32,000 bases of DNA from Motilimonas cestriensis (GTDB lineage Bacteria > Pseudomonadota > Gammaproteobacteria > Enterobacterales > CBDFNC01). The notes beneath the pieces were generated by a model. The model did not search any database and was not told the origin of the DNA. It saw nothing but the letters and a program-made list of their open reading frames with translations. The position numbers and the translations under genes were made by a program. Shown piece after piece: positions 1 through 32,000 of this stretch. The DNA is taken from assembly GCF_051055415.1 (NCBI RefSeq), contig NZ_CP170335.1. The stretch is one strand, 5' to 3'. How positions within the stretch are numbered: the stretch's first letter is position 1; each line of letters opens with the position of its first letter.

Positions 1-684
1 AATCAGAAAAGCAAAGCTAACCCATTCTGTGCCATAGCCAGAAAAGGTGCCAAAAATCGGTTTCGCCATACTTTCTGAGGTGGTTAAACCGTGGCCTAAA
101 TCTGTTTTTAAAGTGTCTAGCGGAGTGGTCATGGTGGTACCATCTACGGCTATTTTGATTTGATGCAAACTGTAGCCATCAATAGAAAAGCCTGTCGTAA
201 TCATTGACCAAGCATCAGCTAAGGTCACGTTATTTTGCATTAAGGCTTCTGGTGGTGCCCAGCTGGTCATATGGACTGGAAATGAGATGAGCAGTAAAAC
301 ATAAGCGACCATCGCGGGATTAAATAGGTTTTGTCCTAGGCCGCCGTACAAATGTTTTGCCACTAAAATGGCAAAGACGATGCCAATGGCGGTCATCCAC
401 CAAGGCGTATAGGGCGGTAAGCTGATCCCTAGTAACACCCCTGTCAGTAAGGCACTGTTGTCGCGAATGGTTGGCAGCACAGGGCGCTGTCGTATGGCAA
501 CGATCACTGCTTCGGTTATAACGGCGAATAAGCCCGCAATGATAATTTGGATCAGGTTACCCCAACCAAATACATACCATTGTACAAAAATGCCCGGCAG
601 CAAACATAAGATCACTAAACGCATTAGATCTGGCGTTTTAAACATTTTGCGGCCAAAGGGCGATGAAGCTAATGCAAATTTCAT
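1..684 (-). CDS. rnfD: Rnf electron-transport complex subunit D (RnfD/RsxD), N-terminal part; the 3' end lies beyond the window edge
   Basis: The - strand frame is open from the window edge to ATG at 684-682, which forms an ATGA overlap with the rnfC stop (683-681). My translation starts MKFALASSPFGRKMFKTPDLMRLVILCLLPGIFVQWYVFGWGNLIQIIIAGLFAVITEA..., a polytopic membrane protein like RnfD. Its position after rnfA-B-C fits the rnfABCDGE order. It is absent from the ORF track because it has no stop in the window. Confidence 0.85.
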   Translation of the reverse strand, partial: MKFALASSPFGRKMFKTPDLMRLVILCLLPGIFVQWYVFGWGNLIQIIIAGLFAVITEAVIVAIRQRPVLPTIRDNSALLTGVLLGISLPPYTPWWMTAIGIVFAILVAKHLYGGLGQNLFNPAMVAYVLLLISFPVHMTSWAPPEALMQNNVTLADAWSMITTGFSIDGYSLHQIKIAVDGTTMTTPLDTLKTDLGHGLTTSESMAKPIFGTFSGYGTEWVSFAFLI

Positions 685-3299
685 GATTCAGTACTGTCCT
701 TTTGTTGAGCCTTTTTCGCTTTGGCGCGAGCAATGGCTGCAGCAACGGCTGGGTTTTTACTTGGCGCTGGTTTTTCTTGCGGCGCAGGCGCTTTGTTATC
801 ATCTTGCTCGGTAGCAGCGGACTGAGGCTGCAGCTCTTCTATTTCAGTTTGCTGCGCAGCCTTTTTAGCTTTAGCGCGAGCAATGGCAGCGGCAACGGCT
901 GGGTTTTTACTTGGCGCTGATTTTTCTTGCGGCGCAGGCGCTTTGTTATCTTCTTGCTCAGCTGCTGCGGACTGAGGCTGCAGCTCTTCTATTTCAGTTT
1001 GCTGCGCAGCCTTTTTAGCTTTAGCGCGAGCAATGGCAGCGGCAACGGCTGGGTTTTTACTTGGCGCTGGTTTTTCTTGCGGCGCAGGCGCTTTGTTATC
1101 TTCTTGCTCAGCTGTTGCTGACTGAGGCTGTGGCTCTTCTTTTTCAGCTTGCTGCGCAGCCTTTTTAGCTTTGGCGCGAGCAATGGCTGCAGCAACGGCT
1201 GGGTTTTTACTTGGCGCAGTTTTTTCTTGCGGCGCTGGCGTTTCGTTATCGTCTTGCTCAGCTGTTGCTGACTGAGGCTGCGGCTCTTCTTTTTCAGCTT
1301 GCTGCGCAGCCTTTTTAGCTTTGGCGCGAGCAATGGCTGCAGCAACGGCAGGGTTTTTACTTGGCGCAGCTTTTTCTTGCGGTGCTGGCGTTTCGTTATC
1401 GTCTTGCAGTGCCTCTTTTTTCGCTTTCGCGCGAGCAATGGCAGCGGCAACGGCTGGATTTTTACTTGGCGCAGACTTCTCTTCAGATGCTTGTGCCTCA
1501 TTTTCAGCTTGCTGCGTTTCTTTTTTCGCCTTAGCGCGCGCGATGGCGGCGGCTACAGCTGGATTCGTGGCTTTTGGTTTTGCTTCTGTTTGCTGCTCTT
1601 GAGCTGTTGTTGCGCTATCGTCAGCTTGTTCTTGTGCGGCTTTTGCCGCTTTTGCTAAACGAGCTTGCTCTTTACGGGCGGCGCGCGCTGCTGCTACATC
1701 AGTATCGGCGTTAGTGTTGGGCGCTTGACGTTTGGCTTTAGCGCGAGCAAGGGCTTGTGCCACAGCATCTTGCGCTTTATCTTTAGCTGGCGCGGTTGCC
1801 GTTTCAGACTCTGACTTCGCCGCCGCATTTAATTGCGCTTTACGTTTCGCAGCGGCTTCTTTGTGTTTCGCTTCGCGTGCCGCTTTTTCACGATCGAGTC
1901 GCTCTTGTCTTGCTTCATGACGGATCCGAGCTATTTCAGCTTTTTTCTTCTCCGTTTCTTGTTTGCGAATATCGGCTTTAGCAATGCGATAGTATTGAAC
2001 TAAGGGAATTTCACTGGGGCATACGTACGCACAACTGCCACATTCAATACAGTCAAACAGGTTGTAGTCATTGAGTTTTTCGTGGTCGTTATCCTTGGCA
2101 TACCAGTAAAGCTGTTGTGGTAATAGTGAAACAGGACAAGCATCGGCGCATTCACCGCAGCGAATGCAAGCCATTTCTTGGCCCGGAGGTGGTAACTCTT
2201 TTACAGTTGGCGCTAATAAACAGTTAGTGGTCTTAATCACTGGAGCCATTGCATCTGGCAGGGTAAATCCCATCATTGGACCGCCAATGATCAAACGAGT
2301 TTGGCCATTAGGCTGTGGTTCAAGCTCAAATTGTTGCAGTAAAGACTGGATCGGGGTGCCCAATAGCACCTGAGCATTACCTTTTTCTTTGAAAGCTTCA
2401 CCCGTGATGGTAACGATACGAGAGATCAGTGGCTCATCGTCTATTACAGCACGTTTGATTGCAAATGCGGTGCCGACGTTGTGCATTAAAATACCCATAT
2501 CGATAGGGTATCCACTGCTAGGTACTTGTTTGCCAGTGAGCAGCTCGATGAGTTGCTTCTCGCCACCACTGGGGTATTTTGTCGGTACACTGGTCACGCG
2601 GCGGGTGTCGGTATCAAATGCTGATAATGCGGCAATTGCTTCGGGTTTATTACTTTCAATTGCAATAACTGTTTGTTTACATTGCGTAACAAACTCTAAG
2701 ATTTCAATGCCTTTGATAAGTTCATCGGCATACTCGCGCATTAGCATATCATCAGAGGTAATATAAGGTTCACACTCGATACCATTGATGATTAATAGCT
2801 CAATATCGGCTTTAACAGACAATTTTATGTGCGCTGGGAAACCGGCACCGCCTTTACCAGCAATGCCAGCAAGGTGGATTTTGTCGATGATGGCATGGCG
2901 GTCTAATACTGTGAAGTCAGGTGTAGGGATGCGCTCTCGCCACGCATCTTTACCATCTGTTGTTATCACGATACTTAGTTCAGCTAAGCCCGAAGCATGA
3001 CAGCTAGGGCGAGGCTCAATGGCTTTTACTGTGCCTGAACTACTTGCATGTACGGGGAGCGCTCTAAAGTTATTATGGTTGGTTAAGGCTTGGCCTTTAA
3101 GAACCTTATCGCCAACATTCACCAATAAGTCAGCCACTTCACCAATGTGTTGATTAAGGGGGATAATAAGCTCATTGGGTATTTGGGCGGGTGCAATGGG
3201 CTGTTGATTCGAAAGAGATTTACGCTCCGCAGGAAAAATACCGCCAGCATATTGCCAGAGTTTGCCTCTTTTAATTTGGGCCAATATAGACTGAATCAA
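681..3299 (-). CDS. rnfC: Rnf complex subunit C (RnfC/RsxC) with a long repetitive C-terminal extension
   Basis: 872-aa ORF with a TTG start 1 nt after the rnfB stop. The N-terminal ~450 aa are RnfC-like (MIQSILAQIKRGKLWQYAGGIFP..., GKGGAGFP, and two 4Fe-4S motifs CIRCGECADACP and CIECGSCAYVCP). The C-terminal ~420 aa are Ala/Lys/Glu/Gln-rich and include tandem repeats. Confidence 0.93.
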   Translation of the reverse strand: MIQSILAQIKRGKLWQYAGGIFPAERKSLSNQQPIAPAQIPNELIIPLNQHIGEVADLLVNVGDKVLKGQALTNHNNFRALPVHASSSGTVKAIEPRPSCHASGLAELSIVITTDGKDAWRERIPTPDFTVLDRHAIIDKIHLAGIAGKGGAGFPAHIKLSVKADIELLIINGIECEPYITSDDMLMREYADELIKGIEILEFVTQCKQTVIAIESNKPEAIAALSAFDTDTRRVTSVPTKYPSGGEKQLIELLTGKQVPSSGYPIDMGILMHNVGTAFAIKRAVIDDEPLISRIVTITGEAFKEKGNAQVLLGTPIQSLLQQFELEPQPNGQTRLIIGGPMMGFTLPDAMAPVIKTTNCLLAPTVKELPPPGQEMACIRCGECADACPVSLLPQQLYWYAKDNDHEKLNDYNLFDCIECGSCAYVCPSEIPLVQYYRIAKADIRKQETEKKKAEIARIRHEARQERLDREKAAREAKHKEAAAKRKAQLNAAAKSESETATAPAKDKAQDAVAQALARAKAKRQAPNTNADTDVAAARAARKEQARLAKAAKAAQEQADDSATTAQEQQTEAKPKATNPAVAAAIARAKAKKETQQAENEAQASEEKSAPSKNPAVAAAIARAKAKKEALQDDNETPAPQEKAAPSKNPAVAAAIARAKAKKAAQQAEKEEPQPQSATAEQDDNETPAPQEKTAPSKNPAVAAAIARAKAKKAAQQAEKEEPQPQSATAEQEDNKAPAPQEKPAPSKNPAVAAAIARAKAKKAAQQTEIEELQPQSAAAEQEDNKAPAPQEKSAPSKNPAVAAAIARAKAKKAAQQTEIEELQPQSAATEQDDNKAPAPQEKPAPSKNPAVAAAIARAKAKKAQQKDSTES
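711..1565 (-). repeat. In-frame tandem repeat array inside rnfC: seven copies of the core NPAVAAAIARAKAKK
   Basis: The DNA motif gcgcgagcaatgg (or a close variant) recurs at 724, 874, 1024, 1174, 1324, 1429 and 1534. The periods are therefore 150,150,150,150,105,105 bp, i.e. 50-aa and 35-aa units. Units 841-990 and 991-1140 differ at about 5 of 150 positions in my manual alignment. Confidence 0.95.
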
Positions 3300-3300
3300 A

Positions 3301-3846
3301 CTACTGAACCTCTTTGATTGAAATAGAGTTAAGATCCCATTGCCAAGTTTTAGTTGTTTCGCCTACTGGGATCATTTCAATACAATCTGTAGGGCATGGG
3401 GCGACGCAAAGCTCACAACCCGTGCATTCATCGGTGATCACCGTGTGCATTTGACGCGTTGCGCCCAAAATGGCATCAACCGGACAAGCCTGGATACATT
3501 TAGTACACCCAATACATTCGTCTTCGTGGACAAATGCGACGGCTTTTGGCTTTTCTTCGCCTTCTAACTTGGTGGGCTCAACGCCCATTAAATCAGCCAA
3601 TTTTAAAATTACAGCTTCGCCGCCTGGCGGACACTTATTAATCTCATCGCCGTTAGCTATTGCATTGGCATAAGGTTTACAACCGGGGTAGCCACACTGA
3701 CCACACTGGGTTTGCGGCAAAATCGCGTCAATTTGCTCCACAATCGGATCTGACTTAACTTTAAAACGTATCGCGGCGTAGCCTAAGATCAAACCAGATA
3801 CTAGCGCTAATAGCCCTAGGCTGATGATTGCAACTCCAATACCCAT
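3301..3846 (-). CDS. rnfB: Rnf complex subunit B (RnfB/RsxB), Fe-S protein
   Basis: 181 aa. It has an N-terminal TM helix, the CGQCGYPGC cluster motif and two ferredoxin motifs ([24 protein letters not shown]). I translated the whole frame by hand and it matches the ORF track. Confidence 0.93.
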
Positions 3847-3863
3847 CTGTTCGTACTGCTCCG

Positions 3864-4454
3864 TTAAAACTTAACTAGGCCGGTAAAGCCCATAAAGCCC
3901 AATGACATTAGGCCGGCGGTGATCATTGCAATAGATGCGCCTTTGAATGGTAATGGCACATCAGCGGCAGCCAAACGCTCACGCATGGCAGAAAATAAAA
4001 TGAGAACCAATGAGAAACCCACCGCGGCGCCAAAACCATAAATGAGTGATTCAACAAAGTTATGCCCTTCATTGACGTTTAATAGCGCTAACCCTAATAC
4101 CGCACAGTTAGTGGTGATCAATGGTAAGAAGATACCCAATAATCGATACAAGCTTGGGCTGGTTTTATGCACCACCATCTCGGTAAATTGAACCACCACA
4201 GCGATTACCAAAATAAAGCTCAGTGTGCGCAGGTAAATCATGTCTAAAGGCAGTAGCAGGTATTGATTGACTAAATAAGAGACGGCTGCGGTTAAGGTCA
4301 GTACAAAAGTCGTCGCAAACGACATGCCAACAGCTGTGCTGATCTTACTTGATACTCCCATGAATGGGCATAAGCCGAGAAATTTTACCAGTACAAAGTT
4401 ATTGACTAATACCGTACCGATTAATAGCAGAAGATATTCGCTCATTTTGGTCAT
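3864..4454 (-). CDS. rnfA: Rnf complex subunit A (RnfA/RsxA), integral membrane protein
   Basis: The protein is polytopic. The stretch ...[30 protein letters not shown] is nearly identical to the N-terminus of E. coli RsxA. An alternative ATG at 4445 (MSEYLL...) is equally plausible. Confidence 0.92.
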
Positions 4455-4556
4455 TCACTTGATTGCCGAATGGCTATATTAACAAGTTTTACGCGATGAA
4501 ATAAGCTAAATCATGGCTAATTTAGTGCAACTGCTGAAGGGTTAATCGCTTTTGGC

Positions 4557-4581
4557 AAAAGGCCTTACAGTGAGTAAGGCC
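4557..4581 (-). terminator. Intrinsic terminator downstream of the GGDEF-EAL gene
   Basis: An 8-bp perfect stem GGCCTTAC (4561-4568) / GTAAGGCC (4574-4581) with a 5-nt loop. On the - strand it is followed by TTTT (4560-4557). Confidence 0.6.
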
Positions 4582-4614
4582 TAAAATAGCGGGGTTATTA
4601 AGCCGCGAGTGAAA

Positions 4615-6474
4615 TTATTTAACTTTTGATAGAGGAGTGGGGCGAGAAATTAAAAAGCCTTGTAGACCGTCAACGTACATATTTTCAAGTAATTGTTTCT
4701 GCTCTAGGTGTTCAACCCCTTCCGCAATCACCTGACAGCCCATACGGTGGGCCACATCGACAATCATACGTAAAAATTGTTGGTTGGCACTGTCGCGTTC
4801 AATATTACTGATCAGTCCCGCATCCACTTTTACAAAATCTGGTTTTAGCTCTTTAAACAAGCGAAATGAACCAATACCTTTACCAAATTTACTAATGGCA
4901 CTGCGACTGCCAGTGCGCTTTAACATATCAAACACACGTTTACTGGCAACTAAGTTACGATCTAACACTTCTTCATCAAATTCAAAAATCATCGATGCTG
5001 CAATGTTTGGTTCACGTAGTAATAAACGCTCAAGCCAGACAATAAAAGCACTGTTTTGTAATGAAGTGGCGGAAATATTAACCCCCCAACGGGCTGAGCC
5101 ATCGGTTTTATGGCGGCATTGGCTAACCATGGTTTCGAGAATAACTTGTTCTAGTTTTACAATTAGGTCCATACGCTGGGCCATAGCAAACACAGTTTCC
5201 GTTGGGATCATCGCGTTGTTTTGACCAACGAAGCGCGTAAATATTTCTTGGTACCCTTTCATGTTGCGATGAATGGCTTGGATAGGTTGATGCAGCAACA
5301 TGACTGCGCGGGTTTCAATGATTTCTTCAATCACCTTCTTCCAGTGCAGTTGACCTAAATTGGTTTCATTAGAGTCATTCTGCTCAAATGCCCAAGCATT
5401 AACGCCTTCGGTTTGTGATTTTGCTAAGGCAATATCGGCACGAGCCAATACTTGCTCAGGTAATTGGCCTGAAGAAATAGCGGACAAACCTGTGTAAGCC
5501 ACACTTTCTAAGTTATGCAGTGCTTGGTATTCATCAAAATGATGTTTTAATGTTTTAGCTAGTTTTTGCGCCGCGCTAATGGTCATGTTGGGGGCGAGTA
5601 GGGCAAAATCTGAGCCTGAAATACGGTAACACTGGCATTCAGGAAAGCGTTTAATTAATTGCACTAGCATGCGGCCGATATCTGACAGGTAAATATCACC
5701 TTGTTGATAGCCACGCTGTTGGTTGATGTTGTTTAATTCCGATGCGCGAACAAGGGCAAGGATAGCGGCGTTGCTGTCACCTTCAGAGCTTAATATTTGC
5801 GTTAGTTCTTTACGAAAGGCGTGGCGGTTATTTAGACCTGTCAAATTATCCATGTTAACTTGCTTAGCAAGTAACTGAATTTTTTGTTGCTGCTCTTGCA
5901 TCACTTGATGAAAGCGTTGTCTTTGTTCCAATAACTGTTCTGTTACTTGAGAAAAAGTGCTGAGTTGTGCGTCTTCTGAGCTGACTTCCTGCACTAAGCT
6001 TTTTTCTAAGTTCTTAATTAAACGGAAGTACGCCCAGTTTACCAATACCGCGGTTGCTATGAATAAAACTAATAATTGATAGAAAAGCGTGGTGGCTATG
6101 CTGGCTGTTGCTTGAAAGCTATTGATGTAATTAATACTTAATGTAGCGGTCTGAATATCGACTTTTTCGGTAGCGCTTGGAAATAGAAGTTTAAAGAGTA
6201 GTGAAACGCCTTCCGATGTATTGGCCATAAAAGAGAAGTCACCTGATTTATCGGTGATTTGTAAATGGCTTAGATGATGCTTAGCGGCAAGTTGGTCTGC
6301 AGTGTTTTGAGTTGCCCCTTTTATCTCAATCGTTTGAGTAATATCACTGGTGACATCTTCATTAACAACTGTAATTAGTGGTGTGAAATGAAGCTTAATT
6401 GCCAATAATACTGCTATCGCAGCAACCAAAATAATGGCATTGGTAATAATAAGGCTATGTTTGTACTCTTTCAT
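4615..6474 (-). CDS. Membrane-anchored signalling protein with degenerate GGDEF and EAL domains (CsrD/MshH-like architecture)
   Basis: 619 aa. The order is N-terminal TM helix, ~120-aa loop, second TM (LFYQLLVLFIATAVLVNWAYF), a coiled-coil-like QQ-rich linker, the GGDEF domain (LTGLNNRHAF...) and the EAL domain. The GGDEF signature is SGSDF and the usual DxD metal site reads RAS. The EAL motif is EIF and the DDFG(T/A)GYSS motif reads SKFGKGIGSF. KVD, EGVE and QGF are retained. Confidence 0.8.
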   Translation of the reverse strand: MKEYKHSLIITNAIILVAAIAVLLAIKLHFTPLITVVNEDVTSDITQTIEIKGATQNTADQLAAKHHLSHLQITDKSGDFSFMANTSEGVSLLFKLLFPSATEKVDIQTATLSINYINSFQATASIATTLFYQLLVLFIATAVLVNWAYFRLIKNLEKSLVQEVSSEDAQLSTFSQVTEQLLEQRQRFHQVMQEQQQKIQLLAKQVNMDNLTGLNNRHAFRKELTQILSSEGDSNAAILALVRASELNNINQQRGYQQGDIYLSDIGRMLVQLIKRFPECQCYRISGSDFALLAPNMTISAAQKLAKTLKHHFDEYQALHNLESVAYTGLSAISSGQLPEQVLARADIALAKSQTEGVNAWAFEQNDSNETNLGQLHWKKVIEEIIETRAVMLLHQPIQAIHRNMKGYQEIFTRFVGQNNAMIPTETVFAMAQRMDLIVKLEQVILETMVSQCRHKTDGSARWGVNISATSLQNSAFIVWLERLLLREPNIAASMIFEFDEEVLDRNLVASKRVFDMLKRTGSRSAISKFGKGIGSFRLFKELKPDFVKVDAGLISNIERDSANQQFLRMIVDVAHRMGCQVIAEGVEHLEQKQLLENMYVDGLQGFLISRPTPLSKVK

Positions 6475-6642
6475 ATCGCATCCAAGCTAAGTTAAGGCTG
6501 ATTCAATTATAGGCCTAGTTATGTTAATGGAGTCTAACATGGTATGTTCAACTACAAAAATAGCATATCTAAATATTGAGACATAAATATAATTGCGTCA
6601 GACATTTATTAAAACTTGAGAGAGGTGTGAAAGAAAAGAATG

Positions 6643-6718
6643 TGGCTCCTCCTGCTGGGATTGAACCAGCGACCTGCGGATTAACAGTCCGTCGCTCTAC
6701 CAGCTGAGCTAAGGAGGA
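6643..6718 (-). tRNA. tRNA-Asn (anticodon GUU), copy 1 of 3
   Basis: The reverse complement is TCCTCCTTAGCTCAGCTGGTAGAGCGACGGACTGTTAATCCGCAGGTCGCTGGTTCAATCCCAGCAGGAGGAGCCA, 76 nt. It has a 7-bp acceptor stem (TCCTCCT/AGGAGGA), anticodon loop CTGTTAA, T-loop GGTTCAATCC and an encoded CCA. It resembles E. coli tRNA-Asn. Confidence 0.95.
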
Positions 6719-6796
6719 ACAATTTTTACTTTGTAATCTTATTGACTACTAAGTGCACTGCACTTGAGGTTCAAGCGTCTTGCCTCAACCAGAATT

Positions 6797-6872
6797 TGGC
6801 TCCTCCTGCTGGGATTGAACCAGCGACCTGCGGATTAACAGTCCGTCGCTCTACCAGCTGAGCTAAGGAGGA
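6797..6872 (-). tRNA. tRNA-Asn (GUU), copy 2 of 3
   Basis: The 76-nt sequence is identical to copy 1. A 78-nt spacer separates it from copy 1. Confidence 0.95.
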
Positions 6873-6899
6873 ATGATTCTTTAATATTTGTTTGTTGTG

Positions 6900-6975
6900 T
6901 GGCTCCTCCTGCTGGGATTGAACCAGCGACCTGCGGATTAACAGTCCGTCGCTCTACCAGCTGAGCTAAGGAGGA
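6900..6975 (-). tRNA. tRNA-Asn (GUU), copy 3 of 3 (first transcribed)
   Basis: The 76-nt sequence is identical to copy 1. A 27-nt spacer separates it from copy 2. Confidence 0.95.
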
Positions 6976-7011
6976 ATCATTTACACAATGTGTCTCACAA
7001 CAACGGGGCGC

Positions 7012-7040
7012 ATATTAAAACTCGGGCGTAGGGCTGTCAA
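7012..7040 (-). promoter_or_regulatory. Sigma70 promoter of the tRNA-Asn cluster with a GC-rich discriminator
   Basis: On the - strand: TTGACA (7040-7035), a 17-nt spacer, TAATAT (7017-7012), then GCGCCCC. A consensus -35, a near-consensus -10 and a GC-rich discriminator are typical of stringently controlled stable-RNA promoters. It sits ~40 nt upstream of tRNA copy 3. Confidence 0.7.
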
Positions 7041-7223
7041 CACTTGAACAGATAAAAAGTGTCATTTAGCGACTGGCTGCTGAAATACTAGCCATTAGCG
7101 TATAAAACATGTTCGATAGCGCAACTGAAACTAAGAAATTAGTTACTAAAGGTTCAAAAAAAGCAGCCGATATGACATTTAATTCATATTTTGTGATGTC
7201 AACATGACTTATGCGAGGATGAG

Positions 7224-7964
7224 ATGAAATTTGGCCTATTCCCAAATAATTTAATGGCAACAATATTAAGCAATACTAATCATAACAAAGTACAAGAAAG
7301 CTCTACGCCCCTAAGCCAAGATACGCTGCCTACTTTGAGTGCCGATACCTATCATAAGGGAAAGGATCAAGAGCCTGATCCTGTATACAGTCGTCCGATG
7401 GTGATCACTGAATCTAAATATACTACTGCTGAAATAGAAGAGCGTCAGAGGATGAGGGTCATCGCAATAGGCCAGCTCTATCTCGGAGGTGACATGTTTC
7501 ATGCAGCAGACCAAATGACTGACTATTATGATGAATTTATGTCAAAAATCGAAGCGGAAAACCCAAAACTAGCTGACAAAAAATGGGGGTTCTCGGTTAA
7601 TACCGAAGGAGCAATTGAGGTGACAGGAAAACTCGCTGACACTGAAAAAAGCTATTTAGAAAACATATTGAATGAAGACACCAGCTTTGTTTGGTTAGCG
7701 CAGGGCATAAAAGAGAATTTTTTAAAGTACACCGAAATGGAGCGGGGCGGGCCTGATGGTACCAGTCAATATTGGGGGAAATATGATGTTAATAAGGACA
7801 ACTTCGGTGACATGATTGATATGCGTGAATTGATTGAAGTCTCCAGAGAAACCAACGAGACAACAAGTCTATTTGGTCATAACCTAAATGTATTTCGTTT
7901 TGTCGGTAACTTAGGTAGCCAACTTGGAATCAATGCTGAAGTGAAATATGAGTCTGAAAAATAA
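7224..7964 (+). CDS. Hypothetical protein with no recognisable family
   Basis: 246-aa ORF with GAGGA 4-5 nt upstream of the ATG. I see no signal peptide, TM segment or catalytic motif. It looks more AT-rich than its neighbours and is followed by 1.8 kb of non-coding DNA. Confidence 0.5.
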   Translation: MKFGLFPNNLMATILSNTNHNKVQESSTPLSQDTLPTLSADTYHKGKDQEPDPVYSRPMVITESKYTTAEIEERQRMRVIAIGQLYLGGDMFHAADQMTDYYDEFMSKIEAENPKLADKKWGFSVNTEGAIEVTGKLADTEKSYLENILNEDTSFVWLAQGIKENFLKYTEMERGGPDGTSQYWGKYDVNKDNFGDMIDMRELIEVSRETNETTSLFGHNLNVFRFVGNLGSQLGINAEVKYESEK

Positions 7965-8578
7965 CTTGCTTAGGCTCTGGGAGCTGCTGTTGGCTGAGTT
8001 ACCTCTTTTTATGTTTTGATTAAATGTACTCGCTCAGTCTTCCTAGCAGATGACTACTTTGTATTGTACATGCGCTTAATGCTCTTTCCGTATTTAAAAT
8101 CTTCTTAGGTCCAATAGCACCGCGCCAACAAGTAAGGCAAAAATAGCCTAACCTAGCCATTGTGCCTTCAAGGCTCAGTAATTTGTCGATTGGATGGTAA
8201 GTATCAAAGCTGCAACGGGTATTAAAATCATAACAAAGCGAGCCTTACCGTAATCAACTTCAGCTTAGCCATATTAAAAGCAGTTATGTGAATGACCAAG
8301 ATGACCCTAGCGGTGAAACTTGATAACAAAATCGATCTCATTATCTTTGCTGCAGCGCGTCAGACGGCTACAGCTTTGCGCGTCCCACCAATTCGGTGAA
8401 TCTGATTTGATGTAAGCAGCGCGTTACGCACTTAACCAAAACCTGTTATGCCGAAAAGGTGGTCTTCCTTAGCCATATCCCTGCAAACTATGGGTTGTTA
8501 GTCGCTGTGTTTGCCTAGATGGAGGGTGTAACAATAGGCTTGGTAAAAAACACAGGAAACCCTTTGATAATTCATATT

Positions 8579-8598
8579 TACTGTGTTTATATACAGCC
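8579..8598. promoter_or_regulatory. LexA (SOS) box
   Basis: TACTGTGTTTATATACAGCC has the form CTGT-N8-ACAG (8581-8596). It matches 16 of 20 positions of the gammaproteobacterial consensus TACTGTATATATATACAGTA. It overlaps a possible + strand promoter: TTGATA at 8564-8569, a 17-18 nt spacer, and TATATA at 8588-8593. Confidence 0.65.
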
Positions 8599-8702
8599 TT
8601 CTGTAAAGATGAGACATGGATGAAGTTACATAGATTTATCTGAGAGCATGAATAGTATTGTCGGTTAATGGACTTAATTTACAGGTACAAATGGTTATAT
8701 AG

Positions 8703-8984
8703 CTAGGGTCTGTTGATCTTTGCTGGTTAATTTTTGTTCGAGAGGGGACACCTTGTCTAAAAGCGTTTTGAGCAAGACGAGCAGTGTGTAGCTTAGCATT
8801 CTAAGTAAATACTGCTCAACGCTGGGCAAAACGCTTTTAGCCGAATCCGTAGGACAGCGTTTGTTGGGCATTTCTACTGCGTTAGCGCCTTTTCGCGTAG
8901 TTCACTATGCCACAAAGTCGCTGCCTTGTATAAATACCCAACAATTCGCTGCAAAAACAATCACGAAAGATCAACAGACCCTAG
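8703..8984. mobile_element. MITE-like non-autonomous element, 282 bp, no ORF
   Basis: Perfect 19-bp terminal inverted repeats: CTAGGGTCTGTTGATCTTT (8703-8721) and AAAGATCAACAGACCCTAG (8966-8984). There is an internal 14-bp perfect inverted repeat, CTAAAAGCGTTTTG (8757-8770) / CAAAACGCTTTTAG (8827-8840), with nested stems. A related fragment lies at 11844-11914. Confidence 0.6.
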
Positions 8985-9154
8985 TAACAGGTGGTTAACA
9001 AGTAAACTTAGTAAAATAGGGCTTTAGCGATGATTTTTCATTCTAACCGGATTTTGTTTCCAAAATTGCCGACGCGCTACATCAAAATAAAGTGAAAATT
9101 GAATGTTGGTTCACATTTTTTTTCGATGTTTTTTTTGTCATGAGTAAATAAGAG

Positions 9155-9224
9155 TTATACACATCAAGCTGGCAACCTTGCTGTGTAAGGCTTGTGTAGA
9201 CTTATCCACTATTTTTGTGGATAA
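9155..9224. promoter_or_regulatory. Cluster of three DnaA boxes
   Basis: TTATACACA (9155-9163, + strand, 9/9 to TTATNCACA). TTATCCACT (9202-9210, + strand, 8/9). TGTGGATAA (9216-9224), which is TTATCCACA on the - strand (9/9). The last two face each other across 5 bp. A weaker box TTATCCAAA lies at 9749-9757 next to the uvrB RBS. Confidence 0.6.
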
Positions 9225-9768
9225 GTGTGTGGGTTAAGGTCTGTTAAGTGCTCCTGAGCCTTGTGCCATCAGGGTTCGAGCGTATTACTATATTTTATAT
9301 TGCTCATCATCTTTTTCTTTAATAACAATAACTTAATTATGTCAATAGTGTCATGTTTAAGGGGGCGATGAAAAATTTAATTTCTTGGTTGTACAATTCT
9401 TCATCTGTGGGTTATTTCTTTTTTCGTTAAGAAAAATTAGCGATAGTCAACCTTAAAATTAATTTTTTTATCGGTGTTTTTATTGCTAATTCGCCATTTT
9501 TCGGTTTTTAAAAATAGCCTTATGGAGCAGGTTAGTGGCTCATTACTAATGACGTTAGATTTCGCGGTGAGTTTGACGAGATTTAAGGTTTAAGGGGCTG
9601 CTAAAGCTAAATATTGCTATTCAGGCTCGCTCTTATCGTAATTTTACTGCGCCTAGGCAGAGCAAAGCCTGATAACGCTAGTTTTATCAGTTAAAATAGC
9701 GCGATTTTTCGGTTGGTAAAATATAGTCAGTTGAGCTACGGTGCATACTTATCCAAAGGAGCCTATCA

Positions 9769-11766
9769 GTGAAAAAATCATTTCAACTCGAATCTGCATT
9801 TAAACCCAGTGGTGATCAACCAGAGGCCATCAGCACTTTAGTTGAAGGTTTTAATGACGGTTTAGCGCATCAAGTGCTACTTGGGGTCACGGGCTCGGGT
9901 AAAACGTTCACGGTGGCGAATTTGATCAAAACGTTAGACCGGCCAACTATAGTTATGGCGCCAAACAAGACCTTGGCAGCGCAGCTTTATGGTGAAATGA
10001 AAGAGTTTTTTCCGAACAATGCTGTCGAGTATTTTGTTTCTTATTACGATTATTACCAACCTGAAGCGTATGTCCCCAGCACTGATACTTTTATTGATAA
10101 AGATGCATCAGTCAATGATCACATTGAACAGATGCGGCTCTCGGCGACTAAGGCGCTAATGGAGCGCCGTGATGTCATCATCGTGGCGTCTGTCTCCGCC
10201 ATCTATGGCCTTGGTGATCCGCAATCCTACTTGTCGATGATGTTGCACTTAACCACGGGTGATATAATTGATCAGCGTGATATTTTACGTCGCTTGGCGG
10301 AAATTCAATATACCCGCAATGATATGGCGTTTAGTCGTGGTACCTTTCGCGTGCGTGGCGAAGTGATAGATGTTTTTCCGGCTGAATCGGATAAACATGC
10401 GGTGCGTATTGAGTTGTTTGATGGCGAGGTTGAGCGCCTAAGCTTGTTCGATCCGCTAACGGGCCAGAGTTTAACAGATGTACCTCGGATCACGGTTTAT
10501 CCTAAAACTCACTATGTGACGCCACGGCAAACTATATTAGATGCGATTGAGAATATTAAAGTTGAGCTGGGTGAGCGTAAAAAACAGTTACTCGACAATA
10601 ACAAGTTAATTGAAGAGCAGCGTATTACCCAGCGGGTGCAATACGATATTGAGATGATGCAAGAGTTGGGTTACTGCTCTGGCATAGAAAACTACTCCCG
10701 TTATCTATCTGGCCGCTCGCCAGGTGATGCGCCGCCGACATTGATTGATTATTTACCTGCCGATGGCTTGATGATCATTGATGAAAGTCATGTCACGGTG
10801 CCGCAAATTGGCGCGATGTATAAAGGTGACCGATCTCGTAAAGAAACCCTTGTTGAATATGGCTTTCGTTTACCCTCTGCGCTGGATAACCGACCATTAA
10901 AGTTTGATGAGTTTGAACGCATCGCGCCGCAAACCTTATATGTGTCAGCGACTCCGGGCAATTATGAGTTAGCGCAAACCAATGGCGAGTTTGCCGAGCA
11001 GATAATTCGCCCAACCGGTTTACTTGATCCTGAAATTGAAGTCCGGCCAGTGGCGACTCAAGTGGATGATCTATTGTCGGAAATTCGTGTACGGGTTGCG
11101 CAAAAAGAGCGCGTGCTCGCCACCACTTTGACTAAAAAAATGGCGGAAGATTTATCCGAATACTTAGCCGACCATGGCGTAAAAGTGCGTTATTTACACT
11201 CTGATATCGACACCGTTGAGCGGGTGGAGATTATTCGTGATTTACGTTTGGGGGTGTTTGATGTGATTGTCGGCATTAACTTACTGCGTGAAGGTTTAGA
11301 TATGCCTGAGGTATCGTTAGTGGCGATCCTAGATGCCGATAAAGAGGGTTTTTTACGCTCGGAGCGTTCATTAATCCAAACTATTGGTCGCGCGGCTCGA
11401 AACGTTAAAGGTAAAGCCATTTTATACGCAGACAGTATGACTAAATCAATGCGTAAGGCCATTGATGAAACTGAGCGTCGCCGCAAAGTTCAGCATCAAT
11501 TCAACCTTGATCATGGCATTACACCAAAAGGGGTGAATAAAGCCATTTTGGATATTATGGCGATGGGCACAGGGAATAGTAAACTCAATAAAGTCGCAGA
11601 GAAGAAGGGTGAGTATAAGATAGTTGACCCGCAAACCTTGCTAAAACAAATCGCTGAATGTGAAAGCAAGATGTTTGAACATGCCAAAAACTTGGAATTT
11701 GAACAAGCAGCGGCAATGCGCGACGAAGTAGCAAGTTTGCAGCAGCAGTTGCTAGCCCTGGGCTAA
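9769..11766 (+). CDS. uvrB: Excinuclease ABC subunit B (UvrB)
   Basis: 665 aa with a GTG start and AAGGAG 7 nt upstream. The N-terminus [21 protein letters not shown] parallels E. coli [21 protein letters not shown]. It has Walker A GVTGSGKT, helicase motifs, and the C-terminal UVR motif ([13 protein letters not shown]). Confidence 0.97.
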
Positions 11767-11843
11767 GCTACAGCTAAGCAGTATGGCGATTGCAAGGTTA
11801 TTCTAGCGTGGCGATCCTGTACTGATAATTAACAGCTTCCTAC

Positions 11844-11914
11844 GGCCTGTTGATCTTTGTTGGTCATTTCTAGTGCGTTAGCGCCTTTTCGCGTCGTTCA
11901 CTATGCCACTAAGT
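11844..11914. repeat. Shorter relative or fragment of the 8703-8984 element
   Basis: GGCCTGTTGATCTTT (11844-11858) matches the left terminal repeat 8707-8721 at 14 of 15 positions. Segment 11856-11914 matches 8860-8918 at 55 of 59 positions in my manual alignment. I found no right-hand terminal repeat. Confidence 0.6.
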
Positions 11915-11930
11915 ACAGTGGCTAGACAGA

Positions 11931-11959
11931 GTTGCACCACCAGTAGTTTGTGGTGCAAC
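11931..11959. terminator. Perfect 10-bp hairpin between convergent uvrB and trpS; possible bidirectional terminator or REP-like element
   Basis: GTTGCACCAC (11931-11940), a 9-nt loop, GTGGTGCAAC (11950-11959). Neither side has a U/T tract, so terminator function is uncertain. Confidence 0.3.
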
Positions 11960-11987
11960 AGCCTAAGGTTGGATGGCGGCCCTTAGT

Positions 11988-13001
11988 TCAAAAAATATTT
12001 AGTCCAAATACCGCCTTAACATCAAGCAGTGTTTGCTCGGTCTGCTCTTTTGAGGTTTGACTGCCACGTTTTAAAATGGCCAATAATTGCGCCTTATCGT
12101 TTAAATATTCTGCCCGCTTATGGCGTATTGGACGAAGCAGCTCTTGTAGGCATTCTTCTAATATCTTTTTTGTTGTGCCATCACCCAATCCACCATGGCG
12201 ATATTGGCTTTTAAGCTGTTCAACAGTGTTTTTATCCTGATGGAAAGCATCCAAGTAAGTAAACACGACATTGCCTTCAACTTGACCTGGGTCTTGTACC
12301 CTTAGGTGATTTGGATCTGTATACATGGCTTTTACCGCGGCACTGATTTCTTGTTCAGACGCGCCAAGGTTAATAGTATTGCCCATGGTTTTAGACATTT
12401 TATTTTTACCATCTGTGCTGGGTAATCTCGGCGCGTTACTGAGCAGTGGTCGACATTCTGTCAGGACCTTTTTGTTTGCTAGGTGATTAATTTTTCTTAC
12501 TATTTCGTTAGTTTGTTCGATCATCGGAAGTTGATCGTCGCCGACTGGTATCAGAGTTGCGTTAAATGCAGTGATATCAGCCGCTTGAGAAATTGGGTAA
12601 GTTAAAAAACCGGCGGGGATTGAACGGTCAAAGCTTTTACTTTGAATTTCTGTTTTGACAGTGGGGTTTCTCTCTAGGCGAGCAATAGACACCAAATTAC
12701 TGTAGTACATGGTTAGCTCGGCAAGGGCAGGTAATTGGGATTGTAGACAAATGGTGGTTTGGTCTGGGTCGATGCCAACCGCTAAGTAGTCAGCAACCAC
12801 ATTAAGGATATTGGATGATACCTTCGCGGGATTATGCGCGTTATCAGTTAGGCCTTGCATGTCGGCCACCAGTATTGTTTGGTGGTGTTGCGACTGCAGT
12901 AATACTCTCTGTTGAAGAGAGCCAACATAATGGCCTAAATGCAGCGGCCCAGTTGCTCTATCGCCGGTTAAAATAATCTCTGGTTTAGTTGCTATGTTCA
13001 T
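11988..13001 (-). CDS. trpS: Tryptophan--tRNA ligase, divergent (TrpRS II-like) type
   Basis: A class I aaRS with HIGH as HLGH (TGDRATGPLHLGHYVGSL) and KMSKS as KMSKT. Its size (~337 aa) and motif context fit TrpRS, but it is clearly unlike E. coli TrpS ([25 protein letters not shown]...). I moved the start to ATG 13001 (MNIATKPEIIL), which has GGAG 8 nt upstream. The track's M at 13013 is a TTG. Confidence 0.85.
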   Translation of the reverse strand: MNIATKPEIILTGDRATGPLHLGHYVGSLQQRVLLQSQHHQTILVADMQGLTDNAHNPAKVSSNILNVVADYLAVGIDPDQTTICLQSQLPALAELTMYYSNLVSIARLERNPTVKTEIQSKSFDRSIPAGFLTYPISQAADITAFNATLIPVGDDQLPMIEQTNEIVRKINHLANKKVLTECRPLLSNAPRLPSTDGKNKMSKTMGNTINLGASEQEISAAVKAMYTDPNHLRVQDPGQVEGNVVFTYLDAFHQDKNTVEQLKSQYRHGGLGDGTTKKILEECLQELLRPIRHKRAEYLNDKAQLLAILKRGSQTSKEQTEQTLLDVKAVFGLNIF

Positions 13002-13099
13002 GAATATCTCCAAGTGAAAAAATGCTACTGGAGATAAAAAAGATCTGACATTCTTAGCTACCTACCAGCAGCTTAAGAATGTGAAAATTCCGCGCCGCT
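13002..13099 (-). promoter_or_regulatory. Structured trpS leader: hairpins, T-run and an SD-sequestering helix
   Basis: All elements are on the - strand. CGCTCT/AGAGCG forms a hairpin around the leader stop codon. A 10-bp stem with one bulge pairs CATTCTTAAGC (13081-13071) with GCTAAGAATG (13058-13049). T6 lies at 13041-13036, 7 nt after that stem. ATCTCCA (13035-13029) is perfectly complementary to TGGAGAT (13012-13006), which contains the trpS Shine-Dalgarno. Confidence 0.4.
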
Positions 13100-13153
13100 C
13101 TAAAAAGAGCGCCACCAGAAAAAGGAAATGGTAGGTGAATTAAATGTTTTCAT
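13100..13153 (-). CDS. Candidate 17-aa leader peptide MKTFNSPTISFFWWRSF with tandem Trp codons
   Basis: ATG AAA ACA TTT AAT TCA CCT ACC ATT TCC TTT TTC TGG TGG CGC TCT TTT TAG reads from 13153 down to 13100. An AGGA sits immediately 5' of the ATG, which is very short spacing. WWR matches the regulatory core of E. coli TrpL (..GWWRTS). It ends 98 nt upstream of the trpS ATG on the same strand. Confidence 0.45.
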   Translation of the reverse strand: MKTFNSPTISFFWWRSF

Positions 13154-13304
13154 TCCTTGAACTTATCAAGGAATTTTTGAAACCTCAAGGGTTAAATAAT
13201 TTAAGGCTGAAGTTTAAGTTAACCGTAGCAGTTATTTGACGATGACATCTGCTTGAGCGCCACGCTGACATTGTCTACAATAACGCACTTTATATTTTTA
13301 GGTC

Positions 13305-13559
13305 ATGAACATGAACGACACGCTATCGAAACCAGATTTACCTGATCGCCTATCTTGTAACCCACGTAGTCCAAATTATGTAGAAGAGATTTTTGAGCAC
13401 GATATTGGCATTCGACTTAACGGCAAAGAGCGTTTTGATGTTGAAGAATATTGCATCAGTGAAGGTTGGGTTAAAATTCCTTCGCCGAAGGCGCTAGATC
13501 GCCGTGGTCAACCGCTTTTGATCACCCTAAAAGGCACTGTTGAAGCTTATTATTCTTAA
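13305..13559 (+). CDS. DUF3297-like small conserved protein
   Basis: 84 aa. LPDRLSCNPRSPNYVEEIFEHDIGIRLNGKERFDVEEYCISEGWVKI...LKGTVEAYY resembles proteobacterial DUF3297 proteins as I remember them. The start may instead be the ATG at 13311. Confidence 0.6.
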   Translation: MNMNDTLSKPDLPDRLSCNPRSPNYVEEIFEHDIGIRLNGKERFDVEEYCISEGWVKIPSPKALDRRGQPLLITLKGTVEAYYS

Positions 13560-13803
13560 CTTTTCCAATAAAATCGCGTCTTACTTAGGCGCGGTTGATC
13601 GCTAATTTGTTTTTTTCGTTTAAGAAATCTGCCGGTATCAACCGTTCCCTTCTTTCCCTTCTTTTTCATTTTAAATTATATAAAATCCCCTTAGCTATTT
13701 TTATTGCCTAGAAAAATCTATTTCAGTGATAAAATACATAACCTTAGCCGCGCTTATATAAATTGATATGTGGCTAGATAGCCATCACAAATGGAGTTGA
13801 TAA

Positions 13804-14388
13804 GTGGATTTTATACAACAAATGATAGGCAGTAGCGCCATTGAGTATATTGCCGTGACTTGTGGGTTTCTTAATGTTTATTTGATCATTAAACGGTCGC
13901 TGTGGAACTACCTGTTTGGTTTCATTATGGTGGTGCTTTACGCCAAAATTTTCTTTGATTATCAACTTTATAGTGATTCATTATTACAAGTATTTTTCTT
14001 TATCACGCAATGTTATGGCGTGTTTTATTGGCTGAAATATAAAGCCCCTGATGGCAAGGTTCAAGTGGCCTATCTAAATCATCGTCATTTTAGTCAGGGA
14101 TTGTTGGCTACAAGTGCATTGTGGCTTATTTTAGCCGTGGTGATGCAACAATATACTGATGCAACACATCCATTTTGGGATGGTGCAATTGCGGCGTTGA
14201 GTGTCACTGCGCAAATATTATTGATGCGCCGACATTTGCAATCATGGTATCTGTGGATTGCCGTTGACGTGTTAGCCATTGGACTGTTTATAGTGAAAGG
14301 TTTACTACCCACAGCAGCGCTGTATGGCGTGTTTTTGATACTTGCTATCTTAGGTTTATTACAATGGCAGAGAGCATCACGTGACTAG
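13804..14388 (+). CDS. pnuC: Nicotinamide riboside transporter PnuC
   Basis: 194 aa with a GTG start and GGAG 7-8 nt upstream. MDF...NYLFGFIMVVLYAKIFFDYQLYSDSLLQVFFFITQCYGVFYW parallels E. coli PnuC (NYFFGLINVTLFGIIFFQIQLYASLLLQVFFFAANIYGWYAW). The protein is polytopic. Confidence 0.9.
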   Translation: MDFIQQMIGSSAIEYIAVTCGFLNVYLIIKRSLWNYLFGFIMVVLYAKIFFDYQLYSDSLLQVFFFITQCYGVFYWLKYKAPDGKVQVAYLNHRHFSQGLLATSALWLILAVVMQQYTDATHPFWDGAIAALSVTAQILLMRRHLQSWYLWIAVDVLAIGLFIVKGLLPTAALYGVFLILAILGLLQWQRASRD

Positions 14389-15370
14389 AGGCTTATATCT
14401 TGGCAAGTTCATGCCTATTCATCATGGTCATCTGTGGGTGATTGACACCGCAGCTCAACTTGTGGATGAGCTCACCGTATTAGTATGCGCAGTTAGCCAA
14501 GAGCCAATTGATGGCCGTTTACGTAGCCACTGGGTGAGAAGCAGTGTTAGCGAGAACATTCAGGTGCGTGAACTTTTTGATGATTCATTACCTCAACAGC
14601 CGGAGGACGACCCCGACTTTTGGCCAAAATGGCGTGATGCGCTTAGCCCATTTGGCCCTTTTGACTATGTTTTTGGTGGGGAAGATTACGTGGTGCAACT
14701 TGCTTACGAAATTGGCGCCGTTGCGGTGCCGCTGGGCCGCAGTAGCGTTAACATTTCAGCTACTATGATCAGAAATGCCCCCTATGAACATTGGCGTTAT
14801 ATACCCACCGCCGTACGGGCTCATTTTCAGCGTCGTGTTACGTTTTTAGGGCCTGAGAGCACGGGCAAGTCGACTTTGTCAGCGCGGTTGGCACAGCGGC
14901 TTGATCCTAGTGGTCAATTGAGCAATCTGATGACGGAATATGGTCGTATTTATGATGCTTCCCTCAAGCAAGGACAGAACTGGACGCGGCAAGATTTTCG
15001 TAGCTTAACACACACTCACATTGCAATGCGTAATGCGCTTGCTAAGCACGCTGGGCCTTATCTGATAGAAGACACCGATCTGATCCAAACCATGGCTTGG
15101 CAGCGATTGTTAATGGGAGAGGTGGATAGTCAGGACTACCCGTTACAGGATTTCGCTGATTTATACTTATTATTATCGCCTGATGTGCCTTGGATTGACG
15201 ATGGTACTCGTTATGGCGAATCATTTCGCGTTGATATGTTTGAGTTTTTAAAAACGCAACTAGAATGTTTAGGCTTGCGATTTGTCGTGATTGATGGCAA
15301 TGACTGGAATAGGCGAGAGCAGTTGGTGGATGATGCGGTAGATAAGCTACTTAACCTGAGCTCTGGATAA
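14381..15370 (+). CDS. nadR: NadR-type NMN adenylyltransferase / ribosylnicotinamide kinase lacking the N-terminal HTH domain
   Basis: 329 aa with a GTG start overlapping the pnuC stop by 8 nt. It has the nucleotidyltransferase motif GKFMPIHHGH and the Walker A GPESTGKST of the kinase domain. It is ~80 aa shorter than E. coli NadR at the N-terminus. Confidence 0.85.
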   Translation: MTRGLYLGKFMPIHHGHLWVIDTAAQLVDELTVLVCAVSQEPIDGRLRSHWVRSSVSENIQVRELFDDSLPQQPEDDPDFWPKWRDALSPFGPFDYVFGGEDYVVQLAYEIGAVAVPLGRSSVNISATMIRNAPYEHWRYIPTAVRAHFQRRVTFLGPESTGKSTLSARLAQRLDPSGQLSNLMTEYGRIYDASLKQGQNWTRQDFRSLTHTHIAMRNALAKHAGPYLIEDTDLIQTMAWQRLLMGEVDSQDYPLQDFADLYLLLSPDVPWIDDGTRYGESFRVDMFEFLKTQLECLGLRFVVIDGNDWNRREQLVDDAVDKLLNLSSG

Positions 15371-15415
15371 GCAAACGAGTATATTTCTCCTTGTATGTTG
15401 AGCGAGTTGATTGGC

Positions 15416-15486
15416 TTTTTTGTAGGACTTGAGCTTGCTCAGGGAATTTCTGATGTTCGCTGAGCAAGCTCAGCACCTACAAAAAA
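15416..15486. repeat. 71-bp nested inverted repeat (REP/cruciform-like) in the nadR-tpiA spacer
   Basis: The arms are TTTTTTGTAGGACTTGAGCTTGCTCAG (15416-15442) and CTGAGCAAGCTCAGCACCTACAAAAAA (15460-15486), matching at 24 of 27 positions. Each arm contains its own small palindrome (GAGCTTGCTC). Confidence 0.7.
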
Positions 15487-15520
15487 GCGCCTAACGAGTT
15501 AACTCGCTAGGCGCTTTTTA
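15487..15520. terminator. Bidirectional intrinsic terminator between convergent nadR and tpiA
   Basis: GCGCCTAACGAG (15487-15498), loop TTAA, CTCGCTAGGCGC (15503-15514), with one mismatch. It is flanked by A6 upstream and T5 downstream. Confidence 0.75.
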
Positions 15521-15540
15521 ATCAGATTTAAAATCTAATA

Positions 15541-16296
15541 TTAAGCTTGAGCAGCTTCGATGATAGCGGTGAAATCAGCCACTTTTAAAGAAGCGCCGCC
15601 TACTAGGCCGCCATCGATGTCTGGTTGTGCAAATAGCTCAGCTGCAGTCGCTGGGCCAACAGAGCCGCCGTAAAGAATTTGTACTTTAGCCGCTACGTTA
15701 GCATCTTGCGCTGCTAGCCATTGACGGATGTGCGCGTGAACTTCTTGAGCTTGCTCTTTAGAAGCTACTTTACCTGTACCGATAGCCCATACTGGCTCGT
15801 ACGCGATTACCGAGTTTTCAAGTGCAGCCACGCCGTGCGCTGCGATAACTGCTGCTAGTTGCGTTTCAACTACTGAGTTAGTTTTATCAGCTTCACGCTC
15901 TTCAAGGGTTTCACCAATACAAAGTACAGGTACTAGGCCGTTGTCTTGGATCACTTTGAATTTAGCAGCAACTACTTCGTCAGTTTCAGTGTGTAGCGTA
16001 CGACGCTCACTGTGGCCAACAAGGCTGTATTTCGCGCCGAATGATTTAACCATTACCGCTGATGTTTCACCAGTGAATGCGCCCGCTACGTTTAGGTCAC
16101 AGTTTTGTGCGCCAAATTCAATTGCGCCGTCTTTAGTAAGCGCTTCAGTTTGGCCTAAGAAAATGGCAGGAGGACATACTGCTACTTCTACGCCTGTTGC
16201 TTTAGCAGCAGGGCCAGCTAGACCGTTTAGTAACTCAGCAACTGATTCTTTAGTGCCGTTTAGTTTCCAGTTACCCATAACTAGAGGTGTTCTCAT
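15541..16296 (-). CDS. tpiA: Triose-phosphate isomerase
   Basis: MRTPLVMGNWKLNG..., GHSERR, AYEPVWAIGTG and GGASL are all canonical and collinear with E. coli TpiA. I moved the start to ATG 16296, which has GGAG 9 nt upstream. The track ORF begins 8 codons earlier. Confidence 0.95.
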   Translation of the reverse strand: MRTPLVMGNWKLNGTKESVAELLNGLAGPAAKATGVEVAVCPPAIFLGQTEALTKDGAIEFGAQNCDLNVAGAFTGETSAVMVKSFGAKYSLVGHSERRTLHTETDEVVAAKFKVIQDNGLVPVLCIGETLEEREADKTNSVVETQLAAVIAAHGVAALENSVIAYEPVWAIGTGKVASKEQAQEVHAHIRQWLAAQDANVAAKVQILYGGSVGPATAAELFAQPDIDGGLVGGASLKVADFTAIIEAAQA

Positions 16297-16449
16297 GTCC
16301 ATTTCTCCAATGATTATCAAATGAATAGTAAATTATTTTCCAAATCTGCCGCCGATTATAAAAAGGCCGTTGGCTTATAAGTAGTGATTTGAACAAATAA
16401 ATGTGTAATTAATTTTCATAAATACAATAAATGTGACCCAAGTCACTCT

Positions 16450-17211
16450 TTATTTGATGTTTTGTCGTAATTCTGACCACCAAATGCCTAAATACTCATG
16501 CACAGCCATCTCGGAGCGCTCTAAATAGTAGGCACTTGGGATCATCCTATTGCTTGGCTCGGGTAATGTTGAGTTGCGCTGCTTGTAATAGGCGGGTGCG
16601 GCAATAGGCTGTGAGTTTTGCTGGGCAAACAGTTTCATGGCGCGGGGCATGTGGCTTGCTGACGTGACCAGTGCCGCTTGTTTATCTTTGATTAATCGCG
16701 CCATTTCTTTGGCTTCATCGGGAGTGTCGCGAGTGTAGTCTAAACGCTTAATCTGCGCCTCGGGTACGCCAAAACTGAGTGCTAAGGTTGCCATTAACTC
16801 AGCATGGGTTTTGCTATCGCCAAAATTCGAGCCGGAGACAACAATGGTTGCTTGTGGGTTAGCCTGCCAAATGCGAAACGCTTCGGCAAAGCGCGAGATG
16901 GCAGTGCCAGACAGCTGGCCAGTAATGGCTAAATCAGGATCGGCAAGGCCACCGTGGCCTAACACTAAAATGGTGTCAACTTTTTGCTCAATGTTAAAGG
17001 CTGGATATTGGCGTTCTAGGCTGGCAATAAGATAGCCACTGACAGGCTCAGATGAAAATGCTAATAACGTTATCAAACCCAAGCAGAGGACAAATTTACC
17101 AAAGCGTTGTTTGCTGGTCATTATCAACAGTAATAAACCAAAGGTAAGCAGAATAAGTGAAAATGGCAGGGGTTTAAGCAATCCGCCTAACCACTTTTTG
17201 AGTAAAAACAC
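16450..17211 (-). CDS. elyC: DUF218 / ElyC (YcbC)-like envelope biogenesis protein
   Basis: FLLKKWLGGLLKPLPFSLILL... parallels E. coli ElyC MLFTLKKVIGNMLLPLPLMLLII. LVTSASHMPRAM matches LVTSASHLPRAM. It is divergent from mukF, as ycbC is in the E. coli muk neighbourhood. I placed the start at GTG 17211, with GGAG 8 nt upstream. The track's TTG at 17241 remains possible. Confidence 0.75.
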   Translation of the reverse strand: MFLLKKWLGGLLKPLPFSLILLTFGLLLLIMTSKQRFGKFVLCLGLITLLAFSSEPVSGYLIASLERQYPAFNIEQKVDTILVLGHGGLADPDLAITGQLSGTAISRFAEAFRIWQANPQATIVVSGSNFGDSKTHAELMATLALSFGVPEAQIKRLDYTRDTPDEAKEMARLIKDKQAALVTSASHMPRAMKLFAQQNSQPIAAPAYYKQRNSTLPEPSNRMIPSAYYLERSEMAVHEYLGIWWSELRQNIK

Positions 17212-17468
17212 AGCAATATCTCCGTTTGCGAAATTGCGCAAATATTACCAGTTTTATGCAGCGCCGGCTTGTGCCAAAATAGCGGCCTTATTTAATCTGC
17301 TTAATATAGCTTTATTTCGCGGTTAAAAGGTAACAAAGGCCTTATTTATAGCAGGCTTTCGACTTTATCTTTTTGATTCTTAGCAATTATACAGATATTA
17401 CTGCGTTCCCCAAGTTTACTTGAGTCGCGCGGTATAGATTGAACTCGTTTGGTAAATTTGGGAACACG

Positions 17469-18827
17469 ATGACCAAAAAATACACGCTAGCAGCACAAAA
17501 GAACTTACCTGAGCTCGTTGGTTGGGTAAAGCAAGAGGCGTTTTGCTTAAATCTGTCTTCTGACCGACTAGCCTTTTTGATTGCCGTATCTGTGGTAGCA
17601 GAGCAAGAGTTAGGGGCTGAATTAACGGAAGCACAGCTTCATGATGCGTTTCGTTTGGTGAGCGACATTTTTGGCCAAGTGGATGAAACTCAGACCGAGC
17701 GTGCTAACAACGCGGTGAATGAATTTTGTCGCCAACAATTATTTAATCGCTTTGGCGCAGATACCATGGACACCGCAAGCCTGTATCGATTAACGCCCTT
17801 AGCGCTGGGCATTGTTAACTTTTATGCCCAGCAAAAAACCTATTCCAATGTTAAATTGTCTATTCTACTCACCCAAGTTGCGGCTGAAATTACCAAAGTA
17901 TATGACGCGGCTAAGCAGGGCGGTGATGAACAATATTGGGATGAGTCGGTTTACAGTGTTCTGAAATACTCAGTGGAAGATATTTTTGAGCGCATTGATT
18001 TAACCCAGCGCGCTATGGACAGCCAACAACAAGCAGCGAAAGATAACATTGCCCAGTTACTGCACCAAAACTGGAGCCAAGCTATTAGCGCCTGTGAGCA
18101 GCTATTAGCCGAAACCAGCAGTCATTTACGTGAATTGCAAGATACACTCACCTCAGCGGGCGATAAGCTGCAGTCGGGTTTGCTTAATATTCAAGAAACC
18201 GTGCACGGCAATGAAGACTACGAACACATTGAAGTGTTAGTGTTTAACTTACAAGCCCGCTTAGATGGCATCATTGCTTGGGGTCAACAGTCTATCGATT
18301 TATGGACCCGCTACGATCGACATGTGCATAAGTTTATTCGCACCGCCATCGACATGGACAAAAACCGCGCCTTTAGTCAACGTTTACGCGAGTCGGTACA
18401 AAATTTCAGTCAACATAACTGGCATTTAGTGATAGCCGAAGAAGACCGTATTCTTGAGCTGCGCGATGAAACCTTGAGTTTCCGCGATGAAACCATCACC
18501 GGTGAAGTGCCACAAGAAATGGAATACCAAGAGCTGGTGGATATTCAAAATGAAGTGGCTGGGCGAGTAGAAGCCTATTTGGCGCAGTTTAAAGACAATC
18601 AACAGCCCCTTGAATTAGCCATGGTGTTACGGGATTTCTTGGCCGATTACCCCAGTGTGCAGCATTTTGATATTGCCCGCCTAGTCATTGATGAAGCCTG
18701 TAAACTGGGCTTATCGAGTGCGGAAGTGAAATTTACCGGGGCACAGGCGCCATGGCGACCCATTAACACCACTGGGGCTAAAATTCAGGCGCATCATATT
18801 GATACCTATGACACTGATGGCCAATAG
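17469..18827 (+). CDS. mukF: Chromosome partition protein MukF (kleisin)
   Basis: The protein is collinear with E. coli MukF, e.g. PELVGWV, YRLTPLALGI, WGQQSIDLWTRYDRHVHKFIRTAIDMDKNRAF and GAKIQAHHID. I chose ATG 17469 (MTKKYTL...) as the start. The track ORF starts at an upstream TTG. Confidence 0.93.
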   Translation: MTKKYTLAAQKNLPELVGWVKQEAFCLNLSSDRLAFLIAVSVVAEQELGAELTEAQLHDAFRLVSDIFGQVDETQTERANNAVNEFCRQQLFNRFGADTMDTASLYRLTPLALGIVNFYAQQKTYSNVKLSILLTQVAAEITKVYDAAKQGGDEQYWDESVYSVLKYSVEDIFERIDLTQRAMDSQQQAAKDNIAQLLHQNWSQAISACEQLLAETSSHLRELQDTLTSAGDKLQSGLLNIQETVHGNEDYEHIEVLVFNLQARLDGIIAWGQQSIDLWTRYDRHVHKFIRTAIDMDKNRAFSQRLRESVQNFSQHNWHLVIAEEDRILELRDETLSFRDETITGEVPQEMEYQELVDIQNEVAGRVEAYLAQFKDNQQPLELAMVLRDFLADYPSVQHFDIARLVIDEACKLGLSSAEVKFTGAQAPWRPINTTGAKIQAHHIDTYDTDGQ

Positions 18828-18903
18828 CATTGAGTTTTTACTTAACAACTTTTTTATTTTTTATTTTTTGCTTTTTGCCAGTAAAGGCAGGAGTTAGTGA
18901 CAG

Positions 18904-19638
18904 ATGCAAATAACCGATCTAAACGACAGCACAGAACAATATATTTCCCAGGATCTGGCCCGCGCGGTAGCCAATCCTTTATTTCCGCAAATTGATGCGC
19001 AGTTGCGCAGTGGCCGGCATATCTGTAGTGATGATTTTCAGGCCCATTCATACCTAGCCGATGCTTATGAAGCGTTAGAGTTCTTCTATCGCCGTTATCA
19101 AGTGGAATTAATTAAAGCCCCTGAAGGGTTTTTCTATTTAAGGCCCAAATCTAACGCCTTGTTAGGTCGCAGCGTATTGTCTGAGCTTGATATGTTAGTG
19201 GGCAAAGTGCTGTGTTATTTATATTTAAGCCCAGAGCGTTTAGCCAATGAAGGGGTATTTACCTTAACGGAATTATTAGAAGAGCTAGCTAACCTCGCAG
19301 ATGAAACGCAGTTATTACGCATGGTGAACCAGCGCAGTGGCGGCTCAGATTTAGATAAGCAAAAGTTAAAAGAGAAAGTAAAAGGTTGTCTGCGCCGTTT
19401 TCGCCGTTTAGGCATGGTTACGTTAATTGGCGGAGTGGATAAATTCACCCTAAACGAAGCAATCTTTCGTTTTGGCGCCGATGTGCGCACCGACGAAGAC
19501 CCACGTGAAGTGCAAATGCGCTTAATTCGTGAAGGAGAAGCGATAGTGCATGACGACGACATGCCAACGGATGAAAAACTGCAACAATCCGATGATGCAG
19601 ACAGTGATAACGAAGAACAATTAGGGTTAGAGGTATAA
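18904..19638 (+). CDS. mukE: Chromosome partition protein MukE
   Basis: [65 protein letters not shown] and FRFGADVR all match E. coli MukE. It has the acidic C-terminal tail. AGGAG lies 10 nt upstream. Confidence 0.93.
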
Positions 19639-19640
19639 TC

Positions 19641-22600
19641 ATGGCAAATCGCGGCAAGTTTTTATCATTAACCATGGTTAATTGGAACGGCTTTTTTGCC
19701 AGAACCTTTGAGTTAGATCAGCTGGTGACGACGTTATCAGGCGGTAACGGCGCAGGTAAATCCACCACCATGGCGGCGTTTATTACGGCGATGATCCCAG
19801 ACCAAACCTTACTGCATTTTCGTAACACCACCGAAGCAGGCAGCTCTAATGCCTCACGGGATAAAGGCTTATACGGTAAGTTAAAATCAGGCCCTTGTTA
19901 CAGCATGCTACAGGTGCGTAACTCTCACGACCAAGTGATTTGGCTCGGCGTGCATTTAGAACAAATAGCAGGGCGTGATAAAAAAGTGAACATTACGCCG
20001 TTTGCGTTAATGGACTTACCTGAAGAGATTAAACCGACCGAATTATTACTCGAAACCTTAGCCTCTGGCCAAGCTCGGGTGAGGCAATTTAGCGAGCTGC
20101 GCGCCGCAGCCGCAGAGATTGGCGGTGCTCGTGTCACTAAATATAATTCGATTAACGAATATCATAACTTTTTGTTTGATATGGGCGTTATTCCGAAAAA
20201 AATGCGTGACCAAAAAGATCGCAGTAAGTTTTATCGTTTAATTGAAGCCTCATTATACGGCGGTATTTCCAGCACCATTACCCGTTCATTGCGCGATTAT
20301 TTATTGCCTGAAAACAGCGGCATTCGCAAAGCCTTTCAAGACATGGAAGCGGCGATCAAAGAAAACCGTCACACCTTAGAGCGCATTAAACAAACTCAAA
20401 GTGATCGCGATTTATTTAAGAACCTGATCACCGAAACCACCCATTACGTGGCGGCGGAATATGTTCGTTTAGGCAGTCAGCGCCAAGCATTCTCTGATGA
20501 AGCGCTCAGCCATCGCGCCAAATTACAAGACACGCAGCGTTTGCTCAAAGAAGAGCAAGGCCGGATTATTTATTTGCAACACGAGCTGGAAAACCTGACT
20601 AACCGCGAAAGCATGTTAGAAAAAGAACTAGAGCATGCCAGCGACATGTTACAAAAAGTCATCCAAGCGGTGGCGCTACAAAGCAAAATTAGCCAATACC
20701 AAGCTGAAATCGATATCACCCTAGCGCAGCTTGAAGAACAACAGGAAAAACTCGAACAAGCCAATATTCTGTTTATTGAAACTGAAGCCAGTAAACAAGC
20801 GGCGGAAGCTGAGGTTGACTCACTGAAAACCCAATTAAGTGACTATCAACAAGCGCTGGATATTCAGCAAACCCGTGCCATTCAATACAAGCAAGCGGTG
20901 GCGGCGCTAGAGCAAGCGAAATTAAGCTGCGATACGCCTGATTTAATGCCGGAATTAGCAGCAGACAAACTGGCTTTGTTTAAAGGGCAAGAAGAAGAGT
21001 TAACTCATCAAGTCTTAGAGGCTAAGCATCGCCTAGAAATGGCTAATGCGGCGCTGGAAAAATTTGAACAAGCCTTGGGCTATTTAACGCAAATAGAGCC
21101 AAGTGTCGATCGTAAACAAGCCTTCACCCAAGCCAAATTGCAGCTGCAACGCCAGCAAGAATATGTCGGCGTGACTAATCGTAAAACTGAAATTGAGCGC
21201 AGCTTACAAGATGCCTTGCGCCAGCAAAAACAGCAAGATCAAGTTACGCAATGGGTAGCCGATTATGCCAGTCAAACTTCGGTAAATCTTGAGCAAGAAC
21301 AGCAAGTGGCCGAGCAACAAGCCCATTGGTTGTTAGAGCAAGAAACCCAGCAAGCACAGCAAGCTGAATTAGCCGATATGCTGTCCACCAACAAAGAAAA
21401 ATTAGCCTCGTTAACGGCAAGTAATCAGCGCCTAACGCAGTTTGCGCCAAAATGGCTGGTGGCTCAGGCGGAAAAACAAAAACTGGAGCAATCTTCAGAG
21501 CAAAGCCTTGAAGATGCCGGCAGCGTCAGCGCTGTGATGCAGCAAACCTTGCAGCAAGAACAAACACTGAAACAGCGTAAAGAGCAGTTACAACAGCAAA
21601 AGAGCGAGCTTGAACAGCAAATTCGTCGTTTGCAAAATGCTGGCGGGGAAACAGACGAAACCTTAGGCAGCATTGCCCTTGATTTGGGCGGCGTATTACT
21701 CAGTGATGTTTATGATGATATCCCGCTGGAAGATGCGCCTTATTACTCTGCGCTATACGGCCCCGCGCGTTATGGTGTGGTGGTACGTGATTTAGAAGCG
21801 GCAATTGAAAAGCTGAAAAATGTCGCAAACTGCCCAGAAGACTTATACCTGATCCAAGGCGATCCCGATGCGTTTGATGAAGAGCTATTTAACGCCACTG
21901 ATTTAGGTGAAGCGGTATTGGTACGTGAAGGTGCTAGGCAGCTTCGTTATTCACCTCATCCAAAAACGCCACTGTTTGGCCGCGCAGCGCGTGAAGCGCG
22001 GATTGCAGAGCTTGAAAAAGCCCGTGATAGCTTGATTGAAGAATTTGGCAGCGTGTCGTTTGAGCAGCAAAAGAAACTGCGTTTATACAATCAATTTAAT
22101 GACTTTATCGCAACGCATCTGGCCGTCGTATTTGAAGCAGATCCGCAAGCGCAATTAGAAGCGAATAAGCAAGAGATTCGCGCGTTAGAGCAGCAAAACC
22201 AAAGTGCGCAGCAGCAACAAACACAATTACTGCAAACCCTCAAGAACATTAAAGCTCAGCTGCAACTGTTGGATAAAATTCAGCCACTGGCTTATTTGAT
22301 TGGTGATGATACCGTAACGGCTCGATTGGAAAATGCGCAAGAGATGGCCGAGCAACTGCGTCAGGCCGTGCAATTTTTAACTCAGCATAAGAGTGCGTTG
22401 GCTGGCTTAGCCGCTCATGTGGACTACCTGCAATACGATCCACAAGACATTGAAGTGCTAAAAGCCACACTGGAACAAGTGGATGCACAGTTAGCGGCGA
22501 AAAAGCGCCAGTGTTATCACTTAGAGCAATTACATGCCCGTTTGGCTCATTTCTCGTATCACGATGCGCAAGCATTATTGGATCAAACCAGTCAAATTAA

Positions 22601-24104
22601 CGATGAGTTAAAAGCCAAACTCGTGTTGGCAGAGAAAACGCGCCAGCAAGCCCAAGCGCAAGAAAAACAATGTCGCGAGCGTTTAAATCAAGAGCAACAA
22701 ACGCAGGTGGCGTTGTCTGCAAGCCTGAAAGCTAAACAACAAACCTTGCAAGAAAATCATAGCGAATTAGCGGCCTTAGGCGTGGTGCTGAGTCACGACA
22801 GTGAAGCCAAAGCAAAAGCCAATAAAGAGCAAGTACAACAAGACTTAATTGAAACTCGCAATAAACGCAACAGCAGCGGCGCGCATTTAAAAGTTACTGA
22901 AAAAGAAGTGTCGACCTTAACCGCTAGCGAAAAGTCGGTGAAGAAAGGTTATCACCAAGCACGCGCCGCCTTAGTTAAGCAAAAATCCGGCTGGAGCCTA
23001 GTTAAAACCTTAGCGCAGCAAAATGACGTGGCACGCCGTCTTGATCGCGCTGAGCTGAAATACCTAGATAGCGATGAACTGAAATCCATGTCGGATAAGG
23101 CATTAGGGACGTTGAGAATGTCGGTGGCTCATGATGAAGAGCTACGCGATGCACTGCGTTACTCAGAAGATAGTCGCCAGCCTGAGCGTAAGGTAATGTT
23201 TTATGTGTCGGTCTATCAGCACCTGAAACAGCGTATTCGTCATGACATTATTCGCAGTGACGACCCCGTTGAAGCGATTGAAGAAATGGAAATTGAGCTA
23301 GCGCGCTTAACCTATGAGTTGAAGCAGCGTGAATCTCACTTATCGATTTCAGCTCATGAAGTGGCCAGCAAGATCAATAACACCATTCGCCGTGAGCAAA
23401 ATCGCATTCGCGCCCTAAACCAAGGGCTGCAAAGTGTGGCATTTGGTCAGGTAGCGGGCGTACGTTTAAATGTATCGTTACGAGAGGCCTACTCAACGCT
23501 ACTTAACGCGTTAGCCGAGCAGGGCGCGCAGCATCAAGATTTGTTTGGTAACAATGAACTGAGTTTCTCGGAAGCCATGGCGAAACTGTTCCAACGCTTA
23601 AATCCGCACATAGATCAAGGTGAGCGCAGCCATCAGGTATTAGGTGAAGCTTTATTGGATTACCGTAACTACCTTGAAATGCAAATTGAAGTTTGCCGTG
23701 GCACTGAAGGCTGGCTTCGCGCAGAAAGTGGTGCATTATCAACGGGTGAAGCGATAGGTACTGGCCAAGCCATCTTGTTGATGGTGCTGCATTCGTGGGA
23801 AGAAGAGTCACGCCGTTTCCGCGCCCGTGATGTTCTACCTTGCCGCTTATTGTTCTTAGATGAAGCTGCGCGTTTAGATGCTCGCTCTATCTCTACCTTA
23901 TTTGAGCTGTGTGAGCGTCAAAACATGCAGTTGATTATCGCCGCGCCGGAGAATATCAGCCCCGAAAATGGCACCACCTATAAGCTTATTCGTAAAACCC
24001 ACGGTAACAATGAGCACGTACATGTGGTTGGCTTACGTGGTTTTGGTTATGGCAAAACGGAAACGGAATCCAACTTAGAAAGCAGTATTCCAGAGCTGAT
24101 TTAA
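19641..24104 (+). CDS. mukB: Chromosome partition protein MukB (SMC-like condensin ATPase)
   Basis: 1487 aa, starting 2 nt after the mukE stop. It has an N-terminal Walker A GGNGAGKST, long Q/E/A/L-rich coiled coils, and a C-terminal head (LSTGEAIG signature region, LLFLDEAARLD Walker B). Confidence 0.96.
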   Translation: MANRGKFLSLTMVNWNGFFARTFELDQLVTTLSGGNGAGKSTTMAAFITAMIPDQTLLHFRNTTEAGSSNASRDKGLYGKLKSGPCYSMLQVRNSHDQVIWLGVHLEQIAGRDKKVNITPFALMDLPEEIKPTELLLETLASGQARVRQFSELRAAAAEIGGARVTKYNSINEYHNFLFDMGVIPKKMRDQKDRSKFYRLIEASLYGGISSTITRSLRDYLLPENSGIRKAFQDMEAAIKENRHTLERIKQTQSDRDLFKNLITETTHYVAAEYVRLGSQRQAFSDEALSHRAKLQDTQRLLKEEQGRIIYLQHELENLTNRESMLEKELEHASDMLQKVIQAVALQSKISQYQAEIDITLAQLEEQQEKLEQANILFIETEASKQAAEAEVDSLKTQLSDYQQALDIQQTRAIQYKQAVAALEQAKLSCDTPDLMPELAADKLALFKGQEEELTHQVLEAKHRLEMANAALEKFEQALGYLTQIEPSVDRKQAFTQAKLQLQRQQEYVGVTNRKTEIERSLQDALRQQKQQDQVTQWVADYASQTSVNLEQEQQVAEQQAHWLLEQETQQAQQAELADMLSTNKEKLASLTASNQRLTQFAPKWLVAQAEKQKLEQSSEQSLEDAGSVSAVMQQTLQQEQTLKQRKEQLQQQKSELEQQIRRLQNAGGETDETLGSIALDLGGVLLSDVYDDIPLEDAPYYSALYGPARYGVVVRDLEAAIEKLKNVANCPEDLYLIQGDPDAFDEELFNATDLGEAVLVREGARQLRYSPHPKTPLFGRAAREARIAELEKARDSLIEEFGSVSFEQQKKLRLYNQFNDFIATHLAVVFEADPQAQLEANKQEIRALEQQNQSAQQQQTQLLQTLKNIKAQLQLLDKIQPLAYLIGDDTVTARLENAQEMAEQLRQAVQFLTQHKSALAGLAAHVDYLQYDPQDIEVLKATLEQVDAQLAAKKRQCYHLEQLHARLAHFSYHDAQALLDQTSQINDELKAKLVLAEKTRQQAQAQEKQCRERLNQEQQTQVALSASLKAKQQTLQENHSELAALGVVLSHDSEAKAKANKEQVQQDLIETRNKRNSSGAHLKVTEKEVSTLTASEKSVKKGYHQARAALVKQKSGWSLVKTLAQQNDVARRLDRAELKYLDSDELKSMSDKALGTLRMSVAHDEELRDALRYSEDSRQPERKVMFYVSVYQHLKQRIRHDIIRSDDPVEAIEEMEIELARLTYELKQRESHLSISAHEVASKINNTIRREQNRIRALNQGLQSVAFGQVAGVRLNVSLREAYSTLLNALAEQGAQHQDLFGNNELSFSEAMAKLFQRLNPHIDQGERSHQVLGEALLDYRNYLEMQIEVCRGTEGWLRAESGALSTGEAIGTGQAILLMVLHSWEEESRRFRARDVLPCRLLFLDEAARLDARSISTLFELCERQNMQLIIAAPENISPENGTTYKLIRKTHGNNEHVHVVGLRGFGYGKTETESNLESSIPELI

Positions 24105-24135
24105 GCTAAATACTGGAACCAATATTATATTGAAT

Positions 24136-24161
24136 GGCCTGTTGCAAAACAGGCCTTTTTT
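24136..24161 (+). terminator. Intrinsic terminator of mukFEB
   Basis: GGCCTGTT (24136-24143), loop GCAA, AACAGGCC (24148-24155), then T6. Confidence 0.85.
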
Positions 24162-24238
24162 ACATTTACCCACTACAAAGCCATGATGCTTGTTAACTTA
24201 TAGATTAGCCAAATCCCTCAATGGGTTTGCAAAAAAAA

Positions 24239-26599
24239 TTAACGATTTTCTAAGCGATTATAATCGAGAAGTCCGCCTGAAATGGGTTGCTCTTTCATTA
24301 CTTGGTTTAATACCCGATCACTTATAGCCCAAAATACTGGGCTGGAGCGCCGCACGCCGTATTGGTCAAGCAGTTGGCTGTAATCTTGGTCTGACTTTAT
24401 TCCTTGTAATGTCCTGACAAACTGTGGGATTTGGCTTGCTTGAATATGCAAAAACACATTTGGGTAGTCACCAATAAGCCCTCGAACAACCGTCAGGTTA
24501 TCTTCGCCAGGTAAGCGATTATTGCTATCTCTAAGCAAGCTGGACATGTTGCTGTAAGCTGCATTTTTAATCAGGGTATAGAGTCGCTGTTGCTTGCCAT
24601 CTTGTACCAATAACACCGATACCTCGGCTAACTGATTGACAGCAGTGCTTGGCAGTTCAAATAGTGTGGCAAGGTTTGCCCATTCACTGGCGCTAACATC
24701 CACTTGCTGTAAGTCGTAGTTATTTTTTAACACAGGGCCGAGCTTTGCTTTTAGCATGCTAAACAACTCAAGTTTATGCTGGTTAGTTTGGTAGGTAACA
24801 TCACTTGGGTAATGAAACTGACTTTGCTCGGCCTTAAGGTATTTTTGAATATTATCACTGGTATTGCGGTACCAGTGATCGCGCTCTGATATACGTGAGT
24901 CCGGTGGCAATAAAGCGAGAAAGTTGAACTCGCTTTCCATGCGTAAGAAGTCCATATAAAGGCGAGTATTCAGTTGATGACCAACATTACCGTAGACATC
25001 AAACCCAGCGACAAGTAAATAATGAATACGCTCTAGTATCGGGTAGTCGATTAACCAAGCTGTTTTTGGCGCTTGCCTGACTAAGCCTTTCACAACAGAT
25101 GCATTGTCAAAATGTCTGAATACAGTTAGGGCAGCGTTAGTGTTTGTTTCTTCTCCGTCCCAAACCAAATCTAAATCGAGTTTTTCGCCATTCTCAAAGG
25201 CTTGTGCAAGAGCACCTTGTTTCGCTTTAAGGTAGCGTTTTTGCGCTTTTGAATAGGTGAACCAGCTACTGAGCACCGTTGAATTACTGGCTGACTCAGC
25301 AGGGATCCGTAAATGGTCTTTTTGTTGCGCTAAAAACTGGGCTAACCCTTCGCTGTTTTCCCAGCTCCCTTCAGAGAAAAACACCCAAAAATGGTCGTTG
25401 ATGACATTTAACGCCATTTGACCTCGACAAACAGGGCCTTTAATAAATGCCATTATGGTGTTCTGTGCTTCCAAGAGCATAAAGCGATAACGCGCTGCTA
25501 CTGGTAGAGCTTCAAAAGCTATAAATGGGTTGGCAGCAACACTTGGTTCATAACTTGGAAGAGCCGTGACTTGATAGTCGACGCGATAAAACAATTGATT
25601 TAGCTGATCCATACGCTGTTCATTAAGAGCGTAAGGCATATGGGTTTTAGCTAATATGGTCTCGCGCTCGCGTTGAAAACGGTAATAGACCCGCTCGACC
25701 TTGGGGTCATCATAAGGCCGTAGAGTAGTAATCCGTTCAATTGGCTGACCGGGTGGTGTTTTTGAGCGCACTAGAGTAAAAAATTCAGGACTATTTGCGG
25801 TATCGGCTAATGCTGAAAAGTAGAGGTGAGAAAGATAAAGGTGTTCAAATATATAACGCGCAACAAGTTGTGATTTAAGGGAAGGGCGGTTAAGCCAGCG
25901 CTCCCATAGATCTATCTCTTGTAGTATAGGGTTGGCTAAGGGCGGTTTTGCAGCCATTTTGGCGCCATTTTTAATCCAAGTTGTTAGTTGGTGCTGTTCA
26001 TCGACAGCAATGGCTGGTAAACCATAAGGCATTCCTGCCAGTGGGTTATTGCTAGCAAAGTCTTGGTAGGTTTCGATGGTGCTGCACTGTTGGTTGCGAT
26101 CTAATGAAAAATCAAACGCGTCAGCATGAGCGCGAGTATCAACTAAAGGGTGTTTTTGTTTTAGTAGCAGAGCCTGATAAATCAAACTGGCGGCCACATT
26201 GGCTTGCTCGGTTTGTTCCCTTTCATTTAATACCGGAGAAAAGCCTTTTTTACGCCATTGCTCGGTGGTGGCAGCGTCCTCGTACAAGCGTGTCGGCGTA
26301 GCGGCAAATAAACGCGTGCCACTAAATACTTTATCTTTAGAGCTGCCTCGTTCAATGGCTTCCGGCGAGGTGAGCTTTAACTGGCAGGGCGCATCGTAGC
26401 AACCATGGCAAACCACGCAGCGCTGATCCAAAATTGGTCGCACTGTTTGGTGATAAAATATTGCGTCGCTACTTTGTTGGTTGACCATACGATCGCGCAC
26501 CAATGCTGGGCCATAGAGATCTGCAAAATGGGTATTTGAAAAACTTGAACAGCCAGTTAGTAACGCGAAAAGGCTAAGTATTGCCATGTGTTTAAACAT
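24239..26599 (-). CDS. cti: Fatty-acid cis/trans isomerase (Cti family), predicted lipoprotein
   Basis: A large ~786-aa protein with a single heme-c motif CVVCH in RCVVCHGCYDAPCQLKL, as I recall for Pseudomonas and Vibrio Cti. I moved the start to ATG 26599, which gives MFKHMAILSLFALLTG|C (lipobox LTGC). The track ORF extends 29 codons further upstream. Confidence 0.7.
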   Translation of the reverse strand: MFKHMAILSLFALLTGCSSFSNTHFADLYGPALVRDRMVNQQSSDAIFYHQTVRPILDQRCVVCHGCYDAPCQLKLTSPEAIERGSSKDKVFSGTRLFAATPTRLYEDAATTEQWRKKGFSPVLNEREQTEQANVAASLIYQALLLKQKHPLVDTRAHADAFDFSLDRNQQCSTIETYQDFASNNPLAGMPYGLPAIAVDEQHQLTTWIKNGAKMAAKPPLANPILQEIDLWERWLNRPSLKSQLVARYIFEHLYLSHLYFSALADTANSPEFFTLVRSKTPPGQPIERITTLRPYDDPKVERVYYRFQRERETILAKTHMPYALNEQRMDQLNQLFYRVDYQVTALPSYEPSVAANPFIAFEALPVAARYRFMLLEAQNTIMAFIKGPVCRGQMALNVINDHFWVFFSEGSWENSEGLAQFLAQQKDHLRIPAESASNSTVLSSWFTYSKAQKRYLKAKQGALAQAFENGEKLDLDLVWDGEETNTNAALTVFRHFDNASVVKGLVRQAPKTAWLIDYPILERIHYLLVAGFDVYGNVGHQLNTRLYMDFLRMESEFNFLALLPPDSRISERDHWYRNTSDNIQKYLKAEQSQFHYPSDVTYQTNQHKLELFSMLKAKLGPVLKNNYDLQQVDVSASEWANLATLFELPSTAVNQLAEVSVLLVQDGKQQRLYTLIKNAAYSNMSSLLRDSNNRLPGEDNLTVVRGLIGDYPNVFLHIQASQIPQFVRTLQGIKSDQDYSQLLDQYGVRRSSPVFWAISDRVLNQVMKEQPISGGLLDYNRLENR

Positions 26600-26786
26600 T
26601 ATATTCTCATCATTTCTGTAATCCTTACGCAGATGAATTCTTGCAGTTAAGGCCAGTAAATGAAAGCGTAATATGCTGTACTTCAAGTTTAAACTTGTTT
26701 AGCTTGTTGAATTATTTTGATATAAATATGACAACTGAGCTGTTGCCAACGTATTGGTGGCAAACAATGGTAGATTGGGAGTGTTT

Positions 26787-27353
26787 ATGGGACAGCAGTT
26801 TACTGAGCTACAAGACAAACATAGTGACTTTATTGCCCAACAGCAGATGTTTTTTGTCGGCACCGCTGCCGAGCAAGGTCGGGTTAATGTTTCACCAAAA
26901 GGCGCTGACTCATTTCGGGTGGTGAATAAAAATCAAGTTATTTGGCTTAACCTGACTGGCAGTGGTAATGAAACGTCGGCTCATGTGCAAATTAACCCAA
27001 GAATGACAATCATGTTTTGTGCTTTTGCAGGCGCACCAATTATTTTACGCCTTTATGGTCAGGCTCAGGTGCTACATCGAAATGACCCATTATGGCAGTC
27101 TTATATATCATTGTTCCCCGCCAGTATTGCTGCGCGCCAATTGTATTTGTTAGATATCGATTTAGTGCAATCATCTTGCGGCATGTCGGTACCTTTGTTT
27201 GATTTTAAGCAACAGCGAACGGCGTTAGCCGACTGGTCTGAGAAACAAGGAGAACAAGGTATCGAGGCGTACTGGTTGAAGAAGAATCAGCAAAGTATTG
27301 ATGGCTTTGACACCAATATTGCTAACTTGGCTGGATTAGCCCACAAACAATAA
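26787..27353 (+). CDS. Pyridoxamine 5'-phosphate oxidase-family (FMN-binding split-barrel) protein
   Basis: 188 aa from ATG 26787, with GGGAG 7 nt upstream. FFVGTAAEQGRVNVSPKG...WLNLTGSGNETSAHV is typical of PNPOx-like proteins of unknown substrate. Confidence 0.65.
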   Translation: MGQQFTELQDKHSDFIAQQQMFFVGTAAEQGRVNVSPKGADSFRVVNKNQVIWLNLTGSGNETSAHVQINPRMTIMFCAFAGAPIILRLYGQAQVLHRNDPLWQSYISLFPASIAARQLYLLDIDLVQSSCGMSVPLFDFKQQRTALADWSEKQGEQGIEAYWLKKNQQSIDGFDTNIANLAGLAHKQ

Positions 27354-27370
27354 CGATTTAAGGAAGTATT

Positions 27371-27607
27371 ATGATCAAACTATTAAATAAAGAAACGAAT
27401 GTGTTACTAGGCGAACTGACAGAGTCACAACTACAATTTTTAATTGATCAATTAGAAGAAGAGGACAGTGCCGATCAAGATTATTGGATCAGTCCTGCGC
27501 AATTAGAACTATTTAAAGACGAAGGCGCAGACCATGCGCTTTTGGTTTTATTAGAAACGGCTATAGCAGGAACTGATGGCGTAGAAGTTATTTGGCAAAA
27601 GGCTTAA
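27371..27607 (+). CDS. Small acidic conserved hypothetical protein
   Basis: 78 aa, with AAGGAAG 5 nt upstream, starting 17 nt after the preceding gene. The sequence is LTESQLQFLIDQLEEEDSADQDYWIS.... A strong terminator follows it. Confidence 0.6.
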   Translation: MIKLLNKETNVLLGELTESQLQFLIDQLEEEDSADQDYWISPAQLELFKDEGADHALLVLLETAIAGTDGVEVIWQKA

Positions 27608-27614
27608 CTCTTCA

Positions 27615-27649
27615 AATAAATCAATGGGTTTTTTACCCATTGATTTATT
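27615..27649 (+). terminator. Intrinsic terminator
   Basis: A 15-bp perfect stem AATAAATCAATGGGT (27615-27629) / ACCCATTGATTTATT (27635-27649) with loop TTTTT. A T-rich tract lies downstream. Confidence 0.75.
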
Positions 27650-27939
27650 CTGTATTTTTTTACCAATCTATTTTCCCCATCGCAGCTTAAAATACCCCTT
27701 TAAATTACAAAAATATCACCAATCAACAGTACTGGTTAATATTAAAAAATTCCCCCTGTTTATTTTAAATAATTGTGAACGAGTGTCTAAAAAAGTTCAT
27801 ATTAAGACGGCATAGTAACTGTGATTTTACTTCAACCTCGGTGAAACAAACTGCACAACGCTGCTAGTTTAGCGTTATATAAGTAGGTGTTTATTGTTGG
27901 GAGAGTAATTATTTTTACTATATAAAGGACTAAAAAAGT

Positions 27940-29703
27940 ATGTCGTTTAATTTTAAACATGGGCTTGTTGCCAGTGCATTAATGCTTGCGTTAACTGGTT
28001 GTAACAGTAGTGATGATAAGACAGCAGTAAAAACACCTGAGGCAGAAGTGCCGGTAGTGGTCGCACCCAATACGTGTGATGGTGTGCCGTGTACCAAATT
28101 TACTATTCTTCATACCAATGATAATCATGGACGTTTTTGGCATAACTCTGACGGTGAATACGGTATGGCCGCAAGAAAGGCGCTGGTTGATCGTTTACGC
28201 AGCGAAATTGAAGCCAACGGCAGTAAAGCACTATTACTCTCGGGTGGTGACATCAATACAGGTGTTCCTGAGTCAGATTTACAAGACGCGGAACCAGACT
28301 TTGTCGGTATGAATGCGATTGGTTATGATGCCATGGCGGTAGGTAACCACGAGTTTGACAATCCATTAAGTGTCTTAGACACACAGCGCGCATTAGCTAA
28401 CTTTCCTATGTTAGCGGCGAATATTTATAAAGCCGACGGTACACGCTATTTTGAACCATACCAAGTATTTGCAGTAAACGGATTAAAAGTGGCGGTGATT
28501 GGCCTGACCACGAAAGATACTGCTAAAATTGGTAACCCAGAATTTATCAGTGAATTAACTTTTACTGATCCACAAACAGAAATAGCAAAAGTGATTGCTG
28601 AAATTAAAGCGGCCAAGGCAGCAGATCTTATCTTTGCAGCAACGCACATGGGTCACTACGCAAATGCACAGTATGGCAGTAATGCGCCAGGTGATGTGGC
28701 GTTGGCGCGCTCGTTAGATGAAGGTTTATTAAACGGTATTATTGGTGGTCACTCGCAAAACCCTGTTTGCATGGAGCCTGGCTCAGATGACTACGCGGAT
28801 TATAAACCTGGCGGTGCTTGCGCCCCTGATCAACAAAAAGGCGCTTATATCATGCAAGCCCACGAATGGGGTAAGTATGTGGGCCGTGCTGACTTTGAAT
28901 ACATTGCTGGTAAGTTAAAGCTTGCAAGTTATGAACTGATCCCAGTTAACCTTAAGAAAACCCTGACTGATGCTAATGGTGAAGATCAGCGCGATGAAAA
29001 TGGCGATAAAATCAAAGTTTATATTGGTGAAGAAATTGTGCCTGATGCCGAGCTAAAGCAGACGCTGCAGGCATATCAAGATAAAGGCCAAGGTAAACTA
29101 AGTGAGGTAATTGCAACAACAGATGCATTGTTGGACGGAGAGCGTGCGAACGTACGTTACCAACAAACTAATTTAGGCCGCTTAATTGCTAAAGCTCAGG
29201 CCGAAAAAGTGAATGCTGATTTTGGTGTGATGAACTCAGGTGGTGTTCGTGCTTCAATTGCTGAAGGTAATGTTACCTACCGTGATGTACTTACCGTGCA
29301 ACCGTTTGGCAACACCGTCACTTACAGTAGCATGACGGGGGCTGAAATTAGCGATTACCTCGGTACGGTAATGTCTTTACAGCGTGGCTCGGGTGCCTAT
29401 GCGCAAGTTGTAGGCGTGAAAATGGCTGTAGACTGTACGGCAAAGACGGTCGATATTAGTGAGATTAATGGTAAAGCATTCAGTGCTGCTGATACTTATA
29501 GTTTTAGTGTACCAAGTTACAACGCAGCGGGTGGCGATGGCTACCCAACACTAAATCCAGTACAAAGTGGTTATGTTGATGCTGAAGTACTTTATTCTTA
29601 CTTCAAAAACAAAGGCTCAGTGGTTGCTTCTGATTATGCGCCAACGGGCGATATTGTTTATCTTAACTCAAACAGTCCGCTGGGCTGTGAAGTGACGCAA
29701 TAA
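27940..29703 (+). CDS. 5'-nucleotidase / UDP-sugar hydrolase family lipoprotein (UshA/NutA-like)
   Basis: 587 aa. It has the signal and lipobox MLALTG|CNSS, the metallophosphatase motifs ILHTNDNHGRFW, GGDINTG and GNHEFD, and a C-terminal 5'-nucleotidase domain (QPFGNTV, GGDGYP). Confidence 0.88.
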   Translation: MSFNFKHGLVASALMLALTGCNSSDDKTAVKTPEAEVPVVVAPNTCDGVPCTKFTILHTNDNHGRFWHNSDGEYGMAARKALVDRLRSEIEANGSKALLLSGGDINTGVPESDLQDAEPDFVGMNAIGYDAMAVGNHEFDNPLSVLDTQRALANFPMLAANIYKADGTRYFEPYQVFAVNGLKVAVIGLTTKDTAKIGNPEFISELTFTDPQTEIAKVIAEIKAAKAADLIFAATHMGHYANAQYGSNAPGDVALARSLDEGLLNGIIGGHSQNPVCMEPGSDDYADYKPGGACAPDQQKGAYIMQAHEWGKYVGRADFEYIAGKLKLASYELIPVNLKKTLTDANGEDQRDENGDKIKVYIGEEIVPDAELKQTLQAYQDKGQGKLSEVIATTDALLDGERANVRYQQTNLGRLIAKAQAEKVNADFGVMNSGGVRASIAEGNVTYRDVLTVQPFGNTVTYSSMTGAEISDYLGTVMSLQRGSGAYAQVVGVKMAVDCTAKTVDISEINGKAFSAADTYSFSVPSYNAAGGDGYPTLNPVQSGYVDAEVLYSYFKNKGSVVASDYAPTGDIVYLNSNSPLGCEVTQ

Positions 29704-29736
29704 TATTTGAGCAAATTAGTTCAAATTAACAACGAA

Positions 29737-29764
29737 AAGGTGAAGCTGTGCTTCACCTTTTTTA
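29737..29764 (+). terminator. Intrinsic terminator
   Basis: AAGGTGAAG (29737-29745), loop CTGTG, CTTCACCTT (29751-29759), running into a T tract. Confidence 0.85.
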
Positions 29765-29837
29765 TTCTCAATACTGTCTTGTCAATTGTTTGAATTTATT
29801 AGATATTATTCATATGGTTCAATAGATAAGAAATAAT

Positions 29838-30404
29838 ATGATAACAAGTCTAGGCACCCAGAGGCTGATATTAAGGCAGTGGCAAGATGAAGATTATGCG
29901 CCTTTTGCGCAAATGAGTGCTGATGAAAATGTAATGCGCTATTTTCCCAATATCCTAACACGTGCTGACAGTGACGCCTTGGCGGATAAAGCGAAAGGGC
30001 TCATTGCCGATAACGGTTGGGGGTTTTGGGCTGTTGAATTAAAAGAAACGGGCGAATTCATTGGTTTTATTGGCTTACATTGTCAAGAGGATGCCATTCC
30101 CAATACGCCCTTTATTGAAGTGGGTTGGCGCTTAGCAAAGCAACACTGGGGTAAAGGGTATGCGCCAGAAGGTGCGCAAGCCGCGTTAGCATTTGCGTTT
30201 GAACAGCTTGACCAACCCGCTATTTATGCTTTTACAACCTTAACAAATTTACCCTCACAGCGGGTAATGACTAAATTGGGAATGATTAATATAGAGCAAA
30301 ATTTTTTGCACCCAAAATTAGCACCTGAGCATCCATTAGCGCCACATTGTCTCTATCGCATCACCAAACAACAATTCAACAAGCAGCAATCACAGGCCGT
30401 ATGA
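29838..30404 (+). CDS. GNAT-family N-acetyltransferase (RimJ/RimL-like)
   Basis: 188 aa. RLILRQWQDEDYAPFAQMSADENVMRYF..., WGFWAVELKETGEFIGFIGL and HWGKGYAPEGAQAALAFAF form a typical Acetyltransf_3-like pattern. Confidence 0.8.
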   Translation: MITSLGTQRLILRQWQDEDYAPFAQMSADENVMRYFPNILTRADSDALADKAKGLIADNGWGFWAVELKETGEFIGFIGLHCQEDAIPNTPFIEVGWRLAKQHWGKGYAPEGAQAALAFAFEQLDQPAIYAFTTLTNLPSQRVMTKLGMINIEQNFLHPKLAPEHPLAPHCLYRITKQQFNKQQSQAV

Positions 30405-31210
30405 CACCATTGAAACCAACGGATGAACAATTACCCAATAAACACGGCGGTAACAACAAAGTTATCTTACAACACAGCCGTGTGTACCGGGAAACGGGCA
30501 GCTGGACACCTGCGGTCCATCAGTTTTTAGCCTATTTAGCTGAGCAACAATTTACTGGCGTACCTGAATGTTTAGGCATGACACCTGATGGTCGTGAGAT
30601 TTTGACTTTAGTGGCTGGAGAGATATGTGATGGGCACCTAGCTGGGCCGTTTGCTTCTTGTGATACCTTGCGCAGTGCAGCCAAGTTTTTACGCCAACTT
30701 CATGATTGCAGTGCAAATTGGCCAGAAAAAGAAAGTCACACAGGCTGGATGTTGCCGGTGCGAGAGCCTGTTGAAGTGATTTGTCATGGTGATTATGCAC
30801 CTTACAATGTGGCTTTCGAAGGTGAGCAAGTGGTAGGTTTATTCGATTTTGACACCGCTCACCCCGGGCCGAGAATCTGGGACTTAGCTTATGCCATCTA
30901 TTGTTGGGCGCCTTTTAAAACTCACCCTGATGATGCAATAGGAACGCTTAATGAACAAATCAGCCGAGCGCGATTATTTTGCCAGGCTTATGGCTTAGCG
31001 CATCAGCAGCGTATAACGCTGGTCGATAATATGATTGAGCGTTTGACAGTGTTAGTGAACTTTATGCAAGTGCAAGCCGAGCAAGGCAATCTCGACTTTC
31101 AACAGCATATCGCTGCAGGCCATCATTTGGCATATCTAGAGGATATTGACTACCTGACGAGTAATCAAAACCAAATCACTCAGGGATTAGGTAACGCGCG
31201 CACTGGATAG
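30401..31210 (+). CDS. Phosphotransferase (APH/choline-kinase-like) family protein
   Basis: It has the Brenner motif ICHGDYAPYNV and the metal-binding FDFDTAHPGPRIWDLAYAIY. I placed the start at ATG 30401, which forms an ATGA overlap with the GNAT stop (30402-30404). The track ORF starts 18 codons earlier, inside the GNAT gene. Confidence 0.75.
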   Translation: MTPLKPTDEQLPNKHGGNNKVILQHSRVYRETGSWTPAVHQFLAYLAEQQFTGVPECLGMTPDGREILTLVAGEICDGHLAGPFASCDTLRSAAKFLRQLHDCSANWPEKESHTGWMLPVREPVEVICHGDYAPYNVAFEGEQVVGLFDFDTAHPGPRIWDLAYAIYCWAPFKTHPDDAIGTLNEQISRARLFCQAYGLAHQQRITLVDNMIERLTVLVNFMQVQAEQGNLDFQQHIAAGHHLAYLEDIDYLTSNQNQITQGLGNARTG

Positions 31211-31306
31211 GTAAAATATGTTTATTTTCCCCTGATAGTCTTCAGCAAAACTGAGGCTATGTGATGATCTGTTGTATTTCACTGTATGAGTGTTTATCTA
31301 ACACAG

Positions 31307-32000
31307 TTAAGCGAGTACGACACGATTTCGGCCTTCATGCTTGGCCTGATATAGGGCATGGTCCGCTCGCTTTAGCAGTGCTTGGTAACTTTTTTCATTA
31401 CGGTAACCTGCTACACCCATGCTAACGGTTAACGATTCAATGTGTTCAAACTGCAGTATCGAGATTTTCTTGCGCAGGCGCTCTGCTATTTGCAACAATT
31501 CAGACTCTATCGTGAGGGGACAGATAATTAAAAATTCTTCACCGCCCCAGCGAGCCACTAAATCAGACCCGCGAGCAAGGTAGCGTAATTGTTTGGCAAA
31601 CTCGATAAGGATTTCATCACCAATTTGATGGCCATGGCTGTCATTGATACTTTTAAATAAATCAATGTCAATTAAGATCACCCCAAAATCATATTGATTA
31701 CGTTGCGCCAATGAAAATTCATGACTTAAGGTTTCATTAATTTTTTTCCTATTCCAGAGACCGGTAAGTTCATCGGTATTGGCGAGCAAGGCAAGCTCAT
31801 CATTTTTTTTCGCCAGTAATTGGTTCATTTGGTTTACCTGCTCTAGAGCAAGGGCAGTTTTATGCTTTTCTTTGCGTAAAGAATAATTCCACAGCAGCAC
31901 GGCAATAATGATACTTAATAAGCCTAAACTTATTTTTATGACGCCTTGGTAATGGTTTTTTATCTCGTATTGAGTCGTGACCCATTTATTATAAATTTGT
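31307..32000 (-). CDS. Diguanylate cyclase (GGDEF domain, intact GGEEF), 5'-truncated by the window edge
   Basis: The motifs are LTGLWNRKKI, ILIDIDLFKSINDSHGHQIGD and RWGGEEFLII. My translation of 31901-32000 in the same frame has no stop (..QIYNKWVTTQYEIKNHYQGVIKISLGLLSIIIAVLLWNY). That stretch is a TM helix preceded by more N-terminal sequence, so the gene continues beyond 32000. Confidence 0.85.
   Translation of the reverse strand, partial: QIYNKWVTTQYEIKNHYQGVIKISLGLLSIIIAVLLWNYSLRKEKHKTALALEQVNQMNQLLAKKNDELALLANTDELTGLWNRKKINETLSHEFSLAQRNQYDFGVILIDIDLFKSINDSHGHQIGDEILIEFAKQLRYLARGSDLVARWGGEEFLIICPLTIESELLQIAERLRKKISILQFEHIESLTVSMGVAGYRNEKSYQALLKRADHALYQAKHEGRNRVVLA

Follow-up and report, generated by a model that had tools for sequence, protein, structure and literature searches.

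A cluster of DnaA boxes upstream of uvrB in the marine bacterium Motilimonas cestriensis is homologous to the DARS1 element of Escherichia coli, and positions 9202-9236 of the 32,000-nucleotide stretch of DNA that we analysed (hereafter the window) very likely represent the orthologue of the E. coli DARS1 core, as judged by sequence comparison. A search of the 32-kb window with the DnaA-box consensus TTATNCACA, scored as matches out of nine, placed box I at 9202-9210 on the plus strand (TTATCCACT, 8/9), identical to box I of E. coli DARS1, and box II at 9216-9224 on the minus strand (TTATCCACA, 9/9 and thus the full consensus; TGTGGATAA on the plus strand), the two standing head-to-head across the 5-bp spacer ATTTT (9211-9215). 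A homologue of box III follows 3 bp past box II in the same orientation (9228-9236, minus strand, TAACCCACA, 7/9; TGTGGGTTA on the plus strand). An extra perfect box occupies 9155-9163 on the plus strand (TTATACACA, 9/9), 38 bp before box I and outside the DARS core, and the sequence of the region (9140-9240) contains gagTTATACACAtcaagctggcaaccttgctgtgtaaggcttgtgtagacTTATCCACTatttTTGTGGATAAgtgTGTGGGTTAagg. The original prediction had listed boxes at 9155-9163 (+), 9202-9210 (+) and 9216-9224 (-), the last two converging over 5 bp, and all of these were found as described, with scores of 9/9, 8/9 and 9/9. Its proposal of a uvrB-linked DARS1 counterpart is likewise upheld by the agreement of boxes I and II and of the spacings with E. 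coli, by the recurrence of the core upstream of uvrB and by a unique profile match. Its choice of the perfect box at 9155-9163 as the third core box did not stand, because boxes I and II, both spacings and the register equal those of the E. coli core when the 7/9 box at 9228-9236, absent from its list, is taken as the counterpart of box III.

As the reference we used the bioD-uvrB spacer of E. coli K-12 (NC_000913.3), in which the DARS1 core reads TTATCCACT-ATTCC-TGTGGATAA-CCA-TGTGTATTA, compared with TTATCCACT-ATTTT-TGTGGATAA-GTG-TGTGGGTTA at 9202-9236 of the window. [quoted passage not shown] DARS cores consist of three boxes, with boxes I and II arranged head-to-head across a 5-bp space and box III placed head-to-tail (PMC6868365, PMC11724364); box II of DARS1 is a full-consensus box, and high-affinity boxes I and II separate DARS1 from DARS2 (PMC11724364). 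The window has the same three-box core, in which the head-to-head pair is of the high-affinity type with a full-consensus box II, and box III lies head-to-tail at 3 bp, where GTG and TGTGGGTTA take the place of CCA and TGTGTATTA in E. coli. Box III is degenerate in the window, as it is in most non-enteric orthologues. ChIP-seq in E. coli has shown DnaA to occupy DARS1, where the 'double box' is given as TAATACACA-tgg-TTATCCACA (PMC11317965 Table 1), and the equivalent on the minus strand of the window is TAACCCACA-cac-TTATCCACA.

The gene whose linkage defines DARS1, uvrB, is encoded at 9769-11766 on the plus strand (NCBIfam NF003673, UvrB equivalog, 1087 bits). The box cluster lies upstream of it at a distance of 545-614 bp, and the core at 567 bp with box III on the uvrB-proximal side, in a region (7964-9769) where no ORF of at least 60 aa was found. 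GC content is 0.27-0.33 across ~9250-9550 compared with ~0.40 on each side. The original prediction had described an ORF-free setting some 550-610 bp 5' of uvrB, an AT-rich tract after the cluster and a weaker box at 9749-9757, and each of these features is present, the weaker box as TTATCCAAA on the plus strand (8/9). Alignment of the upstream regions of Motilimonas-group relatives revealed no conservation of this last box, which is probably a chance match to the consensus. A 15-nt direct repeat joining it to box I was also not conserved in these relatives and was set aside as chance.

Single DnaA boxes are not enriched in the 32-kb window, which contained three perfect boxes where 1.48 were expected and 33 boxes with at most one mismatch where 36.9 were expected. 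Their clustering upstream of uvrB, however, is non-random. A group of three boxes, two of them perfect, within 70 bp arose in 0/1000 first-order Markov simulations of the window, compared with 78/1000 for any three boxes with at most one mismatch in 70 bp. Elsewhere in the window, a perfect box (TTATGCACA, minus strand) and an 8/9 box (TTATTCGCA, plus strand) stand back-to-back, 2 bp apart, within the mukF coding sequence (18323-18342), and this pair is probably fortuitous.

To place the core in a wider context, we scanned GTDB genomes with the UvrB of the window and obtained 80 uvrB loci with a wide bacterial spread. We then searched 650 kb of sequence on both strands, comprising these 80 loci, other fetched loci and the window, for cores in which box II was perfect, box I deviated from the consensus at no more than one position and the two were 5 bp apart. 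The core was found in 20 loci, 19 of which have it upstream of uvrB, with box III on the side nearer the gene and box I on the far side. The 19 loci comprise enterics (E. coli, Kosakonia, Enterobacter, Klebsiella and two Citrobacter), three Aeromonas, one Photobacterium, two Colwellia, two Rheinheimera, one Rodentibacter, Motilimonas pumila, two metagenomic contigs and the window itself, so that the arrangement and its orientation to uvrB recur in at least six gammaproteobacterial families. Under the same strict criteria the core was absent from the other 65 of the 80 GTDB loci, which belong to other gammaproteobacterial orders, Alphaproteobacteria, Betaproteobacteria, Firmicutes and others. 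Among the Gammaproteobacteria sampled, Ursidibacter, Methylobacter, Neptuniibacter, Thiotrichaceae and Succinivibrionaceae lack it in the 3 kb that precede uvrB, so that the element is not universal. When up to three mismatches were allowed, the search gained only two matches, neither of them in a uvrB upstream region, from which we concluded that the motif is either fully present or absent.

Some of these loci differ in their gene context. The sole locus of the 20 in which the core is not upstream of uvrB belongs to an Oleiphilaceae MAG (L019), where TTATCCACT-AAATC-TGTGGATAA-CTT-TGTTGAAAA at 5244-5278 lies downstream of uvrB on the opposite strand and faces a pyrD-like gene. In Colwellia (L007, L009) and Rheinheimera (L014, L025), the core is located ~1.7 kb 5' of uvrB with a co-directional MatE efflux gene between, that is, ~300 bp before the MatE-uvrB gene pair. 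In Colwellia, box I is also preceded, at a distance of 9 bp, by an 8/9 box on the minus strand (TTATCCTCA).

An anchored comparison of the 20 loci revealed how constraint is distributed within the core. The spacer between boxes I and II was 5 bp long in 20/20 loci and variable in sequence, and box II matched the full consensus in every orthologue found. Box III was always exactly 3 bp from box II, with its position and its TGT(G/T) start invariant in all orthologues. Its score was 8/9 in E. coli (TGTGTATTA), 6-8/9 in other genera, 7/9 in the window and 6/9 in M. pumila, and within the genus its conservation ends after TGTGG. The single mismatch in box I was never compensated in box II, as in Aeromonas, where TTACCCACA (also present in Rheinheimera) stands opposite TGTGGATAA. 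The uncompensated mismatch and the freely varying spacer together indicate that the constraint acts on two protein-binding sites rather than on a hairpin, and on these grounds we rejected the idea that the inverted repeat folds as RNA or DNA.

Homology extends beyond the consensus boxes themselves. We built an nhmmer profile from 15 cores taken upstream of uvrB in other genera, leaving out every Motilimonas sequence, and its only significant match on the plus strand of the window was at 9186-9247 (34 bits, E = 3.6e-10), compared with 14.5 bits in the reverse orientation. This DARS1-homologous segment consists of the core and short conserved flanks on both sides; 6-7 bp ahead of box I, these include a motif resembling AAGG(C/T)T(G/T)G that is weakly conserved.

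Within the Motilimonas group, the closest named relative is M. pumila (L082), whose UvrB is 85% identical to that of the window, and a related Logan contig (L083) was available for comparison. The intergenic DNA of the window has mostly diverged from that of L082 and L083, and within it a 31-nt block, TTATCCACTATTTTTGTGGATAAGTGTGTGG, is 100% conserved. The boxes are under purifying selection, and their arrangement is kept in the uvrB upstream regions of related genera, M. pumila included, which was the second comparison put forward with the original prediction. The contig of a 96%-identical relative (L084) ends 521 bp 5' of uvrB, short of the core, and is uninformative on the boxes. A further supposed close relative (P0004/L085) proved to be a bio-uvrB contig resembling E. 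coli and was discarded.

The perfect box at 9155-9163 has a counterpart in both M. pumila and L083, where TTATGCACA lies 37 bp before box I within a conserved AGTTATrCACAT amid diverged spacer sequence; in the anchored comparison of 20 loci, neither E. coli nor any of the other genera had an equivalent. It is probably an extra high-affinity DnaA landing site beside the core that is specific to the Motilimonas group. A second conserved block, CTGTG(A/G)GTT at about 9405-9414, was shared by four of the four Motilimonas-group sequences in the alignment. In the window it is a possible weak DnaA box on the minus strand, its plus strand reading TGTGGGTTA, the same 9-mer as box III, of which the window holds 3 copies where 0.21 were expected. 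Just 5' of this block is a promoter-like ATGAAA-18-TACAAT (9368-9397, with TACAAT at 9392-9397), and the block may act as a weak operator through which DnaA controls a uvrB promoter. These two features could be taken together as a remodelled Motilimonas DARS1, in which the 9155 box would nucleate DnaA and offset a decaying box III, cooperating with the box I/II dimer through looping or oligomer extension, and in which 9406-9414 would be a separable transcriptional arm. Such an element would be a variant DARS1 with a different assembly pathway, an idea that we regard as speculative and rather improbable.

Among the explanations that dispense with DnaA reactivation, the one that comes closest is that the boxes serve only as the operator of a distal, DnaA-repressed uvrB promoter, tying excision repair to the state of DnaA. 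The boxes of E. coli DARS1 are known as DnaA boxes 5-7 of uvrBp3, a promoter repressed by DnaA, and mutation of the box II equivalent derepresses uvrBp3 about 6-fold (PMC6015884); moreover, the orientation of the core is fixed, and in most lineages 300-570 bp separate it from the gene that opens the uvrB unit. A consensus scan for promoters and terminators, however, gave no enrichment and no promoter-like site overlapping 9150-9250 or the core itself, and repression alone leaves the exact geometry of a 5-bp head-to-head pair with a third box at 3 bp unexplained, whereas ADP release requires just that geometry of boxes I, II and III (PMC6868365). The explanation is weakest in its exclusivity, both functions coexisting in E. 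coli, and we consider it unlikely. Since E. coli DARS1 and uvrBp3 are the same DNA, the promoter and DARS1 readings do not exclude each other; a DnaA-controlled uvrB promoter, which the original prediction had offered as an alternative, is compatible with DARS1 as a role of the site and is unlikely only as a replacement for it. By analogy with uvrBp3, DnaA probably also modulates distal uvrB transcription through the core DNA. For the LexA box (CTGT-N8-ACAG, at most one mismatch), we found no match in the window at 8990-9769 or in the uvrB upstream regions of L082, L083 and L084, and the same scan recovered the known SOS box of E. coli uvrB. Either uvrB may be outside classical SOS control in the Motilimonas group or its LexA motif may differ.

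A datA-like or simple titration site, which would restrain initiation by sequestering DnaA or by hydrolysing DnaA-bound ATP, had been the other option of the original prediction. Any high-affinity box titrates some DnaA, and there are two perfect and several weaker boxes within ~260 bp here (9155, 9202, 9216, 9228 and 9406). The datA mechanism, however, needs an IHF site between the boxes (PMC5742627), and we found no match to the IHF consensus WATCAANNNNTTR in 9100-9769. This fits DARS1, which needs neither IHF nor Fis, rather than DARS2 or datA. The arrangement, moreover, equals that of DARS1 box for box and not that of datA, and the locus is syntenic with uvrB and not with the datA neighbourhood, so that this option finds little to recommend it and is very unlikely to be correct. 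Least credible of all, to the point that we would scarcely entertain it, is that the inverted repeat TTATCCAC-N7-GTGGATAA is a chance palindrome or an operator to which some other, dimeric regulator binds. Its two 8-bp arms match perfectly, the form recognised by many helix-turn-helix dimers, but with up to two mismatches allowed only 0.01 such matches were expected per window, and the single match found had 0 mismatches. Each arm is identical to an E. coli site at which DnaA has been mapped by footprinting and ChIP (PMC6015884, PMC11317965). The asymmetry of the site is also conserved, with box I imperfect and box II perfect in every case and a third half-site on one side only.

On the DARS1 reading, function can be proposed by analogy with E. 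coli, where ADP leaves the protomers on boxes I and II of the DARS core (PMC6868365, PMC11724364). DnaA would bind and release ADP at the window core in a similar way. ADP-DnaA would first occupy the full-consensus box II (9216-9224), and the box II protomer would recruit a second protomer head-to-head onto box I (9202-9210) over the 5-bp spacer. A third protomer would then be recruited head-to-tail onto the weak box III (9228-9236). The head-to-head AAA+ contact would expel ADP, and the resulting apo-DnaA would depart and rebind ATP, giving a larger pool of initiation-competent ATP-DnaA. DARS1 is further characterised by binding ADP-DnaA as oligomers and promoting ADP dissociation independently of IHF and Fis, by delayed initiation upon its deletion and stimulated initiation with extra copies, and by a mid-replichore location between oriC and ter.

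The neighbourhood of the element has features of its own. The order of features in the window is rnfCBA, a GGDEF/EAL gene, three tRNA-Asn genes, a 246-aa ORF, a 282-bp palindromic repeat, DARS1 and uvrB, followed by a repeat fragment, a block of trpS-like, DUF3297, pnuC and nadR-like genes, tpiA, a DUF218 gene and mukFEB. A search of 7000-9900 against Rfam (E <= 1) returned tRNAs only. The three tRNA-Asn(GTT) genes are in tandem on the minus strand at 6643-6975 with equal Rfam scores; M. pumila has four at this place, ~300 bp from its core. Two insertions set the window apart from M. pumila: ~2 kb between the tRNA cluster and DARS1, and ~3.7 kb between uvrB and tpiA. The former, at 6975-9060 between the tRNA-Asn cluster and the DARS1 core, is absent from M. 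pumila and is probably an insertion beside tRNA genes. It includes the 246-aa ORF (7224-7964), for which there was no Pfam or NCBIfam match, and a MITE-like palindromic element of ~282 bp (8703-8984) with 32-nt terminal inverted repeats (84% complementary), an inner perfect inverted repeat of 14 nt and a predicted fold of -125 kcal/mol (z = -9.7), for which there was no Rfam match. A related fragment, with ~60 nt more than 90% identical to this element, lies just 3' of uvrB at ~11840-11990, so that uvrB is bracketed by copies. The four-gene block at 11988-15370 lies between uvrB and tpiA, which are directly adjacent in M. pumila and both metagenomic relatives. In this block the trpS-like gene scores 233 bits against TIGR00233, far under the PRK equivalog cut-offs, and the nadR-like gene combines AAA_28 with a cytidylyltransferase-like domain.

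The conservation described here adds to the evidence that strong purifying selection maintains the DARS1 geometry (box I, 5 bp, box II, 3 bp, box III) and its linkage to uvrB well beyond the enterics, in Alteromonadales-type, Aeromonadales, Vibrionales and Pasteurellales lineages and in Rheinheimera, and it supports the view that DARS-type reactivation of ADP-DnaA is general in this part of the Gammaproteobacteria. Descriptions of the element, of where it lies and of how it works already exist for E. coli, so that the finding is largely expected and raises no new question. The window adds one more lineage and a minor natural variant, in which a weak box III is combined with an extra upstream box, and this variant offers a natural setting for asking how much box III matters. 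To our knowledge, DARS1 activity has been demonstrated by experiment in E. coli alone.

Of the known systems, datA resembles the window locus in that both are non-coding groups of DnaA boxes with a regulatory role, actual or presumed, towards the initiator, but it has its own box arrangement, an essential IHF site and a negative action, none of which was seen in the window. DARS2 of E. coli, located between mutH and ygdP, has the same three-box core, with boxes I and II head-to-head and box III head-to-tail, and presumably the same ADP-release chemistry (PMC6868365). It differs in its low-affinity core boxes, with one mismatch in box II, and in the IHF and Fis sites of its 455-bp region (PMC11724364, PMC5742627), whereas the window locus has high-affinity boxes I and II, lacks an IHF consensus and neighbours uvrB rather than mutH. 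The presence of DARS1 at uvrB and of a DARS-like sequence at the same gene in Vibrio cholerae is already published, according to the passages of PMC6090056 and PMC5835720 that refer to Fujimitsu 2009. Vibrio cholerae is, like the organism studied here, a non-enteric gammaproteobacterium with a core at uvrB, but of a lineage separate from that of the window (Alteromonadales incertae sedis), and the Vibrionaceae version of the element is represented in our sample by Photobacterium (L005). The closest parallel remains E. coli DARS1. There, box III is an 8/9 match rather than 7/9, the distance to uvrB is 419 bp rather than 567 bp, and the upstream neighbour is bioD instead of a tRNA-Asn cluster and inserted DNA; the window, for its part, has an extra perfect box 38 bp before box I that is without counterpart in E. 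coli, and no canonical LexA box was found downstream of its core. In both organisms, however, box I has one mismatch, box II is the full consensus and box III is proximal to uvrB, and the element lies a few hundred bp 5' of that gene without an IHF consensus site.

What the first reader, a model, noticed from the sequence alone, without database searches (positions are those of the whole stretch)
13002..13153. Trp-Trp leader peptide and switch-like leader RNA upstream of a divergent (type II-like) tryptophanyl-tRNA synthetase
Seen in the sequence, on the - strand:
- A 17-codon ORF, MKTFNSPTISFFWWRSF*, runs from 13153 to 13100. It carries adjacent TGG TGG codons followed by Arg, the same WWR core as E. 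coli trpL.
- It ends 98 nt before the trpS ATG.
- A CGCTCT/AGAGCG hairpin spans the leader stop codon.
- A 10-bp bulged hairpin follows (13081-13049), then a T6 run 7 nt later.
- ATCTCCA (13035-13029) is perfectly complementary to TGGAGAT covering the trpS Shine-Dalgarno (13012-13006).
- ACCTACCA inside the leader ORF (13136-13129) is perfectly complementary to TGGTAGGT in the hairpin loop (13067-13060), so mutually exclusive folds are plausible.

Established knowledge: ribosome stalling at tandem Trp codons controls trp operons. From memory, an auxiliary indolmycin-resistant trpRS1 of Streptomyces coelicolor is controlled by such an attenuator.

Inference: this gene encodes an auxiliary TrpRS induced by Trp-tRNA shortage or by TrpRS inhibitors. 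I am not aware of this arrangement being described for a gammaproteobacterial trpS.

Caveats: the T-run is not adjacent to the stem, the leader RBS spacing is poor, and I could not derive a clean 1:2/2:3/3:4 model by eye.
Basis: partly seen in the sequence, partly recalled or inferred. Interest (0 to 1): 0.75.

Follow-up and report, generated by a model that had tools for sequence, protein, structure and literature searches.

The report
Tryptophan-codon leader switch controlling type-II trpS
A short upstream mini-gene with two adjacent tryptophan codons, followed by RNA hairpins that can re-pair, most likely switches on a second-type tryptophanyl-tRNA synthetase when charged tRNA-Trp runs short; the same design is already known in Streptomyces but has apparently not been described in marine gammaproteobacteria.

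Summary
The window comes from Motilimonas cestriensis. At 13153-13100 (-) lies the ORF MKTFNSPTISFFWWRSF*, followed by three hairpins and then a TrpRS gene of the Deinococcus "TrpRS II" type.

An exact-motif scan found the same leader in 85 genomes (Vibrio, Photobacterium, Pseudoalteromonas, Alteromonas and others, plus one Streptomyces). A TrpRS-II gene lay downstream in all 81 loci with enough sequence.

- A conserved promoter places the transcription start at or next to the leader ATG, so the mini-ORF is probably leaderless. This explains the "poor RBS".
- A classical 1:2 / 2:3 / 3:4 scheme exists and shows covariation.
- The anti-Shine-Dalgarno strand is the reverse complement of the apex of hairpin 3:4. 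This is the best-supported helix (98.7% paired, 34 compensatory cells).

Streptomyces trpS leaders share the WWRS-stop motif and hairpin 1:2, and classical attenuators were predicted there in 2005. Plasmid-borne relatives in E. coli and Klebsiella have the same architecture with a textbook terminator.

Verdict: a ribosome-mediated Trp attenuator, and a new member of a known kind. Induction, the translational tier and auxiliary status in this genome are untested.

The parts
13183..13188 (-). -35 box TTGAGG of the leader promoter
   Evidence: TTG is aligned in at least 90% of 76 related leaders. The spacer to the -10 box is exactly 17 nt in 76 of 76.
13160..13168 (-). Extended -10 box, TG-A-TAAGTT
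   Evidence: TGn is present in 65 of 76 and the hexamer is TAnnnT. Exactly 6 nt separate it from the leader ATG in 59 of 76 (7-10 nt in the rest). This places +1 at or next to the A of the ATG, giving a leaderless leader ORF (inference from the standard -10 to +1 distance).
13100..13153 (-). Leader ORF MKTFNSPTISFFWWRSF* (17 codons plus TAG)
   Evidence: In 76 relatives the ORF is 16-20 codons and always ends WWRS(x)*. Length changes between the fixed ATG and WW are multiples of 3, and third codon positions are the most variable.
13112..13117 (-). Tandem Trp codons UGG UGG (the proposed sensing site)
   Evidence: Invariant in all relatives, including those retrieved by protein rather than by motif. 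Also present in Streptomyces and plasmid lineages.
13088..13120 (-). P1 (segments 1:2). Core CGCUCU/AGAGCG, extended through the Trp codons, with the stop codon in the loop and 3' arm.
   Evidence: -16.5 kcal/mol. P1 is part of the RNAalifold consensus. Compensatory changes appear in other lineages: Streptomyces CUCC/GGAG and plasmid GCUGCCUU/AAGGCGGC.
13067..13099 (-). Alternative helix 2:3 (a:b, putative antiterminator): AGCGGC..GGAAU with AUUCU...GCUGCU
   Evidence: It forms in the MFE when a ribosome is placed on the Trp codons. It is 94.3% paired in 76 leaders. Other lineages use different sequences: UUGAAUA/UGUUCAA in Pseudoalteromonas and UGAUAUAG/CUAUUUCA in Photobacterium (read by eye).
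13048..13082 (-). P2 (segments 3:4), 15 bp plus one bulge with a GGUA loop; terminator-like hairpin
   Evidence: -17.8 kcal/mol. Eight of 15 pairs show changes on both sides.
13036..13043 (-). U-rich tract UCUUUUUU after P2
   Evidence: In the window it follows the P2 core stem only after a 5-nt gap (CAGAU), which a weak 3-bp extension can bridge. In 48 of 75 relatives at least 5 of the 9 nt after the hairpin are U. The tool's terminator scan finds nothing in the window.
13024..13037 (-). Segment d, UUAUCUCCAGUAGC: the anti-SD strand, which is also the reverse complement of the P2 apex
   Evidence: b:d (GCUGCUGG/CCAGUAGC) is 98.7% paired, with 3 covarying pairs and 34 double-change cells. RNAalifold picks it as a consensus helix. 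c:d (GG.AGGUA/UAUCU.CC) is 85.6% paired. The duplex has z = -4.0 against shuffles.
13005..13036 (-). P3 (segments 5:6), the hairpin that sequesters the trpS Shine-Dalgarno
   Evidence: -9.2 kcal/mol. It is 84% paired. Outer pairs covary between lineages: UAUCUCC/GGAGAUA, CUGUCUC/GAGACAG, CUCUCC/GGAGAG.
13008..13011 (-). Shine-Dalgarno GGAG of trpS
   Evidence: Six nt upstream of ATG 13001. Conserved.
11988..13001 (-). trpS, type-II tryptophanyl-tRNA synthetase (337 aa)
   Evidence: TIGR00233 scores 233.5 bits against a cutoff of 176.75. It is 100% identical to a Motilimonas cestriensis protein. The best solved relatives are D. radiodurans TrpRS II.

Best explanation
This is a ribosome-mediated, leader-peptide attenuator that senses charged tRNA-Trp and controls a type-II TrpRS gene. 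It probably acts at two levels.

Shown by sequence and comparison:
- A conserved promoter starts the transcript at or next to the leader AUG.
- A 16-20-codon ORF ends in UGG UGG CGC UCN (x) stop.
- Six RNA segments can form five helices under selection: 1:2 (P1), 2:3, 3:4 (P2), 5:6 (P3, which hides the trpS SD), and segment 5 with the apex of P2.

Inferred mechanism:
1. When Trp-tRNA is plentiful, the ribosome runs to the stop codon inside P1 and covers segment 2. P2 then forms, and transcription ends at the following U-rich tract. Any read-through transcript folds into P3 and is not translated.
2. When Trp-tRNA is scarce, because of Trp starvation or inhibition of the housekeeping TrpRS, the ribosome stalls on the two UGG codons. 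This frees segment 2, which pairs with segment 3 and blocks P2.
3. RNA polymerase reads through. The unpaired P2 apex contains an SD-like GG(N)AGGUA. It captures the anti-SD strand before the real SD is made.
4. Once the ribosome leaves and P1 re-forms, this pairing zips into a 14-bp apex:anti-SD hairpin. That hairpin leaves the trpS SD open and is kinetically locked.

Only antiterminated transcripts would therefore be translatable.
For: Gene identity:
- The enzyme is TrpRS II type.

Distribution:
- The motif TGGTGGCGCTCTNNNTAGAGCGGC occurs in 85 species genomes. About 0.3 chance hits are expected in 596 Gb on both strands (my calculation, assuming uniform base composition).
- A TrpRS-II gene follows 115-190 nt downstream in 81 of the 81 loci with enough sequence.

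Translation of the leader:
- The ATG sits 6 nt after a conserved extended -10 box in 59 of 76 leaders, and the -35/-10 spacer is 17 nt in 76 of 76.
- ORF lengths are 16-20 codons and in frame, and third codon positions are the most variable.

Classical geometry:
- With a ribosome on the UGG codons, the MFE switches to helix 2:3 in the window, L003 and L005.
- P1+P2+P3 are 88.8% paired, with 12 covarying pairs. Helix 2:3 is 94.3% paired.

Coupling to translation:
- b:d is 98.7% paired with 34 compensatory cells.
- RNAalifold independently returns P1 + b:d as the consensus.
- The post-terminator segment is complementary to the terminator in the marine, plasmid and Streptomyces lineages (z = -2 to -4.9 in 7 of 8 tested).

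Kinetics (findpath heuristic), in kcal/mol:
- 2:3 to P2: barrier 10.6-11.4.
- 2:3 to 2:3 plus apex:anti-SD: barrier 4.9.
- Zippering to the ON hairpin (-16.5): barrier 0.
- ON to OFF: about 21. OFF to ON: about 30.

Related lineages:
- Streptomyces leaders are MTCTPCLCWWRSP*, MTSVPCRNWWRSS* and MHLSSCLSWWRSS*. They have the same P1 with a U-A to C-G swap, the same 6-7-nt spacing from -10 to ATG, and GC-rich terminators by eye.
- E. coli plasmid copies have WWLP(S/A)* leaders, and one has a terminator the tool recognises (10 bp, 7 GC, tail TTGTTTCTGA).

Literature and databases:
- From my memory only, not retrievable here: Kitabatake et al. 2002 and Vecchione & Sello 2008 showed induction of S. 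coelicolor trpRS1 by indolmycin through a ribosome-mediated attenuator.
- There is a sub-threshold Rfam Trp_leader hit on the right strand and place (18.6 bits, E = 0.29).
Against: - No expression data exist for this locus.
- P2 in the window is not a textbook terminator. The U6 run starts 7 nt after the 15-bp stem and the tool's scan finds none. In Pseudoalteromonas and some Photobacterium the tract after P2 is U-poor (2-3 U of 9).
- Equilibrium folding keeps the SD closed in every state. P(GGAG unpaired) is 0.018 with 2:3 enforced and 0.004 with P1+P2 enforced. The translational tier therefore rests on a kinetic argument from a heuristic that ignores ribosomes, polymerase speed and pseudoknots.
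- In the stalled state 2:3 + P3 (-20.6) is more stable than 2:3 + apex:anti-SD (-15.4), with a barrier of only 7.5 kcal/mol. The open state needs timely withdrawal of segment 2 or capture by a 30S subunit.
- P1 was fixed by my search pattern, so its covariation cannot be judged within the 76-leader alignment.
- The leaderless start is inferred from spacing, not from a mapped 5' end.
- c:d has weak statistical support, because purine and pyrimidine tracts pair promiscuously (slid controls reach 76%).
Confidence: 0.75

Rival explanations
1. Purely translational attenuation of the ermC/cat type. Stalling on the Trp codons only remodels the RNA so that the trpS SD is exposed. P2 is a structural spacer, not a terminator, and transcript levels do not change.
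For: - P3 and the apex:anti-SD pairing are universal and are the best-supported helices.
- Terminator quality is variable. It is poor in the window and in Pseudoalteromonas.
Against: - After transcription, helix 2:3 (-11 to -14 kcal/mol) cannot displace P2 (-15 to -18) at equilibrium, and P2 to b:d has a barrier of 13-22 kcal/mol. A stalled ribosome on a finished mRNA should therefore change nothing.
- Sister lineages carry clear terminators at the same position.
- U-rich tracts follow the hairpin in 48 of 75 marine leaders.
Confidence: 0.12
2. The conserved RNA is sensed by something other than a translating ribosome: uncharged tRNA-Trp (T-box-like), the TrpRS protein itself (thrS-like autoregulation), or a small ligand. 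The mini-ORF is incidental.
For: - Primary-sequence conservation of P1 and the P2 apex is unusually high, beyond what base pairing alone requires.
- UGG occurs in the P2 loop of many members.
- CUCCA in the anti-SD resembles the tRNA-Trp anticodon loop (my reading).
Against: - There is no T-box or other Rfam hit, even at E <= 10.
- The loop UGG is lost in L005/L094 and in Pseudoalteromonas (GAAA loop).
- The ATG is locked to the promoter, the frame is preserved across five length classes, and the stop codon is conserved while the preceding codon varies freely.
- Independent lineages with different RNA sequences all keep tandem or triple Trp codons just before the stop.
Confidence: 0.05
3. Reverse logic. 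When the ribosome is not stalled, P1 forms, segment 3 is free to pair with the anti-SD, and the gene is ON. Stalling frees segment 2, which takes segment 3, so the anti-SD closes the SD and the gene is OFF. The enzyme would then be made only when Trp-tRNA is plentiful, for example for a non-housekeeping role.
For: - RNAalifold's consensus is P1 + b:d.
- With 2:3 enforced, P3 remains the equilibrium partner of the anti-SD.
- In P. luteoviolacea the gene sits next to the Trp-consuming violacein operon.
Against: - This ignores P2, which forms first and is more stable than b:d.
- It conflicts with the terminator logic of the homologous Streptomyces and plasmid leaders.
- It conflicts with the reported induction of S. 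coelicolor trpRS1 by TrpRS inhibition (from memory).
- SD accessibility is about 5-fold higher, not lower, with 2:3 enforced than with P1+P2 enforced in 75 of 76 leaders.
Confidence: 0.05
4. The leader is a conserved but non-regulatory 5' UTR that serves mRNA stability or a fixed translation level, and the WW codons are a historical remnant.
For: No expression data are available. If this were the only trpS in Motilimonas, it would have to be expressed constitutively at some level.
Against: Five mutually exclusive helices are kept by compensatory change. The Trp codons are invariant at a fixed distance from P1 in lineages whose proteins are only 38-65% identical. Neither fits a passive UTR.
Confidence: 0.03

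Closest known systems
Streptomyces trpS / trpRS1 leader-peptide attenuator (predicted by Seliverstov et al. 2005, PMC1262725; from memory, shown experimentally for S. coelicolor trpRS1 by Vecchione & Sello 2008 after Kitabatake et al. 2002)
   Same: - It controls a TrpRS of the same type-II subfamily (GDRPTG...LHLGHY).
- The leader peptide ends WWRS(x)*. The first hairpin is built from CGC UCN, the stop codon and GRAGCGGC.
- The ATG lies 6-7 nt after a -10-like hexamer.
- One Streptomyces genome matches the 24-nt marine motif exactly.
   Different: - The proteins are only 38% identical.
- Streptomyces has GC-rich textbook-looking terminators, whereas the window has an AU-rich 15-bp hairpin with a displaced U run.
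- In Streptomyces the downstream complementary segment matches the 3' arm of the terminator (GGCCGUCC, read by eye; one search supports complementarity to the hairpin, significantly in two of three genomes). In the marine family it is the reverse complement of the whole apex and doubles as the anti-SD.
- I could not retrieve the S. coelicolor locus or the experimental papers, so the link to the tested gene goes through relatives.
E. coli trp operon leader trpL (Rfam RF00513)
   Same: - Tandem UGG UGG followed by CGC close to the end of a short ORF (trpL ends WWRTS*, from memory).
- 1:2 / 2:3 / 3:4 logic with the stop codon between segments 1 and 2.
   Different: - It controls biosynthetic genes, not a synthetase.
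- The window scores 18.6 bits against a gathering score of 41, so it is not a member.
- trpL has its own SD and 5' UTR and has no SD-sequestering third hairpin.
E. coli pheM-pheST attenuator
   Same: An aminoacyl-tRNA synthetase operon in a gammaproteobacterium controlled by a leader peptide rich in the cognate codons. PMC1262725 cites it as the proteobacterial precedent.
   Different: It uses a different amino acid and an unrelated sequence, and it controls the housekeeping enzyme. No translational tier is known to me.
Bacillus subtilis trp leader: TRAP-dependent termination plus a trpE SD-sequestering hairpin in read-through transcripts (from memory)
   Same: The design is two-tier. One sensing event decides both termination and whether the SD of the first gene is hidden, through alternative pairing of the anti-SD strand with an upstream leader segment.
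   Different: The sensor is a Trp-activated protein, not a ribosome, and the sequences are unrelated.
ermC / cat translational attenuation
   Same: A ribosome stalled in a short leader ORF re-pairs downstream segments so that a hidden SD is exposed.
   Different: There the stall is drug-dependent and acts after transcription on four segments. Here there are six segments, and the energetics imply a decision made during transcription.
T-box riboswitches upstream of trpS in Firmicutes
   Same: They serve the same physiological purpose, raising TrpRS when tRNA-Trp is uncharged.
   Different: They read the tRNA directly and have no leader ORF. No T-box match was found here.

Membership tests
Ribosome-mediated (leader-peptide) transcription attenuator | A short translated ORF carrying codons for the regulating amino acid | tested here: met
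   The 17-codon ORF has UGG UGG. The ATG is locked to a conserved promoter, the frame is kept across lengths of 16-20 codons, and third positions are the most variable. Translation itself has not been shown.
Ribosome-mediated (leader-peptide) transcription attenuator | Mutually exclusive helices 1:2, 2:3 and 3:4, with the regulatory codons in segment 1 and the stop codon before or in segment 2 | tested here: met
   P1, 2:3 and P2 share strands. 2:3 appears in the MFE when the Trp codons are masked. Pairing is 88.8% for P1+P2+P3 together and 94.3% for 2:3, with compensatory changes.
Ribosome-mediated (leader-peptide) transcription attenuator | Helix 3:4 is an intrinsic terminator (GC-rich stem immediately followed by a U tract) | tested here: inconclusive
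   In the window the stem is AU-rich, U6 starts 7 nt after it, and no terminator is called. In 48 of 75 relatives at least 5 of the next 9 nt are U. A plasmid relative has a terminator the tool calls.
Ribosome-mediated (leader-peptide) transcription attenuator | Read-through increases when the cognate charged tRNA is scarce | not testable with these tools
   This needs Term-seq, Northern blots or reporter assays under Trp starvation or indolmycin.
Rfam Trp_leader (RF00513) | Score at or above the family's gathering threshold (41 bits) | tested here: not met
   The score is 18.6 bits, E = 0.29, at 13034-13123 (-). No hit reached gathering in the window or in six related loci.
Streptomyces trpS-II (trpRS1-type) attenuator | A leader peptide with tandem Trp directly upstream of a type-II TrpRS, sharing the WWRS-stop motif and the stop-codon hairpin | tested here: met
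   L014, L096 and L097 have WWRSP*, WWRSS* and WWRSS* with hairpin GCGCUCY/GRAGCGGC and downstream type-II TrpRS. Identity of these loci with the experimentally studied S. coelicolor gene was not tested.
T-box riboswitch | Match to the T-box covariance model (stem I, specifier loop, T-box antiterminator) | tested here: not met
   No T-box hit at gathering in the whole window, nor at E <= 10 in 12950-13350.
TrpRS II subfamily (Deinococcus radiodurans type) | Closer in sequence to TrpRS II than to canonical bacterial TrpRS | tested here: met
   360 bits to 1YI8 and 2A4M ('Tryptophanyl-tRNA synthetase II') against 97-115 bits to canonical enzymes. 27% identity to E. coli TrpRS.
Auxiliary (second-copy) aminoacyl-tRNA synthetase | A housekeeping TrpRS of the canonical type is encoded elsewhere in the same genome | not testable with these tools
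Indirect support: variable, island-like contexts, and relatives on plasmids of E. coli, which has its own chromosomal trpS by established knowledge.
Translational attenuation by SD sequestration | An SD-sequestering hairpin whose 5' strand has a conserved alternative partner | tested here: met
   P3 is 84% paired. The alternative b:d is 98.7% paired with 34 compensatory cells and is part of the RNAalifold consensus.
Translational attenuation by SD sequestration | The stalled-ribosome state exposes the SD | tested here: inconclusive
   Equilibrium P(SD unpaired) rises only from 0.004 to 0.018. A kinetic route exists in the findpath estimates but is unproven.

The most novel reading that the evidence does not exclude
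The leader is a self-contained, horizontally mobile 'sense-and-respond' cassette. It combines a leaderless Trp-codon mini-ORF with a two-tier switch, in which the anti-SD strand is the reverse complement of the terminator apex. Co-transcriptional folding would then leave a long-lived conformational memory, with ON and OFF hairpins separated by more than 20 kcal/mol. The cassette would travel with a TrpRS-II gene that confers tolerance to natural TrpRS inhibitors (indolmycin, chuangxinmycin) or to Trp drain. It would have moved between Actinobacteria, marine Gammaproteobacteria and clinical IncF plasmids.
Probability: 0.3. Interest if true: 0.75.

Novelty: new member of a known kind. Interest (0 to 1): 0.55.

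Why it matters
- It would extend leader-peptide control of a tRNA synthetase from pheST (E. coli) and trpRS1 (Streptomyces) to a large, unannotated family. That family covers at least 85 species genomes of Vibrio, Photobacterium, Pseudoalteromonas, Alteromonas and allies, plus plasmid-borne relatives in E. coli and Klebsiella. No Rfam model exists for it.
- The alignment, with five covarying helices, is ready material for a new RNA family.
- It offers a compact natural example in which one stalling event may set both transcription read-through and a lasting translational state.
- If the enzyme is insensitive to TrpRS inhibitors, as its Streptomyces relatives are reported to be, the leader would be the built-in sensor of a mobile resistance gene. 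That matters for anyone developing TrpRS inhibitors as antibiotics.

Tried and rejected
- Rfam: gathering-level scans of the window and six related loci found only tRNAs and an unrelated purine riboswitch. At E <= 10 there was only a sub-threshold Trp_leader hit.
It is 57.8% paired, the same as shuffles.
- The perfect hairpin over the leader start (13174-13150) is not conserved and lies in the promoter.
- A second small ORF starting at AUG 13052 inside P2 is present in the window, but most relatives have GACUGU there. I rejected it.
- T-box-like reading of the loop UGG is rejected, because the UGG is lost in several lineages.
- An unbiased all-against-all column scan found no further partner for the P2 3' arm. 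It also showed a G-U-rich 1:3 pairing, which I regard as a by-product of both strands being complementary to segment 2.
- Equilibrium accessibility of the SD shows no real opening in any constrained state.
- Whether Motilimonas also has an E. coli-type trpS could not be tested. The single genome-collection scan went to the motif search, and the protein search lists only the 120 best hits.
- The experimental Streptomyces papers could not be opened. One literature search was wasted on a loose term setting.
- Possible indolmycin insensitivity: the equivalent of Bacillus His43 appears to be Gln by eye and from memory. I did not verify this and do not use it.
- I did not build a covariance model.
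Full report
**What is in the sequence**

On the - strand, from 5' to 3':
- a -35-like TTGAGG (13188-13183), a 17-nt spacer, and an extended -10, TG-A-TAAGTT (13168-13160);
- six bases later, the ATG (13153) of a 17-codon ORF, MKTFNSPTISFFWWRSF*, with the two Trp codons at 13117-13112 and TAG at 13102-13100;
- hairpin P1 (core CGCUCU/AGAGCG), whose 5' arm begins at the last base of the second UGG and whose loop and 3' arm contain the stop codon;
- hairpin P2 (13082-13048; 15 bp, one bulge, GGUA loop);
- a U-rich tract (13043-13036);
- hairpin P3 (13036-13005), whose 3' arm is the trpS Shine-Dalgarno (GGAG 13011-13008);
- the trpS ATG at 13001.

The leader folds far better than shuffled sequence: -58.1 against -41.0 +/- 4.1 kcal/mol, z = -4.2.

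**The gene**

- The 337-aa product passes the TrpRS equivalog model (233.5 bits against a cutoff of 176.75).
- It is 100% identical to a Motilimonas cestriensis protein.
- Among solved structures it is closest by far to Deinococcus radiodurans TrpRS II: 360 bits, against 97-115 bits for canonical bacterial enzymes.

'Type II-like' is therefore correct.

**Conservation**

Close homologues (80-90% identity) occur in many Vibrio species, Photobacterium, Psychromonas and Shewanella.
- I fetched seven such loci by protein, not by motif. Each has a small ORF ending FWWRS(x)*, the same P1, and P2 and P3.
- An exact scan of one genome per species for TGGTGGCGCTCTNNNTAGAGCGGC gave 85 loci. I expect about 0.3 by chance for 21 fixed bases in 596 Gb on two strands.
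- The 85 loci come from Vibrio (including V. cholerae BI-5D and V. mimicus), Photobacterium, Enterovibrio, Pseudoalteromonas, Alteromonas, Paraglaciecola, Agarivorans, Planctobacterium, Brumicola, Psychromonas, Motilimonas and one Streptomyces.
- In all 81 loci with enough downstream sequence, a TrpRS-II gene starts 115-190 nt after the motif.
- Rfam has no family for the element. The only hint is a sub-threshold Trp_leader match, 18.6 bits against 41.

**The mini-ORF is probably leaderless**

In an alignment of 76 distinct leaders (A1):
- the -35 TTG and the -10 TAnnnT are conserved;
- the spacer is 17 nt in 76 of 76;
- TGn precedes the -10 in 65 of 76;
- the ATG follows the -10 hexamer by exactly 6 nt in 59 of 76, and by 7-10 nt in the rest.

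With the usual -10 to +1 distance, transcription starts at or next to the A of the ATG. The same spacing is seen in the Streptomyces leaders and in at least one of the two plasmid leaders.

The ORF varies from 16 to 20 codons, always in frame between the fixed ATG and the fixed WW. Third codon positions are the most variable, with summed entropy 15.0 against 13.3 and 12.2. Translation is inferred, not shown.

**The alternative helices**

I name the strands 1 (Trp codons + CGCUCU), a (AGAGCGGCGCGGAAU), b (ACAUUCUUA-A-GCUGCUGG), c (GGUAGCUAAGAAUGU), d (UUAUCUCCAGUAGC) and e (UGGAGAUA).

| Helix | Paired cells | Covariation |
|---|---|---|
| P1 + P2 + P3 | 88.8% | 12 covarying pairs |
| a:b | 94.3% | rebuilt from different sequences in Pseudoalteromonas (UUGAAUA/UGUUCAA) and Photobacterium (UGAUAUAG/CUAUUUCA) |
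| b:d (GCUGCUGG/CCAGUAGC) | 98.7% | 3 covarying pairs, 34 double-change cells |
| c:d (GG.AGGUA/UAUCU.CC) | 85.6% | weak controls, because purine and pyrimidine runs pair promiscuously |

RNAalifold, run blind on the 76 leaders, returns P1 + b:d as the consensus. Strand d is in fact the reverse complement of the whole P2 apex, that is b-top, loop and c-top. In the window this gives a 14-bp duplex with one bulge (-20.3 kcal/mol, z = -4.0). The loop and c-top, GG(N)AGGUA, resemble the real SD.

**Geometry and energetics**

- With a ribosome placed on either UGG, strand a is free, and a:b replaces P1/P2 in the MFE of the window, L003 and L005. With a ribosome on the stop codon, strand a is covered and P2 forms. 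This is the classical attenuator geometry.
- Helix energies in kcal/mol: P1 -16.5, P2 -17.8, a:b -11 to -12, P3 -9.2, b:d duplex -12.4.
- At equilibrium P2 + P3 always wins and the SD stays closed. P(GGAG unpaired) is 0.004 with P1+P2 enforced and 0.018 with a:b enforced, and it is higher with a:b in 75 of 76 leaders.
- Sensing must therefore act during transcription. This argues that P2 matters as a terminator or pause signal.

Direct-path barrier estimates, in kcal/mol:
- a:b to P2: 10.6-11.4.
- a:b to a:b + c:d: 4.9.
- Once strand a is withdrawn, zippering into the full apex:d hairpin (-16.5) has no barrier.
- ON hairpin to P2+P3: about 21. The reverse: about 30.

These numbers suggest two long-lived conformers chosen during transcription. 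They are heuristic and ignore ribosomes, polymerase and pseudoknots. In the stalled state a:b + P3 is still downhill, with a barrier of 7.5. The second tier is a hypothesis.

**Is P2 a terminator?**

- In the window it is not a textbook one. The stem is AU-rich, U6 starts 7 nt after it (a weak 3-bp extension can bring UCUUUUUU next to the stem), and the tool calls nothing.
- In 48 of 75 relatives at least 5 of the 9 nt after the hairpin are U. Pseudoalteromonas and some Photobacterium are U-poor or carry an extra hairpin plus U7.
- Related lineages are clearer; see the next section.

**Wider family**

- Streptomyces: in Streptomyces monticola, S. microflavus and S. litmocidini a type-II TrpRS is preceded by MTCTPCLCWWRSP*, MTSVPCRNWWRSS* or MHLSSCLSWWRSS*. 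P1 is the same, with a compensatory U-A to C-G change, and a GC-rich hairpin plus U tract follows.
- Literature: PMC1262725 predicted classical attenuators upstream of Streptomyces trpS and names pheST as the proteobacterial precedent. The experimental work on S. coelicolor trpRS1 (induction by indolmycin, ribosome-mediated attenuator) I know only from memory, because the papers were not retrievable.
- Metagenomes: among 80 metagenomic TrpRS-II relatives, the two close ones (80-83% identity) have the WWRS leader. A 63-65% clade has MNINHAVLTVNRWWLPS*-type leaders. Others have WWRR* or WWW leaders. Most 51-58% relatives, from gut samples with low GC, have none.
- Plasmids: the 63-65% clade includes genes on plasmids of E. 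coli, Shigella, Klebsiella, Salmonella and Acinetobacter. There P1 is GCUGCCUU/AAGGCGGC. P2 is a GC-rich hairpin followed by a U tract, which the tool calls a terminator in pB379_2. The segment before the SD is again complementary to the terminator apex (z = -2 to -4.9).

The architecture is thus maintained while its sequence changes.

**What the gene is for**

This remains inference.
- Contexts differ from genus to genus: next to smpB, next to a phage-type integrase, beside IS26/IS1/Tn3 on plasmids, and in two copies in some Vibrio. This fits an accessory, mobile gene.
- E. coli hosts of the plasmid copies certainly have their own trpS (established knowledge).
- In Pseudoalteromonas luteoviolacea the gene sits tail-to-tail with the violacein operon. 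Strains of this species also make indolmycin, and the reported cluster includes a Trp-tRNA ligase (PMC5069768).
- Either TrpRS inhibition or Trp drain would lower charged tRNA-Trp and would be read by the UGG codons.
- I could not test whether Motilimonas has a second, canonical trpS, or whether the enzyme is inhibitor-resistant.

**Verdict**

It is a leader-peptide attenuator of the trpL / pheM / Streptomyces-trpRS1 kind, here in front of a type-II TrpRS of a marine gammaproteobacterium. It belongs to a large family that is neither annotated in Rfam nor described in the papers I could search.

New relative to the known kind:
- the apparently leaderless mini-ORF;
- the strongly covarying pairing between the anti-SD strand and the terminator apex, which suggests coupled control of transcription and translation.

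My confidence is 0.75 in the attenuator assignment and roughly 0.3-0.4 in the kinetic two-tier mechanism.

Noticed in passing
window 6643-6975 (-): Three identical tRNA-Asn (GTT) genes in tandem, about 80-100 nt apart.
   Followed up: no
window 13150-13174 (-): A perfect 9-bp hairpin (UUCCUUGAU / AUCAAGGAA) covers the -10 box, the AGGA and the leader ATG. It is absent from every relative, including the other Motilimonas lineage, and it lies mostly upstream of the inferred transcription start.
   Followed up: yes
L016 3679-7973 and L048 5892-7979 (Pseudoalteromonas luteoviolacea): The leader + trpS-II gene lies tail-to-tail with vioE and the other genes of the violacein operon, a pathway that consumes two tryptophans per product.
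   Followed up: partly
L178 (E. coli pB379_2, IncFIB) 5832-6996; L179 (E. coli pKTa005_5) 5847-7002: - TrpRS-II genes with 62-66% identity sit on plasmids of E. coli, Shigella, Klebsiella (22 records), Salmonella and Acinetobacter. A more distant set (<60%) is in Staphylococcus (23 records).
- They are flanked by IS26, IS1 or Tn3-family elements, and one lies next to a predicted fosA8.
- They carry their own WW leaders, RRWWLPA* and NRWWLPS*.
- Only 2 of 5426 complete E. coli genomes have one.
   Followed up: partly
L013 1624-1723 (-) (Vibrio sp. F74): A purine riboswitch (74 bits) lies about 260 nt upstream of the trpS leader on the opposite strand, belonging to the divergent neighbour.
   Followed up: no
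L070 + L080 (Vibrio pacinii); L023 + L089 (Vibrio sp. HN007 chromosome 2): Two separate leader + trpS-II copies occur in one genome.
   Followed up: no
L005 4281-5512 (Psychromonas MAG); L004 1323-1811 (Shewanella vesiculosa): The gene sits next to a phage-type integrase in Psychromonas and downstream of smpB in Shewanella. Both contexts look like integrated islands.
   Followed up: no
L026, L068, L082, L088 (Photobacterium), between P2 and the anti-SD: An inserted extra hairpin (AAUACG...CGUAUU) is followed by U7 (L026) or a U/C-rich tract, and there is a 15-25-nt insertion between segments a and b.
   Followed up: partly
L014 3067-3090 (-) (Streptomyces monticola): A high-GC actinomycete matches the 24-nt marine motif exactly, although the downstream TrpRS is only 38% identical. 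P1 is also invariant across all marine relatives retrieved by protein. The reason for this sequence-level constraint is unexplained. E. coli trpL also ends WWRTS*, from memory.
   Followed up: partly
window 11988-13013 (-): The mechanical ORF call extends trpS to a TTG at 13013, inside hairpin P3. The start with proper SD spacing is ATG 13001, which is also where homologues begin.
   Followed up: yes
window 13305-13559 (+), 13804-15370 (+): A DUF3297 gene is transcribed divergently from the leader promoter, with about 150 nt between the two starts. It is followed by pnuC and a nadR-like gene. uvrB lies downstream of trpS, convergently oriented. The same synteny is found in the second Motilimonas lineage.
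   Followed up: no
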